In this document: positions 1-64,000 of the stretch, piece by piece
Layout of the letters: each line of letters starts with the position of its first letter
How positions within the stretch are numbered: the first letter of the stretch is position 1
Source: Thermotogota bacterium
Lineage (GTDB): Bacteria; Thermotogota; Thermotogae; Petrotogales; Petrotogaceae
DNA: 64,000 bases
Assembly: GCA_051748045.1 (NCBI GenBank)
Contig: JBNJGY010000001.1
Span: 96,001-160,000, forward strand
Direction of reading: 5' to 3'
Translations under genes and position numbers: made by a program
Notes under the pieces: generated by a model
Databases searched by the model: none
What the model saw: the letters and a program-made list of their open reading frames with translations, nothing else
Told to the model about the DNA's origin: nothing

Positions 1-22
1 ACAGCAACTCTTTATATTTTAT

Positions 23-760
23 TTATCCATTTATTATTTTTATACCAGAACTTGCCCCAATCCTTGTAGCTCCTGACTTGATCATCTTAGATGCTTTTTC
101 AAAATCTCTTATTCCTCCAGATGCTTTAACTTCTAAAGTTTCTCCAACAACAAATTTCATTAAAGAAACATCTTCTTCTTTAGCACCATCAGTCCCAAAA
201 CCAGTGGACGTTTTAACAAAATCTGCTCCTGCTATTTTTGACAAAACACAAGCTGCTATTTTTTCAGTTTTATCTAAGTAACAAGTTTCTATGATGACTT
301 TTACTAATTTATCATTTGATGCATCGACTACAGACTTTATATCAGAAAATATTTTGTCATATTGTTTTGCTTTTAACCAGCCTATATTAATTACCATATC
401 TAATTCATCTGCTCCATCATTTATAGCTATTTTAGTTTCTTCAACTTTTGATTCAGAAGATGTTGCACCTAAAGGAAACCCTATGACAGTGGCAATTTTA
501 ACTTCAGAATCTTTTAATGATTCAGCTGATATTTTTATCATGCTTGGATTTACGCAAACTGAGAAAAAATTATTTTCTTTTGCTTCCTGACATAGTTTCT
601 CTACATCATTTTCTGTTGCATATGCATGTAATAAAGTGTGATCAATCATTTGAGCAATTTCTTTGGGTTCAATATTTATGTCTTTGTATTCGTGTTTGTA
701 ATTTTTTTCTACTCTTTCAACTTCTTTTGATATAATTGCATTTAATTCTTTTAATTCCAC
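23..760 (-). CDS. deoC: Deoxyribose-phosphate aldolase
   Basis: IDHTLL, VIGFPLG, ELDMVIN, KVIIET, FVKTSTGF (Schiff-base Lys), VKASGGIR, RIGASS motifs. Confidence 0.97.
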   Translation of the reverse strand: MELKELNAIISKEVERVEKNYKHEYKDINIEPKEIAQMIDHTLLHAYATENDVEKLCQEAKENNFFSVCVNPSMIKISAESLKDSEVKIATVIGFPLGATSSESKVEETKIAINDGADELDMVINIGWLKAKQYDKIFSDIKSVVDASNDKLVKVIIETCYLDKTEKIAACVLSKIAGADFVKTSTGFGTDGAKEEDVSLMKFVVGETLEVKASGGIRDFEKASKMIKSGATRIGASSGIKIING

Positions 761-773
761 ATTAATTCACTCC

Positions 774-1991
774 TTATTTATATATTCTCTTACATGTTTT
801 CCATCCATAAATCAATCTAAGACTTTCATAAAAAGGTATATCTATTATGAAATCAAAATAACTTCTATATTTTCTTGAAAATCCATCTAATATTTTATTT
901 AATTCTTCTGAATAATCAGGACCTTTTAACCTTATTCTATAACCACTATCTTCATTAAAGAATCCGTTTGTTTTTAATCCTTTTTTTACTAAATTTACTT
1001 TCGTTTTGAATAAAATAATATCTAAATTCCCAAATTTTTCTATTAATTTCTTATATATAAAGTTTGCTCCCTTGTAATTTTTCATGTTAAAAAATTTCAA
1101 AAAATTATTTTCAAAATTATCTGCAACTCCTACCTTGACTTTATTTTGATCAACATAAGAAAATATTTTATTAGAAAACAAACAATAGTTTTCTATTGAA
1201 TAGCTGCTTTTATTTGAACTATAAGCATGAATACATTTGGCACAAGGAAATTCATCTTTTTTAACTGCTGATAATGCTGAAGCTGATTTGTCAACATCTC
1301 TAGTAAATTGAGAATTATAATAGTTGAAAATAGATATTGTTTTCTTTGCTTTTCCTTCTAAAAAAGATTTTGATACCATAGATTCTACTTCTTTGAAATT
1401 TTTATTATATAAATTAATAGCCATATTTACATATGAATAATTTGATAGCTCTCCAGCCATTTTTATAAATTTATATGCATAATCAAATTTATTATCTTTA
1501 ATAAATAATAACCCCATTAAAAAATGAGAGTATGGATTATTCTTTTTTTTCTCCACTAAACTTCTAGCAAATTTAAGTTTATCATTATCGTCTCTAAAAA
1601 TTTTTAATACACCTAAGTTAAACAATGATTCAATATCATTTCCAGATAAGAAAAAGTTCTCAGCCTTTTCAAAGTCATTTCTTAAAAGGTGCATCAAACC
1701 AAATTGATTATTATATTCACCTGGTGATTTTGATGATAACCTATTTTCAAAATACAAAGACAATTTCTCATCAGAAATATTTACATCGTAAATAACAAAA
1801 TCCATCCAAGTTTTTAATTTATTAATAGGTATATTCAATGAATTACTTTCAAGTTCATAATTGTAAATTGTTGTTTTCTTTTTCTTCTTTTCTTCTTTTG
1901 ATTCGTAGTTTATTCCCTTTTTGCTCAAATCTTTTTTAAATTGATCTTTTAATTTATAAATGTTATTTAATTTATCATTTTTATCAGACAT
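774..1991 (-). CDS. Hypothetical helical-repeat (TPR-like) protein
   Basis: Long ORF; likely start MSDK at ATG 1991 overlapping the radC stop; TPR-like segments (YNNQFGLMHLLRNDFEKAENFF; PYSHFLMGLLFIKDNKFDYAYKF). Confidence 0.6.
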   Translation of the reverse strand: MSDKNDKLNNIYKLKDQFKKDLSKKGINYESKEEKKKKKTTIYNYELESNSLNIPINKLKTWMDFVIYDVNISDEKLSLYFENRLSSKSPGEYNNQFGLMHLLRNDFEKAENFFLSGNDIESLFNLGVLKIFRDDNDKLKFARSLVEKKKNNPYSHFLMGLLFIKDNKFDYAYKFIKMAGELSNYSYVNMAINLYNKNFKEVESMVSKSFLEGKAKKTISIFNYYNSQFTRDVDKSASALSAVKKDEFPCAKCIHAYSSNKSSYSIENYCLFSNKIFSYVDQNKVKVGVADNFENNFLKFFNMKNYKGANFIYKKLIEKFGNLDIILFKTKVNLVKKGLKTNGFFNEDSGYRIRLKGPDYSEELNKILDGFSRKYRSYFDFIIDIPFYESLRLIYGWKTCKRIYK

Positions 1992-2661
1992 TTTTTTCCA
2001 CCTTTCTTGAAAGATTAAAGCTATAATATTGATTTTTACCAACGATTATATGATCGTTGAGTTTTATCCCCAATATTTTACCCGCTTCTTTAATCTTATC
2101 TGTTAGTTCTATGTCCTGAATACTTGGTGAACTATCTCCTGAAGGATGATTATGTACTAGTATAAAAGAAACTGCATTTAATTTTATAGCGCTTTTAAAA
2201 ATATCTCTTGGATGTGCTATAGAGCTATTTGCAGTACCCTCACTAATATTTTCTTTATGAATTACGTTTAACTTTGAATCAAGTAAATAAACCCTAACAA
2301 ATTCTTTTTCAAAATAGATCATATCTTGAGAGATATTGTAGACATCTTCTGGTGATTTGATTTTTTGATATGTAGTTTTTAATTTCTGAAGATGAAATCT
2401 TTTCCCCATTTCCAATGCTGCCTTTAAATTAATTGCTGCGACTTTTCCTACACCCTTTATTTTGATTAATTCATTTAAATCTAATTTTTGAAGCCCTACA
2501 AAATCTTTATGCTTATCTATAATTTCCTCTGAAAGCTCAAAAACATTTTTATCTTTAATACCTCTCCTTAAAATAATAGCGAGTAATTCTTTATCTTCAA
2601 GAGTTTCTTCTCCATAAATCAAGAGTTTTTCTCTTGGAAGCAGCTCTTTTTCCAAATCCAT
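1984..2661 (-). CDS. radC: RadC/UPF0758 JAB-domain protein
   Basis: LPREKL N-terminus, HhH (IKGVGKV), HNHPSGD..PS..D JAB motif, LNDHIIVG. Confidence 0.95.
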   Translation of the reverse strand: MDLEKELLPREKLLIYGEETLEDKELLAIILRRGIKDKNVFELSEEIIDKHKDFVGLQKLDLNELIKIKGVGKVAAINLKAALEMGKRFHLQKLKTTYQKIKSPEDVYNISQDMIYFEKEFVRVYLLDSKLNVIHKENISEGTANSSIAHPRDIFKSAIKLNAVSFILVHNHPSGDSSPSIQDIELTDKIKEAGKILGIKLNDHIIVGKNQYYSFNLSRKVEKNV

Positions 2662-2677
2662 CCCCCCAATGAATTAT

Positions 2678-3235
2678 CTAAATTTTTTTCAATCTAGAAT
2701 ACAACTCTGATATTGGTAATCCCATTATGTTATAGTAATCACCCTTTATTTCATCAATAAAGACTGCTCCAAAATCTTGTATCCCATATCCTCCTGCTTT
2801 ATCATAAACATTATAGTTTTCAATATAGTACAATAAAGTTTCCATATCAAAATCTCTAAAATGCACATCAGTTTTAACACTAAATAGTTCTTCTTTGGAC
2901 TCACTTTTTATACATATTCCTGTATATACTTGATGCCAATTATTTTTTAAAGAATTTAAATATTTTATGGCTTTTTCTTTAGAATTAGGTTTAAAAAGAA
3001 TTTCGTTTTCTAAACAAACTATTGTATCAGCGGTTATAATAATCTCATTTATATATATATCTAAAACATTCATTTTATTTAAAGCTATTTCTTTAACTAT
3101 TTCTTCTGGTTTTTGTTCAGTAAAGCTCTCATCTATTCTTTTAGCTCTTATTTCAAAATCTTTTACTATCATTTTTAATAATTCTTTTCTTCTTGGTGAA
3201 GATGATCCTAAGATTATTTTTTTGTTTATAATCAT
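2678..3235 (-). CDS. maf: Maf family nucleoside triphosphate pyrophosphatase
   Basis: ILGSSSPRRKELL, ITADTIV, DKAGGYGIQ, GDYYNIMGLP. Confidence 0.95.
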   Translation of the reverse strand: MIINKKIILGSSSPRRKELLKMIVKDFEIRAKRIDESFTEQKPEEIVKEIALNKMNVLDIYINEIIITADTIVCLENEILFKPNSKEKAIKYLNSLKNNWHQVYTGICIKSESKEELFSVKTDVHFRDFDMETLLYYIENYNVYDKAGGYGIQDFGAVFIDEIKGDYYNIMGLPISELYSRLKKI

Positions 3236-3735
3236 TAATCCAAGCTCCTTTTTATCACTGAAACAATTGAAGAATTAATAAACGCGCTTATTGCACCAAA
3301 TATTATCATATATGGTAAATACCAAAAAATACCTGTTGACTTTACGACGAATAACCATGCCACTATTACCTGAAATATATTACTAAAAAAAGCACCTATT
3401 TCTGATACACCTAAAACACCAATTTTTTTTATATTTTTATACGCAAGAACCATCATAAAAGAACTCACTAAACTTCCAGTAAGTCCTAATAAAAATGTTG
3501 GTGATAATATTTTACCTGATAACAGAGAGCCTAATAATGTCTTTAAAAACGCTATAAAAATAGTATTCGCATACCCATAACCGTTAACAACAGCCATTAA
3601 TACTGGGAAATTTGAAAACCCCCATTTTGCTCCTGGTACAGCAACTGGCAAGGGTAAAAAAGTTTCAAAATAATAAATAGCAGAAGCTAATCCAGTTAGA
3701 ATAGCTAAATAAGATATCTTTTTTGATTTTTGCAA
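3235..3735 (-). CDS. Gx transporter family membrane protein (often annotated heptaprenyl diphosphate synthase component I)
   Basis: Five to six hydrophobic segments; E..LPLP..VPGAKWGFSN motif; GA..SN..Q motif. Confidence 0.8.
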   Translation of the reverse strand: MQKSKKISYLAILTGLASAIYYFETFLPLPVAVPGAKWGFSNFPVLMAVVNGYGYANTIFIAFLKTLLGSLLSGKILSPTFLLGLTGSLVSSFMMVLAYKNIKKIGVLGVSEIGAFFSNIFQVIVAWLFVVKSTGIFWYLPYMIIFGAISAFINSSIVSVIKRSLD

Positions 3736-3740
3736 TTAGA

Positions 3741-4784
3741 TCATCTTCCTTTATCTTTAAAATAATCAAATCCATCAGTTTGTCTTATCTCATTTTCATT
3801 TGACATAATATAGACTTGAACTCCAAACTCTTCTTCATAGTAGTCTAAAGCAGGATTATCAAAACCTAAAATGAATAAAGCAGTAGAATAAGCATCTGCT
3901 ATCATAGCACTATCTGCAATTACAGTTACACTTGCGACTCCTCTCGCAGGGTATCCAGTATCAGGGTCTATTAAATGATGGTATCTTTTTCCATCTTGCA
4001 TAAAATATCGTTCATAGTTGCCTGAAGTAACTACAGAACCATTTTTTAAATAAATTTTTTCTATATAATTATAAGGATTAGTAGAAAATGGATCTCTAAC
4101 TCCTATAATCCATGGTAAATTATTGTTTTTTGGGCCTATAACCCCTACATCTCCACCAGCTTCTATAAATCCAGATGCGTTAGGATCTACTTGTTTAATT
4201 CTTTTTATAACTCTATCTACTGCATAACCTTTTGCTATTCCACCTAAATCTATTTGAACATCTTCTTTTAAAAAAGAAATTGTGCTGTTTTTTTCATCTA
4301 TTTCAACAAATTTATAACTCACTTCATCCAAACTATCTTCAATTTCTTCTTTTGATGGAACTCTTTTTTTTGCTTCACTATCATCAAAACCCCATAATTT
4401 TATAATAGGCCTGATTGTAGGATCAAATGCTCCACCTGTTATTTGAGCTAAATTTAAGGAAGATTGAAACAAAAACATACTTTCTTCATCTACTTGAATT
4501 GCACCTTTTTCATTTAATTGATTAACAATACTACTTTCAACATTGGTAGAGAATTTATTATGAATTCTATCTAACTCTTTACCAGCAATATCTAATAGCG
4601 TTTCAGCTGAAACTTTATCTCCAGCTACTTTAATGTTGACAACTGTTCCTAATACATCATATACACGGTCAGAATATGTGGGTTTTGGTTTAGACCCTAT
4701 TAAAAATATTATTAGCCCAATCCCCACTATCAAAATACCTACATAGATATATATTGTTAGATTTTTATTTCTTTTGACCCGCAC
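3741..4784 (-). CDS. apbE: FAD:protein FMN transferase (ApbE)
   Basis: N-terminal TM anchor; LGT, GGAFDPT, DLGGIAKGYAVD, AGGD, TSGNYERY, HHLIDP.TGYP, ADAYSTA. Confidence 0.95.
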   Translation of the reverse strand: MRVKRNKNLTIYIYVGILIVGIGLIIFLIGSKPKPTYSDRVYDVLGTVVNIKVAGDKVSAETLLDIAGKELDRIHNKFSTNVESSIVNQLNEKGAIQVDEESMFLFQSSLNLAQITGGAFDPTIRPIIKLWGFDDSEAKKRVPSKEEIEDSLDEVSYKFVEIDEKNSTISFLKEDVQIDLGGIAKGYAVDRVIKRIKQVDPNASGFIEAGGDVGVIGPKNNNLPWIIGVRDPFSTNPYNYIEKIYLKNGSVVTSGNYERYFMQDGKRYHHLIDPDTGYPARGVASVTVIADSAMIADAYSTALFILGFDNPALDYYEEEFGVQVYIMSNENEIRQTDGFDYFKDKGR

Positions 4785-5749
4785 TTAATACAACCTCCAG
4801 TTTTATCTATATTTTTTAATTTAACATTATAACCATTTCTTTCAACTAGTATTTCTCCACAATTAGAGCAAAATGTAGATTCATAATTAGTATTCCATGT
4901 ATTACCTAAATAAACATAATCAAGATACTTTTTAGCCAAATGATATACTTCTTTCATGGAGCCAATGTCAGTAGGCATTTTTTCGTATTTATATCTTGGA
5001 TAATAACGGCTTAAATGAATTGGTATTTTACTAGATATATTAGACAAAAATTTGAATTCTTCTTCCAATTTTCCAAGATCATCACTAATCCCAGGTACAA
5101 TTAATGTAGTTATTTCAATATGTTTATTTTTATTATAAATAAGTTCTATATTTTGTTTTATATTTTCAAGCTCACCTTTGAGTTGCTTTTTATATATTTT
5201 ATCATCAAATGTTTTTAAGTCAATATTAAAAGCATCAATATAGTTAATTAAATCTTCTAAAGGTTCTTTTTCAATAAATCCATTTGTGACCATTACATTA
5301 TAATTATTATCATTAAAATTTTTTACTTTTTTTGCAGTTTCAAGCATATATTCAAACCAAACTACAGGTTCTGAATATGTATAAGCTACGCCTTTTACAT
5401 CATATTTTTTCATTAATTCAGGTATTTCGTTAGGTTTTAATATTTTTTTTGATGGTGGGTTATATTGTGAAATTTCAAAATTTTGACAAAATGGACATTT
5501 TAAATTACATCCCCAAGTCCCAAGAGAAAGAATTTCATCGCCAGGTTTAAAATTGAATAAAGGTTTTTTTTCTATGGGATCTAAACCAAATCCAGTTACT
5601 TCTGCATAATTCAAAGAGTATAATTTTCCATCAACATTTTTCCTAACATTGCAAATTCCTACTTGATCTTCAGAGATTCCACAATTATGTGGACATAGAT
5701 TACAAATTATTATATCATCTTTTTTTTCATAATACATAGCTTCTTTCAT
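4757..5749 (-). CDS. amrS: AmmeMemoRadiSam system radical SAM enzyme
   Basis: N-terminal CxLCPHxC..GxCxVR, DPIEKKPL, CxxxCxxC (GCNLKCPFCQN), TYSEP, C-terminal CxxC..CxxC; ATG 5749 follows a G-rich RBS. Confidence 0.92.
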   Translation of the reverse strand: MKEAMYYEKKDDIIICNLCPHNCGISEDQVGICNVRKNVDGKLYSLNYAEVTGFGLDPIEKKPLFNFKPGDEILSLGTWGCNLKCPFCQNFEISQYNPPSKKILKPNEIPELMKKYDVKGVAYTYSEPVVWFEYMLETAKKVKNFNDNNYNVMVTNGFIEKEPLEDLINYIDAFNIDLKTFDDKIYKKQLKGELENIKQNIELIYNKNKHIEITTLIVPGISDDLGKLEEEFKFLSNISSKIPIHLSRYYPRYKYEKMPTDIGSMKEVYHLAKKYLDYVYLGNTWNTNYESTFCSNCGEILVERNGYNVKLKNIDKTGGCIKCGSKEIKI

Positions 5750-5762
5750 TAATATCCCCCCC

Positions 5763-6272
5763 TCATTCATATCTATTTACTTCAAATTTAAAAATTTCAT
5801 AATCATTCGATTCTATTCCTGCTTTCATTTTTGTTATCTCTATTTGTTTTTTAACAGTATCTACACCATCTAAATTTGGAAGTAGAACTCCTTTTCTATA
5901 ATCTTTTTTTATTACTATTCCATATTTAGTAGGATCTAATTCTTCGACAGAGTTAACTTTCTTTAGTTCCCCTAGTACATCAACACTAATTGAAATCTGT
6001 GAAAATTCTTCCTTAGTAACTGCTGGAAATCTAGGATCTTTAAAAGCTGCTGAAATGGCATTATGAGAAATTTCTAGATATAAATTGTCATAATAAGGCT
6101 CTATAGTACCAATACATCCTCTGAGAGAACCATCTTGATTATGCAGAGTTACAAAACAACTTCTTTTTACTTGAAATTTTTCATTTAGTGCATATTTTTC
6201 TTTTTCGAAACTGTAGTTCTCTTCTAATTCTGATTTAATAACGTCATAAGCCAATTTTACATATACATGCAT
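5763..6272 (-). CDS. amrA: AmmeMemoRadiSam system protein A (AMMECR1 domain)
   Basis: FVTL...LRGCIGT, A.SAAFKDPRF, GVLLP, KAGI. Confidence 0.93.
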   Translation of the reverse strand: MHVYVKLAYDVIKSELEENYSFEKEKYALNEKFQVKRSCFVTLHNQDGSLRGCIGTIEPYYDNLYLEISHNAISAAFKDPRFPAVTKEEFSQISISVDVLGELKKVNSVEELDPTKYGIVIKKDYRKGVLLPNLDGVDTVKKQIEITKMKAGIESNDYEIFKFEVNRYE

Positions 6273-6324
6273 AAAATCACCTCTTAAAACAATTATAACA
6301 TGAAAAATGTAAGCTTATTTATGT

Positions 6325-6353
6325 TTGAATTTATATTCAAAAAAAGGTATAAT
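6325..6353 (+). promoter_or_regulatory. Candidate sigma70-type promoter of the atp operon
   Basis: TTGAAT (6325-6330), 17 nt spacer, TATAAT (6348-6353). Confidence 0.6.
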
Positions 6354-6392
6354 TTTTTTGTGTGTATTTAAGTAGAAGGCGGTTTTAATAAT

Positions 6393-6668
6393 ATGAAATT
6401 TGACTTAAGAACTTTTAACCAATTAAACTTGGTTTTAATGTTTGGAGTAACTGTTATATCAAATATCTTTGTAGGCTTAGGAATTGGTTGGTTATTGAAT
6501 GAATTATTGAACCAAACTTTTTGGATGATTATTTTTATGTTTTTAGGAATAGCTTCAGGCCTATATTTTGGAATTAAAGATCTTTTAAGAGAGGCTGAAA
6601 AATATGACAAAGCTCAAAATTCTTCTAAAAAAACTAATAATAAAAACAATAATAATTTCAACGATTGA
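6393..6668 (+). CDS. AtpZ/AtpI-family ATP synthase accessory protein
   Basis: Two TM segments with G...GW.L pattern; first gene of atp operon. Confidence 0.8.
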   Translation: MKFDLRTFNQLNLVLMFGVTVISNIFVGLGIGWLLNELLNQTFWMIIFMFLGIASGLYFGIKDLLREAEKYDKAQNSSKKTNNKNNNNFND

Positions 6669-6948
6669 GTTCTTGATTTTATTGTTTTTTTATGGTATAT
6701 ACTCATTATGGGTATTTTGGGGTTCATTTGGAGCCATTTTAGGCTTTTGGTTAATAAGCACAGATATTAGAAAAATGGTTTATAATATTGATATTAAGAA
6801 AAAGAAAAAGTTAGAAAAAGGTTACATTTTCAGGTATGCTTTGTATGGTATAATATTATTCGTACCTGCTATAATCTCTGAAGAATCAATTGTACCTACA
6901 ATAGTGGGTATATTTAATTTGAAGGTAGTTCCCTTTTTTGAAAAATAA
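6604..6948 (+). CDS. atpI: ATP synthase protein I
   Basis: Small four-TM protein with GY..RY motif directly upstream of atpB. Confidence 0.75.
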   Translation: MTKLKILLKKLIIKTIIISTIEFLILLFFYGIYSLWVFWGSFGAILGFWLISTDIRKMVYNIDIKKKKKLEKGYIFRYALYGIILFVPAIISEESIVPTIVGIFNLKVVPFFEK

Positions 6949-6973
6949 TAAGAAATACCCGGGGGTGTTTTAA

Positions 6974-7801
6974 TTGGTTAAAGAAAAACGTTTAAAACGT
7001 AGTATTTTAGTTTTTTTTGTTTTATATGTAGCTTTGGGTATTGTTAATTTTTTTGTATATGATCAAGAATTAACAGGTATTGCACAGAGATGGATTTGGG
7101 AATTTGGACAAGGTAACAGTATTTGGACACAAATCAACCCAATGACATTGATAATGTCCTTTGTTGTTATTGCAAGTATACTTATATTTGCAAAAACTGT
7201 TAAATTCGAAAGAATTCCTGGTAGAAAACAAAGTATTATAGAATTAATGTTTGATTATTTTTGGGAGCTTGTTGAAGACTCCGTTCCAGATAAAAAATAT
7301 AGAAAATCAACATTCATTATTTCTATGAGTTTGTTTATTTACATTGCTTTTGCCAATGTTATAAGTGGTATTCCAGGAATAGATGTGGTTCCTACTGATG
7401 CTGGAGGACTGAGTGTTGAATTATTTACTAACACCTGGTATACACCTACATCTGATTTAAACACAAATTTGACTTTCGCATTAATGGTTTTTGTTATTAG
7501 TAATGTCTTTGCTATAAGATCTAAAGGCTTTGGAAAATGGTTTAAATCTTTTTTTGAACCAAATCCTATTATGTTTCCTATGAACTTAATTAGTGAAATA
7601 GCAAAACCTATTTCTCATTCATTAAGACTTTTTGGAAATATTATGGGTGGAAGCATATTAGTTTTAATTATTTCTTATATGCTTAAATATTTTGTACTCC
7701 CTATTTTCTTATGGGGATTTTTCGGTTGGTTTGTTGGACTAATACAGGCTTTTGTTTTCGCCTTATTAGCTATTGCATATATAGGATCATTATTAGAATA
7801 A
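6974..7801 (+). CDS. atpB: ATP synthase Fo subunit a
   Basis: PGRKQ, PTSDLNT, KPISHSLRLFGN, GLIQAFVF; TTG start. Confidence 0.96.
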   Translation: MVKEKRLKRSILVFFVLYVALGIVNFFVYDQELTGIAQRWIWEFGQGNSIWTQINPMTLIMSFVVIASILIFAKTVKFERIPGRKQSIIELMFDYFWELVEDSVPDKKYRKSTFIISMSLFIYIAFANVISGIPGIDVVPTDAGGLSVELFTNTWYTPTSDLNTNLTFALMVFVISNVFAIRSKGFGKWFKSFFEPNPIMFPMNLISEIAKPISHSLRLFGNIMGGSILVLIISYMLKYFVLPIFLWGFFGWFVGLIQAFVFALLAIAYIGSLLE

Positions 7802-7825
7802 AACCTAAAAAGGAGGAGTATTTAT

Positions 7826-8116
7826 ATGGATTTACAAGAAATGCTTCAAAGTTTAATCGCAGAAGGCGGCTCAATTGGATGGGGATTGTATTATCTAGGT
7901 AAACTATTAGGTGCAGGATTAGCAATGGGTATTGGAGCTATTGGACCTGGTGTAGGACAAGGTAACGTTGGTGCTCATGCAATGGACTCTATAGCTAGAC
8001 AACCTGAAATGTCAGGTACAATAACAACTAGAATGCTTTTAGCTATGGCTGTTGCTGAATCAACTGGTCTTTATTCACTTGTTGTTTCATTAGTATTATT
8101 ATTTGTTCTTCCGTAA
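7826..8116 (+). CDS. atpE: ATP synthase Fo subunit c (Na+-type signature)
   Basis: GAIGPGVGQG, ARQPE loop, AESTGLY; strong AGGAGG RBS. Confidence 0.97.
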   Translation: MDLQEMLQSLIAEGGSIGWGLYYLGKLLGAGLAMGIGAIGPGVGQGNVGAHAMDSIARQPEMSGTITTRMLLAMAVAESTGLYSLVVSLVLLFVLP

Positions 8117-8152
8117 TTTTTATATATAAACCCAAAAAAGGGGTGAGTTGTA

Positions 8153-8647
8153 TTGCTATCATTTAATTTGACTTCAGTAATTAATTTATTGGGTTTTATA
8201 GTTTTTATGCTATTTATGTACAAACTATTGTATAAACCTTATTTTGATATGACAGACAAAAGAAAGGAAGAAGTCGAAAAAAATCTCGATGAAGCTGAAA
8301 GACTTAGAATAGAAGCACAAGACCTTAAAGAAAAAAATGAAAAAGAATTATCAGAAGCGAAAAACAAAAAAGATGAAATTATTAAAAATGCTGAAGAGAA
8401 TGCAAAGAATATTTCAAAAAAAGCAAAAGAAGACGCAGATAAAGAAAAAAAGAGAATTATTTCTTCTGCAGAAAGAGAAGCTGAAGAACTTAAAGAAAAA
8501 GCTATGAAAGATGTACAAGCGAAAGTTGTTCAAATGGCTTTAAGTGTTTCTTCAATGATTTTAAAAGAAAAAATTGATAGAAAAACAAATGAAGAGTTAG
8601 TTAGTAGAGCTTTAAAAACCTTGAATAACCAAGGTGATAATCTATGA
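8153..8647 (+). CDS. atpF: ATP synthase Fo subunit b
   Basis: N-terminal TM, YKP, long charged coiled coil; operon position. Confidence 0.93.
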   Translation: MLSFNLTSVINLLGFIVFMLFMYKLLYKPYFDMTDKRKEEVEKNLDEAERLRIEAQDLKEKNEKELSEAKNKKDEIIKNAEENAKNISKKAKEDADKEKKRIISSAEREAEELKEKAMKDVQAKVVQMALSVSSMILKEKIDRKTNEELVSRALKTLNNQGDNL

Positions 8648-9201
8648 AGAATTCCTATTCAGTAGCTAAAAGGTATTCAGATGCTCTTATAGATTTGCTT
8701 TCTGAAAATGAAAAATTGGGAAATCTAGATAATTATATTGAAAATCTGCAGAATATTATTAGCGAAATGGAAGAAAATTCAGTGTTTTATGATTTAATAA
8801 ATAGCCCTCTACTACCTAATGATTTTATTACAGAGAAAATGGTGGAGAAGTCTAAAACAAGAGACAAAATATTAAAGAAATTTTTAAATTTAATTATAAT
8901 TAAAAAAAGACAAAATCTTCTACCTCTAATAAACAAATTATTAACTAATTTTTCTTATGAATTGAAAGAAGAAGTTTTAGTAGATTTAATTTCTGCTAAA
9001 GAATTAGAAGAATCAACAATACAACAATTAAAGGATAACCTTAAATCTAAAACCGGCAGAGATGTTAATTTGGATATGACTATTGATGAAGAACTAATAG
9101 GAGGAATCCAAATATACCTTGATGATAAACTATTTGATTATTCAGTTAAAGGATATCTGAATAGTGCTAAAGGAATTTACGCCGCAAATGGGGGTGATTG
9201 A
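8644..9201 (+). CDS. atpH: ATP synthase F1 subunit delta
   Basis: [20 protein letters not shown]...DYSVKG. Confidence 0.93.
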
Positions 9202-10721
9202 TTTTGCGAATTAATCCTGATGAATTAACAAAGGTTATTGAAGAAAGAATTAAAAGTTATGAAAGTGGTGAAATAAAAGAAGTTGGTTGGGTTATGCAAG
9301 TAAGTGATGGTATTGTAAGAGCTTACGGTATGAAAGAAACCATGGCCAATGAATTAGTTGAAATACATACACAAACAGATGAAACTGTTTATGGATTAGC
9401 TATGAACTTGGAAGAAGATAATATTGGGATTATTGTACTTGATGATTTCAAAGAGATCAAAGAAGGAGATAAAGTATTAAGAACTAACAGAGTAATAGAA
9501 ATACCAGTTGGGGAGAATTTACTGGGTAGAGTAATAAATCCTCTGGGTATTCCAGTAGATGGAAAAGGTGAAATAAAAGAAAATGATTTTTTCCCTATAG
9601 AGAGAAAGGCTACTGGGGTTATTACAAGACAACCAGTTGATACTCCACTTCAAACCGGTCTTAAAATAATTGATGCCATCATACCTATAGGTAGAGGTCA
9701 AAGAGAGTTAATCATTGGAGATAGACAAACTGGTAAGTCTGCAATTGCTATTGATACTATTATTAATCAAAAAAATTCAAATGTTAAATGTATATATGTT
9801 GCAATAGGTCAAAAATCATCAGCTATAGCTAGAAATATCGCTCAATTGGAAAAACATGGAGCTATGGAATATACAACAGTTATATCTGCTTCAGCTTCAG
9901 ACCCTGCTTCATTGCAATATTTAGCTCCTTATGCAGGTGCTGCATTAGGTGAATATTTCATGTTTAAAGGTGAAGATGCTTTAGTTGTTTATGATGATTT
10001 ATCAAAACAAGCATCTGCTTATAGAGAACTTTCTTTATTGTTAAGAAGACCACCAGGAAGAGAAGCTTATCCTGGAGATGTTTTTTATTTACATTCAAAA
10101 TTATTAGAAAGAGCTGCTAGATTGAATGATGATTTTGGAGGAGGTTCATTAACCGCATTACCAATTATCGAAACTCAAGCCAATGATATTTCAGCTTTTA
10201 TTCCAACTAATGTTATTTCAATTACAGATGGTCAAATTTATCTTGAACCTAACTTGTTTTACTCAGGATTTAGACCAGCAGTTAATATAGGATTATCTGT
10301 TTCTAGAGTTGGTGGAGCTGCTCAAACAAAGGCTATTAAAAAGGTTTCAGGTTCATTGAAACTAGATTTAGCCCAGTACAGAGAATTAGAATCATTCTCT
10401 CAATTTGCTTCAGATTTAGATGAATCAACTAAGAAACAATTGTTAAAAGGTGAAAAATTAATGGAATTACTAAAACAAAAACAATATTCACCTTTATCTG
10501 TACAAGAACAAGTTGTTTTACTTTTTGCAGCAAATGAGGGTTATCTAATGGAAGTTGAAACAGATAAAATTGCAGATTTTGAAAAATCTATTTTATCTTT
10601 TATGAAATCAGAAAAATCAGATTTAATGAATAAAATAGCTGATAAAAAAGAACTAACTGATGAAATTAAAGAAGAGCTTAATTCTTCTATAAAACAATTT
10701 ATGAAATCTTTCAATGCCTAA
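9198..10721 (+). CDS. atpA: ATP synthase F1 subunit alpha
   Basis: [24 protein letters not shown]; real start may be TTG 9204. Confidence 0.99.
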
Positions 10722-10735
10722 TGGCGGTGATTTAA

Positions 10736-11572
10736 TTGAGTAGAGGAAAATTACGTATTATAAAAAGAAGAATAGCGTCTACCAATTCTACAAAACAAAT
10801 AACTAGAGCTATGCAGATGGTTGCATCTGCTAGATTAAATAAAATAAAAAAAGGAATAGATCCCATCAGAGAATATGCAAATGAAGCAAGAAAAATCATT
10901 CAAAAGATTTCTCCACAGGAAGATTCAATATACAATAGGAAAAATGGTGAAACAGTAATTGTTGTGATAACTCCTGATATGGGACTTGGTGGATCGTTTG
11001 CCTCTGATTTAGCTAATAAAGCTAAAAAAGAAGCGGAGAAAATTGATAATTTTAAAGGATATTATGTAATAGGTGCTAGAGGAAATATAGAATTAAAAAG
11101 GACTAATAAAATTTTATTATCTAGAACAAATTTATATGAAATTCCTGATGAAGGTAATGCTGAATATATCCTTGATGATATTTTAGATTTTTTAGAAGAT
11201 GAAAATATATCTGATATAAAAGTAATTTATGGTGAGTTAAAAAATCCTTTAATACAACTACCAAAAACTATCGATCTTTTACCCATAAATTATGAAACTG
11301 AAATTGATTCAAGATACGAATATGAACCTGATTCAGTAGTTCTATTTGAAGAAGCATCTTATCTTTATTTATTATCACAAGTTTTTATGTATATATATGA
11401 AACTAAATTATCAGAATTACACGCAAGACAAAACGCAATGAAAAATGCTACAGAGAATGCTGAAAATTTAATTGATGAATTAAACTTAGAATATAACAAA
11501 ATGAGACAAGCTTCAATTACACAAGAATTAATCGAAATTGTAAATGGAGCTCAAGCTTTGCAAGATAGCTGA
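10736..11572 (+). CDS. atpG: ATP synthase F1 subunit gamma
   Basis: QITRAMQMVAS, SELHARQNAMKNATENA, RQASITQELIEIVNGA. Confidence 0.98.
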   Translation: MSRGKLRIIKRRIASTNSTKQITRAMQMVASARLNKIKKGIDPIREYANEARKIIQKISPQEDSIYNRKNGETVIVVITPDMGLGGSFASDLANKAKKEAEKIDNFKGYYVIGARGNIELKRTNKILLSRTNLYEIPDEGNAEYILDDILDFLEDENISDIKVIYGELKNPLIQLPKTIDLLPINYETEIDSRYEYEPDSVVLFEEASYLYLLSQVFMYIYETKLSELHARQNAMKNATENAENLIDELNLEYNKMRQASITQELIEIVNGAQALQDS

Positions 11573-11585
11573 TGAACGGAGGTGA

Positions 11586-13001
<1,416 letters not shown>

Positions 13002-13015
13002 AAGGAGGGTTTAAA

Positions 13016-13417
13016 ATGTTTAATGTTAAACTAGTAACTCCCTCCGGTATAAAATATCAAGGCAAAGCTAAATATGTAGAATACAAAACAATAGATGGTA
13101 GTATGGGTGTTCTTGAAAATAGGCTACCTATTGTTGCTAAATTGAAATTGGCTCCTTTAAAAATTGTTGAAGAAAACGATAAAGAAGTTTTCTTTGCTGT
13201 TCTAGGGGGATTAGTAGATATGGACGGGGAAAATCTAACCATTATTTCTACTGATGCTGAAAAACCCGAAGATATTGATGTTGATAATGCAATGAAAGCT
13301 GTAAAACAAGCTGAAGAAAGATTAAAAAATGAAGATGATAAAATTCAAAGAACGAAAATAAAAGCTTATATAGAAAAAAACATGACAAAAGTAAATATAG
13401 CTAAAAAATCTAAATAA
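13016..13417 (+). CDS. atpC: ATP synthase F1 subunit epsilon
   Basis: LVTP, G.MGVL, GG.V, AE..EDID; last gene of operon. Confidence 0.93.
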   Translation: MFNVKLVTPSGIKYQGKAKYVEYKTIDGSMGVLENRLPIVAKLKLAPLKIVEENDKEVFFAVLGGLVDMDGENLTIISTDAEKPEDIDVDNAMKAVKQAEERLKNEDDKIQRTKIKAYIEKNMTKVNIAKKSK

Positions 13418-13418
13418 T

Positions 13419-13458
13419 AAAAAATCGATGATTGTTTGTATACAATCATCGATTTTTT
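13419..13458. terminator. Bidirectional intrinsic terminator after atpC
   Basis: AAAAAATCGATGATTGT-loop-ACAATCATCGATTTTTT between convergent genes. Confidence 0.85.
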
Positions 13459-14170
13459 ATTTATTTATGAGATTTAATATTTTTTTACCAAATCTATCAT
13501 TTTGATGGACTTTTTTCTTTAATATTTCAATCTCAGAAAAATTAATTGTCAGTATATTTTTATTTAGCTTAATTACATCATCGAAAACTATAGGTTTAAA
13601 AATTTTTCCTTGATCATTTATACATACTGATAAGGATACATTAACAAAATTTTGAATTAAAATTTCATCATGAGAGTTTGTGAATAATATAGGATCCTCA
13701 ATTAAATTAATAAAACCAATGATCGATAAATCCATTAAGTCTTCATTTGTTAAAAATATTAGCCTTTTATCTATATTTTTGTTTTTATTACTATTAATAT
13801 GAAATTTATATTTTATATTTTGATAGATATAATAATTTTCTTTACCAATTAAAATCAAGTGTACACCTAAAAAATCTGTAATTTGTTTTATAATATCTAA
13901 TTTAAAATCATTAATCTTTTTATTATTAAAAAAAATTATATAGTAAAATATTCCATTCCCAATATTTTGAAGCATTGATTCTATAATAAAATCTAAATCT
14001 TTCCATTTAATAAGATATAAAGAATTTTTAATTATTTTTTTAGGTAATTTTATGTCATAATTAATTATCTTTTTTTTATATTTGTTAAATTTATTTCTTT
14101 CTAAAAATAATTTAAATTTCTTTATTAGCACTTTTATCAGCTTCTTTTTTAAGTTTTGATAGTTTTTCAA
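13457..14170 (-). CDS. Hypothetical protein (possible degenerate nitrilase-like fold)
   Basis: 237-aa open frame in very AT-rich DNA, overlapping the upstream ORF; start uncertain. Confidence 0.55.
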   Translation of the reverse strand: MKNYQNLKKKLIKVLIKKFKLFLERNKFNKYKKKIINYDIKLPKKIIKNSLYLIKWKDLDFIIESMLQNIGNGIFYYIIFFNNKKINDFKLDIIKQITDFLGVHLILIGKENYYIYQNIKYKFHINSNKNKNIDKRLIFLTNEDLMDLSIIGFINLIEDPILFTNSHDEILIQNFVNVSLSVCINDQGKIFKPIVFDDVIKLNKNILTINFSEIEILKKKVHQNDRFGKKILNLINK

Positions 14171-14690
14171 CCAATAGTTTTTTATTTTTACTTAAAATAG
14201 TAAACTTATTATTTTTATTTAAATCTAAAATAAAATAATGTTTATTTTCATAACTCACCTTATTCTCTTGAATAGAATAATAATAAAGATTATGATTTAA
14301 TCCATTTCTCATAATTATTAGAATAGGTATTTTATAAAAATAAGCATGACTGCTTATAGTTTTAAGCATTTTATTGACATTATCATCGTGTAATATTTTT
14401 AGATATAAAACTATAAGATCTGTTCTAGCAAGACTTGAATATAAATAGAAATTACTATTAATTGATTCGTAAAACCCCCCGTATATAATTTTGCTACCAT
14501 TTATATTGAACAAGAAATTTTCTTCGTTTATTTCATATTTTTTATTTTTAAAATATAGGTATAATTTATCTTTTTCTAAAATAGTACAAACAGAATCCCA
14601 GTCTGTAAAAGACCAAGATTCTGTTGATATAGTATATGTAATTTCATTGAATTCTAAACTATTTACAGGATTACCTGCAAATATCTTCAT
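14112..14690 (-). CDS. Hypothetical protein (possible degenerate nitrilase-like fold)
   Basis: 192-aa ORF with ATG overlapping the aminopeptidase stop. Confidence 0.65.
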   Translation of the reverse strand: MKIFAGNPVNSLEFNEITYTISTESWSFTDWDSVCTILEKDKLYLYFKNKKYEINEENFLFNINGSKIIYGGFYESINSNFYLYSSLARTDLIVLYLKILHDDNVNKMLKTISSHAYFYKIPILIIMRNGLNHNLYYYSIQENKVSYENKHYFILDLNKNNKFTILSKNKKLLVEKLSKLKKEADKSANKEI

Positions 14691-16093
14691 TAATTATTCT
14701 CCATAAAAGCTTTATATGCTTTATGTGTTTCAAATAAATCTCCTTTTGAAGCTATTTCTAATGGGGCATGCATACCTAATAAAGGAACTCCAGCATCTAT
14801 TACATCCATATTTTTCTCAGCAAAGAATTTTGCTATTGTTCCACCTCCCCCAAGATCTGTTCTTCCTAATTCTCCTGTTTGCCATAAAATATTATTATCA
14901 TTCCATATCTTTCTAATTCTACCAACAACTTCAGCATTAGCATCGTTTGTGCCGCCTTTACCTCTAACTCCTGTGTATTTAGTCAACACGATACCATAAT
15001 TTAGCTTAGGGGCGTTGTAAGAGTCATGTGCGTCCTTATAATTTGGGTCTAGTGCAGCAGAAACATCAGAAGACAACATAGTAGAATTTACAAGAGCTTC
15101 TTCAATTGCAACTGAAACATCTTTTCCTTCTAATTTTAAAATTCTTTTTAATACAGGAATCCAGAAATGATTTTTAGCACCAGTATTACTGTCTGAACCT
15201 ATTTCTTCTTTATCCACTAATAATATTGCAGGAGATTTACCTTTTGGTTTGGCTTCACTAATAGCAGTTATAGAAGTATATGCACAAATTCTATCATCAT
15301 GCCCATAAGCTGCTATAAGGCTTCTATCTAAGCCAACATCTCTTGCATTAGAAGCAGGAACAATTTCCAGTTCAGCTGAAACGAAATCTTCTTCTACTAA
15401 CCCATATTTTTCGTTTAAAATGTTCAATATATTTAATTTAATAGGATCTTTTACTTTACTTTCTTCATCATAAGTAATTGCAATAGTACCAAGAATTAAA
15501 TTCATTTTTTCTGCTTCAAAAGCTTCTGGTAAACTTTTTTTATTTCTATCTAAATGAGGAAGTAAATCAGAGATTATAAAAATTGGGTCATCTTCTTTGT
15601 CTCCTATAGAAACTTCTACTTCTTCTCCCTTTGAATTAATAACAACACCTTGTAACTCTAAAGGGATATTAAACCAATGATATTTTTTTATGCCACCATA
15701 ATAATGTGTTTTTGCCATTGCTATTTCTGAGTCTTCATAAAACGGTTGAGGTTTGAAATCAATTCTTGGGGCATCTAAATGACTCCCAACAACATTAATA
15801 CCTTTTGAAATATCATCATTATATGTTAATGCAAAAATTGATTTGCCTCTGTTTACATAGTATATTTTATCTCCTATGTTTATTTTTCCTTCTTTTTCAA
15901 AATGTTCTAAAGGTTTAAACCCTTCTTTTTCTAATAATTCAATTGATGCTTTAACAGCTCTTCTTTCAGTTTTTGAACTGTCCATATATTTCATATATGA
16001 TTTTGCATAATCAAAAACATCATCCTTTGAATTTTTCTCCCAAACATTTTTTCGATTAATGGTTAACTTTTTTTGTAAATCTTTGTAATCCAT
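14690..16093 (-). CDS. M18 family aminopeptidase
   Basis: SKTER, GSHLDAPR, HYYGGIKKY.W, DDR.C, DKEEIGS, SSDV, GGGGTIA, MHAP.E. Confidence 0.95.
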   Translation of the reverse strand: MDYKDLQKKLTINRKNVWEKNSKDDVFDYAKSYMKYMDSSKTERRAVKASIELLEKEGFKPLEHFEKEGKINIGDKIYYVNRGKSIFALTYNDDISKGINVVGSHLDAPRIDFKPQPFYEDSEIAMAKTHYYGGIKKYHWFNIPLELQGVVINSKGEEVEVSIGDKEDDPIFIISDLLPHLDRNKKSLPEAFEAEKMNLILGTIAITYDEESKVKDPIKLNILNILNEKYGLVEEDFVSAELEIVPASNARDVGLDRSLIAAYGHDDRICAYTSITAISEAKPKGKSPAILLVDKEEIGSDSNTGAKNHFWIPVLKRILKLEGKDVSVAIEEALVNSTMLSSDVSAALDPNYKDAHDSYNAPKLNYGIVLTKYTGVRGKGGTNDANAEVVGRIRKIWNDNNILWQTGELGRTDLGGGGTIAKFFAEKNMDVIDAGVPLLGMHAPLEIASKGDLFETHKAYKAFMENN

Positions 16094-16281
16094 AATCTCA
16101 CCTCCAAATATATTTTATCATATTTAACTTTAATTTATTCTATTATTATTTTCATTTTTTTAATTTTTAAGCTATAATATACTTGTAATAAGAAATATAT
16201 TATTTTCATCATGAAAATAATATAAATTAGTTAACTAAACTAACTATAATTAATTATAACATAAAAAAAGGGGGAAGTTCA

Positions 16282-17343
16282 ATGTCTAAAGAGTTATACC
16301 CAGAAATAACTCTCGATTTAGTAAGAGTTACAGAGGCTGCTTCACTAATGAGTAGCTTATATCTCGGATTTGGAAATAAAGAAGCTGTAGATGCCGCTGC
16401 TGTAGATGCAATGAGAGGTATGCTTGATTATATGGATATCAAAGGGACTGTGATTATAGGTGAAGGTGAAAAAGATGAAGCACCAATGTTGTATTATGGG
16501 GAAAAAGTAGGATTATGGGATGAAGATTCAATAGAGATGGATATAGCTGTAGATCCAATTGATGGAACAAGATTAGTAGCTTATGGTTTACCAAATGCTC
16601 TCAGTGTTATGGTCGGAGCTGAAAAAGGGAAAATTTTAAACCTACCTACATTTTATTCTTCTAAATTAGCTGTAGGACCTGAATTGAAAGGTAAATTAGA
16701 TATGAATTCATCTCTTAAAGATAATATAACCCGTGCTGCAGAAATTTTAGGATTACCTATATCTGAAATGACAATAATGATATTAAATAGGGAACGTCAT
16801 AGAAAAATGATAGATGAAATTAGAGAAATAGGCGCACGTATTAAATTAATTGGGGATGGAGATATAGCTGGGGCTATTGCTACTTGTATGCCTGAAAGTG
16901 GTGTAAACATGTGTGTAGGAATAGGTGGATCTCCTGAAGCTATTTTGGCTGCTGCTGCTTTAAGAACACTTGGAGGAGAGTTACAAATTAAAATTTGGCC
17001 AAGAGATGAAGAAGAAGCTAAAAAAATAGATTCAAATCTTTGGGATCTTAATAGGATTTATAAAACAGAAGAGTTAGTTGGTGGAGAACATGTAATTTTT
17101 GCTGCAAGTGGCGTAACTGATGGAGACTTTCTAAAAGGAGTTAAGTATATTAGAGGTAAAGCTATAACTGAGTCAATAGTTATGAGAACCTCTTCTGAAA
17201 CTGTTAGAAGAATTACAACTTATCATGATCTAAAAAAGAAAAAGATTAGAATGAAATCTTTAGATGGCGATGAAAAATTAATAAACATAAATAAAGTTGA
17301 TGATGAAAGAACATCTATTTTACTAAATAAGATGTATAGATAA
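16282..17343 (+). CDS. glpX: Class II fructose-1,6-bisphosphatase
   Basis: RVTEAA, D.AAVDAMR, IGEGEKDEAPML, DPIDGT, DGD, GGSPE, ASGVTDG. Confidence 0.96.
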   Translation: MSKELYPEITLDLVRVTEAASLMSSLYLGFGNKEAVDAAAVDAMRGMLDYMDIKGTVIIGEGEKDEAPMLYYGEKVGLWDEDSIEMDIAVDPIDGTRLVAYGLPNALSVMVGAEKGKILNLPTFYSSKLAVGPELKGKLDMNSSLKDNITRAAEILGLPISEMTIMILNRERHRKMIDEIREIGARIKLIGDGDIAGAIATCMPESGVNMCVGIGGSPEAILAAAALRTLGGELQIKIWPRDEEEAKKIDSNLWDLNRIYKTEELVGGEHVIFAASGVTDGDFLKGVKYIRGKAITESIVMRTSSETVRRITTYHDLKKKKIRMKSLDGDEKLININKVDDERTSILLNKMYR

Positions 17344-17344
17344 T

Positions 17345-17382
17345 ATAAAAACGAGCTTTTCAATAGAAAAGCTCGTTTTATA
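17345..17382. terminator. Bidirectional intrinsic terminator
   Basis: AAAACGAGCTTTTC-AATA-GAAAAGCTCGTTTT between convergent genes. Confidence 0.85.
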
Positions 17383-17386
17383 TATT

Positions 17387-17887
17387 TTAGAAAATTGGGT
17401 CTGCTTCCATGTGTTCCCAAAAATCTTTTGATAATTTCTGATATAATTCATAAATAGTATCTCTATGAACTTTTTCCCATTGAGCTAAATGTCTTAGAAT
17501 TTCTTTTATTTCTTTTCCTTCAACACTCTCAGCTGCTTTATTATAAAATTCCATAAAATCTTCTTCGATTAAATAAGCCATTCTTAATACAGGAATATCA
17601 GTTTTTAACTTTTTAAAATCTCCTTGATTAGCAATTTCTTTTTTTTGTCTATCTCTAAAAGTATCACCTATTTCTTCACCTTTATATCTTATAGGTTCTT
17701 CTTCATTAACCTTGTTTATCAAATTGTTGATGTAATCAACATGATCAGATTCCATTTTACCCAATTCTAAGAATGTTTGTTTCACCTCTTCATTATGAAC
17801 TGTTCTTGCCTTTGATTCATAAAAGTTCATCCCTTCCATTTCTTTTGATAAAGCATATTCCAAAATACCTAATATTTGACCTGACAT
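17387..17887 (-). CDS. Ferritin-like/rubrerythrin-family diiron protein
   Basis: Duplicated A...E......FY and E..H motifs (MESDH; WEKVH). Confidence 0.88.
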   Translation of the reverse strand: MSGQILGILEYALSKEMEGMNFYESKARTVHNEEVKQTFLELGKMESDHVDYINNLINKVNEEEPIRYKGEEIGDTFRDRQKKEIANQGDFKKLKTDIPVLRMAYLIEEDFMEFYNKAAESVEGKEIKEILRHLAQWEKVHRDTIYELYQKLSKDFWEHMEADPIF

Positions 17888-17958
17888 ATGAACACCTCCA
17901 TAAATATTAAATTCATTTTTTACTTTTTATTTAACATATCCTACATTATAATTATAAC

Positions 17959-18444
17959 TTATAAGTCTATTTTTTCAAAATTAATATTTATATCAGAATT
18001 GTCTATTACAATTTCAATATAATATCCATCACAAAATGCCCCAGGATTTATAATTTGTGTATTATTAATTTTTTTATTATACCTTTTATGAGAATGTCCA
18101 AAAATCATAAGATCTATCTTTTCTTTAAAATATTTAAGAAGTTTTTCTGGTTTTGCCATACCTGTTTGATGCCCATGTATTATTCCGATTTTTAAATTTT
18201 CAATCTCTAGATTTCTTATTGATGGTAATTTTTCTTTTATGTAATAATCATCCATATTTCCTTGAACACCTATAAAATCTGATTCTTGATTAATTAACTC
18301 AAAATATGTATTTTCATCTACTAAGTCGCCTGCACTAAAAATAATGTCATATTTTCTAATATCCAATTTTTGCAATATACTTGAGTTTGCTCTTGTAGGA
18401 ATATGAGAGTCAGAAATAACCAAAATATTTTTCAAATTAATCAT
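17959..18444 (-). CDS. YfcE/MJ0936-family metallophosphoesterase
   Basis: SDSH, AGD, GNMD, HGH, GHSH, NPG. Confidence 0.92.
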   Translation of the reverse strand: MINLKNILVISDSHIPTRANSSILQKLDIRKYDIIFSAGDLVDENTYFELINQESDFIGVQGNMDDYYIKEKLPSIRNLEIENLKIGIIHGHQTGMAKPEKLLKYFKEKIDLMIFGHSHKRYNKKINNTQIINPGAFCDGYYIEIVIDNSDININFEKIDL

Positions 18445-18453
18445 CTCACTTTT

Positions 18454-18478
18454 AAAAAGCCTCCCTTAAAAGGGAGGC
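18454..18478 (-). terminator. Intrinsic terminator after solute-binding gene 1
   Basis: GCCTCCCTT-AA-AAGGGAGGC hairpin with a T-tract on the minus strand. Confidence 0.8.
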
Positions 18479-18495
18479 CAGTAATTATATTAATC

Positions 18496-20247
18496 TTATT
18501 GCTCTTTCCATACACCCCAAATTCTCCATAATGTTCCAACATATGGTTTTGGTTTTTCTGTCATCAAGTGTAAAGTATCTCTTCTTGCAATTAAGATATT
18601 TTGTGCAAAAGTATAGATTAACGGTTGATGTTTAGCTATTAAGTTATTCATTTCTGTAAATAAATCTTGTACTTTTTCTTCATCAATTGTAACTTTTTCT
18701 AATTTAAAGATCTCATCAATTCTTTTTTCAAAATCTGGAACATAATAATCATCTGGATCTAATAAATCAGGATTACCTTTTTCAGCTAGAGCTTCTGGTG
18801 AATAATTCCAGAAATGCCAAGCTTCATCTAGTTGCCACATGTTCCATCCACTATGTGGATCTGGAGAATCCCCTGAGAATCTAATAATCATACTTTGATA
18901 TTCCCCTGAAGATAATTCTGTAACTAAAGTATTGAACTGTAATGGTCTGAAGTTAACATTCATACCTAATTTACTTAATGAATCAGATAATATATTACCA
19001 ATTTCAACCCATACAGTGGTTGAGACATTAGTTGTCAAATCAAATTCTACTGGGTTTCCTTCTGGACCAATTAAATTACCTTCTGAATCCCATGTAAATC
19101 CACCTTGTTGTAATTCTCTTCTTGCTCTACCTAAAGAATATCTATAACCTAATGATTCAATATATTCTTCATCATAATAAATAGATCCAGGAACTTGATC
19201 TGAATAAACAGCGGCACCTAAACCGTTTAATTGATTATCTACTATTGTTTGTCTATCTAAAGCAAACGAAACTGCTCTTCTGAAGTTTTCGTTTCTGAAC
19301 CATACTCTTTGTTCCTTAACTGGTGAATTCCAATTAAACCCTATAATACTAGGTCCTGGAACTAAATCACCAACTACTGTTGTATAGTCACTTTCTGATT
19401 CTTTTTCTTTCATAGAAACATAATTAGAAGCTGAAAGAGATAATAAATCTAATTCACCAGATTGGAATTTAAGAACTTCTGTTTCGTTATTTTGAACTAT
19501 TTGATATACTATTTCATCTAAATATGGTAATTGAGTTCCATCTGTATCTTTACCAAAGAAATTAGGATTTCTTTTTAGTATTACTCTAACACCTTCTCTA
19601 TAGTCTTCAATTACAAATGGTCCAATTCCAACAATTTCATCAATTTGTTCTACTGTCCAAGTTTGTGCAAATGTTTCTGGATCTCCTACAATATCAGAAA
19701 AAACGTGTTCAGGTAAAATATATGTAGAACCAATTGATTCTGTTACTGTTCTTAGAGGTTCTTCATAAATAAATTTAACTGTGTAATCATCTACTTTTTC
19801 AACTTCAGGTAGATTATCTGAAGAATCTAAATAGCTGTTATTTCCATTGTAAGACATATTTGCTTCAAACGCTAATTTATCAAAAGAGAATACAACGTCA
19901 TCAGCATTGAACTCTTCGCCATCTGTCCATTGAACTCCTTCTCTAAGCATAAAAGTTATTTCCATCTTACCTTCATCAGTTATTGTTTCTTTGTAATCTT
20001 TTGCAAGATATGGATTTCTAAAAAAACCATTTTCATCTTGGCTTAATAACATTCCTGCAAATAAACTAATAAAATCGTCTGAGTTTTGATCACTATACCA
20101 GTATGGATTCAAAGTTTTAGGACCTGTTGTTGTTGATACATAAAGGCTTCCGCCTCTTTCTCCTTCGACTTCTTCAACCATCCAGTCAACAGAAAATACT
20201 GTAAATGATAAAACCAATACTGTTAATACTGTAAGTAACTTTCTCAT
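18496..20247 (-). CDS. ABC transporter solute-binding protein, family 5 (OppA/DppA-like), copy 1
   Basis: Signal peptide; GPKTLNP, LREGVQWTDG..FNADDVVFS, GIGPF, LPYLD. Confidence 0.93.
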   Translation of the reverse strand: MRKLLTVLTVLVLSFTVFSVDWMVEEVEGERGGSLYVSTTTGPKTLNPYWYSDQNSDDFISLFAGMLLSQDENGFFRNPYLAKDYKETITDEGKMEITFMLREGVQWTDGEEFNADDVVFSFDKLAFEANMSYNGNNSYLDSSDNLPEVEKVDDYTVKFIYEEPLRTVTESIGSTYILPEHVFSDIVGDPETFAQTWTVEQIDEIVGIGPFVIEDYREGVRVILKRNPNFFGKDTDGTQLPYLDEIVYQIVQNNETEVLKFQSGELDLLSLSASNYVSMKEKESESDYTTVVGDLVPGPSIIGFNWNSPVKEQRVWFRNENFRRAVSFALDRQTIVDNQLNGLGAAVYSDQVPGSIYYDEEYIESLGYRYSLGRARRELQQGGFTWDSEGNLIGPEGNPVEFDLTTNVSTTVWVEIGNILSDSLSKLGMNVNFRPLQFNTLVTELSSGEYQSMIIRFSGDSPDPHSGWNMWQLDEAWHFWNYSPEALAEKGNPDLLDPDDYYVPDFEKRIDEIFKLEKVTIDEEKVQDLFTEMNNLIAKHQPLIYTFAQNILIARRDTLHLMTEKPKPYVGTLWRIWGVWKEQ

Positions 20248-20267
20248 CTAATCCCTCCTATAAATTT

Positions 20268-20289
20268 TCCTCAACCCACTGAGTAATAT
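20268..20289 (-). repeat. 22-bp leader sequence identical to 22139-22160
   Basis: TCCTCAACCCACTGAGTAATAT (+ strand) found upstream of both SBP copy 1 and copy 2. Confidence 0.9.
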
Positions 20290-20311
20290 TATAATAACAA
20301 GAATTAAAATG

Positions 20312-20335
20312 AAAAGATGGGAGATATCTCCCATC
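20312..20335 (-). terminator. Intrinsic terminator after solute-binding gene 2
   Basis: GATGGGAGATATCTCCCATC palindrome with a T-tract on the minus strand. Confidence 0.75.
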
Positions 20336-20355
20336 CTATTTAATTATAACAAATA

Positions 20356-22116
20356 TTATTGTTCTTTCCAAACTCCCCAAGATCTATGTAAAGTTCCTAC
20401 AAATGGTCTTGGTGTATCAATCATTAAATGTAAATCATCTTGAACTGCTACTAATATATTTTGTGCAAATGTATAAATTAGTGGTTGATGTTCAGCTAAA
20501 TTATTATTCCATTCTGTGAATAATTCTGTCAATTTCTCATCATCAAGAGTTGCTTTTTGTGTTCTGAAAATTTCGTCATTTCTTTTTTCAAATTCTGGTA
20601 AATAATAATCTTCTTCATCTAATAAACCAGGATTATTTTGAGCTAAATATTCAGGTGAATAATTCCAGAAATGTAATCCACCATTTAACTGCCATGTGTT
20701 CCATCCGTCATTAGGATCTGGTGTGTCTCCTGTTAATCTTATTATAACTGATTGATAATTAGCTGCCATCAAATCAGAAACTAGAGTATTAAATTGAATA
20801 GGTCTAAAATTAACTTTAATTCCTAATTTACTTAGAGAATCAGATAAAATATTACCTATTTCAACCCAAACAGTTGTTGAAACATTTGTAGTTAGTTCAA
20901 ATTCAACAGGGTTTCCTTCTGGACCTATTAAGTTACCTTCTGAATCCCAAGTAAATCCACCTTGTTGTAATTCTCTTCTTGCTCTAGCTAATGAATATCT
21001 ATAACCTAATGAATCTATAAATTCTTTATCGTAATATTTCATTCCTTCTGTTTGGTCTGTATAAACTGCGGAACCTAAACCATTTAATTGGTTATCTACA
21101 ATTGTTTCTCTATCTAATGCGTAAGATACAGCTCTTCTAAAGTTAACATTTCTAAACCACACTCTTTGTTCTTCAACAGGTGAGTTCCAATTAAATGCAA
21201 CAAAACTTGGACCTGGAACTAAGTCTCCAACCATTGTTGTATAAGAAGAAGTAGATTCTTTTTCTTTCATAGAAACATAATTAGAAGCTGATAATGCTAA
21301 AATATCTAATTCTCCTGATTGGAACTTAAGAACTTCTGTTTCGTTGTTTTGAACTATTTGATAAACAATTTTGTCTAAGTATGGTAATTGTACTCCATCT
21401 TTTGATTTTGCATAAAAATGAGGATTTCTTTCTAAATCTACTCTAATACCTTCTCTATAATCAGCAATAACAAAAGGTCCAGTACCAACTATATCATCTA
21501 ATTGTTCTATTGTCCATGTTTGTGCAAAAGCTTGAGGATCATCAGCAACATCTTCAAATTTGTGTTTAGGAATAATTGTTGTAAATCCTATAGTTGATAC
21601 AGCTGTTCTTAGTTGAGAATCTTCATAAGTGAACTTTATTGTGTTATCTTCAATTACTTCAAGTGTAGGAAGATTATCATTGTCGTCTTTATATGTATCA
21701 TTACCATTTGCTGTCATCTCAGCTACTAAAGCAACTTTTTCAAATGTGAATACAACATCTTCCACAGTCAAAGGAGTTCCATCTGACCATTTAACACCTT
21801 TTCTTAGTTTGAAATATATTTCCATTCCACCATTATCTGTAGTTTCTGTCCAATATTCGCTTGCTAATCTTGGTTCTGTAATGAATCCATAATCATCTTG
21901 ACCTAATAAAGCACCCATGTACCAATCCATTATGTCGGTAGATGATGTTTCTTGAGCCCAATAAGGGTTTAATGTTTTTGGTCCTGATGTTTCTGATAAA
22001 TAAAGAGTTCCCCCTCTTTGACCGCCTTCAACGTCAGCGACCATCCATTCAACTTCTTCAGCGAAAACGAATAAAGTTGAAACTAAAACTAGTAGTAAAA
22101 CAAACAGTTTTCTCAT
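20356..22116 (-). CDS. ABC transporter solute-binding protein, family 5, copy 2
   Basis: Signal peptide; LRKGVKWSDG.P.TVEDVVFT, GTGPF, LPYLD. Confidence 0.93.
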   Translation of the reverse strand: MRKLFVLLLVLVSTLFVFAEEVEWMVADVEGGQRGGTLYLSETSGPKTLNPYWAQETSSTDIMDWYMGALLGQDDYGFITEPRLASEYWTETTDNGGMEIYFKLRKGVKWSDGTPLTVEDVVFTFEKVALVAEMTANGNDTYKDDNDNLPTLEVIEDNTIKFTYEDSQLRTAVSTIGFTTIIPKHKFEDVADDPQAFAQTWTIEQLDDIVGTGPFVIADYREGIRVDLERNPHFYAKSKDGVQLPYLDKIVYQIVQNNETEVLKFQSGELDILALSASNYVSMKEKESTSSYTTMVGDLVPGPSFVAFNWNSPVEEQRVWFRNVNFRRAVSYALDRETIVDNQLNGLGSAVYTDQTEGMKYYDKEFIDSLGYRYSLARARRELQQGGFTWDSEGNLIGPEGNPVEFELTTNVSTTVWVEIGNILSDSLSKLGIKVNFRPIQFNTLVSDLMAANYQSVIIRLTGDTPDPNDGWNTWQLNGGLHFWNYSPEYLAQNNPGLLDEEDYYLPEFEKRNDEIFRTQKATLDDEKLTELFTEWNNNLAEHQPLIYTFAQNILVAVQDDLHLMIDTPRPFVGTLHRSWGVWKEQ

Positions 22117-22138
22117 AAAATCCCTCCTATAAATATTA

Positions 22139-22160
22139 TCCTCAACCCACTGAGTAATAT
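22139..22160 (-). repeat. 22-bp leader sequence identical to 20268-20289
   Basis: Direct comparison of the two upstream regions. Confidence 0.9.
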
Positions 22161-22193
22161 ATTATAGATTTGTATTAATTTTAAAGCTTACAA

Positions 22194-23870
22194 TTAATGA
22201 CCTAATGATCTTGGATCTAATGCATCCCTAATTGCATCACCGAACAAGTTATAGGAAATAACTGTAACGAATATAAATAAACCTGGTAACAATAACCATG
22301 GATAATTAGTTAAAGCTTCAATGTTTTGAGCCTGAGAAAGCATAAGTCCCCAAGAAGCGGAAGGCTCTGTAATACCAATTCCCAAGAAACTCAATCCTGC
22401 TTCACCTAGAATATATTGTGGAACTTGTAGAGTAGCAGAAACAATAACATAAGTTGCTGTATTTGGTAATAAATGTTTTCTTATAACTCTACTTGGTGGA
22501 TAACCCATAGCAATTGCTGCTTCAACAAATTCAGATTGTTTGAGTCCTAAAGTCATTCCTCTTATAACCCTTGTCATACCTGGCCATCCAATAAACGAAA
22601 GTATGACGATGATAAACAGATATCGTAGCGCTGGACTAATACCCGAAGGCAGAACAGCTGCTAAAGAAATAATCAAATAGAATCCTGGTATGGACATAAG
22701 AATTTCAGTAATTCTCATTAAGATTTCATCAGTCCAACCACCATAGTATCCTGCTACACCACCAAGGAATAAACCTATAGTGAAAGTAATAGCTATACCA
22801 ATAAGACCTATTGTCAAAGATATTCTTGAACCATATAATATTCTACTAAACATATCTCTTCCATATTTATCAGCCCCCCATGGATAGTAGATACCATCAT
22901 CTGAAGTATGGTCACTGTATTCTGGAAGCATACTTTTTTCAACACCAAATAAATGTATATCAGATGGTATAAAACCTAAAAGATCGTACTCCCAAGATTT
23001 TACAAACCATTCTAAATCATATCTTTTAAAACTAACTGCTTCTAAATCTTCTGGAAAGATTTCTAAAGGAAATACATTAAAATCATCAAATATTACTTCA
23101 ACATAATCTAAACTTCTGTAATGTGCTACTTCTAATATTTCTTTGCCTTCTAAAAGAGGGCCATATTTAAAATGTTCTTTATATTCTTCCAATGCATAAT
23201 CTCTTTCATCAGTTCTTACTCTAACTTCTCCACCAGAGATTAAATTTGAAAAATTAGAAGAGTACATTCCATCAATCATTTCAGGGTTGGAACTTATATT
23301 ATCTCCTTGAAAATAAAATAAAGGAATTAAACTTCTTGGTGCCTGTCTTGAAGAATCTAATTCTATCCATTCTCCATCTGTAGTTCGAGCTCTTATAACT
23401 TCATTAAATACATATTGTACATTTGATACAGTTGCTTCATATGTATCGTTATATTGACCCAATTCAAGAGTTTCAGTAACATCTTCAAAAGCGTCGTAAA
23501 CTCTAAATTTATTGAAATGAGTAGCTTCTACAAATTCACCTTTTCTTGTTATTGGATCTCTAGTCAAATCATATAAATATACATGTCTTTTTACTTTTTC
23601 ACCTGTTATTTGATCAGTGGTGAATGTATCCATAGGCTGTAAATATCTATACTTTATGTGATTGTTATATGGATCCATTGGTGAAAAAAAGTCTGCAAAT
23701 ATTGCTAACAAATATAATACTATTAATATAAACATAGCAGTAAGTCCTAGTTTATGTCTTTTTAATATTCTCCAAACCAATTGAGGCATGGAGAGAAATT
23801 CGTTTTCAAAAATTTCTTCATTTGACTTATTCTCTATGTTCTTAGATTGTTCTTTCTTTTTCTTTGCCAT
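22194..23870 (-). CDS. ABC permease, OppC/DppC-like, with large extracytoplasmic insertion
   Basis: GADKYGRDMFSRILYGSRISL, EFVEAAIAMG, NLFGDAIRDALDPR. Confidence 0.93.
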   Translation of the reverse strand: MAKKKKEQSKNIENKSNEEIFENEFLSMPQLVWRILKRHKLGLTAMFILIVLYLLAIFADFFSPMDPYNNHIKYRYLQPMDTFTTDQITGEKVKRHVYLYDLTRDPITRKGEFVEATHFNKFRVYDAFEDVTETLELGQYNDTYEATVSNVQYVFNEVIRARTTDGEWIELDSSRQAPRSLIPLFYFQGDNISSNPEMIDGMYSSNFSNLISGGEVRVRTDERDYALEEYKEHFKYGPLLEGKEILEVAHYRSLDYVEVIFDDFNVFPLEIFPEDLEAVSFKRYDLEWFVKSWEYDLLGFIPSDIHLFGVEKSMLPEYSDHTSDDGIYYPWGADKYGRDMFSRILYGSRISLTIGLIGIAITFTIGLFLGGVAGYYGGWTDEILMRITEILMSIPGFYLIISLAAVLPSGISPALRYLFIIVILSFIGWPGMTRVIRGMTLGLKQSEFVEAAIAMGYPPSRVIRKHLLPNTATYVIVSATLQVPQYILGEAGLSFLGIGITEPSASWGLMLSQAQNIEALTNYPWLLLPGLFIFVTVISYNLFGDAIRDALDPRSLGH

Positions 23871-23885
23871 AAATTTATCCCTCCA

Positions 23886-24857
23886 TTAGCCTAATCTTAG
23901 TCTTACTCTTGGATCAACTGCTGCTAATAAAATATCAGCAATTAAATTACCTACAATTAATAATAAAGCACTAAGCATCAAATTCGCCATAACCAAAAAT
24001 ATGTCCTGTTGTTCTAATGCTTCAATAATCAAACTTCCCATACCAGGCCATGAAAATACTCTTTCGGTTAAAACTGCTCCTCCGAGCAAAGTAGCAATAT
24101 TAAAACCTAAGGCTGTAACAACTGGATTTATGGCATTTCTCATAGCATGCTTATAAGTTACTATTTTACTAGGCATACCTTTCGCTCTAGCAAATTCCAC
24201 GTAATCTTTATTAAGTTCATCTAGCAATTGTCCTCTCATAACCCTCATAGTACCAGCTAGTCCAGCAGTACCTAGAGTTACCATCGGACCAATAACATGC
24301 CAAAAATAATCAACCATTTGTTGGAACCAATTCATATCATCAAATCCTAAAGAAATTATTCCCCCTATTGGGAATAGTCCCGTAGCGGCGGCCATAAATA
24401 GCCATAACAAAGCAAAGAAAAAATTTGGAATAGAAATTCCAATAAAACCAAATGTTGATAATGCTTGGTCTGTAAATGTGTACTGTTTAAGTGCACCAAC
24501 AATACCCAGCGGGATACCTATCCCCCAGGTAAAAATGAATGTCGTTATACTCAGAAGTAAAGTTGCTTCTAATCTTCTAAAAAGAATATTCCAAACAGGG
24601 ACTTTATAAGTGAATGAGAATCCCCAATCTCCTTGTACAATATTTCCTAACCAAATGAAATATTGAGTAACAGGATCTTTATCTAAGCCAAACTGAGTCT
24701 CCAAAGTATCTATTTGTTCTTTTGAGATACTAGGATTTAATCTGTACTGATCCAAGAAATCCCCAGGTGCTGCTTGAATAACAAAAAAAGCAACAATTGA
24801 AACCCCAATCAATACAGGGATTGCCATAATCAGCCTTCTGATAATGTACTTAAGCAA
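23886..24857 (-). CDS. ABC permease, OppB/DppB-like
   Basis: YIIRRL, PGD, GLDKD, DYVEFARAKG, E.VFSWPGMG, DPRVR. Confidence 0.95.
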   Translation of the reverse strand: MLKYIIRRLIMAIPVLIGVSIVAFFVIQAAPGDFLDQYRLNPSISKEQIDTLETQFGLDKDPVTQYFIWLGNIVQGDWGFSFTYKVPVWNILFRRLEATLLLSITTFIFTWGIGIPLGIVGALKQYTFTDQALSTFGFIGISIPNFFFALLWLFMAAATGLFPIGGIISLGFDDMNWFQQMVDYFWHVIGPMVTLGTAGLAGTMRVMRGQLLDELNKDYVEFARAKGMPSKIVTYKHAMRNAINPVVTALGFNIATLLGGAVLTERVFSWPGMGSLIIEALEQQDIFLVMANLMLSALLLIVGNLIADILLAAVDPRVRLRLG

Positions 24858-24882
24858 GATGAGCTACCTCCTTTTGTTAATT

Positions 24883-24909
24883 AAAAGGGCAGGAAAAAGC
24901 TTCCCGCCC
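24883..24909 (-). terminator. Hairpin (terminator or mRNA stabiliser) between SBP copy 3 and the permeases
   Basis: Minus strand GGGCGGGAA-GCTTT-TTCCTGCCC-TTTT. Confidence 0.7.
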
Positions 24910-24932
24910 TCCCTTTTATCTAATTATTTAAA

Positions 24933-26666
24933 TTATTGTTCTTTCCAAAGTCCCCATGGTCTCCAGAGTACTCCTGCTAGAGGATTTGGAGAAGGGTTAT
25001 AAATATGTAATTCTTCTACATGAGCAAATAATACATTTTGAGAAACTGTGTAAACAACTATTTGATTTTCAGCAACTAACATTTGCCATTCGTCCCATAA
25101 TGATTGTAATTTTTCTTCATCGAAAATTGATTTATTGGTTCTCATTATTTCGTCTATTCTTCTTTCTGCATCTGATGCCCAATATTCATCTGGGTCTACC
25201 CAATCTTGTACTTCTGGGTGCCAGTTCCAGAAATGAAGTCCACCATCAAGTGCCCAAACATTTGAACCCCATGCTGGGTCGTCTCCACCTGATAAACCAA
25301 GAATTATTGCGTCCCAATCAGCTGAATAAAGTTGTCCAACTAAAGTGTTAAATTGAACTGGTCTAAATTCAACATTAATTCCTAATTTTGATAATGAGTC
25401 AACTAAAATATTTCCTATTTCTTCTCTTGTGTTATTTCCTGAGTTTGTGCTTAAAGAAAATTCAACTACATTACCGTCTGAATCTATTAATTGTCCTGCA
25501 TTGTTCCAGTCAAATCCACCTTGTTGTAATTTTCTTCTAGCCATAGCTAAAGAATATCTGTAACCAAGGTCTTCCATTTCTGGATTATAGAATGCAGATG
25601 ATCTTGATCTTGGTCCGTACATTGGTTCTCCAAGTCCATTCATCAATGTATCTATAACTGATTGTTTATCAAAAGCATAAGCAACAGCTTGTCTAAAGTT
25701 AGTATTTCTGAACCATTCTCTATGAATTGGATCTACTGCATTATGGTTGAAAGCAATAAATTGAGAATTGTTTGATGGTCCACCTATAATTGTTTCCCAA
25801 TTTTTTTCAGAAGCTTGCGCTCTAATTGAAGGGAAATTTTCAGCTGTAGGTGCAAAAACATCAATTTCTCCTGCTTCGAATTTAAGTCTTTCAGTGTTTA
25901 AATCTTGAACGATTTGATAAATAATTTTATCTAAGTATGGTAATTGTACTCCATCTGCTGATTTTGCATAGTAATAAGGGTTTCTTTCTAATACTACTCT
26001 TACACCTTCTACATAATCAGTAACAACGAAAGCACCTAAACCAATAACGTCATCAATTTGTTCTACTGTCCATGTTTGTGCAAATGTATCTGGGTCTGAA
26101 ACTTTGTCTTCAAATTTGTGTTTTGGGAAAACTGCAATATTTCCACCCAAAGCATTAAATCCAAATCTGAATTTTGTTGGATAAACAAAAGTAAGATGAT
26201 TACCTTCTACTATTAATTCAGGTAAGTTTCCTTGTTCATCTTGATATACATCATTACCATCAGCTAGCATACCATCAGGAACAATTATTTTTTCCCATGT
26301 GAATACGATATCATCAATAGTGAATGGTGTACCATCTGACCAAGTTAATCCTTCTCTTACTATGAAATGATAAGCTGTTCCACCGTCTTCTGTTTGTTCC
26401 ATCCAGAATTCTTTTGCTAATCCTGGGTCTGCCCATTGAGCTCTGTTGTTAGTGTGTAATAATGTGTCTCTAAAATAATCTGTGATATCTGTTGATGATG
26501 TTTCCTGAGCCCAATATTCGTTCAAAGTTTTAGGACCTGAAGTTGTACTTAAATATAAAGTACCTCCTTTTTGTCCACCTTCTACATCTTCAATTAGCCA
26601 TTCTGGTTCTGCAAATACGAATAAAGATGTTAATAAAACAAGCGTAAATACCAAAAGCTTTTTCAT
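24933..26666 (-). CDS. ABC transporter solute-binding protein, family 5, copy 3
   Basis: Signal peptide; REGLTWSDG.PFTIDDIVFT, LPYLD; paralogous to copies 1 and 2. Confidence 0.93.
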   Translation of the reverse strand: MKKLLVFTLVLLTSLFVFAEPEWLIEDVEGGQKGGTLYLSTTSGPKTLNEYWAQETSSTDITDYFRDTLLHTNNRAQWADPGLAKEFWMEQTEDGGTAYHFIVREGLTWSDGTPFTIDDIVFTWEKIIVPDGMLADGNDVYQDEQGNLPELIVEGNHLTFVYPTKFRFGFNALGGNIAVFPKHKFEDKVSDPDTFAQTWTVEQIDDVIGLGAFVVTDYVEGVRVVLERNPYYYAKSADGVQLPYLDKIIYQIVQDLNTERLKFEAGEIDVFAPTAENFPSIRAQASEKNWETIIGGPSNNSQFIAFNHNAVDPIHREWFRNTNFRQAVAYAFDKQSVIDTLMNGLGEPMYGPRSRSSAFYNPEMEDLGYRYSLAMARRKLQQGGFDWNNAGQLIDSDGNVVEFSLSTNSGNNTREEIGNILVDSLSKLGINVEFRPVQFNTLVGQLYSADWDAIILGLSGGDDPAWGSNVWALDGGLHFWNWHPEVQDWVDPDEYWASDAERRIDEIMRTNKSIFDEEKLQSLWDEWQMLVAENQIVVYTVSQNVLFAHVEELHIYNPSPNPLAGVLWRPWGLWKEQ

Positions 26667-26774
26667 AAAAAAGCCCTCCCCTCTGAGTAAGTTTCAAAAA
26701 TTTGATATAACTGACATTCCCTAATATTATTTTTAAACATTTTTTGATTATTTATAATTCCCTAATATTATAAA

Positions 26775-27956
26775 TTAATCACCTTTAACAATTTCATTTT
26801 CTTTGTGTAGGTAGCAAGCTACAAAATGTTTGTCATTTATTGAATAATATGGAGGATATTTTTGCTTACATTCATCCATTGCAAACTTACATCTCGGATT
26901 AAAAAAACATCCTTTTGGTCTATTCATTGGACTAGGTACTTGACCTGAAATGATAAACTGTTTTCTGTCTCTTCTTTTATTTGGATCTGGTACAGGAGCA
27001 GCATTAAGTAAAGCTTGAGCATATGGATGTTCTGGTTTATCAAAAACTTCATCTCCAACACCATATTCAACCATTCTACCTAAATACATTACTCCTACAT
27101 AATTTGAAATATATCTTACAACACCCAAATCATGGGAAATAAATAAATATCCTGCATTTAACTTATCTTGTAAGTCTTTTAATAATTTTATAATTTGAGC
27201 TTGAACTGAAACATCTAAAGCACTAGTTGGTTCATCCAGAATAATTAAATTTGGATCTAATACAATAGATCTTGCAACTGCAACCCTTTGTCGTTGTCCA
27301 CCAGAGAATTGGTGTGGATATCTATCTGCATGATAAGCTTTTAAACCAACAGTCCTTAACATGTCAAGTATTCTTTCTTTTGCTTGTAATTTGTTTTTAA
27401 CAACTCCATGGAAAAGTAAAGGTTCCATCAATGCTTGCCCAACTGTCATTCTAGGATTCAATGATGATGTTGGATCTTGGAAAACAATTTGAACATTTCT
27501 TCTGAAGTTCATTCTTTTCTTTTTAATATCTTTCATCATATAATCGTAGAACTTAGATTCTCCGTTGTCAAAGTAGTATTTATAGTATTGATTTTCATGT
27601 TTTTCTGTATTAGCAATTACTCCATCTACTGATTTGTATTTTTTCTTAAGTTCTTCAGCTTTTTGAACATATTCTCTTTTTAAGAAATCTATTGCCTCTC
27701 TTTTTTTCATGAATAGATGTGATGTTTCTTTGTCATCTATCATTATTTTACCTGCTGATGGGTCATGAAGTCTAAGAATTGTTTTACCAATTGTAGTTTT
27801 ACCACAACCTGATTCTCCAACTAATCCGTAAGTTTCTCCTCTTTCAAGATGAAGACTTACATCATCAACAGCTTTTACATGACCTACTGTTTTTTCTATA
27901 ACAAAACCGTGCTTAACGGGAAAGTATTTTTTTAAGTTCTTAACTCTTAATAACAT
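26775..27956 (-). CDS. ABC ATP-binding protein, OppF/DppF-like, with internal insertion
   Basis: GESGCGKT, FQDP, FSGGQRQR, ILDEPTSALD, C-terminal Cys cluster. Confidence 0.95.
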   Translation of the reverse strand: MLLRVKNLKKYFPVKHGFVIEKTVGHVKAVDDVSLHLERGETYGLVGESGCGKTTIGKTILRLHDPSAGKIMIDDKETSHLFMKKREAIDFLKREYVQKAEELKKKYKSVDGVIANTEKHENQYYKYYFDNGESKFYDYMMKDIKKKRMNFRRNVQIVFQDPTSSLNPRMTVGQALMEPLLFHGVVKNKLQAKERILDMLRTVGLKAYHADRYPHQFSGGQRQRVAVARSIVLDPNLIILDEPTSALDVSVQAQIIKLLKDLQDKLNAGYLFISHDLGVVRYISNYVGVMYLGRMVEYGVGDEVFDKPEHPYAQALLNAAPVPDPNKRRDRKQFIISGQVPSPMNRPKGCFFNPRCKFAMDECKQKYPPYYSINDKHFVACYLHKENEIVKGD

Positions 27957-29020
27957 TATTTATCCTCCTCCGTTTTTGCAACTTTGTCTCCATCGCTTAC
28001 TTTATCAGTATTATAAGGATTGAAACATCTTAATAAATGTCCTTTTTCTACTTCCACCAATTCAGGCCATTCTTCTCTACATCTATCTGTGGCCCTAGGA
28101 CATCTTGGTAAAAATGGACATAAAGCAGGAGGATTTAACATAATTGGTGGCTGACCTTTAATAGGGTTTAATTCATCTTTTTTGATATCATGCCTTGGAA
28201 TACAAGATAACAGAGCATGTGTATAAGGATGCATAGGTCTATCAAAGATAGTATATACATCAGCCATTTCCATTTGGTTCCCACCATACATAACTAAAAC
28301 TTTGTCAGCAATTTCAGCCACAACTGATAAATCATGTGTGATATAAACCATTGCTGTGTTAAATTCATTCTGTAGATCTTTCATCAACTCAAGAATTTGC
28401 GCTTGAATTGTAACGTCCAAAGCAGTTGTAGGTTCATCAGCAATTAATACTTCCGGATTACAAGATAGACTGATAGCTATAATGATTCTCTGTCTTTGTC
28501 CTCCAGAGAACTGAAATGGATAATCATCCAGTCTTTCTTCAGCATTTGGCAAACCAACTGTAGTGAGCAAATCAATTGCTCTTTTTCTTGCTTCCTCAAT
28601 AGTGACATCTTGATGATAAACTATAGTTTCTATCATCTGGTCTGCTACTGTGTACATTGGATTTAAAGAAGCCATTGGATCTTGGAATACCATTCCAATA
28701 TGCTTACCTCTTATCCTTGTAAAAGCTTTATTATTTAATTTTGCCAAATTCACATATTCTTTCTCTCCGTTTTTTGAAAATTCGTCGGTTTTGAAAAGAA
28801 TTTGTGTGCCTTCTGCTAAGTAACCAGGTTTCTTAATCATACCCATTACGGATTTCATTGTTACTGATTTACCCGAACCCGTTTCTCCAACTACCCCTAG
28901 TGCTTCATTCATGTTGAGCTCAAAAGAAACTCCGTTAACAGCTTTAACTTTTCCTTCAGCTATGTCGAAGTAAGTTTTAAGATCTTTCACAATCAAAACT
29001 GGTTCGTTCAATATTCTCAC
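27956..29020 (-). CDS. ABC ATP-binding protein, OppD/DppD-like
   Basis: GETGSGKS, FQDP, FSGGQRQR, IADEPTTALD; real start probably TTG 29011. Confidence 0.95.
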   Translation of the reverse strand: MRILNEPVLIVKDLKTYFDIAEGKVKAVNGVSFELNMNEALGVVGETGSGKSVTMKSVMGMIKKPGYLAEGTQILFKTDEFSKNGEKEYVNLAKLNNKAFTRIRGKHIGMVFQDPMASLNPMYTVADQMIETIVYHQDVTIEEARKRAIDLLTTVGLPNAEERLDDYPFQFSGGQRQRIIIAISLSCNPEVLIADEPTTALDVTIQAQILELMKDLQNEFNTAMVYITHDLSVVAEIADKVLVMYGGNQMEMADVYTIFDRPMHPYTHALLSCIPRHDIKKDELNPIKGQPPIMLNPPALCPFLPRCPRATDRCREEWPELVEVEKGHLLRCFNPYNTDKVSDGDKVAKTEEDK

Positions 29021-29048
29021 CCCAATGTATTAAATTCATCTAAGATAT

Positions 29049-29078
29049 ATTATAATAAATATGAAGATTAAATGTCAA
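29049..29078 (-). promoter_or_regulatory. Sigma70-type promoter of the ABC transporter operon
   Basis: Minus strand TTGACA (29078-29073), 18 nt spacer, TATAAT (29054-29049). Confidence 0.7.
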
Positions 29079-29206
29079 GTGTTAAATTTTTTGTTAAACT
29101 TGAATATAACTCATAGCCCTTGAATAATTAGATTTATTGAAAAATATTTCAATATTTTAAAATATTTTCTTTTTTAAGAAATTAATTTCATAAAGGAGGC
29201 TTTATA

Positions 29207-29440
29207 ATGCGTTTAGACAAGTTTTTAAAGAAAAATAGAATAATTAAAAGAAGGGTGGTTGCTCATGATTTATGTGTAAATGGTAAAGTATTAAAAGATA
29301 ACAGAGAATTAAAACCTGGTTACGACATTAAAGATGGAGATAGAATATTAATTGACTTTGGAAAAAAATTATTGGAAATAGAAGCTTTAGAAAATGACGA
29401 TTTCAAAATAGTTAAAGAAGAATTCAAAGAAGGGGAATAA
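29207..29440 (+). CDS. S4-domain RNA-binding protein (YabO/RqcP-like)
   Basis: MRLDKFLK..RIIKRR..A...C..G.V......KPG..IK.GD. Confidence 0.88.
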   Translation: MRLDKFLKKNRIIKRRVVAHDLCVNGKVLKDNRELKPGYDIKDGDRILIDFGKKLLEIEALENDDFKIVKEEFKEGE

Positions 29441-29452
29441 CCCCTTCTTTTT
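29426..29452. terminator. Bidirectional intrinsic terminator
   Basis: AAAGAAGGGG-AATAA-CCCCTTCTTT between convergent genes. Confidence 0.8.
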
Positions 29453-30687
29453 TAGTATTTTTTTAACCAAGACCATATTTTTTTTATTCTTTCTCCTATC
29501 TTTTTTTCTAAACCATTATTTTTTGGATTATAAAATGTTACATCTTTATAATTTTCTGGCATATATTTTTCTTTTATATATCCACCAAAATCATGAGGGT
29601 ATTTATAATTATTTCCATAACCCTGTTTTTTCATATTTTTATTAATTGCATTCATTAAATGAAAAGGAATTCTAAAATTATTATTTTTTATAAATTCTTT
29701 TGCTTTTAAATATGCTTTATATGAACTATTCGATTTAGGTGCTGCAGCTAAATAGACAGTTGCTTCTGAAAGAGGTATAAAACATTCTGGATAACCTATT
29801 TGCTCAGTGGCTGTCATAGCAGAAACTGCAATGTTCAATGCGTTTGGATCTGCTAAACCTATGTCTTCTCCAGCTAAAATTACTATTCTTCTTGCAAGAT
29901 ACATAGGATCTTCACCATTTTCAAGCATGTAACTAAGATATAATAAAGCTGCATCAGGGTCGCTTCCTCTAACACTCTTGATAAAGGCAGAAATATATGA
30001 ATACTTATCATCAACATCATAATGCATTGTTTTTCCTGTAAAATCATCTACTTCATTTAAATCGATATTTTTAGTTCCACTTTCTACTATTGCTTCAACA
30101 AAATTAATTATTCTTCTCAAATCTCCATTGGAATAATTGATAATTTCTTTTTTCGCTTTTTCTGTTATTTTTATTCCTTTGTAAAAATTTTCTATCCTTT
30201 CAAAAACAATTTTATATTCTTCTTCATCAAATTCTTTTATTTTAAAAAGATTCACTCTAGATAACAAAGCAGGGTTTAATCTTACTGCTGGATTTTCTGT
30301 TGTTGCTCCAAAAAGTATTACGTCACCATTTTCTACATTTAAAAGCAATGTATCTTGCTCTGCTCTGTTTAATCTGTGAATTTCATCCACAAAAAGAATT
30401 TTTTGTTTTGAAAATAGATTATCTTCTTTATTTACTATTGACTTCAGTGTTTTAGCACCTTCTAAAGCTCCAGAAATTTGATATATTTCGTAATCTGATT
30501 CAATTTCATTTATTATAGCTTTAATGAAAGTTGATTTCCCAGATCCTGGAGGCCCATACACTACAAAAGATCTGATAGATTTATTGTCTATCCATTTTCT
30601 AAAAATGTTTTTCAACTTTTCATTACCTATTATTTCTTCAATTTTTTTAGGCCTTAGGATTTCTGATAAAGGATTTGATGATTTCAT
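29452..30687 (-). CDS. rarA: Replication-associated recombination protein A (MgsA/RarA AAA+ ATPase)
   Basis: GPPGSGKS, FVDEIHR, GATTENP, SAFIKSVRGSDPDAAL, EDIGLADP, PKSNS, YKYPH. Confidence 0.95.
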   Translation of the reverse strand: MKSSNPLSEILRPKKIEEIIGNEKLKNIFRKWIDNKSIRSFVVYGPPGSGKSTFIKAIINEIESDYEIYQISGALEGAKTLKSIVNKEDNLFSKQKILFVDEIHRLNRAEQDTLLLNVENGDVILFGATTENPAVRLNPALLSRVNLFKIKEFDEEEYKIVFERIENFYKGIKITEKAKKEIINYSNGDLRRIINFVEAIVESGTKNIDLNEVDDFTGKTMHYDVDDKYSYISAFIKSVRGSDPDAALLYLSYMLENGEDPMYLARRIVILAGEDIGLADPNALNIAVSAMTATEQIGYPECFIPLSEATVYLAAAPKSNSSYKAYLKAKEFIKNNNFRIPFHLMNAINKNMKKQGYGNNYKYPHDFGGYIKEKYMPENYKDVTFYNPKNNGLEKKIGERIKKIWSWLKKY

Positions 30688-30754
30688 TTTTTACTCCCCT
30701 TTTTAAAGTATACATAATAATAATATCATAAAATTTGTATAAAAAAAGGAGAGA

Positions 30755-31018
30755 TTAAATTCTCTCCAAATAAAATTTTGTTTCTTCTTCTAAATCGTTT
30801 ATAGAAAAGTTTCTTACCCATCTATTGAGTTCTTGATTTTCATGTTCTACAATTAAGACAGGAACAGCAAAAATAAGCTTTTGGGCTGCTATATCAGGTT
30901 GTTTTTTTGTATCAACAATTTCTACATCTATATTGTATTTTTCTGCTATATTTTTTACTTTGGGTAATATTGCTTTACAAACTCCACAACCATCATGTTT
31001 AAAATATTGAAATTTCAT
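30755..31018 (-). CDS. Thioredoxin-family protein
   Basis: CGVC motif and cis-Pro segment (AVP). Confidence 0.85.
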   Translation of the reverse strand: MKFQYFKHDGCGVCKAILPKVKNIAEKYNIDVEIVDTKKQPDIAAQKLIFAVPVLIVEHENQELNRWVRNFSINDLEEETKFYLERI

Positions 31019-31134
31019 TTATACCCCTCCTATGTATTTTTATAATTATAATATATTAATATGAAGAAAAAATGTATTAATTCTTTCAAGTATGTATGTT
31101 ATAATTGGTTTATATATATTTGGGAGGTGGGAAA

Positions 31135-32130
31135 ATGGCAGAATATGAAGTTTTTAATCCTGAAGAAAATGAAAATCAGGAACCTAAGAGAAATAAAACT
31201 CCTCATATCAAGACCATAATATCCATTATAGTTATTATTTTAATTGGAATTTACTTATCAACAGGTGTTTATCAAGTAGGCTCTTCAGAAGTAGCCTTAG
31301 TAAAAACATTTGGTAAATATCAATCTACACAGGGCCCAGGAATACACATTCATGCTCCAATTCCTTTTCAATCACATGTGATTATAGATACTAGAAGTGT
31401 TAAAAAAGTTGAAATAGGTTTTAGGACAACAAGAGGGGGATCTAACCCATCTTATTCTACTTTAGATCAAGAATCAAATATAATCACAGGTGATGAAAAC
31501 ATACTACATATTGAAGCTGTTGTTCAATATAGAATTAGAAATCCAGAAAAAGCAGCCTTTAGAATTATTGATGATTATAATTTGGTTAAATTTACTACAG
31601 AAAGTATTTTAAGAGAAAGAGTCGCACTTTCAGGAATTGATGATGTTCTTACCTCTGAGAGAGATTCAATAGCTATGAGAGCTTCTGAGCTTGTTCAAGA
31701 AACGCTTGATACTTATGATTCAGGTATAATGATCGAAAGTGTTTTCTTACAAGATGTCACACCACCAGATCCTGTTGTTTCATCATTTGATGATGTAAAC
31801 AATGCAAAACAAGATAGAGAAAAAATAATCAATGAAGCCAATAGATATTCTAATGATATTCTTCCAAGAGCAGAAGGTGAAGCAGAACAAATTTTAAGAC
31901 AATCAGAAAGCTATGCTTTTGAACAGGTAGCAGAAGCTGAAGGAGAAACACAAAGATTCCTTGCTATACTAGAAGAATATAAAAATTCTGAAGAAGTAAC
32001 TAGAAAAAGACTTATTCTTGATGCTATAAACGATATGCTACAAAGCTCTAAAATCAAAGTTATTTCAGAAAATGATAGTACTTTAAAACTGTTGAACTTA
32101 GATCAAATATTAGGTGGTGATTCTAAATGA
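31135..32130 (+). CDS. hflK: FtsH protease modulator HflK
   Basis: TM plus SPFH domain (GPG.H, ITGDEN, PP.PV..SFDDV, N.ILPRA.G.A); ATG 31135 after GGAGG. Confidence 0.93.
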   Translation: MAEYEVFNPEENENQEPKRNKTPHIKTIISIIVIILIGIYLSTGVYQVGSSEVALVKTFGKYQSTQGPGIHIHAPIPFQSHVIIDTRSVKKVEIGFRTTRGGSNPSYSTLDQESNIITGDENILHIEAVVQYRIRNPEKAAFRIIDDYNLVKFTTESILRERVALSGIDDVLTSERDSIAMRASELVQETLDTYDSGIMIESVFLQDVTPPDPVVSSFDDVNNAKQDREKIINEANRYSNDILPRAEGEAEQILRQSESYAFEQVAEAEGETQRFLAILEEYKNSEEVTRKRLILDAINDMLQSSKIKVISENDSTLKLLNLDQILGGDSK

Positions 32131-32987
32131 AAAAAATAGGGACTTTAATAACTTTAGGAATTATCGCCATATTAGTGATAGTTTTTCTTTCAACATCATT
32201 AGTAATTTTAGACGAAACTCAACAAGGAGCTATTGTAAGATTTGGTGATATAAGAAAAATAATTACTGAACCTGGTCTTTACTTTAAAACTCCATTTGTT
32301 GATAACGTTCTAAAATACGAAAAAAGGGTAATGCTTTATGATATAGACACTGAGAGAGTTATAACACAAGATAAAAAAACAATTGTTGTCGACACTTATT
32401 CTATCTGGAGAATTTCAAATGCACAAACTTTCATAGAAAGTATGAGAACTACTAATAACGCTTTAACAAGAATTGATGACGTTGTTTATTCTCATGTTAG
32501 AGATGTTATTGCTAAATATTCTTTTGATGAAATTTTATCCAGAAAAAGATTAGAATTATTAGAAGAAATAAAAGTTCGAAGTGAAGAGTCTTTACAAGAT
32601 TACGGTATAAATATTCTTGATGTTAGAGTAAAAAGAACTGATCTCCCAGATGACAATAGAAAAGCTGTTTACGAAAGAATGAATGCAGAAAGATATTCAA
32701 TTGCAGCTCAAATTAGAGCAGAAGGTGAAAAAGAAGGTCAAAAAATCAGAGCTGAAGCAGATAAACAGAAAGAAATTATTTTGTCTCAAGCTAATAGAGA
32801 TGCAAAGATTATCAGGGGTACTGCTGATGCAAGTTCACTAAATATTTACGCTAATGCTTATAATGAAGACTCAGAATTTTATGAATTACAAAGAATTACA
32901 AGCATTTATAAAGAATCCTTGAATAATTCTGTAATATCAATACCTTTAGATTCTCCATTGATGAAATATTTTGATGAGGTGGAATAA
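32127..32987 (+). CDS. hflC: FtsH protease modulator HflC
   Basis: VRFG, EPGLYFK.PF, T.DKK, DVRVKRTDLP, RM.AER, RAEG. Confidence 0.93.
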   Translation: MKKIGTLITLGIIAILVIVFLSTSLVILDETQQGAIVRFGDIRKIITEPGLYFKTPFVDNVLKYEKRVMLYDIDTERVITQDKKTIVVDTYSIWRISNAQTFIESMRTTNNALTRIDDVVYSHVRDVIAKYSFDEILSRKRLELLEEIKVRSEESLQDYGINILDVRVKRTDLPDDNRKAVYERMNAERYSIAAQIRAEGEKEGQKIRAEADKQKEIILSQANRDAKIIRGTADASSLNIYANAYNEDSEFYELQRITSIYKESLNNSVISIPLDSPLMKYFDEVE

Positions 32988-34730
32988 ATGAAAAAATTAA
33001 TGGGGTTATTAATACTTCTAACTCTATTTATTTTTACATCTTGCTCAAATCAAGAAAAAGACAGGATAGTAAATATAGATGAAACAAGAGTTTCTCCTAA
33101 CACTAGTTTAAATTTTGAAACAAATTTTGATTATGAAAATTATGATATTTTAATAAACGAATCACCGGTGAATGTTCAAAGTTCACCGGGTTCGTTTTTT
33201 ATAAATAATGCTGATTATGGACAGAATAATTTAACAATGAAATTTTTCGATGAATCGGAGAATTTAATTACCAATTATTCTACTTCTATATTTTTTGATA
33301 ATCAAGCTCCTCAAATAACAAATCAAAATATTTTTATAGAAAAAAGTGTTTTAAATATTAATTTTGAAGTCGAATCGGATGACTATCTATACAGTGTTTT
33401 AAGGGTTAACGATACACTCATTTCTTCAACAACTAATACTTCTTTCTATAAAAATATTCGAAAAAATTCAGGAGAAAAAAACATTACTATCAAGTTATTT
33501 GATGAAACTTATAACACAACTACTTTTTCAACATCTATCCATACAAATATAGACAATAAACCAAAAATACTTTCAAATGTATTAAGTATAAATTTGTTTT
33601 CTGAATATAATTTGGATTTTTCTGATGATTGGGATAAAGAATTAAATATATTTATAACAGATAATGGAATTAACAGTTTTTTTTATCCTTACAAAATATT
33701 AGAAACAGAATTATCAACAGCTACAATAAACGCTTTTGATTCTTCAAATAATTTTGATTTTAAAACAGTAAAAATATTGAGAGATAAAAACATACCAAAA
33801 AGTCCTATAATAAACTCAAGACTAATATCATCTGAATCCGGTTTTTTTTCTTGGGTTCCTGAAGGTGATAATTCGAAATATGTAATAGAAATTTTTGATG
33901 ATGATTATGGCTGGTATTCAAAGTATGACACTGATTCGTCTTTTTTTGAAATTCGCGAAGAAAACCTTAGTTTCATAAGAAAAATATCCTCTAATAGGAC
34001 AAAAGGCTTTCCGTCTCCTCCAATTATTAAATTTAAGGATAATTTGAAGCCTTATGCATCTGGAATTTTGGAAAATATTAATGAAAATTCTATATTAAAC
34101 CAAATAAATTCTCCTTTTATAGTCGCTTCAGATATTTTAATTGATGAAGGAAATAGTTTATTTATTGAATCTGGTACTATCCTAAGGTTTTTTGCAGATT
34201 CAAGACTAATTGTAAGAGGTAATTTATTTATTATGCCTGGTTTAGTTGAAAGCGAAATAATTGGAAATGGAATGATTGTTATGGACGGGGGAAATCTTAT
34301 TGTTTCTGATACCAAAATTGAAAATATTGATATTAATGGTGATGAAGGTAAATTGATCTTTTTAGAAGATATTAATTTTCTTAATGACTCAAATCTTAAC
34401 GTTCAGAATATTTTTAGAGTTCAACTTTACAACATACAAAAGAACTTAGGAGTAAACAATTTTAAAAATATATCTGGATTATATATTAAAAATAGTTCTC
34501 TTAATAATTCGACTATTTTGAATTCAAATGAAGCTTTGTTATACAATTCCACAATTAATGATTTTTCTCAAAGTTTTAGAACTAGATCGGTAATTGAAAA
34601 CTGTAAAATTGCCTCTATACAGAATACCGATTTCAGTTATCTTTATTCTATTGATACAGAGGTTGATGAAGTGTACAATGATAACTTCTCATTATTTTTG
34701 GATAATTTAAATAATTTTTCAGGAGATTAG
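32988..34730 (+). CDS. Hypothetical lipoprotein (Ig-like N-terminal region, probable beta-helix C-terminal region)
   Basis: Lipobox-like FTSC; D..AP.I Ig-type linker; SPFIV..DI.I..G..L.IE.G..L.F beta-helix entry motif. Confidence 0.65.
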   Translation: MKKLMGLLILLTLFIFTSCSNQEKDRIVNIDETRVSPNTSLNFETNFDYENYDILINESPVNVQSSPGSFFINNADYGQNNLTMKFFDESENLITNYSTSIFFDNQAPQITNQNIFIEKSVLNINFEVESDDYLYSVLRVNDTLISSTTNTSFYKNIRKNSGEKNITIKLFDETYNTTTFSTSIHTNIDNKPKILSNVLSINLFSEYNLDFSDDWDKELNIFITDNGINSFFYPYKILETELSTATINAFDSSNNFDFKTVKILRDKNIPKSPIINSRLISSESGFFSWVPEGDNSKYVIEIFDDDYGWYSKYDTDSSFFEIREENLSFIRKISSNRTKGFPSPPIIKFKDNLKPYASGILENINENSILNQINSPFIVASDILIDEGNSLFIESGTILRFFADSRLIVRGNLFIMPGLVESEIIGNGMIVMDGGNLIVSDTKIENIDINGDEGKLIFLEDINFLNDSNLNVQNIFRVQLYNIQKNLGVNNFKNISGLYIKNSSLNNSTILNSNEALLYNSTINDFSQSFRTRSVIENCKIASIQNTDFSYLYSIDTEVDEVYNDNFSLFLDNLNNFSGD

Positions 34731-34734
34731 CACT

Positions 34735-35391
34735 ATGAATATAGAAAGAATATTTAGAGATTTGAAATTAAAATCTTTCTCAAATTCACATTTACCGAAT
34801 TCCGCTTCGGTTTTTTTGACTATTATTAGTTCAAAGATGGTAAAAGATAAAATGAATATACTTGAAATTGGTTCTGGAATAGGACATGTAAGTTTAGTTT
34901 TATCTAAAGTTTTTGAAAAATCAAATTTTTATGGTGTGGAAATTCAAAAGGATTTATATGATTTTTCTTTAGAAAATAAAAAAGTAAACAATTCACCAAA
35001 TATTGAATTTATAAACGATGATATCAAAAACATTTCTAATTATTTTGATAATGAATTTTTTGATTTGATAATTAGTAATCCACCTCATTATATTTCAGGG
35101 AAATCAAGTAATTTAACTGATAGAAAAATTGCTAGAACATTTGATGAGAAAAATATATTTAATTTTATAGATAACTCATGGAAAATGATTAAAAATAAAA
35201 AAAGTGTTATTTATGTTTTACATAGTAATTCTTTTAGATCTTTTTTTTATAATGCTATAGATAGAAGACTAGAACCATATGAAATCATTCCTGCTTATGG
35301 GAAAAATAGCAAAGAATCTCAATTAATATGTTTAAAATTGAGAAAAAATGGTGGTAAGAATTTAACTTTTAAAAAACCTTATATAATATAA
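34735..35391 (+). CDS. SAM-dependent methyltransferase (tRNA1(Val) A37 N6-methyltransferase-like)
   Basis: LEIGSGIG, GVEIQ, FDLIISNPPHY, AR. Confidence 0.8.
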   Translation: MNIERIFRDLKLKSFSNSHLPNSASVFLTIISSKMVKDKMNILEIGSGIGHVSLVLSKVFEKSNFYGVEIQKDLYDFSLENKKVNNSPNIEFINDDIKNISNYFDNEFFDLIISNPPHYISGKSSNLTDRKIARTFDEKNIFNFIDNSWKMIKNKKSVIYVLHSNSFRSFFYNAIDRRLEPYEIIPAYGKNSKESQLICLKLRKNGGKNLTFKKPYII

Positions 35392-35400
35392 TTTTTAGGG

Positions 35401-36096
35401 GTGATTTTTTTGAAAAAAGGAAAGTTAATTGTATTAGAATCTGGTACAGACTCTAGTGGAAAAGAAACACAAACTAATCTTTTATTTTCAAGGCTAAAAA
35501 ATGATAATTTAAATATTTTAAAAATAGAATATCCTGATTATAAAAGTGAATCTTCAGCTTTGATTAAAATGTATTTGAATGGAGAATTTGGAACTGATCC
35601 TTATTCTGTTAATCCGTTTGCTTCTTCTTCTTTTTTTGCTGTAGATAGATATGCATCTTTCAAAAAGAAATGGGAAAATATTTATAAAAATGGAGGAATA
35701 ATAATAGCAGATAGATACACCACCTCAAATATGGTACATCAAGCCTCAAAAATTAAAGATGATAAAGAAAAAAATTATTTTTTAGAATGGTTATATGATT
35801 TCGAATTTAATAAAATAGGCATTCCAGAACCAGATAAAGTTTTTTTCTTGGATGTTCCACCTGACGTATCTTATTCTTTGATGAAAAATAGAAAGAATAA
35901 AATAAACGGTTCTTCAAAAAAAGACATACATGAAAATAATTTAGACTATCTATTAAATACTTATAATAACGCTTTATATGTCTCCAGTAAATATGATTGG
36001 GAAAGAATAATTTGTGTTAAAAATGGAAAAATGAAATCAATTCAAGAAATAAACGATGAAATTTATTATAAAGCAAAAGAGCTCATAAACTCATAA
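35401..36096 (+). CDS. tmk: Thymidylate kinase / deoxynucleoside kinase family
   Basis: P-loop variant ESGTDSSGKETQ, FAVDR, IADRY..SN, PD.VFFLDVP, DIHE. Confidence 0.8.
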   Translation: MIFLKKGKLIVLESGTDSSGKETQTNLLFSRLKNDNLNILKIEYPDYKSESSALIKMYLNGEFGTDPYSVNPFASSSFFAVDRYASFKKKWENIYKNGGIIIADRYTTSNMVHQASKIKDDKEKNYFLEWLYDFEFNKIGIPEPDKVFFLDVPPDVSYSLMKNRKNKINGSSKKDIHENNLDYLLNTYNNALYVSSKYDWERIICVKNGKMKSIQEINDEIYYKAKELINS

Positions 36097-36696
36097 TAAG
36101 TCTATAAACTCTTTTGTTAAACGAGCTGTTAATCCCCAGATTATATGCCCCTGGTAATTATAAAAGTAAATTGGGTATTTACCTTTTTTCCATTTATATT
36201 TTTTACCATTTGGTATTAACTCATAAGGAAATCCATCATCTGTGCTTGTTAATATTTCAGCATAATGAACTTGAGGATTATTGTTCAAGAAATATTCTAT
36301 TGGTACTGTAAAAAGGCTGTCAACTTCATCACTTGAAAAATAGATTTTATTAAGCTCCATATTTAAAAAACCTATATAAGAGTGAATAATGAAATTATAA
36401 GGCGATATAAAATAATCGCCTTTTTTTATTATTTCAATATTTTTTGTAGATATGTTTAATTCTTCTCCAGTTTCTCTTTTTGCGGCTTCTAAATAGCTTT
36501 CATTTTTTTCAACCATCCCTCCAGGAAAAGATACCTCTCCTGGCTGTTTGCTGAGCGAGAGAGCTCTCGTTTCATATAACAACGACAATTCTCCTTCAAC
36601 TTCAATCAAAGGGATTAAAACAGAGTATATATTTTTTATTCCCAACGGTCTAGGTTGATGGTTATTAAGTTTTTTCTTAATATGTTCTAAATTCAT
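36091..36696 (-). CDS. CoA pyrophosphatase, Nudix family
   Basis: SVLIPL, L..QPGEVSFPGG, AAKRETGEELN, IWGLTA. Confidence 0.9.
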   Translation of the reverse strand: MNLEHIKKKLNNHQPRPLGIKNIYSVLIPLIEVEGELSLLYETRALSLSKQPGEVSFPGGMVEKNESYLEAAKRETGEELNISTKNIEIIKKGDYFISPYNFIIHSYIGFLNMELNKIYFSSDEVDSLFTVPIEYFLNNNPQVHYAEILTSTDDGFPYELIPNGKKYKWKKGKYPIYFYNYQGHIIWGLTARLTKEFIDLL

Positions 36697-37640
36697 TATA
36701 AATACCTTTCAGTTATCAAACTACAAATATCCTCTAATAATCTACTGTCTTTTTCATCAAACGGGTTAACCAAATGGCTATCTATATCTATCTCGCCAGC
36801 TATTTCTCCTTTTTTATCAAAAAGAGGAACTACTATTTCTGATTTTGTTTTTGGACTGCATGACAAATAATTATCTTCTTTTGATACATCACCTATTAAA
36901 AATGTTTTTTCAGTACTAGCAGCCTGTCCACAAATACCCTGACCAAATTCAATTTCAATATGTTCTGTTTCTTCTCCTATATATGGACCGACTTTTAATT
37001 TGTTATTTCCATCAACAAGATAAAACCCTGTCCAATTATAATAGTCTATTTTCTTATCAAGTAGTTCACAAATATTAGCTAAGGCATCAATAAAATCTAA
37101 TTTTTTACCATTTATTATTTTTTTTGCTTCATCATAAACTACCCAGAATAAAGCTTTTTTATCATCAGGTTGATAATTATTATTATATTCTGAAACTGCT
37201 TTTTCAAACAATTCTTCAAAAGTTATTTTATCTTTATTATCGAAATACCAAATATAATCCAGTAAAATAACATTAGTTTTGTATGTTTCAACAACTGTGT
37301 ATGGTTTTTCACCATCAATATTTATAATTAAAACTGAAAAATCTGCTCTTTTTAAATTATAATTATCAGATTTTTTTGTTATCAAGTTAATTATTTTCGA
37401 TTTTTCTTTTGCAATATTTTCTTCTCTAACCCAATTAACAATATCAAGTTTTTTCCTGCCAATGTTTTCTTTTAAATAATTAATATAAGATTCTTTATTA
37501 TAACCATTTTTTTCAATTCCAATTTTAAAAATACCATTGGTTTTTTTATCAAAATCGTCAAACCATTTTTTCCAATCTTCTTTCGGATATGATAATATTT
37601 CAAAGAAATCTTTGGTTTTATCGTTAAAAATGCTTCTCAC
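36696..37640 (-). CDS. GAF-domain protein (C-terminal fRMsr/MsrC-like domain, unknown N-terminal domain)
   Basis: NWTGFY, GPY.G, G.GICG.A, YLSC, SEIVVP, IDIDS...F...D. Confidence 0.85.
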   Translation of the reverse strand: MRSIFNDKTKDFFEILSYPKEDWKKWFDDFDKKTNGIFKIGIEKNGYNKESYINYLKENIGRKKLDIVNWVREENIAKEKSKIINLITKKSDNYNLKRADFSVLIINIDGEKPYTVVETYKTNVILLDYIWYFDNKDKITFEELFEKAVSEYNNNYQPDDKKALFWVVYDEAKKIINGKKLDFIDALANICELLDKKIDYYNWTGFYLVDGNNKLKVGPYIGEETEHIEIEFGQGICGQAASTEKTFLIGDVSKEDNYLSCSPKTKSEIVVPLFDKKGEIAGEIDIDSHLVNPFDEKDSRLLEDICSLITERYL

Positions 37641-37655
37641 TTATTTCACCTCAAA

Positions 37656-38849
37656 CTAAAATAATTTTTTTATAAATATATCTGGTTCTTTATCCTTAAA
37701 ATAAACAGAGAAAAAAACATATTTTCCATCATCGGAAAATGTTGGATAATATGTATCAACCTTTATATCTCTAGTTAAATTTAGTAAATTGTTATTGTAA
37801 TAGTAAAAAATATCATAAGATGCATTAAAATTATAAGAAAAAACAATTTTATCTGAATTATCAGACCATGAATCCATTTGATTTCTTGATAAATCAAAAA
37901 TATTTTTACTTTCTTCTTCATTTTTTATGTAAATTTTAACTTCTGCTGTGTGAGGGTCAATACCATAATAGATAAGATTATCTTTATAATATGAAGGTCT
38001 GTATTTCAACAGATTATCTTCAACTAGTATTTTTTTAGTCATAGTCTTTAAATTATATTCTACTATTCTATTATATTCTTCTACGTCATCAACTTCTTCT
38101 GAAAAAACTATTGTACTTTCATCTTTAAAATAAGGAGAATATCCGTAATAATTTTCTGTAACTTTCAAGAAATCATTCTTTTGCTTGTCATATAATACAA
38201 TATCCCAATTTCCAAATAGAGTTGATTGAAACACAAAAAAATTCCCATCAGGTGAAATGTCTGGAAAATATTCTGATGATAATTCAAGAGATATTTTTTC
38301 AGTTGAATTATTTTTTAAATCATAATAATATACTTCTCTATTTCCTTTGAATCTATCGCTTATAAAAGCTATTGTATCATTTCTCTTTATTGGGTATTCG
38401 TCCACACCATCATAGAAGGTTAACTGTAGAGTTTTCCAGCTTGAATCATGTTTAAACCTACTTAATGAGATTTTTTCTAATATATCGACACTCATTTCTG
38501 TAATCCAATCAGCAGAATTTTTTGACTTTATTTTTTTTAAATTGTTCTTACCTTCTATTTCATAATATACATTAATAATTTCTGTTGAGCTATTGGTTAA
38601 TCTTAAAAAAACGTCAGAATCATAGCTCATTTCTTTATTATAATCATAATAAGTAGCTAGATATTCAGTTTTGTTGGAACTGATTAATTCAAAATTATAG
38701 AAATAGCTACCTATTTCTACAATATTTTCAACCATTTGATTATGAAACCAGTCAGAACTATCATACTCAATAATCATTGAATTTTTATCGAAAGAAAAAC
38801 TTATTATAGAAATGATAATCAAAAAAATAAATAAAACCAATTTATTCAT
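37656..38849 (-). CDS. Exported TolB-like (PD40 beta-propeller) protein
   Basis: Signal peptide; IAFISDR..GNREVY, PDISPDG..FVFQS...GNWDI, PTFSDDGKYVFF. Confidence 0.8.
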   Translation of the reverse strand: MNKLVLFIFLIIISIISFSFDKNSMIIEYDSSDWFHNQMVENIVEIGSYFYNFELISSNKTEYLATYYDYNKEMSYDSDVFLRLTNSSTEIINVYYEIEGKNNLKKIKSKNSADWITEMSVDILEKISLSRFKHDSSWKTLQLTFYDGVDEYPIKRNDTIAFISDRFKGNREVYYYDLKNNSTEKISLELSSEYFPDISPDGNFFVFQSTLFGNWDIVLYDKQKNDFLKVTENYYGYSPYFKDESTIVFSEEVDDVEEYNRIVEYNLKTMTKKILVEDNLLKYRPSYYKDNLIYYGIDPHTAEVKIYIKNEEESKNIFDLSRNQMDSWSDNSDKIVFSYNFNASYDIFYYYNNNLLNLTRDIKVDTYYPTFSDDGKYVFFSVYFKDKEPDIFIKKLF

Positions 38850-38850
38850 T

Positions 38851-39288
38851 TTAATCAAGCTTTTCTTGAACTATTTTTTTCACTAAAGTTCCGTCGGCTT
38901 TTCCTTTCACTTTGGGCATAATTTTACCCATTACTTTTCCAAAATCTGTTTTATTTTCTGCTCCAACTTCTTTTATAACTTCGTCAACAATTTTTTCAAT
39001 TTCCTCTTTATTCATTTGTTCAGGTAAATATTTCATCAGAACCTTTATTTCTTCTTCTTCTTGATTTGCTAATTCATCTCTTCCAGCATTTCTATATTGT
39101 TCAGCAGAATCTTTTCTGTTTTTTATTTGTTTTTCTATTATCGATATTATTTCTTCGTCAGATAATTCTTTTTGTTTATCTATTTCTTGTTTTTTAATTT
39201 CTGCATTCACCATTTTAACAGTATTTAAAGCTATTTTGTTTTTTTCTTTCATATAATTTTTCATATCTTCCATAAGTTTCTTTTTCAT
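38851..39288 (-). CDS. GatB/YqeY domain protein
   Basis: DMK.YMK.K, K.R.DS..QY..AGR.EL, YLP.Q, GKVMG..MP..KGKADG. Confidence 0.95.
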   Translation of the reverse strand: MKKKLMEDMKNYMKEKNKIALNTVKMVNAEIKKQEIDKQKELSDEEIISIIEKQIKNRKDSAEQYRNAGRDELANQEEEEIKVLMKYLPEQMNKEEIEKIVDEVIKEVGAENKTDFGKVMGKIMPKVKGKADGTLVKKIVQEKLD

Positions 39289-39300
39289 AACAATCTCCTC

Positions 39301-41298
<1,998 letters not shown>

Positions 41299-41652
41299 CT
41301 ACCTCCTCTCAACTAATACAAAAGCTATTGCATATTCTTTTTCATGACTTATAGAAATTTTTATATCTACTTTATCAATTTTACCATTTAAATAAATCAT
41401 TGACTCTTTATCTATAAAAGGTTCTCCATTCTCTCTATTTAAAATAGTGATTGCATTAAAATCAAATGAAACATTTAAGGCTTTATATAAAGCCTCTTTA
41501 GCTGAAAATCTACCAGCTGCAAATTCTTTTTTTCTATTTTCATTTTTAAAATTGTTTATTATATTTTTTTCTTTTTCGGATAATATTCTAGAAATTATTT
41601 TTTCATTTATCCTTTGAATTCTTACAATATCAGTCCCTATTCCTTTAATCAT
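41299..41652 (-). CDS. acpS: Holo-[acyl-carrier-protein] synthase
   Basis: GIGTDIV, AGRFSAKEA..KAL, G.P, ISISHE..YA.A. Confidence 0.95.
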   Translation of the reverse strand: MIKGIGTDIVRIQRINEKIISRILSEKEKNIINNFKNENRKKEFAAGRFSAKEALYKALNVSFDFNAITILNRENGEPFIDKESMIYLNGKIDKVDIKISISHEKEYAIAFVLVERR

Positions 41653-43711
41653 AATACTTAAAAGTTATCACTGCTCCTTTAGGTATTTTTTGCATAAATG
41701 AACTAACTTTCTCTCCATTTAATTTTAGATCAAATGATTTTATATTTTTAGTATCAATTTCCAAATGAGAGAATAAATCGATTATGTTAGGTTCGTATTC
41801 TTCTTTAATTATTTTATAATTAGATCCATTTTTTACTTGAGAACTCAACTCAGTATGTTTAGTTCCATTTTTAATTATTATTTTTTCTTTTTCTAGTTTT
41901 ATTTTTTCTCCGTTGTAGTTAACCTCAAAAGTAGCTATATCTGTGTCAATAAATTCTCTTATTAGAGGTAATTCCAATTTTTTTGTTTGAAAATTATCGT
42001 TATTTCTAATATCTTCATTTTCATTAACTATTTGATCATTCCTAATGATAGAAACTTCTCCTGGAATTTCATAAGGAACACTATCTATTGTAAAATAAAC
42101 TGAATCAGAAAAATTTGAAACAACATCTTTAACTTTTGGACTTTTTGTTTTTATTTTTTGCCCATCTTTTAAAATTGTTTCAGGAGAAACTTCTTCTTCA
42201 TTTATTAATATTTTTGGATATATTTCTTTTGGTTCTCCATCTAAATAATATTTAATAGGTTCAATAATATCCTTTATTCTTATCTTTATTTCCTCACCTT
42301 GCTCTGGAGGATAAACTTCTATTTTATCTCCTGGTTTTACTTTAGATTTAAGATTTGATTTTTCCTCATTTATTTTAATCAAAGCTTCTTTTCCTAGATT
42401 ACCTTTTTTTATTTTAAACTCATCGTTTAACTCATATGTAATTGCCTTTGAAGGTTTCCCTATTAATTGATTTGGAGAATACCCAACTTGTAGTAAAACT
42501 TGCATTACTGAAAGATCTGTACCAATCATCATCATATTAACAACTGTTCCATTTACTGTGACTGAGTTAAAAACATTACCTTCTTTTTTTAATGCAGAAT
42601 TAGCAATACCTATCGGAGTTATATATTCGCTGCCAATCATCACATTTTCTTCAAATTTAATTTTCTGTAAATTATCTGTTGATTTTAAAGCAACTCTATT
42701 TTCAGATAATTCTAAATATTCAGATATTTTTTCTTTAAAAGTAGGAACTTTTCCTCCACCACCTACTAACATAACAGCAACCGGTGATTTCCCATTTAAT
42801 TCCAAAATTTTATTAGATATTTCTGAAGTTATTTTATCAATAGATTCTTTAATTATCTCTAAAATTTTTTCTTTTGATATTTCATGCTCAAAATCTAATA
42901 CATCTTTATATTTAAATGAATCTTTTTCATTTAAATGTTTTTTTATTTTTTCTGCTGTATTAAAATCAATCAATAGTTCCTTGGTGATAGCCTCTGTTAT
43001 TTCATCACCTGCTAAAGGAACCATTCCATATCCAGTTATAGTCCCTTCGTTAGAAATGGCTATGTCTGATGTACCGGCTCCAACATCTACCATAGCAATA
43101 TTTAGAGTTCTTAAATCTTCAGGAACAACTAAATTCATTGCAGCAATTGGTTCTAATGTTATATGAACAGGGGTAAGACTATTCATTTCTAAAACAGATA
43201 ACATGGCTTCAACTACATTTTTTGGTAAGAATGCAGCTATAACTTTTACACTTGCTTTTTTACCTTTTTGACCTTCTAAATGCTTTATCCATTCATCATC
43301 TAGTTCGTAATATAAAACTGAATAACCTACACAATACATTCCTTTTGAATAATCAAGTTTTTCAGTTGCTTCTTTTACAGCTTCTAATTCAATTTTTCTA
43401 ACTTGTGATTTATCTATAAATCCTTGAGAGCTAATATCTATCTCATATTCTCCTGTAGTTGTAATTAAAAATCTACCAGCTAAAGCAACAGCCACTTCGT
43501 GCGTTGTTTCTCCGGTTTTTTCATTTATATTTTCTAATATTTTTTTTACACCTTTTGCAACTTTATTTACATCATGAATCTGACCATCCATCATAGCCCT
43601 ATTTTCATGTTCTTTTTCAAAAGAATATTTAATAATTATATTTTCTTCTTCATCTATTTCTGCGAGTAATCCGACCAAGTTTCTTGTTCCTATATCCAAC
43701 GAAAAAACCAT
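41645..43711 (-). CDS. FtsA/PilM-like actin-fold ATPase with C-terminal beta-grasp-like repeats
   Basis: LDIGTR, LEPIAA, DVGAGTSD, AGD.IT, AEKIK, LVGGG; about 300-aa repetitive C-terminus. Confidence 0.85.
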   Translation of the reverse strand: MVFSLDIGTRNLVGLLAEIDEEENIIIKYSFEKEHENRAMMDGQIHDVNKVAKGVKKILENINEKTGETTHEVAVALAGRFLITTTGEYEIDISSQGFIDKSQVRKIELEAVKEATEKLDYSKGMYCVGYSVLYYELDDEWIKHLEGQKGKKASVKVIAAFLPKNVVEAMLSVLEMNSLTPVHITLEPIAAMNLVVPEDLRTLNIAMVDVGAGTSDIAISNEGTITGYGMVPLAGDEITEAITKELLIDFNTAEKIKKHLNEKDSFKYKDVLDFEHEISKEKILEIIKESIDKITSEISNKILELNGKSPVAVMLVGGGGKVPTFKEKISEYLELSENRVALKSTDNLQKIKFEENVMIGSEYITPIGIANSALKKEGNVFNSVTVNGTVVNMMMIGTDLSVMQVLLQVGYSPNQLIGKPSKAITYELNDEFKIKKGNLGKEALIKINEEKSNLKSKVKPGDKIEVYPPEQGEEIKIRIKDIIEPIKYYLDGEPKEIYPKILINEEEVSPETILKDGQKIKTKSPKVKDVVSNFSDSVYFTIDSVPYEIPGEVSIIRNDQIVNENEDIRNNDNFQTKKLELPLIREFIDTDIATFEVNYNGEKIKLEKEKIIIKNGTKHTELSSQVKNGSNYKIIKEEYEPNIIDLFSHLEIDTKNIKSFDLKLNGEKVSSFMQKIPKGAVITFKYYD

Positions 43712-43713
43712 TA

Positions 43714-46029
43714 TTACACCTCCACTACGGTTACTCCACTTCCGCCTTCACCAGTTTTACCTAATCTAAAATTTTTAATATCTTTATTGTTTCTTAAATA
43801 TTGCCAAATGCCTTCAGCAAGTTTACCGGATCCTTTTCCATGTATTATATAACCTTCATTCATTTCATTCAACATTAAATTTGAAAGTAAAATTTCTATT
43901 TCTGGTATAGCTTCTAACACTGTATATCCTCTTAAATCTATTTCAGGAACAACTTTTTTAGTTGGTGTATAGCTGATCTTACCTTGAGATACACTTTTTT
44001 CTTTCTTGTCTTTTTTCAATGGTTTTAATTCAGATAAATCGTAGGTTATTTCTATGGGTGTATCTTCAAGATTAACTTTTGCTTTCTTTCCTCTTATTTC
44101 TGTGATTTCACCTTTTTTATTTCCTTGAACAAATACTTTCATCCCTTTTTTAAATACATAATTAATTTTCTTATCTTCTTTTTTGTCTATTTTTTTGTTT
44201 CTAAATTGATGCTCTAATTCTTCTAGTTTTTTTATACTTTTCTTCGCTTCTTCTTCACTTTTGTTATTTTTGATAGTGTTTATAATTTTTTCAATTTCTT
44301 TTTTTGTATTTTTAATTTGTTGATTAAGATTTTTTATTTCGTTATCTAATTCTTCTATTTTTTGATCTTTTAATTTATCATATTTTTCGTTAAAATCTTT
44401 TTCTTTTTGTTCTAATTGTTTTCTTTTACTTTCATGAAATTCTTTATTGGACTGCATTTCTTCATATGTCCTAGAAATTTTACTAAAAATATTTTCGCTG
44501 TTTGAATGTTCAGAAGAAATGTATTCGTTAGCTTTATCTGTAATCTCTTTTAAAAAGCCCATTCTACTTGCTATCTCTATAGCATGTGATGCTCCAGGAA
44601 CTCCAGGCATTAGCCTATAAGTAGGCTTAAGAGTTTTCATATCAAAAGACATTGATGCTGATGTCAATTTGTTATTCTCAATTGAATATAGTTTGATTTC
44701 AGATAGATGTGAGGTCACAAATAATTTCACATTTTTGCCTATCAAGTAATCTATAATTGATTTACCAAGAGCAGACCCTTCTATTGGATCAGTTCCTGTA
44801 CCTAGCTCATCTATTAGTACTAAACTATTTTCATCAGCATTTTTTATTATTGTATTTATATTAACTAAATGAGCAGAAAAAGTACTTAAGTTTTGAGTTA
44901 TACTCTGTTCATCCCCCATATCAGTAAAGATATTTTTTACAAAAGGGATTTTTACTTGCATGCTTAAAACAGGTAACCCCACATGTGTAAGATAGAAAGC
45001 TACACCTATTGATTTTAAAGTGACTGTTTTACCCCCTGTATTGGGTCCAGTAATAATCATTCCATTGTTATCCAAATCAATTTCGAGAGGAACACATTCT
45101 TTTTCATCTAGTAAAGGATGCTTTAATTCTTTGAAATGAATTTTTTGATAACCCTTTTTTGGTATAAAATAATTGGCTTTTTTTTCAAAAGAATAATTGG
45201 CTTTAGCAATCTGATAGTCAATATAAGATAATACATCTATATTTTTATGAATTATCGAGACATTATTATTTATCAAAAGTTTTAATTCTGATAAAATTCT
45301 TGATATCTCATTTTTTTCTTTGTTTTGTAAATCAATCAATTCTTCATTAGATGAACTAATTCTTTCAGGTTCTATGAAATAAGTTGCTCCAGAATCTGAT
45401 CTGGCAACAAATAAGCCCTTAATATGCCTTCTATGCTCAGCTTTCACAGCTAGACAAAGTCTTCCATTTTTAAAGACAGGTTTTTCGATACTTAAAAATC
45501 TTGAATATTTATTTGTATAAGAAGAATATAAAGAATCAATCTTTTGTTTCGTTTTTCTTATTTTTGATCTTAGCTCTTTTAATAATTGAGAAGCAGTATC
45601 TTTAATTTCACCGTCTATATCTATTACATCATATATTCTGTTTGTCATATCTCTTAAAAAAGAAAATTTAATAAAAATATCAATGATATTTTTATCAAAA
45701 TTTTCTTTATTCTCTTTAAATTCTCTATATACTACTTGATGAAATTCTGCCACTCTTCTAAATTCTTTAATGTCATTTATCGAATTTGTTTTTATTCTCT
45801 CTAAAGTATCTTGGATATCTGGTATTCCTTTTATATCAAACAATAACTGTTTATTTTTTAACATAAAAAAACTTCGGGAAATATCTATTTCCCGCTGTAA
45901 TTTTTCTTGATCTGTATAAATTTTTATTTTTTGTTTTAGATATCTTTTACCATAAATACTGTGAGAATACTTGCCTATTATTTCCAGTATTTTATCTATT
46001 TCTAAATCTTTATATGTTTTTTCTAAAAT
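43714..46029 (-). CDS. mutS2: MutS2 family protein with C-terminal Smr domain (start extended beyond the ORF-track ATG at 45864)
   Basis: SGATYFIEP, HPLL, ITGPNTGGKT, GDEQSI.QNLSTFS.H, DELGTGTDP.EG, IDLRG, IIHGKGSG, EGGSGVT; upstream in-frame LEKTYKDLEIDKILE. Confidence 0.95.
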   Translation of the reverse strand: MLEKTYKDLEIDKILEIIGKYSHSIYGKRYLKQKIKIYTDQEKLQREIDISRSFFMLKNKQLLFDIKGIPDIQDTLERIKTNSINDIKEFRRVAEFHQVVYREFKENKENFDKNIIDIFIKFSFLRDMTNRIYDVIDIDGEIKDTASQLLKELRSKIRKTKQKIDSLYSSYTNKYSRFLSIEKPVFKNGRLCLAVKAEHRRHIKGLFVARSDSGATYFIEPERISSSNEELIDLQNKEKNEISRILSELKLLINNNVSIIHKNIDVLSYIDYQIAKANYSFEKKANYFIPKKGYQKIHFKELKHPLLDEKECVPLEIDLDNNGMIITGPNTGGKTVTLKSIGVAFYLTHVGLPVLSMQVKIPFVKNIFTDMGDEQSITQNLSTFSAHLVNINTIIKNADENSLVLIDELGTGTDPIEGSALGKSIIDYLIGKNVKLFVTSHLSEIKLYSIENNKLTSASMSFDMKTLKPTYRLMPGVPGASHAIEIASRMGFLKEITDKANEYISSEHSNSENIFSKISRTYEEMQSNKEFHESKRKQLEQKEKDFNEKYDKLKDQKIEELDNEIKNLNQQIKNTKKEIEKIINTIKNNKSEEEAKKSIKKLEELEHQFRNKKIDKKEDKKINYVFKKGMKVFVQGNKKGEITEIRGKKAKVNLEDTPIEITYDLSELKPLKKDKKEKSVSQGKISYTPTKKVVPEIDLRGYTVLEAIPEIEILLSNLMLNEMNEGYIIHGKGSGKLAEGIWQYLRNNKDIKNFRLGKTGEGGSGVTVVEV

Positions 46030-46589
46030 TGTAATGCCACCCCCATGGAAAATGGAAAATGATTTACTTTGAGATACGTATCGTCTTCATCATGATTTAC
46101 AAGTTTATAATATCTAGTTTCGTAACCAGCTAAAAGGTATATATTACTATAAGATAAACCTGCTTGAACTAATATCTCAGTAGAAAAAGTTTTTAAATAA
46201 TCAGGAGAATTTACTCCTCCATAAGCATTAACAGAAAAATTTAGATCTTTAAATAAAGGACTGTTGTATTTAACATTTAACCCCAAGGACAACCCTGTAG
46301 ATTTTATATCATCATTATATGCATTTAATGGTGAATTTTTTAATTTTTCTATATAAAATATTCCTATATATGGCCCATATTTTATTTCACCAGTATCTTC
46401 AGTATCTATTAAATAAGATACTCTTCCGCCAAGATAATCATATTCATAATTACCTTGTGTCAACTCATTTATTGCTTGTGAGGTCGCTTGATGAGTTAAT
46501 GAATAAGATGGTGAAATAAATAATTCAGCTGAGAAACTCATAATTGTAAAAATCAACATAGTTATTAAAATATAAATCTTTTTGTTCAT
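46023..46589 (-). CDS. Exported protein, probable small outer-membrane beta-barrel
   Basis: Signal peptide (SFSA); alternating hydrophobic/polar strands rich in Y/G; C-terminal FSMGVALQF ending in Phe. Confidence 0.65.
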   Translation of the reverse strand: MNKKIYILITMLIFTIMSFSAELFISPSYSLTHQATSQAINELTQGNYEYDYLGGRVSYLIDTEDTGEIKYGPYIGIFYIEKLKNSPLNAYNDDIKSTGLSLGLNVKYNSPLFKDLNFSVNAYGGVNSPDYLKTFSTEILVQAGLSYSNIYLLAGYETRYYKLVNHDEDDTYLKVNHFPFSMGVALQF

Positions 46590-48431
46590 TTATACCACCC
46601 TTTTATTATTATTAATTATTTTAGTAATACTTTGTTTCAAAGATTTAGTATCTAAACCACAAATTTCTAACTGTTTTTGTCTACTTCCATGTGGTATGAA
46701 TTTATCTTCAATTCCTAATGAATAAACATTTTTATCTTTAAACATTTTATAAATTGATTCATTAAAGCCTCCACTAAGACTCCCTTCTTCAACAGTTATT
46801 ATTGTAGAAGATTTTGTTTTTAATTCATTTATGATTTCTTGATCCATTTCCTTAATTGTTCTTACTCCTATTACATTTATATCTATATCTTCAGTAGCTT
46901 TTAAAACATTCTTAGACATAGAACCAACAGTTAGAACATATGCTTCATTTAAAGAATTTTTTAGTTTTTTCCATTTTATATCTACAAATTCTAAATCTGA
47001 TATAATTTCATCTATATTTTTTTCATAATTCTCTTTAGGAAACCTAATAAATGTTGGTTTAGATAACCCTTTTTTTACACTAGTATAAAGAATATTAGCT
47101 AAATCCTGTCCATCTAAAGGAGTTATGAGTTCAATATTTGGAATTAATTTCAAATAAGATATATCAAAAACACCATGATGTGTCGGACCATCTTCTCCCA
47201 CTAACCCAGCTCTATCCAAAAGAAAAAGAGATGGTATTTTTTGTAAGGCTACATCATGTATTATTGAGTCAAAAGCTCTTTGCATAAAAGTAGAATATAA
47301 ATCTACAACTGGTAAAATGCCTCCAAGAGATAAACTAGCAGCAGCTGTAACAATGCTTGCTTCTGTTATACCCATATCAATTAATTTTTCTGGGGCTTTA
47401 TCTTTTAATATATTTAAACCTGTTCCAGCAGCCATTGCTCCAGTGAAAGCTAAAAAATTTTCATTTGATATATGGGATAAAACATTTCCTACTATCTTTG
47501 AATTAGAAACACCTAAATTTTCCATAGGTTTTGAAACACCATGAAATTTAGAAGGTTCATTTTCAGCGTTTATATACCCTTTCCCTTTTGTAGTCAATAC
47601 ATGAAGAACCACTGGCCCTTCATCATACTGTTTTAAATAATTAAGAAAAAGTTCTACTTCTTTAATATTATGACCATCAATAGGCCCTATATATTTAATT
47701 CCTAAATCCTCAAAAAATCCAACAGGTTCAGAATAAACTGTATGCTTTAATCCTTCTTTCATCTGCTTTATCATATTTTCTAGATCATGACCCAATTCAG
47801 AATCTCCAAGTATATCTTTCACAAACTTTTTCAAGGAATTATAGTTTTTCTTCATTCTAATTTTGGAAAACAAAGTAGAAAGAGTTCCAACATTAGGAGA
47901 AATAGCCATATCGTTGGAATTAAGTATGATTTTAACATTTGTCTTTTGATACTTTAGCTGATTTAATGATTCTAAAGCCATTCCACAAGTGAATGAGCCA
48001 TCTCCTATAATAGAAAGAACATTTCTATCTTTTTTAGTAATTTTATCAGCAAGAGCGTAACCCAACGCAGCAGATATAGAAGTACCTGCGTGCCCTGCAC
48101 CAAACTTATCAGCTTCAGATTCAAAAATATTTGTAAACCCAGATATTCCATCGTAAGACCGTAATGTTTTGAAATCATTCCATCTGTTTGTTAATAATTT
48201 ATGCACATATGCTTGATGAGATGTATCCCAAATAACAACGTCTTCATAAGGATCAAAAACCCTATATAATGCTAGGGTTAATTCTACAACTCCAAAGTTA
48301 GAAGCTAAATGACCATTATTTGAATACACAACATCATAAATATATTTCCTAATCTCATCTGCAAATTCATAGAGTTGTGCGTAATTCATTTTTCTTATTT
48401 CTTTATAATATGGCTGTTCCATCAATATCAT
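46590..48431 (-). CDS. dxs: 1-deoxy-D-xylulose-5-phosphate synthase
   Basis: GHLASNFGVVELT, GAGHAGTSIS, IGDG, N.NDM, GPIDGH, YSTFMQRA, DRAG.VGEDGPTHHG; start may be 48422 or 48425. Confidence 0.96.
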   Translation of the reverse strand: MILMEQPYYKEIRKMNYAQLYEFADEIRKYIYDVVYSNNGHLASNFGVVELTLALYRVFDPYEDVVIWDTSHQAYVHKLLTNRWNDFKTLRSYDGISGFTNIFESEADKFGAGHAGTSISAALGYALADKITKKDRNVLSIIGDGSFTCGMALESLNQLKYQKTNVKIILNSNDMAISPNVGTLSTLFSKIRMKKNYNSLKKFVKDILGDSELGHDLENMIKQMKEGLKHTVYSEPVGFFEDLGIKYIGPIDGHNIKEVELFLNYLKQYDEGPVVLHVLTTKGKGYINAENEPSKFHGVSKPMENLGVSNSKIVGNVLSHISNENFLAFTGAMAAGTGLNILKDKAPEKLIDMGITEASIVTAAASLSLGGILPVVDLYSTFMQRAFDSIIHDVALQKIPSLFLLDRAGLVGEDGPTHHGVFDISYLKLIPNIELITPLDGQDLANILYTSVKKGLSKPTFIRFPKENYEKNIDEIISDLEFVDIKWKKLKNSLNEAYVLTVGSMSKNVLKATEDIDINVIGVRTIKEMDQEIINELKTKSSTIITVEEGSLSGGFNESIYKMFKDKNVYSLGIEDKFIPHGSRQKQLEICGLDTKSLKQSITKIINNNKRVV

Positions 48432-48442
48432 CCTTTAGTTTT

Positions 48443-48853
48443 TTAATCAATTCCTTTTGCAAAATTATCTAAAATTCCATTCACAAACTTTATGGATTTT
48501 TCATCTCCATATTTTTTTGTTAATTTTATACTTTCATCTATAACAACTTTAAAAGGTACATTTTTTCTATATAACAATTCATAAAAACCCATTCTTAACG
48601 AAGTTTTTTCAACAAAACCCAATCTCTCAAATTTCCAATTTTTTAAATTTGCTTTTATTTGCTCATCAATATTATCAATTTTAGAAAAAAGATCGTTGAT
48701 ATATTTTTTAGAATGTTTTATATTTTTTTCATCAATATTTTCTTCTTTTGTTTTATCTTCAATTAAAAATTCAATGTGTTCTTTATTTAAATCTCTATAG
48801 TTTTTTTGAAATATGATTTGAAAAGCTAATTCTCTAACAGGGGATATTTCCAT
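48443..48853 (-). CDS. nusB: Transcription antitermination factor NusB
   Basis: RELAFQ, ID..I...L.NW..ERL, LR...YEL, VP.KV.IDE, FVNGILD. Confidence 0.93.
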   Translation of the reverse strand: MEISPVRELAFQIIFQKNYRDLNKEHIEFLIEDKTKEENIDEKNIKHSKKYINDLFSKIDNIDEQIKANLKNWKFERLGFVEKTSLRMGFYELLYRKNVPFKVVIDESIKLTKKYGDEKSIKFVNGILDNFAKGID

Positions 48854-49287
48854 TATTCATTCCCTTTCTGTTCTTCATCTTCTTCAGTTTCTTCTGTATT
48901 TTCTTCTATGTATTCATCATAATCTTCTTCTACATTTTCTTCAATTTCTTCTCCCATGTTGATATATTCGAGAGATTCTATTGTAATATCTACATTTGTA
49001 ATAAAAATTTCAGACATTTTTTCTAATTCTTCTTTGATAGATTTTTGTACTTTTTTTGAAAAGTCAACAATATTTTCACCATATTTTGCTGGTATTTTTA
49101 AAGTCAAACTCAAGCTATCATCTTCATTATGAACTATCCTAATATTTTTTGAAAGTTCTCTTTCTATTTTTTGGTTGAATATTTGTTCCTCTTTCATGAA
49201 TTTCTCAACAGTTTTATAAGTGATATCTCTTAACACTGTTTCAGATATGGTAATTTCTCCAAAATTGTTTTCTTCTTTTATAGGCAT
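48853..49287 (-). CDS. Asp23/Gls24 family envelope stress protein
   Basis: G.ITIS..V, YG.NI....KVQ..I...LE.M......V.I.I; upstream of nusB; acidic tail. Confidence 0.85.
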   Translation of the reverse strand: MPIKEENNFGEITISETVLRDITYKTVEKFMKEEQIFNQKIERELSKNIRIVHNEDDSLSLTLKIPAKYGENIVDFSKKVQKSIKEELEKMSEIFITNVDITIESLEYINMGEEIEENVEEDYDEYIEENTEETEEDEEQKGNE

Positions 49288-49337
49288 TTTAATACCTCCC
49301 TTGATTGTATTCTTTCCACCTAAAATTATATCATACT

Positions 49338-51788
49338 TTAAAACATTTTTAATTGGCCATGTGGTGTTTTATATTTTTTCTTTTTTATATTTTTAATTTT
49401 TTTTAATCTATTTTCTAAATCTACTTTATCTGATAAATTATCTAAAACATCTTTTGCCCTATCTACTATTTCAGCTGGAAATCCTGCTAATCTAGCAACC
49501 TCAATCCCATAACTATTATCGCTTACCCCTTCTTCTATTTTATGTAAAAATAGAACTCCATCTTTTGTTTCTTTAACTTGAACTCTTTTTGTAATTACAT
49601 TTTCATAAATTTCAGAAAGCATTGTGAGTTCTGTATAATGAGTAGCGAATATAGTGTTTGATTTCAATACCTGGAATAAATATTCAGAAATAGCCCAGGC
49701 TACTGAAATTCCATCTAAAGTGGAAGTTCCTCTTCCAACTTCATCTAAAAGAACCAAAGAGTTCTCTGTAGCTTGATTCAAAATTGTTGACATTTCCATC
49801 ATCTCTACTAAAAAAGTAGACTTCCCAGTAACTATATCGTCTTTTGCACCAATTCTAGTAAAAATTCTATCGTATATAGGTATCTCAGCTTCATCTGCAG
49901 GAATAAAGCATCCTGATTGCGCTAAAATACTGATTATCCCTATTTGTCTAATATATGTAGATTTACCACTCATGTTAGGTCCTGTTAAAACTATAAATCT
50001 TTTTTCTTGAACCTCGAAATCATTTTTTGTAAAAGTTTCAACAAAGTTTTCAACAACTGGATGCCTTGAATTTATTATTTTTGATTTGTTTCCTTCAACA
50101 AAATTTGGCCTATTATAATTATTTATTCTACTTATTTCAGCGAAGTTAATTATTACATCTAAAAATCCAATCTTTGCAGATATTATTTTTAATTCTTTTA
50201 TATGTTTTGATATTTCTCTTATAAAATTATTAAAAATTGTTTTTTCAATTTTTTTAACTTTTTCTTCTGCTATAATAACTTTTTTTTCTAATTCTCTTAG
50301 TTCTTCTGTGATAAATCTTTCTGTGTTTGTAAGTGTTTGCTTTCTTATATATTCTCCTGGAACATTATTGGATTGTGCTTTTGATACTTCTATATAAAAA
50401 CCATAAATTTTATTTCTTCCTAATTTTAAAGTATTGATTCCTGTTTTTTCTTTTTCTCTCTTTTGAATTCTTTCTAAAAATGTATCTATATCAGTAATTA
50501 AACTTCTATATTCGTCTAGTTCTTGAGATATATTTTCTTTTACTACTTTTCCATCTCCTGGTTCATTTGATGGTTCATCAAATATATGTGTTTCTATTTC
50601 TTCCTTTAAATCATTTTTTAAATTAATATTCTCAAAAAAATCTTTCAACTTATCATTAATCTCCAAAGTTTCTTTTATTAAAGGGAGTTGAATCAAAGAG
50701 TCTTTTAAAGCTATTAAATCTCTTGGGGTTGCCTTTTCAAGAGATATCCTTGATATTATTCTATCGATATCTTTTATATAAGAAAGATATTCTTTTACCT
50801 CTTCTGAAATAAAAGTGTCTTCATAAAATATCTCTACCAAATCGAGTCTTTGATTTATTTTTTCTTTTTGTATCAATGGACGATTGAGAAAATCTTTTAA
50901 TTTTCTATGACCCATGGGTGTTTTTGTTTTTTTTAATATTTCATATAATGATTTTCCTCGATTTTCATCTGGAATAATATTTAAATTAGTCATAGTATTT
51001 ATGTCGATATACATAAAGTCTTTTGATTTGAATTTTTTTGGAATATTTAGATGCTTAATTTTTTTAAATTGAGTTAATTCTAAGTATTTTAAAACCGCGT
51101 CTAAACTATTTAGCTCTTTTGAATCGAATGGCAAATGATCTAGAGATAATAAATCATATGACTCTTTGATATGTTCTTCATAATTTGAAGAAAAATACCA
51201 TTCATCAAGTATTTCAATATATATTTTTTCTGAAACTGATTTTATTTCATTTTTCAAATTTCTCAATTTATAGCTCAACAATACTTGTGAATAATTATTA
51301 GATATGATTAAATCTAATAATTCATTTTGAGAAATATCAAATCTATCTATATAGAGTTCTCCAGTTGAAAAATCAAATAAAATTATTATATATTGGTTAT
51401 TTTTATCATCTTTATTTATTAAAATACTAAACCTATTATTTTCATCCAGCATATTATCTTCAATAATTGTCCCAGGAGTAATAACTCTTGTAACTTCTCT
51501 TCTTACTATACCTTTTGATGCTGAAGGCTCTTCTACTTGCTCACAAATAGCTACTTTTAAACCGTTGTCTAGTAACTTTTTCAAATAATTATCCAAAGCA
51601 TGATATGGTATTCCTGCCATAGGATAATTGTTTCTTTTTGTTAACACTATTTGCAAGATTTCTGATATTTTTTTTGCATCGTCAAAAAAAGTTTCATAAA
51701 AATCGCCTAATCTGAAAAGTAATACAGAATCTTGATTTTTTTCTTTTATTTTCATGTATTGTTTCATCATTGGTGTATACTCAGCCAT
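49338..51788 (-). CDS. mutS: DNA mismatch repair protein MutS
   Basis: TPMMKQY, FRLGDFYE.F..DA, AGIPYH, TPGT, TGPNMSGKST, DEVGRGTST.DG, FATHY, SYGIEVA. Confidence 0.98.
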   Translation of the reverse strand: MAEYTPMMKQYMKIKEKNQDSVLLFRLGDFYETFFDDAKKISEILQIVLTKRNNYPMAGIPYHALDNYLKKLLDNGLKVAICEQVEEPSASKGIVRREVTRVITPGTIIEDNMLDENNRFSILINKDDKNNQYIIILFDFSTGELYIDRFDISQNELLDLIISNNYSQVLLSYKLRNLKNEIKSVSEKIYIEILDEWYFSSNYEEHIKESYDLLSLDHLPFDSKELNSLDAVLKYLELTQFKKIKHLNIPKKFKSKDFMYIDINTMTNLNIIPDENRGKSLYEILKKTKTPMGHRKLKDFLNRPLIQKEKINQRLDLVEIFYEDTFISEEVKEYLSYIKDIDRIISRISLEKATPRDLIALKDSLIQLPLIKETLEINDKLKDFFENINLKNDLKEEIETHIFDEPSNEPGDGKVVKENISQELDEYRSLITDIDTFLERIQKREKEKTGINTLKLGRNKIYGFYIEVSKAQSNNVPGEYIRKQTLTNTERFITEELRELEKKVIIAEEKVKKIEKTIFNNFIREISKHIKELKIISAKIGFLDVIINFAEISRINNYNRPNFVEGNKSKIINSRHPVVENFVETFTKNDFEVQEKRFIVLTGPNMSGKSTYIRQIGIISILAQSGCFIPADEAEIPIYDRIFTRIGAKDDIVTGKSTFLVEMMEMSTILNQATENSLVLLDEVGRGTSTLDGISVAWAISEYLFQVLKSNTIFATHYTELTMLSEIYENVITKRVQVKETKDGVLFLHKIEEGVSDNSYGIEVARLAGFPAEIVDRAKDVLDNLSDKVDLENRLKKIKNIKKKKYKTPHGQLKMF

Positions 51789-51814
51789 CAATAGTCCTCC
51801 TGCTTCAAAAAATT

Positions 51815-51835
51815 AGGGCGCTTTCATAGCGCCCT
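51815..51835 (-). terminator. Hairpin between clpP and mutS
   Basis: AGGGCGCT-5nt-AGCGCCCT followed on the minus strand by AATTTTTT. Confidence 0.6.
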
Positions 51836-51840
51836 TATTA

Positions 51841-52443
51841 TTATGACTTTTCTGCTTCTTCTTTTGAGTTAATTACTTTATCAATTAATCCATATTTTTT
51901 TGATTCTTCAGCTGACATAAAGAAATCTCTATCTGTATCTTTTTGAATCTTTTCAATTGGTTGGCCTGTATGATGACTCAAAATTCTATTCAATTCTTTT
52001 TTCATTCTTAAAATTTCTTTAGTTTGAATTTCAACATCAATAGCTGTACCTTGACTACCACCCCAAGGTTGATGAATCATAATTCTTGAGTTTGGAAGAG
52101 CAAATCTTTTTTTATCCGCTCCGCCTGCTAATAACACTGCTCCCATTGACGCTGCCTGACCTAAACAAATTGTTGAAACATCATTCTTAATATATTGCAT
52201 AGTGTCATATATTGCCATTCCCGCTGTTATTGAGCCTCCAGGAGAGTTTATATACAAATATATATCTTTCTCTGGATTTTTAGATTCTAAAAATAACATT
52301 TGTGCAACTATCACATTTGCAACTGTATCATTGACTTCAGTACCAAGAAATATTATATTGTCCTTTAAAAGTCTTGAATAAATATCATAAGATCTTTCAT
52401 ATCTTCCATCACTTTCTATTACTACTGGCATTGGTATGCTCAT
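51841..52443 (-). CDS. clpP: ATP-dependent Clp protease proteolytic subunit
   Basis: [33 protein letters not shown]. Confidence 0.98.
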
Positions 52444-52742
52444 TATCCTAACCTCCTACCTTTGTTGACTTTTTCTATGACTTTTTTTGTGTCAACTGAT
52501 GATAAAATCAATTGTCCACTATCCATATATATAACTGTTTCTACACTTCTTCCATAAGTGATATCAATTAAACTAGTATTTCCCTTAACTTCATTATTAT
52601 CATCTTTTTTTTCTTCTTCTGTTAAAACATCATTCCCTTGGAATATTTTTTTTACTCTTCTAAACTGTATATATTCCTGAGGTAAAATCGAATGAACTCT
52701 TTCTGCAGCTATGTAAGAATCCTTTGTTATTGGTACAAGCAT
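52443..52742 (-). CDS. RemA/DUF370-like protein (divergent)
   Basis: LIDITYGR....VI.MDSG..ILS matches the RemA/YlzA pattern LIDATYGR....V..MDS..IILS. Confidence 0.7.
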
Positions 52743-52925
52743 TCTGCACCTCCAAATTTAAATTTTCTTAATATAATTATACATTAATAAAAGAATTTTT
52801 CCAAAAATAGTCTTACATACAAGTATATAATCATTTATTTAAATATATTTTATAACTAACAAACTATTTTATTAACAAATTTTTGCTATAATTATTTTTG
52901 ATTAAGAATATTTGGGGGTAATTAT

Positions 52926-53873
52926 ATGAAAGAAATAATTTCTTACAGAGAAAAAGAAGCTCGAAAATCTTCTATTGTTGGAATATTATTGAATAGTTTT
53001 TTGGGAATAATTAAAGTTGTTGCTGGTTTAATGACTAATTCTTTGGCTATACTAGCCGATGGTATAGATTCTATAACAGATATAATAACATCATTTTTAA
53101 CATTAATAGCTTCAAAAATTGCGAATAAACCTGCTGATGAATCACATCCATATGGACACGAAAGAATAGAGCCTATCATAACAAAAATACTATCAATAGT
53201 TATCTTATTTGCTGGGTATCAAGTTTTGTATAATGCGCTTTCTAGATTATTTAGTGAAAAAATAACAATAGAATATCCATTTTTAATTTTTATAATATCT
53301 ATAATTTCAGTTGTAGTAAAATTATTTTTATACTATTATAAAAAAAAGATTGGTGAAAAAATCAACAGTTCTTCTGTGGTTGCTGATGCAATGAATATGA
53401 GAAACGATGTTTTCACTTCAACAAGTGTTGCTTTCGGAATTTTACTATTTTATTTAACTGGTATTACTTGGATAGACTCTGTTATAGCTATTTTTGTCTC
53501 TTTTATTATTTTTAAGGTTGGTATAGAAATGTTTTTAGAAACATCAAATGAATTAATGGATGGTTCTAAAGAACTTGGAGAAATATATAAAATTACAATT
53601 CAGGCTTCTAATGATTTTGAATGTATCAAAAATCCTCATAAAATTAGAGTCAGAAAATCAGGGTATGTTTATTTTGTAGATTTACATATAGAATTAGACC
53701 CAGACATGACGATTAAAGAAGCAAATGAAATTACAGAAAGGTACGAAAATAAAATCAAAGAGTTGAACAATTATATAAAAGATGTTGTAATACATATGGA
53801 ACCATTTGAAAATGATGAAAATGAAGGATATGGACTTGATAAGAATAAAATTAAAAAATATTTTGGAGATTGA
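52926..53873 (+). CDS. Cation diffusion facilitator family transporter
   Basis: SLAILADG.DS..D, KPADESHPYGHERIE, ADA...RND, C-terminal HIE and IHMEP. Confidence 0.93.
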   Translation: MKEIISYREKEARKSSIVGILLNSFLGIIKVVAGLMTNSLAILADGIDSITDIITSFLTLIASKIANKPADESHPYGHERIEPIITKILSIVILFAGYQVLYNALSRLFSEKITIEYPFLIFIISIISVVVKLFLYYYKKKIGEKINSSSVVADAMNMRNDVFTSTSVAFGILLFYLTGITWIDSVIAIFVSFIIFKVGIEMFLETSNELMDGSKELGEIYKITIQASNDFECIKNPHKIRVRKSGYVYFVDLHIELDPDMTIKEANEITERYENKIKELNNYIKDVVIHMEPFENDENEGYGLDKNKIKKYFGD

Positions 53874-53884
53874 GGTGTTGAAAA

Positions 53885-55210
53885 ATGCAATTAGACTTTT
53901 TAGATGAAGCAAATATATTGGTCAAAGGTGGAAAAGGTGGAGATGGAGCTATTAGTTTCAGAAGAGAAAAATATGTCCCGAAAGGCGGACCAGATGGCGG
54001 AGACGGAGGTAATGGCGGTAGTGTGATAATAAGATCTACTCCAAATAAAACAACTTTGGTAGGTTTTAAATATAAACGAAAATATTTCGCTGAGGACGGA
54101 GAAAAAGGAAAAGCAAAGAATATGTATGGAAAAGCGGGAGAAAATCTTATAATAGATGTTCCCTTAGGAACTATGATTTTTAATTCGGAAACAAGAGAAA
54201 TGTTAGCTGATTTGAAAGAACCAGGTAATTATTATATAGCTGTCAGAGGCGGTAAAGGAGGAAGAGGTAATTCAAAATTTGCCAATTCAACATTACAAGC
54301 CCCTAGGATTTCTGAAAACGGTGCAGATGGAGAGTTCAAGAGATTACATTTAGAACTTAAGTTAGTGGCGGACATAGGAATAATTGGTTACCCGAATGTT
54401 GGTAAATCTACTTTGATTTCAAGAATATCTAAAGCAAAGCCAAAAATTGCTAACTACCATTTTACTACTTTAACTCCTAATCTTGGTGTTGTTAAAGTAG
54501 ATGAAGCGAAATCTTTTGTAGTAGCAGATATACCTGGGTTGATAGAAGGCGCTCATGAAGGAACAGGTTTAGGAGATCAATTCTTAAAACACATAGAAAG
54601 ATGCTTTGGCTTACTTCATGTTGTTGATATATCAGGTTTTGAAGGAAGAGACCCTATAAAAGATTATAAAAAAATTAGAGAAGAATTAGAAAGATATTCT
54701 ACTAATCTAGCAGAAAAAGATGAAATAGTTTGTGGTAATAAAATAGATTTGATCTTAGAAGATCAATTAAAAGAAAACATAGTTGAGTTTGAAAAACATA
54801 TAGGAAAAGAAATAACTCCTATTTCTGCGTATACAAATAAAAATATAGATACTATTATTATGAAAATGTGGAATATGATAAAAGATTATAAAGAAGATGA
54901 ACTCAAAAAGATCGAAAAAATAAAAAGAACTTATGAAGACTTCAAAAAACTTAAAGTTGATCCTGTCGAAAATGAGGTCTATGAATATTTTAATATAGAA
55001 GTTAAAAAAATAGGAGATCATGAATATGAAATATATGGCGAGGGAATTGATCTGCTTCTTAAAAAATATGATGTTGGTGAAACAGATTCAAGAAGAAAAA
55101 TTTTAAACATTTTAGAAAAAAATGGATTAAGTAGAACTTTAGGAAAATCAGGTGTTGAAGAAGGAGATACTATTTATATTAGTGATTATGCGTTTGAATA
55201 TATTCCTTGA
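53885..55210 (+). CDS. obgE: GTPase Obg/CgtA
   Basis: Gly-rich Obg fold, GYPNVGKS, FTTL.PNLG, DIPGLIEGA, NKID, C-terminal OCT domain. Confidence 0.98.
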   Translation: MQLDFLDEANILVKGGKGGDGAISFRREKYVPKGGPDGGDGGNGGSVIIRSTPNKTTLVGFKYKRKYFAEDGEKGKAKNMYGKAGENLIIDVPLGTMIFNSETREMLADLKEPGNYYIAVRGGKGGRGNSKFANSTLQAPRISENGADGEFKRLHLELKLVADIGIIGYPNVGKSTLISRISKAKPKIANYHFTTLTPNLGVVKVDEAKSFVVADIPGLIEGAHEGTGLGDQFLKHIERCFGLLHVVDISGFEGRDPIKDYKKIREELERYSTNLAEKDEIVCGNKIDLILEDQLKENIVEFEKHIGKEITPISAYTNKNIDTIIMKMWNMIKDYKEDELKKIEKIKRTYEDFKKLKVDPVENEVYEYFNIEVKKIGDHEYEIYGEGIDLLLKKYDVGETDSRRKILNILEKNGLSRTLGKSGVEEGDTIYISDYAFEYIP

Positions 55211-55219
55211 GGTGGTATT

Positions 55220-55771
55220 ATGATTATTTTTTTTGGAGGATCTTTTAACCCTCCTCATATTGGGCATAAAATAATAGCTAACATAGTATATGATGAACAT
55301 AAACCTAACAGATTCATTATTTCGGCTACCCCAAAACCCCCTCATAAGAGAAATTTTAATTTAATTGATAATCAGTTAAGAAAAGAATTTTGTAAACAAA
55401 CTTTTGGAAATAAATTTGAAATAACTAATATAGAAGACGAATTACCAAAACCATCATATACACTCCAGACTTTAGAATATTTAAAAAATATTGATAATGA
55501 TTTATTTTTATTAATTGGAGAAGATAGTTTATACAATTTTAAAAAATGGTATGAGTACAAAAAAATATTAGAAATTTCTTCATTACTTGTTTATCCTAGA
55601 AATGGTTTTAGAACTACCAAAAATGATATAATTCATACAAAAATTGATGCCCCAATAATAGAAATATCATCCACTTATATTAGAGAAAGAGTTAAAAAAG
55701 AAAAAACTATTGAAGGAATGGTAGAAAAAGATATTGAAGAAAAGATTAAACAAACTTACAAAAATTTTTGA
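55220..55771 (+). CDS. nadD: Nicotinate-nucleotide adenylyltransferase
   Basis: GGSFNPPHIGH, PPHK, SYT..TL, IGEDS....KW, ISSTYIR. Confidence 0.94.
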   Translation: MIIFFGGSFNPPHIGHKIIANIVYDEHKPNRFIISATPKPPHKRNFNLIDNQLRKEFCKQTFGNKFEITNIEDELPKPSYTLQTLEYLKNIDNDLFLLIGEDSLYNFKKWYEYKKILEISSLLVYPRNGFRTTKNDIIHTKIDAPIIEISSTYIRERVKKEKTIEGMVEKDIEEKIKQTYKNF

Positions 55772-55800
55772 TTGACAAAAAAAAATTTCTAATGTATAAT
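55772..55800 (+). promoter_or_regulatory. Consensus sigma70 promoter of tRNA-Leu
   Basis: TTGACA (55772-55777), 17 nt spacer, TATAAT (55795-55800). Confidence 0.9.
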
Positions 55801-55820
55801 AATTTCCGATTGTTATTTTT

Positions 55821-55909
55821 GCCGAGGTGGTGGAATTGGTAGACACGTATGGTTGAGGGCCATATGGGCAATTGAGCTCGTGCGGGTTCAAATCCCGCCC
55901 TCGGCACCA
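55821..55909 (+). tRNA. tRNA-Leu(GAG)
   Basis: GCCGAGG/CCTCGGC acceptor stem, anticodon arm TATGG-TTGAGGG-CCATA, long variable arm, GGTTCAAATCC T-loop, encoded CCA. Confidence 0.96.
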
Positions 55910-55947
55910 AAAAACAGGAGACGATTTATTCGTCTCCTGTTTTTTTT
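55910..55947. terminator. Bidirectional intrinsic terminator
   Basis: AAAAACAGGAGACGA-TTTAT-TCGTCTCCTGTTTTT. Confidence 0.88.
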
Positions 55948-56927
55948 GGTCTTAATATAAATAGAATAATACCTATAAAAATAACAAAATAATATGTAAC
56001 TAACCTCCATATAAAAACAGAAGTATTTATAGTAAAAATATCAGCAGTTCCAGCAAATATAATATAATAAAAGCCTTCTGCAGCCCCTGCTGTACCTGGT
56101 GTAGGTACAATTGCAGCTCCTATATCTAAAACTAAAGATTTGAAAAAAACATCTATTGAAAACCCAACATCGAATCCCATCAATACGAATATTATAGAAA
56201 AAACGTATGTCATAACTTGAACTGTACTTAAAAACAAGACCATTAAAAATTGAGGTATTTTTTTTGAGTTTGTTTTAAACATATTTACAAATGATTCTAC
56301 ATTACTAACAATTTTTTCCATTTTATCTTCTGGTTTTTTTATAATTTTTATTTTTTTCAAAAAAAACGTAAATCTTCTGACAACTCGAATTGATTTATCT
56401 TTACTCAAAGAGAACATTAAGATTAAAAAAATTACAAATCCATTTAATAATGTCCCTCCTAAAACAATAAGTGTTGATTTTAGATTTAGGTTAAAATAAG
56501 AATAAAATAGACCTACAAAGCCTAGAATAGTCATTACAATTTGAAAAATCATAGATTTATATATTATACTTGCAGTTGTTTCGCCAGGCTTTATACCTTT
56601 TTGAGATAAATAATAAACTAAAACTGGCTGTCCACCAGTAAAAAAAGGAGTAAGATAATTAAATAAATTACCTATTATAACTATTCTCATGAGAGAAAAG
56701 AAACCAAATTTATTCTTATGATCAAAAAGAGAAATTTTTAAAATTAATGTTTCTGATACCCATTTGACTATCATCATTAAAATTCCTAAAAAAGCATAAT
56801 AAACTACAAAAGATTTTAACTTTTCAATATTCTCTTCAACCCCAGTACTCAAAGTAAAAACAGATATAATACCAAAAGTAAGTACTAAAGATAAAATAAA
56901 ACCTCTAATATATTTCTTTTTATTCAT
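55926..56927 (-). CDS. Lysylphosphatidylglycerol synthase TM-domain / flippase-like protein (UPF0104)
   Basis: Multi-TM; FNYLTPF.TGGQP, PTPG.AGAAE, WRL.TYY; ATG 56927 follows the RBS. Confidence 0.88.
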   Translation of the reverse strand: MNKKKYIRGFILSLVLTFGIISVFTLSTGVEENIEKLKSFVVYYAFLGILMMIVKWVSETLILKISLFDHKNKFGFFSLMRIVIIGNLFNYLTPFFTGGQPVLVYYLSQKGIKPGETTASIIYKSMIFQIVMTILGFVGLFYSYFNLNLKSTLIVLGGTLLNGFVIFLILMFSLSKDKSIRVVRRFTFFLKKIKIIKKPEDKMEKIVSNVESFVNMFKTNSKKIPQFLMVLFLSTVQVMTYVFSIIFVLMGFDVGFSIDVFFKSLVLDIGAAIVPTPGTAGAAEGFYYIIFAGTADIFTINTSVFIWRLVTYYFVIFIGIILFILRPKKTGDE

Positions 56928-56945
56928 TTCTCCACCCCAAACAAA

Positions 56946-56970
56946 CAAAAAGAGCGCCTAAGCGCCCTTC
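56946..56970 (-). terminator. Intrinsic terminator after cheW
   Basis: Minus strand AAGGGCGC-TTAG-GCGCTCTT followed by T-tract. Confidence 0.65.
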
Positions 56971-56972
56971 AA

Positions 56973-57440
56973 TTAAGCTTCTTTCATAACTTGTTCTAAG
57001 GACATTTTTTCTTCAGAGCTTAATAATTTATCTACATCTAAAATTATAAGCATCTCATCCTCTAACCTTGCAATTCCTGAGATGAAATTTACATTATTCA
57101 TTCCACCTACATCAGGTTTTTCTTCAATTAAATTAGAAGAAATAGTTTTTACTTCTTTTACATCATCAACCATTATTCCAATTTTTCTCTGAGCCATTTT
57201 AATAACAATTACTTTACATTTTGATTTTTCTTGAAAATCAGGGAATTTGAATTTATTTCTCATATTCACCAAAGGTAGAACTTCTTCTTTTCTGAAGTTA
57301 ATTACTCCTTCTAGATACTCTGCAACATGAGGGATGACTGTAACCTCTTCATATTCAGTAACAGCATCTATCTTCATAATGTCTAGTCCAAATTTTTCTT
57401 TTCCTAAATTAAATGTTACTATCTTCATGTCTGTAGCCAT
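56973..57440 (-). CDS. cheW: Chemotaxis adaptor CheW
   Basis: VTF.LG.E.FG.DI, P....Y.EGVIN.R..V.PLV, GIMVD.V.EV, ISGIA...D..LIILD. Confidence 0.93.
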   Translation of the reverse strand: MATDMKIVTFNLGKEKFGLDIMKIDAVTEYEEVTVIPHVAEYLEGVINFRKEEVLPLVNMRNKFKFPDFQEKSKCKVIVIKMAQRKIGIMVDDVKEVKTISSNLIEEKPDVGGMNNVNFISGIARLEDEMLIILDVDKLLSSEEKMSLEQVMKEA

Positions 57441-57558
57441 TTCGACACCCTCCCAGCTTTTTAATGTTATAATTTAAAGGAAGTAATTCTATTAATAACA
57501 TTATACTATATTTTATAATATATTAAAAATAATAAATAATCAAATATGAGGTGGTATT

Positions 57559-58119
57559 ATGTACGAAAGAGAAAAAAAATATATAATTAGTGATTATGAA
57601 AGTTATTTAAAGCTTAAACACAACTATTTGAAAAAAGATTTGTTGATCCAATGGTACAAAGATACCGGAGAAAGAATAAGGTTGATAAAAACATCTAATG
57701 GAAATGAAACATGGATTAAAACAATTAAAAAATATATTTCTTCAGAGATTAGACATGAAGAAGAGGAAGTTATACCAAAACCTAATTCAATAGAACTAAA
57801 TAATTTACCCGTTGTAGCAAAAATAAGATATCTTATTTTAGAAGATCCGGAAATAGTTATAGATAGACTATTAAATCCTTTAAGGATTATTAAATATAAA
57901 TTATCTTTTGATAAAATAAAATACTTATTAGAGATAGAAGAAAAATATAACAAAATAGAAGATCTGGATAAATATTTAAAAATATATTTAAAAGATGATT
58001 ATAACAGGTTGAAACAAATAGATAAGAAAAACATCTTCACTAATAGAGACTTCGCTGGTGATTATGATTCAACCGCTGATCAGCTGATTAAATACTGTAA
58101 GGAAGATTTTAATGGGTAA
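57559..58119 (+). CDS. Hypothetical protein, CYTH-like
   Basis: N-terminal ExExK (YEREKKY), Q.Y, RIR, TIK, E.E, K.RY, ID, LEIE. Confidence 0.6.
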   Translation: MYEREKKYIISDYESYLKLKHNYLKKDLLIQWYKDTGERIRLIKTSNGNETWIKTIKKYISSEIRHEEEEVIPKPNSIELNNLPVVAKIRYLILEDPEIVIDRLLNPLRIIKYKLSFDKIKYLLEIEEKYNKIEDLDKYLKIYLKDDYNRLKQIDKKNIFTNRDFAGDYDSTADQLIKYCKEDFNG

Positions 58120-58798
58120 ATTATATATTGTCGGAACACCTATAGGTAATTTAGAAGATATTTCTGTAAGAGCTTTAAAAACATTGAAAAAAGCAGATTT
58201 AATTTTAACTGAAGACAAAAGAGTTACTATTAAATTATTAAATGCCTTAGACATTGGAGAAAAAAATTTATTTACTTTTAATCAAGCTAATTCAGAAAGA
58301 AAGATAAATCAAGTAATAGAACTTATTAATACACATAATAACATATGTTTAGTTAGTGATGCAGGAATGCCTGTTATTTCTGATCCTGGGGCAAATTTAA
58401 TAGATACTTGCTATAATAAAAAAATTGAAATTGATATAATACCTGGGCCCTCTGCACCTATAACTGCTTTGACTGCAAGTGGTTTTCCTGGCTCAAAATT
58501 TACATTTTTAGGATTTCTTCCAAGAGACAAAAATAGAAGAAGACTCTTTAGAAAAATTAACAATAATTTAGAAAGTGAAATATACATTTTTTTTGACTCT
58601 CCAAACAGATTAATATCAACTTTAAAAGATCTAGAAAAAATAATTGGCGATGTTGAAGTTTTTATTGCAAGAGAAATTACTAAATTACATCAAGAATTTT
58701 TCAAAGGAACTACTCAAGAAGTAATTGATCATTTTACTAATAATCCTTTAAAAGGAGAGATTACAGTTGCTTTTTCAAAACGAAAACCAATTTCCTAA
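58112..58798 (+). CDS. rsmI: 16S rRNA (C1402-2'-O)-methyltransferase
   Basis: LYIVGTPIGNLEDIS.RA, ED.R, VSDAGMP.ISDPG, PGPSA, GFLP, AREITKLH, KGEIT. Confidence 0.96.
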   Translation: MGKLYIVGTPIGNLEDISVRALKTLKKADLILTEDKRVTIKLLNALDIGEKNLFTFNQANSERKINQVIELINTHNNICLVSDAGMPVISDPGANLIDTCYNKKIEIDIIPGPSAPITALTASGFPGSKFTFLGFLPRDKNRRRLFRKINNNLESEIYIFFDSPNRLISTLKDLEKIIGDVEVFIAREITKLHQEFFKGTTQEVIDHFTNNPLKGEITVAFSKRKPIS

Positions 58799-60179
58799 AT
58801 TTGAAAATATTAAATCATTATTGGACAAATTATATGATGATTTTAAAAATTCTGATTTATATGGAAGAGAAATTGTAGTTACAGGCGATATCACTTCTGC
58901 AAAGTTTAGTAAAAGAAAGGATTTATTTATAGAAATATCTCAAAAAGTTAAAAACACAAACTATTCTATAACTGTTTTTTTCCCTAATGGTATGGTAAAA
59001 TATTTATTTAAAAATATAAGCTTACAGGAAACAAAAGACTTAATAAATAAAAGATGGAATATAAAAGGAAAAATTTCCTTATGGAAATCGTCAGCTAAAT
59101 ATGTCATAAATGGGTTAAGTTTGAGTGCTTTAGGCGATTCTGAAATAGAATTAAAAAGAAAAAAAATATTAAAGCTACTTGATTCTAAAAATCTTTTGCA
59201 AAAAGAAGAGCATTCCTTGGATGAACTAAACCCAATAAAAAAAATAGCAGTTATAACTTCACCAACTGCAGCTGGTTTTGGTGATTTTAAGAAAAATCTA
59301 AATGAGGCGAAAATAAATCCTCTTATACATTTGTATGAATCACCAATGCAAGGAGCTTCAACAGTACCTGGAATGAAAAACGCTTTACGAAATATTATTA
59401 AATCAAAAATAGAATATGATTTAATAGTAATAATTCGAGGGGGCGGTTCAAAATCTGATCTCATGTATTTCGATGATGAAGAAATTGGTTTTTATATTTC
59501 AAAAATGAATGAGAGAATTCCTGTATTGAGTGGTATAGGGCACGAACAAGATAAAACTATTCCTGATTATGTAGCATGGAAAAGTTACTCAACACCAACT
59601 GAGGTTTCAAAAGACATTACAAACGCTATAAATAAAAAATATGAGACTCTGGAATTGTATAGTAAAAATATTTTCTTATATTTTTCACGATTTTTTATAA
59701 CTGTTGAAAACTATATAAGTATAAAGCAGATTTATTATCTTAGTAATATGCTGAATAAAAAAATTGATAATGATGAAAATATTTTAAAAAATCAAAAGAA
59801 TAAAATTTCTCGTGAATTTTCTTTTCTTTTTAATCAAAAAGAAACCAAACTTGATTCTATTAAAGCTCGTAATATTAAACAAAAAATAAACCAAGACCTT
59901 TCTTTATTTCAAGACAAAATAGATTTTTATTATAATAACATAAATAAAAATATAAATGATTTGGTTTTTAAACAAGAAAATAAATTAGCAAATATTTATT
60001 ATAATATTACAGCTAATAGCCCATTTGCTTCATTTTTAAATAAAGGGGCTTTAATAAAAAAAGATAATAAAATAATTAGCTCTTCAAAATTTTTAAAAAA
60101 AGATGATACAGTCAACATTATTTTCAAAGATGGAAAAGTTGAAAGCAAAATCTTAAAAATACAAGAGTGGGAGGACTAA
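58767..60179 (+). CDS. xseA: Exodeoxyribonuclease VII large subunit
   Basis: N-terminal OB-like region, IAVITSPTAAGFGDF, QG, IIRGGGS..DL..F, SGIGHE.D, TPT. Confidence 0.9.
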   Translation: MLFQNENQFPKFENIKSLLDKLYDDFKNSDLYGREIVVTGDITSAKFSKRKDLFIEISQKVKNTNYSITVFFPNGMVKYLFKNISLQETKDLINKRWNIKGKISLWKSSAKYVINGLSLSALGDSEIELKRKKILKLLDSKNLLQKEEHSLDELNPIKKIAVITSPTAAGFGDFKKNLNEAKINPLIHLYESPMQGASTVPGMKNALRNIIKSKIEYDLIVIIRGGGSKSDLMYFDDEEIGFYISKMNERIPVLSGIGHEQDKTIPDYVAWKSYSTPTEVSKDITNAINKKYETLELYSKNIFLYFSRFFITVENYISIKQIYYLSNMLNKKIDNDENILKNQKNKISREFSFLFNQKETKLDSIKARNIKQKINQDLSLFQDKIDFYYNNINKNINDLVFKQENKLANIYYNITANSPFASFLNKGALIKKDNKIISSSKFLKKDDTVNIIFKDGKVESKILKIQEWED

Positions 60180-60181
60180 CT

Positions 60182-60448
60182 ATGAAGAATATTATGGAAT
60201 TAACCAAAAAAGAAATCGAAAAATTAAGTTTCAACAAACAACTTGAATATTTAGAAGAAATAAATGATTTATTTCAAAATGATAATGGTGAAATGAATGT
60301 CGAAGATGCTCTTGAATTATATAAAAAATCGTTGGAAATTTTATCAAAAGCAAAAAGCAAACTAGGCCTACTAAAAGAAGAAAAAGAAAAAATTGATTCT
60401 GAATATGAAAAATTGTTTGAAAGCGAAAAAAACGAAGATGAAGATTGA
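60182..60448 (+). CDS. xseB: Exodeoxyribonuclease VII small subunit
   Basis: LSF...LE.LEEI......G...VEDAL.LY......L....KL; follows xseA; ATG 60182 after GGAGG. Confidence 0.85.
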   Translation: MKNIMELTKKEIEKLSFNKQLEYLEEINDLFQNDNGEMNVEDALELYKKSLEILSKAKSKLGLLKEEKEKIDSEYEKLFESEKNEDED

Positions 60449-60465
60449 AATATTTTTCATTTCTT

Positions 60466-60510
60466 AACAGCTGATTTATTTGATAATATAAATCAGTTGT
60501 TTTATTTTTT
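60466..60510 (+). terminator. Intrinsic terminator after xseB
   Basis: AACAGCTGATTTAT-loop-ATAAATCAGTTGTT followed by T-rich tail. Confidence 0.7.
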
Positions 60511-60789
60511 TACCAGTGTGAAATTTTTATCATAGATATATTTTAATTAAATATTTGCATTTAATCATTCTAGATTGTCATTTTTTGACTCTATGTATAT
60601 TTTCACCACATTGTTATTGTAAATAAATTCTGTTAAAATCATATTGGATTTATTAATGTGTAAATTTAAAGACATTTTCACTTGTTGTTAAATGAAGTTA
60701 TTTTCTTATTAATTATTGTATGATTTAATAATTAATGAAAGTTGAATTTTGTTTTATTGTTTTTATATTTTTTTTAATTTATAGTGAAC

Positions 60790-60807
60790 TTGTGAATTAA
60801 ATATCAA
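60790..60807 (+). promoter_or_regulatory. Candidate Rex-type operator upstream of the hydrogenase operon
   Basis: TTGTGAA-TTAA-ATATCAA versus Rex consensus TTGTGAA-N4-TTCACAA (left arm 7/7, right arm 4/7). Confidence 0.45.
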
Positions 60808-60843
60808 TTATGATTAAATTTATCCTATTTGGGAGGGAAGAAG

Positions 60844-61362
60844 ATGACAGATTCTCTTGATATTCAAATGAAGGAACTTGAAGAGTATTTAGATAGTTTA
60901 AACCTTGAAAATGAAAATGAAGTAGAAAGAAGAAGTTATTTGATTAGAGCACTACACAAAGCTCAGCAAATTGTTGGCTATTTACCGATTGAAGTTCAAA
61001 AATTAATAGCTGAAAAATTGAGAGTTCATGCTTCACAAGTATATGGAGTAGTTACTTTCTACAATTTTTTTAGTATGAAGCCAAAAGGTAAATTCCCTAT
61101 CAGTGTTTGTTTGGGTACAGCTTGTTATGTTAGAGGCGCTGGAGATTTATTTGATGAGTTGAAAAAGATTTTAGGCCTTGAAGATAACGAAACTTCTGAA
61201 GATGGAATATTTTCTCTTCACTCTGTAAGATGTGTTGGAGCATGTGGATTAGCACCTGTTTTGATGGTTGGTGAAAAAGTTCACGGTAGAGTTAAAAAAG
61301 AAGATCTTCCACAATTGATTGAAGATTACAAAGTAAAAGCCAAAGAAGAAGGACTAATTTAA
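60844..61362 (+). CDS. [FeFe]-hydrogenase [2Fe-2S] subunit (NuoE/HydC/HndA-like)
   Basis: LH.AQ...GYLP, VYGVVTFY.FF, CLGTACYV, RCVGACGLAP; ATG 60844. Confidence 0.92.
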   Translation: MTDSLDIQMKELEEYLDSLNLENENEVERRSYLIRALHKAQQIVGYLPIEVQKLIAEKLRVHASQVYGVVTFYNFFSMKPKGKFPISVCLGTACYVRGAGDLFDELKKILGLEDNETSEDGIFSLHSVRCVGACGLAPVLMVGEKVHGRVKKEDLPQLIEDYKVKAKEEGLI

Positions 61363-61375
61363 GGAGGTTCTGGAT

Positions 61376-61771
61376 ATGTCTAAAATAAAAAGCATTGAAG
61401 AACTAATGAAAATGAAGGATGAAGCTCAACAAAATATAAAATTTAGAAATGCAGCAGATAAAAAAGAAAAGACAATTTTAAAAGTTGCAATGGGAACCTG
61501 TGGAATTTCTGCAGGGGCTAAAGAAACATTTAATAAATTAATAGATGTTATCGATAATAAAGATTTAGATGACGTTGTAGTTATTCAAACGGGTTGTATG
61601 GGTTACTGCCATGCAGAACCAACAGTTGAAGTTAATGAACCAGGTAAAGAGCCTATTTTATATGGTCATATAGATGAATCAAGAGTTGAAGAATTAGTTG
61701 AAAAACATTTGATTAAAAATGAATTACTTCAAGACTCTATCATAGGCGAAACTCATAAAAGAGCTGAATAA
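61376..61771 (+). CDS. Thioredoxin-like [2Fe-2S] ferredoxin subunit (HndB/HydD-like)
   Basis: VAMGTCGISAGA, TGCMGYC..EP.VEV. Confidence 0.88.
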   Translation: MSKIKSIEELMKMKDEAQQNIKFRNAADKKEKTILKVAMGTCGISAGAKETFNKLIDVIDNKDLDDVVVIQTGCMGYCHAEPTVEVNEPGKEPILYGHIDESRVEELVEKHLIKNELLQDSIIGETHKRAE

Positions 61772-61791
61772 GTTAGGAGGGAATAAAACTA

Positions 61792-63585
61792 ATGGCTAAT
61801 TATAAACAGTTTATCCTCATTTGTGGAGGTACAGGTTGTGTTTCCTCTGGTAGTGGGGATATTATAGATAAGTTTAATGAAATATTAGAAAAAAAGGATT
61901 TAAAAGATTCAGTTCAAATTGTTAGAACTGGTTGTTTTGGATTCTGTGAACAAGGTCCTATAGTTAAATTTTTACCGGATAACACTTTTTATGTGAAAGT
62001 TACTGAGAATGACGTTGAAGAACTCATTAATGAACATGTTATAAAAGGTAGAAGAGTAACTAAATTATTATATGAAGAACCAGAAAAAAAAGAAAGACTT
62101 GAAGAATCAACTCAAATGCCTTTTTACAAGAAACAGATAAGAATGTCATTGAGAAATGCTGGGGCTATAAATCCAGAAGACATAAAAGAATATATTGCAA
62201 ACGATGGATATTTAGGTCTAGCTAAAGCCTTGAAAGAAATGACAAGAGATGAAATAATCGAAAATTTATTAGAATCAGGTTTAAGAGGAAGAGGAGGGGG
62301 AGGATTCCCTTCAGGACTTAAATGGCAATTTGCTAAAAAAGCTAAAAGTGAAAAAAAATATATAGTTTGTAATGCTGATGAAGGTGACCCAGGAGCTTTC
62401 ATGGATAGATCTGTTCTTGAAGGAGACCCTCATAACGTGATAGAAGGAATGGCTTTAGCTGGTTATGCAGTTGGAGCTGATGAAGGGATTGTCTATATCA
62501 GAGCTGAATATCCTCTTGCTGTTCAAAGGCTAAAAAAAGCCATTAATGATGCAAAAGAATATGGTTTCTTAGGAGAAAACATATTTGATACTGGCTTTAA
62601 TTTTGATATCGATGTCAGATTAGGTGCAGGAGCTTTTGTTTGTGGTGAAGAAACTGCCTTGATGCATTCTATTGAAGGATATAGAGGCGAACCAACAACA
62701 AAACCACCTTTCCCAGCTAACAGTGGATTATGGGAAAAACCTACTCTTATAAATAATGTTGAAACTTTTGCTAATGTTCCATTAATTACTCTCAAAGGTG
62801 CAGAATGGTTTAGAAAAACTGGAACAGAAAAATCTCCAGGAACAAAAGTTTTTGCTTTAGCAGGAGCTATTAATAACGTTGGTCTTGTAGAAGTTCCTAT
62901 GGGTACTACTTTAAGAGATATAGTATTTGAAATTGGTGGAGGTATCAGAGATAATAAAGCATTTAAAGCCGTACAAACTGGTGGCCCTTCAGGAGGATGT
63001 ATTCCTGCTGATTATCTTGACACACCAATTGATTTTGATAATCTTTCTGCTTTAGGATCTATGATGGGATCTGGTGGAATGATCGTTATGGATGAAAATT
63101 CATGTATGGTAGATGTTTCTAAATTCTATCTAGAATTTACTGTTGAAGAATCATGTGGTAAATGTACTCCTTGTAGAATTGGAAATGTTAGATTACTCGA
63201 AATCCTTGAAAGAATCACAACTGGAAGAGGAACTAAAAAAGATCTTAAAGCTTTAGAAGAATTGGGTAGTGTAATTAAAGATTCATCACTCTGTGGATTA
63301 GGTCAAACAGCACCAAATCCTATACTTTCTACTTATCATTACTTTAAAGATGAGTATGTGGCTCATGTTGAAGACAAATCTTGTCCTGCTGGAGCATGTA
63401 AGAGTCTTGTAAAATATGTTATAGATGAAGAAAAATGTGTAGGTTGTACAGCTTGTGCAAGAGTATGTCCTGTTGAAGCGATAGAGGGAGAAATTAAAAA
63501 ACCTCATGAAATAGATCAAGAAAAATGTATAAAATGTGGTGCTTGTTATCAAACTTGTAGATTTGGCGCCATAAGTAAAATATAA
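61792..63585 (+). CDS. [FeFe]-hydrogenase diaphorase subunit (NuoF/HydB/HndC-like)
   Basis: N-terminal 2Fe-2S, GLRGRGGGGFP, CNADEGDPGAFMDR, GAFVCGEETAL, ESCGKCTPCR, SLCGLG, two C-terminal 4Fe-4S motifs. Confidence 0.95.
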   Translation: MANYKQFILICGGTGCVSSGSGDIIDKFNEILEKKDLKDSVQIVRTGCFGFCEQGPIVKFLPDNTFYVKVTENDVEELINEHVIKGRRVTKLLYEEPEKKERLEESTQMPFYKKQIRMSLRNAGAINPEDIKEYIANDGYLGLAKALKEMTRDEIIENLLESGLRGRGGGGFPSGLKWQFAKKAKSEKKYIVCNADEGDPGAFMDRSVLEGDPHNVIEGMALAGYAVGADEGIVYIRAEYPLAVQRLKKAINDAKEYGFLGENIFDTGFNFDIDVRLGAGAFVCGEETALMHSIEGYRGEPTTKPPFPANSGLWEKPTLINNVETFANVPLITLKGAEWFRKTGTEKSPGTKVFALAGAINNVGLVEVPMGTTLRDIVFEIGGGIRDNKAFKAVQTGGPSGGCIPADYLDTPIDFDNLSALGSMMGSGGMIVMDENSCMVDVSKFYLEFTVEESCGKCTPCRIGNVRLLEILERITTGRGTKKDLKALEELGSVIKDSSLCGLGQTAPNPILSTYHYFKDEYVAHVEDKSCPAGACKSLVKYVIDEEKCVGCTACARVCPVEAIEGEIKKPHEIDQEKCIKCGACYQTCRFGAISKI

Positions 63586-63607
63586 TTCCGAAAGGAGGAA
63601 ATATTAG

Positions 63608-64000
63608 ATGCCTAAGGTATTCGTTAATAATATAGAGATAGAAGTTCCAGATAATTCAACAGTTTTACAAGCTGTAAATAAAGCTGGAGGTTATGTTCCA
63701 ACTTTGTGTTATATGAATTTAGAAGATATAGGAGTTGAAAATAAACCTGCATCATGTAGAGTATGTGTTGTTGAGGTTGAAGGTAGAAGAAATTTGGCTC
63801 CTGCTTGTGCTACTCCAGTTTTTGAAGGTATGAAAATAAACACTCATTCAAGAAGGGCTATTAACGCTAGAAGAACTGTTGTTCAACTCTTGTTATCAGA
63901 TCATCCACAGGATTGTTTAAAATGTCCAAAAAATGGTGAGTGTGATTTACAAGATATCGCTGCAGAATTAAATATTACTCATAATCCATACATGGGAAAT
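63608..64000 (+). CDS. [FeFe]-hydrogenase catalytic subunit (HydA/HndD-like), partial, runs off the window
   Basis: Manual translation MPKVFVNNIEIEV..PTLC..ASCRVCVVEVEGRRNLAPAC.TPV..LLLSDHPQDCLKC..NGECDLQ; the H-cluster domain is outside the window. Confidence 0.8.
   Translation, partial: MPKVFVNNIEIEVPDNSTVLQAVNKAGGYVPTLCYMNLEDIGVENKPASCRVCVVEVEGRRNLAPACATPVFEGMKINTHSRRAINARRTVVQLLLSDHPQDCLKCPKNGECDLQDIAAELNITHNPYMGN

Follow-up and report, generated by a model that had tools for sequence, protein, structure and literature searches.

A predicted chain of five interleaved β-grasp domains fused to an FtsA-like ATPase encoded beside mutS2 in Thermotogota

INTRODUCTION

Among described proteins, the closest relatives of the ATPase considered here are FtsA (solved from T. 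maritima, 1e4g and 4a2a, and from E. coli, 7q6d) and PilM (2ych, 5eou), the latter a component of the type IV pilus platform. Our protein has in common with FtsA the actin fold, the FtsA/PilM-type domain arrangement, and the nucleotide motifs. It differs in having neither an amphipathic membrane helix nor a neighboring ftsZ gene and in carrying a C-terminal β-grasp tail of 310 residues, which PilM also lacks.

The tail itself is best compared with ubiquitin-like systems. In the eukaryotic USP7 HUBL, a single chain holds five Ubl domains, which are contiguous. Several β-grasp domains per chain are also found in bacterial Ubl3 proteins (BilA/BubA; 9cd2, 9d5a, and 9d59), which are described as having one to three sequential domains, being encoded in E1/E2/JAB operons, and forming Ca2+-dependent filaments (10.1101/2024.11.21.623966); that text, as far as accessible, uses none of the terms “domain-swap,” “interdigitat,” and “intertwin.” Our protein resembles Ubl3 in having several β-grasps in one bacterial chain and differs by five predicted interleaved domains, their fusion to an ATPase, and the absence of conjugation genes among 11 neighboring open reading frames (ORFs). 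In the accessible part of a further source, the products of two genes found next to the family, mutS2 and rqcH, are named as ribosome-associated quality-control (RQC) factors of B. subtilis (PMC11317155).

RESULTS

The N-terminal part is an FtsA-type actin fold

The sequence under study is a 64,000-nucleotide stretch of a Thermotogota contig (contig positions 96001–160000), hereafter the window. The initial annotation had read in it a single 688-aa minus-strand ORF, and translation gives the same ORF (Table 1). All 15 motif strings that it quoted for the tail are present in the order given, within residues 376–688, and the protein does end in KYYD. The claim that the N-terminal part is an actin-fold ATPase also holds. 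This part matches the Pfam families FtsA, MreB_Mbl, and PilM_2, and its best NCBIfam match is the ftsA model TIGR01174, which aligns residues 2–344 with model positions 2–348 of 371 at 103.9 bits (cut-off, 175.85). In Foldseek searches with the full-length AlphaFold2 (AF2) model (pLDDT 83.3), FtsA structures were the best matches (TM 0.80–0.85 on the target, E ~1e-27), followed by PilM (TM 0.66–0.76). The phosphate-1, phosphate-2, and adenosine motifs are intact and invariant in an alignment of 65 homologues. A PDB sequence search with the whole protein returned actin-fold relatives only and none for the tail.

Table 1. Features of the target gene and its immediate neighbors. Coordinates are those of the window.
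Feature	Coordinates	Strand	Residues	Basis or remark
mutS2 (MutS_V and Smr domains), immediately upstream of target	43714..46029	-		Pfam, homology; first ATG 45864, homology to ~46029
FtsA-like ATPase with C-terminal β-grasp array, whole ORF	41645..43711	-	688 aa + stop	ORF/translation, Pfam, NCBIfam
FtsA-type actin fold including 1C-type insert	42587..43711	-	1–375	TIGR01174 alignment, invariant columns, Foldseek FtsA
Nucleotide motifs D6/G8/T9, D209–D216, G317–G319			within 1–375	
Putative N-terminal cap: hairpin A1 and helix h1 of β-grasp 1	42452..42571	-	381–420	Secondary structure of AF2 models; VIA span 5..95 of tail model
Sequence unit 1: A2 (domain 2), B1 (domain 1), h2 (domain 2)	42260..42451	-	421–484	Unit profile 421–484, 38.3 bits; covariation A2-B2, h1-B1
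Sequence unit 2: A3, B2, h3	42107..42259	-	485–535	Unit profile 484–532, 51.8 bits
Sequence unit 3: A4, B3, h4	41936..42106	-	536–592	Unit profile 536–589, 24.1 bits; VIA span 107..208 of tail model covers A3 to B3
Sequence unit 4: A5, B4, h5	41741..41935	-	593–657	Unit profile 593–658, 31.2 bits
Putative C-terminal cap B5 closing β-grasp 5, no GG end	41648..41740	-	658–688	VIA span 218..313 of tail model; MoaD Z 8.7, ThiS Z 7.9
acpS, immediately downstream of target	41299..41652	-		ATG overlaps target end by 8 nt

The protein is neither the division FtsA nor a recognizable PilM

The initial annotation had foreseen that the protein would be named FtsA automatically, and public sources do carry the name “cell division protein FtsA.” The genome has a separate, canonical ftsA directly upstream of ftsZ; the target is thus not its only ftsA. 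The pair lies at ~30–32.5 kb of the contig, outside the window, with the target at 137.6–139.7 kb. The canonical protein has 436 aa and an amphipathic C-terminal tail, and the target is 19% identical to it (16–19% when the solved FtsA structures are included). The genome’s ftsZ-linked FtsA also scores below the TIGR01174 cut-off (153.7 bits). As had been noted initially, the target has no amphipathic tail: in sequence and model, its actin fold continues from the last helix straight into the first β-grasp, and the chain ends in a β-strand. As for PilM, Pfam PilM_2 matches 65 of 65 members of the target family; with the NCBIfam pilM model, the target scores 58 bits (cut-off, 133), and a Pfam scan of the 11 neighboring ORFs found no match to pilN/O/P/Q or another pilus family.

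The tail is a repetitive array of predicted β-grasps

In the tail, we denote V.VNG-type hairpins as A, short helices as h, and C-terminal halves of the I.ING..L..GD.IE type as B. The segment order, kept across the family, is A1 h1 A2 B1 h2 A3 B2 h3 A4 B3 h4 A5 B4 h5 B5. In self-comparison of the tail, the best windows fall at offsets of 56, 59, and 65; judged from the sequence, the repetition exceeds chance. When searched with a profile of one A-B-h unit, the target gives four matches at 24–52 bits; the test is partly circular, since family members had served to build the profile. Pfam ThiS, TGS, and Ub-Mut7C match 29, 24, and 22 of the 65 aligned family members, respectively.

An AF2 model of residues 376–688 has a mean pLDDT of 91.2 and a pTM of 0.60, the latter hinting at a fixed geometry such as the rigid rod proposed initially would have. 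For this model, Foldseek ranks linear tetra-ubiquitin and three-domain bacterial Ubl proteins first (linear polyubiquitin and the Ubl3 structures listed above, E 1e-6 to 2e-4), in agreement, at the level of predicted structure, with the five β-grasp units proposed initially. USP7 HUBL is a weak match (E 5e-3 to 4e-2), with no sequence relationship. An ESM Atlas search returned only ThiS-labelled clusters, with scores ≤0.90, which we treat as leads only. The β-grasp fold of domains 1, 3, and 5 is supported by superposition of the model on whole ThiS, MoaD, and TGS proteins with the structural aligner VIA (Z 7.9–8.7, rmsd 1.8–2.2); for domains 2 and 4, the evidence is confined to covariation. 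Helices h2–h4 of the model have only 4 residues, that is, one turn, and h5 has seven; domains 2–5 are therefore atypical β-grasps. The V.VNG and GD.IE signatures are common to the tail and to ThiS/MoaD/TGS proteins, from which the target differs in its one-turn helices 2–4, its predicted splitting of each domain by pieces of its neighbors, its lack of a GG terminus, and the absence of an E1 or MoaE/ThiG partner among the 11 neighboring ORFs.

Alignment spans, covariation, and a natural variant point to interleaved domains

We propose that the actin fold runs directly, through neither a flexible linker nor an amphipathic membrane helix, into ~310 tail residues built of an N-cap (A1 h1), four A-B-h units, and a C-cap (B5). 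Domain n would be interrupted, after its helix and before its C-terminal half, by the hairpin of domain n+1, resembling a run-on domain swap within one chain. With such insertions, the chain would pass three times across every domain interface: h(n)→A(n+1), A(n+1)→B(n), and B(n)→h(n+1).

Structural alignments of known β-grasp proteins with the tail model were obtained with VIA. TGS 3hvz aligned over 62 of 64 residues (Z 7.9, span 5..95), Mth1743 1ryj over 64 of 70 (Z 8.0, span 107..208), MoaD 6jbz_B over 61 residues (Z 8.7, rmsd 1.8, span 218..313), and ThiS 1zud_2 over 59 of 65 (Z 7.9, span 221..313), where a span is given by its first and last residues only. Since whole proteins of 64–70 aa superpose on model spans of 91–102 residues, the predicted tail domains are discontinuous, and 30–40 residues of each span would come from neighboring domains. 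The Pfam ThiS, TGS, and S4 profiles match the tail over their last 20–30 model positions only, as expected for a domain that is split in sequence. A natural 561-aa variant reads A1 h1 A2 B1 h2 A3 B2 h3 B3, i.e., it has two sequence units fewer while both end caps are kept.

Whole-length mean-field direct coupling analysis (DCA) of 249 sequences (Neff ~165) was too noisy for a clean block pattern, and a repeat-stacked test was adopted for this reason. In the stacked test, with the 249 homologues, the mean of the top five A(n)-B(n) couplings was 1.65 and 1.30 in two subsets, compared to 0.91 for the sequence-adjacent A(n+1)-B(n) pairing and 0.93–1.04 for controls (bootstrap sd ~0.1). Contacts within the stacked pseudo-domain fit a β-grasp, with β1-β2 and β3-β4 hairpins, β1-β5 (A-2 with Bg+2), and β3-β5. 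For helix-to-B and hairpin-to-helix pairs, same-index pairing was indistinct from controls. Individual pairs from the whole-length analysis include 10-88 (A1-B1); 53-139, 53-137, and 52-146 (A2-B2); 163-247 (A4-B4); 224-311 (A5-B5); and 27-72, 30-83, and 41-91 (h1-B1). The covariation and AF2 results drew on many common sequences.

The interdigitation suggested in the initial annotation is thus backed by alignment spans, covariation, and a natural three-domain variant, all structures being predicted. Overall, we consider it probable that the protein is a cytoplasmic FtsA paralogue with intact ATP-binding motifs and a tail of five interleaved ThiS/TGS-like β-grasps, which is the best explanation of the sequence and model data. 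The tail could instead be an ordinary tandem array, in which contiguous units of ~60 residues fold on their own or the hairpins are simple insertions, with interleaving being an artefact of AF2 imposing a familiar fold. The one-turn helices h2–h4 would fit such an array, as would the sequential arrangement of known bacterial multi-Ubl proteins in the accessible text of 10.1101/2024.11.21.623966. Among the 50 rows listed in either VIA search, none spans domain 2 or domain 4 by itself, and the whole-length DCA table of A by B is not clearly diagonal (0.66, 0.93, 0.64, 0.62, and 0.70 on the diagonal; 0.49–0.83 off it). Yet full-length ThiS, MoaD, and TGS align from hairpin n to the last strand of half n over the long spans given above, and covariation of A(n+1) with B(n) stays at the control level, with A(n)-B(n) clearly higher. 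Moreover, as interleaving requires, the chain opens with a hairpin and a helix without their own C-terminal half and closes with a half without a hairpin. We therefore regard a tandem array as improbable.

A role of the β-grasp units as sulfur carriers or conjugated ubiquitin-like modifiers would be in line with their ThiS-like sequence signature and with structural matches that include ThiS, MoaD, SAMP1, and Urm1. The initial annotation had argued against a conjugated modifier, and we agree: there is no C-terminal GG, and a Pfam scan of the 11 neighboring ORFs found no E1-like, JAB, E2, MoaE, or ThiG gene. The first four domains lie within the chain, and the predicted domains are discontinuous and would therefore not be releasable as units. 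Such a role thus seems very improbable.

The family is widespread in Thermotogota and varies little in repeat number

Homologues were found in 117 of the 151 Thermotogota genomes searched and also in Dictyoglomota and Clostridia; the family comprises proteins of ~700 aa in 403 clusters at 50% identity. A comparison of repeat number among homologues, suggested in the initial annotation, yielded a three-domain form of 561–573 aa; otherwise, mostly four to five unit hits were obtained regardless of length. Homologues of 780–870 aa have no extra units, and length variation is therefore mostly not variation in repeat number. Literature searches returned no paper on this family, on an FtsA–β-grasp fusion, or on interleaved β-grasp arrays. 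In the accessible text of two β-grasp surveys, “FtsA” has 0 occurrences (PMC1949818) and all listed matches to “actin” are “actinobacteria” (PMC1779556); the supplementary files of either may list this architecture.

The gene is linked to mutS2 and, in one family, to rqcH

The mutS2 stop codon lies 2 nt ahead of the target ATG, and a Shine-Dalgarno sequence, GGAGGTG, is located within the last codons of mutS2. Judged from the sequence of the mutS2/target and target/acpS junctions, the target is translationally coupled at both. The Pfam families of the 11 neighboring ORFs are GAF, YqeY, LigA, ACPS, MutS2, Dxs, NusB, Asp23, and MutS, with two ORFs having no family.

Of the 37 Thermotogota loci fetched, 26 have mutS2 directly upstream in the same orientation, or 25 of 36 when only distinct loci are counted. 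rqcH, identified by its NFACT domains, takes this place in 3 of 37, all from one family (f11), where rho precedes rqcH. Neither gene is upstream in 6 of 37, and 2 of 37 loci are cut by contig ends. When coordinates were used, mutS2 was found immediately upstream in ~86 of 117 genomes, within ~2 kb in 3, and not adjacent in 21; 7 of the 117 could not be assigned. The linkage, often with the stop codon of one gene overlapping the start codon of the next, is kept across at least eight families though other flanks change. It is absent from family f6 (0 of 18), where the flanks are SNF2 helicase and pfkB-CBS-radical SAM genes. Outside Thermotogota, one locus was obtained (L036), the sole match of a metagenome search that used a Clostridial homologue’s tail as the query; it has polA-coaE upstream. 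Because related genomes are not independent, these counts amount to about one ancient linkage and one re-linkage.

mutS2 is present in 151 of 151 and rqcH in 145 of 151 Thermotogota genomes, and family f2 has both genes and no target homologue (0 of 25). With the two genes nearly universal, there is no phyletic co-occurrence signal, and co-occurrence is uninformative. A complex prediction for the full target and MutS2 residues 405–716 (the N-terminal 404 left out) gave a score of 0.00 and a mark of 0.32, which speaks neither for nor against an interaction. An apparent joint decay of mutS2 and the target homologue in one genome (G074) was dismissed, as ligA, dxs, and acpS are also frameshifted there; frameshifts across the whole stretch indicate an error-prone assembly.

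DISCUSSION

If each domain is stitched to the next three times, the tail may serve as a stiff spacer or scaffold that extends from the site of the membrane tether in FtsA; by a rough estimate from the five domains, it would be 12–15 nm long. The ATPase domain would bind ATP and, like FtsA and PilM, may associate with itself or clamp the peptide of a partner. As to the process involved, gene order hints at a part in RQC, alongside MutS2 and RqcH, and not in cell division, a suggestion that we make tentatively and with considerable doubt. More speculative still, and unlikely, is the fuller version, according to which the family is an unrecognised RQC component in Thermotogota, perhaps also in Clostridia and Dictyoglomota, whose FtsA-fold ATPase and stiff five-domain rod join MutS2 and RqcH in acting on collided ribosomes or 50S–nascent-chain complexes.

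A possibility that deserves some weight, if still on the unlikely side, is that the protein is a filament-forming paralogue of FtsA with a cytoskeletal or division-related role, its β-grasp rod serving as a spacer or docking arm, and that the adjacency to mutS2 is inherited synteny of no functional meaning. FtsA, followed by PilM, provides the nearest structures, and the nucleotide motifs are invariant. The gene lies within long series of housekeeping genes of unrelated function (nusB, dxs, acpS, ligA, and yqeY); its neighbors in f6 and L036 are unrelated, and f2 retains mutS2 and rqcH without a target homologue. A division-related role is harder to reconcile with the missing membrane-targeting helix and the lack of linkage to ftsZ. 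Mere synteny would have to account for the persistence of the mutS2 linkage in at least eight families despite changing flanks, often with overlapping stop and start codons, and for the appearance of rqcH as the new upstream neighbor in the one family that has exchanged the mutS2 link for one with another RQC gene. Instead of taking part in ribosome rescue, the target could also aid MutS2 in DNA transactions, for example in repair or the control of recombination. In its first description, MutS2 was a DNA-binding protein that suppresses recombination, and ligA and mutS in the window, as well as polA in L036, would suit this role. However, the alternative upstream gene in f11 is rqcH, located after rho, and both act on RNA or ribosomes; the sequence relatives of the tail are of the ThiS and TGS types, with no DNA-binding family among those matched. 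We accordingly give a DNA-transaction role little probability.

If the prediction of interleaved domains holds, five β-grasps, each split by pieces of its neighbors, would constitute a natural run-on domain swap in one polypeptide; our searches found no solved structure or paper with such a single-chain topology. The topology would bear on repeat evolution, as the unit that was duplicated and the structural domain are out of register, and on the design of stiff protein rods. Since the FtsA label is attached to a family with no membrane tether or ftsZ linkage, in a genome with a separate ftsA, division-gene inventories of Thermotogota, Dictyoglomota, and Clostridia are likely miscounted. The tight and ancient coupling to mutS2, swapped for rqcH in one family, is a testable lead on the role of the protein. 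Should the RQC reading be true, it would place a ubiquitin-fold array and an ATPase of the Hsp70/actin superfamily in prokaryotic RQC, echoing the ubiquitin and ATPase steps of the eukaryotic process.

Genomic context of the gene

The gene under study is a single open reading frame (ORF) of 688 amino acids (aa) in a window of low G+C content (about 0.25 to 0.35), and the nearest database relatives of its product are Geotoga proteins (84% identity), which places the source organism in Thermotogota. It belongs to a same-strand gene string comprising mutS, asp23, nusB, dxs, a 188-aa ORF, mutS2, the gene itself, acpS, ligA, and yqeY. Since only two bases separate the mutS2 stop codon from its ATG, a GGAGGTG Shine-Dalgarno sequence lies within the final mutS2 codons, and the ATG of acpS overlaps its last codons by 8 nt, the genes mutS2 to acpS look translationally coupled.

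The two MutS paralogues of the string, mutS (domains I to V) and mutS2 (with Smr), lie within 8 kb, separated by asp23, nusB, dxs, and the 188-aa ORF. The latter is kept beside dxs and mutS2 in related genomes (loci L005, L034, and L035); neither it nor a 400-aa ORF of the window had a Pfam match at E values up to 1e-5. Homology to the mutS2 family (TIGR01069 positions 2 to 789) already begins ~55 codons before the first ATG is reached, and the in-frame stretch ahead of this ATG is devoid of ATG, GTG, and TTG. A non-canonical start codon seems likely; the candidates are two ATT codons, both of which overlap the stop codon of the 188-aa ORF.

Coordinates of the genes and of beta-grasp structures aligned to the tail model (tail positions are counted from residue 376)
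Feature	Position	Strand	Details
Gene under study	window 41645..43711	−	688 aa
mutS2	window 43714-46029	−	
First ATG of mutS2	window 45864	−	
In-frame stretch ahead of mutS2 ATG	window 45865-46035	−	
Candidate ATT starts of mutS2	window 46035 and 46029	−	
188-aa ORF	window 46023-46589	−	
mutS	window 49338-51791	−	
400-aa ORF	window 37656-38858	−	
ftsZ-linked ftsA	L001:1255-2565; G000:C1 about 31.3-32.6 kb		436 aa
Three-domain homologue (genome G024)	L031:7671-9356		561 aa
Frame-changed locus L058	G074:C7:117000-135000		
TGS domain 3hvz, 64 residues	tail model 5..95		62 aligned, Z 7.9
Mth1743 1ryj, 70 residues	tail model 107..208		64 aligned, Z 8.0
MoaD 6jbz_B	tail model 218..313		61 aligned, Z 8.7, rmsd 1.8
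ThiS 1zud_2, 65 residues	tail model 221..313		59 aligned, Z 7.9

The N-terminal part is an FtsA-type ATPase distinct from division FtsA

Residues 1 to 375 match the Pfam families FtsA, MreB_Mbl, and PilM_2. The NCBIfam ftsA profile matches residues 2 to 344 at 103.9 bits, under its 175.85-bit cut-off. Across 65 aligned full-length homologues (37 to 94% identity), the phosphate-1 (D6, G8, and T9), phosphate-2 (D209 to D216), and adenosine (G317 to G319) motifs are invariant, as is the TLEP glutamate E187. When a full-length AlphaFold2 model (mean pLDDT of 83.3) was compared with the Protein Data Bank (PDB) using Foldseek, the best matches were FtsA structures (TM of 0.80 to 0.85 on the target, E of about 1e-27), followed by PilM (TM of 0.66 to 0.76) and then EutJ and MreB. 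The conserved nucleotide motifs and the ranking of the predicted structure thus support the initial annotation of an actin-fold ATPase.

It had also been anticipated that the protein would be automatically named FtsA. Public names of family members do include "cell division protein FtsA" and "FtsA domain-containing," along with "PilM," "rod shape-determining," and "hypothetical." A separate ftsA was, however, found directly upstream of ftsZ, elsewhere on this contig at a distance of ~105 kb; its product has a basic amphipathic C-terminal tail and is only 19% identical to our protein over 360 residues. Therefore, judging by sequence and gene order, the protein is not the division FtsA. The ftsZ-linked FtsA too scores under the NCBIfam cut-off (153.7 bits), and its FGYHMC is aligned to the glycine-rich phosphate-2 loop VGAGTS of our protein.

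The tail is a predicted chain of interleaved beta-grasp domains

The hairpin, helix, and C-terminal half motifs quoted in the initial annotation are all present in the translation, in the order quoted, and the protein ends in KYYD with no GG terminus. Let A denote a hairpin of the V.VNG type, h a short helix, and B a half of the I.ING..L..GD.IE type, each numbered by beta-grasp domain; both the query and the family consensus then have the segment order A1 h1 A2 B1 h2 A3 B2 h3 A4 B3 h4 A5 B4 h5 B5. In a self-comparison, the best-scoring windows lay 56, 59, and 65 residues apart. Four copies of the contiguous unit [A B h] were detected in the query with a profile of this unit (24 to 52 bits); because the profile derives from family members, it does not test repetition independently. 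Among the 65 homologues, Pfam ThiS, TGS, and Ub-Mut7C match 29, 24, and 22, respectively; where positions were examined, only the final 20 to 30 profile positions, i.e., the B motif, were matched, as expected of a domain split in sequence. In homologues P0310 and P0276, Pfam S4, FHA, TGS, and ThiS matches all fall on one 20- to 30-residue NG...GD.IE motif; the precomputed S4 and FHA labels of some members are probably motif-level cross-matches.

An AlphaFold2 model of residues 376 to 688 was built from a 94-row alignment (mean pLDDT of 91.2, pTM of 0.60). Among PDB entries, Foldseek ranked linear tetra-ubiquitin and bacterial three-domain Ubl proteins highest for this model (E of 1e-6 to 2e-4). 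In VIA-align searches, small beta-grasp proteins superposed nearly whole on model spans far exceeding their own length (see the table). Each span, defined by its first and last aligned residues only, runs from hairpin n to the last strand of half n and skips 30 to 40 residues, which correspond to the intervening pieces of neighboring domains. Neither domain 2 alone nor domain 4 alone was covered by any of the 50 rows listed in either search. Such long, discontinuous spans point to the interdigitation initially proposed; in the model, the chain crosses each beta-grasp domain interface three times.

Covariation was analyzed by mean-field direct coupling analysis (DCA) of 249 family members aligned to the tail (Neff of about 165). 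The whole-length map was noisy, and the hairpin-by-half block table was not clearly diagonal. The 90 best pairs included A1-B1 (10-88), A2-B2 (53-139, 53-137, and 52-146), A4-B4 (163-247), A5-B5 (224-311), and h1-B1 (27-72, 30-83, and 41-91). To gain power, the five repeats were stacked as pseudo-sequences and pairing schemes were compared. Same-index A(n)-B(n) pairing reached a top-5 inter-block score of 1.65 in one four-repeat subset and 1.30 in another, compared to 0.91 for sequence-adjacent A(n+1)-B(n) pairing and 0.93 to 1.04 for other offsets (bootstrap SD of about 0.06 to 0.13); shuffling proteins within the repeat index lowered every scheme to 0.1 to 0.3. Helix-to-half and hairpin-to-helix blocks did not discriminate between the schemes. 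The same-index pseudo-domain showed its strongest couplings within both hairpins and between beta1 and beta5 and beta3 and beta5, as expected for a beta-grasp. The excess of A(n)-B(n) covariation thus favors interdigitation by an independent method, albeit not on independent data, since the sequences overlap the AlphaFold2 input.

A natural variant agrees with this topology. Some Thermotogota have short forms (ORFs of 565 to 573 aa, and 561 aa at locus L031); the three-domain forms come from one family (genomes G024, G025, G030, and G031). The L031 form, the one read, has the order A1 h1 A2 B1 h2 A3 B2 h3 B3, so that it lacks exactly two complete [A B h] units and retains both caps (A1 h1 and the final B). 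Loss of whole units with the caps kept is the sole type of deletion that keeps an interleaved chain closed.

Distribution and gene order

A tail-only search (E up to 1e-3) returned 403 clusters at 50% identity. The 150 clusters listed are mostly proteins of ~650 to 740 aa in which the match begins near residue 380; the remainder of these 150 are shorter and may be fragments. Members with names were seen in Thermotogota, Dictyoglomota, Clostridia, Peptococcaceae, and Epulopiscium, and the Dictyoglomota and Clostridial sequences read have the same five-domain order. The tail is present in 117 of 151 Thermotogota genomes but in none of the 25 genomes of family f2.

Among 37 Thermotogota loci (36 distinct, L006 and L052 being one contig), mutS2 is immediately upstream on the same strand in 26, and contig ends cut 2. 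The three genomes of family f11 all carry, at this upstream position, a gene for an NFACT protein (RqcH), with rho ahead of rqcH. Six loci, of family f6 and its like, have neither gene upstream; here, an SNF2 helicase gene precedes, and pfkB, a CBS protein gene, and a radical-SAM methylthiotransferase gene follow. Within this lineage, loci L007, L030, L044, L045, and L046 share the conserved pfkB kinase, CBS-domain, and UPF0004 (MiaB/RimO-like) genes after the homologue, and the SNF2-family helicase often precedes it. Across the 117 genomes, a comparison of match coordinates by eye gave 86 with immediate mutS2 adjacency, 3 within about 2 kb, 21 non-adjacent (18 in f6 and 3 in f11), and 7 without a call. 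At locus L058, gene decay was rejected: dxs, mutS2, the FtsA-like gene, acpS, and ligA are all frame-changed compared to a close relative, which looks like an error-prone assembly.

The named factors of ribosome-associated quality control (RQC) in Bacillus subtilis number four and include MutS2 and RqcH (PMC11317155). When two ribosomes collide, the stalled one is split by MutS2, after which RqcH adds a tail to the nascent chain on the 50S subunit (PMC11317155). The mutS2 linkage spans at least eight families, and the rqcH linkage occurs in f11, which has no mutS2 link. This link to two RQC genes is the best functional clue available, although the counts come from related genomes and hence are not independent. 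Against an RQC role, nearly all genomes of the phylum carry mutS2 and rqcH, and f2 has both without the family studied here; the f6 flanks are unrelated genes; and the one locus obtained from outside Thermotogota has polA and coaE upstream. On balance, we consider it doubtful, at perhaps a fair minority chance, that the protein acts with the RQC machinery.

Discussion

Sequence, homology, and structure prediction show that the protein joins an ATP-binding FtsA-type domain, with no linker, to what are modeled as five interleaved ThiS/TGS-like beta-grasp domains. No account of the family or of chains of interleaved beta-grasp domains emerged from our literature search or from the term-matched main-text passages of two beta-grasp surveys (PMC1779556 and PMC1949818). 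The nearest multi-domain relatives are bacterial Ubl3 proteins, which, in passages of a preprint (10.1101/2024.11.21.623966), have at most three sequential domains and are encoded in conjugation operons. The tail domains share the fold of ThiS and MoaD but not their GG and E1-partner features; the protein has no membrane anchor, and no conjugation genes were found among the 11 neighboring ORFs scanned. Compared to FtsA, it differs in three of four tested features: the family cut-off, the membrane helix, and ftsZ linkage.

The protein probably works like a scaffold ATPase of the FtsA/PilM type. By analogy with FtsA and PilM, its ATPase domain would self-associate or grip a partner peptide, while the triple-stitched tail would provide a stiff scaffold at the position of the membrane tether of FtsA. 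Its partners might be the ribosome-rescue machinery.
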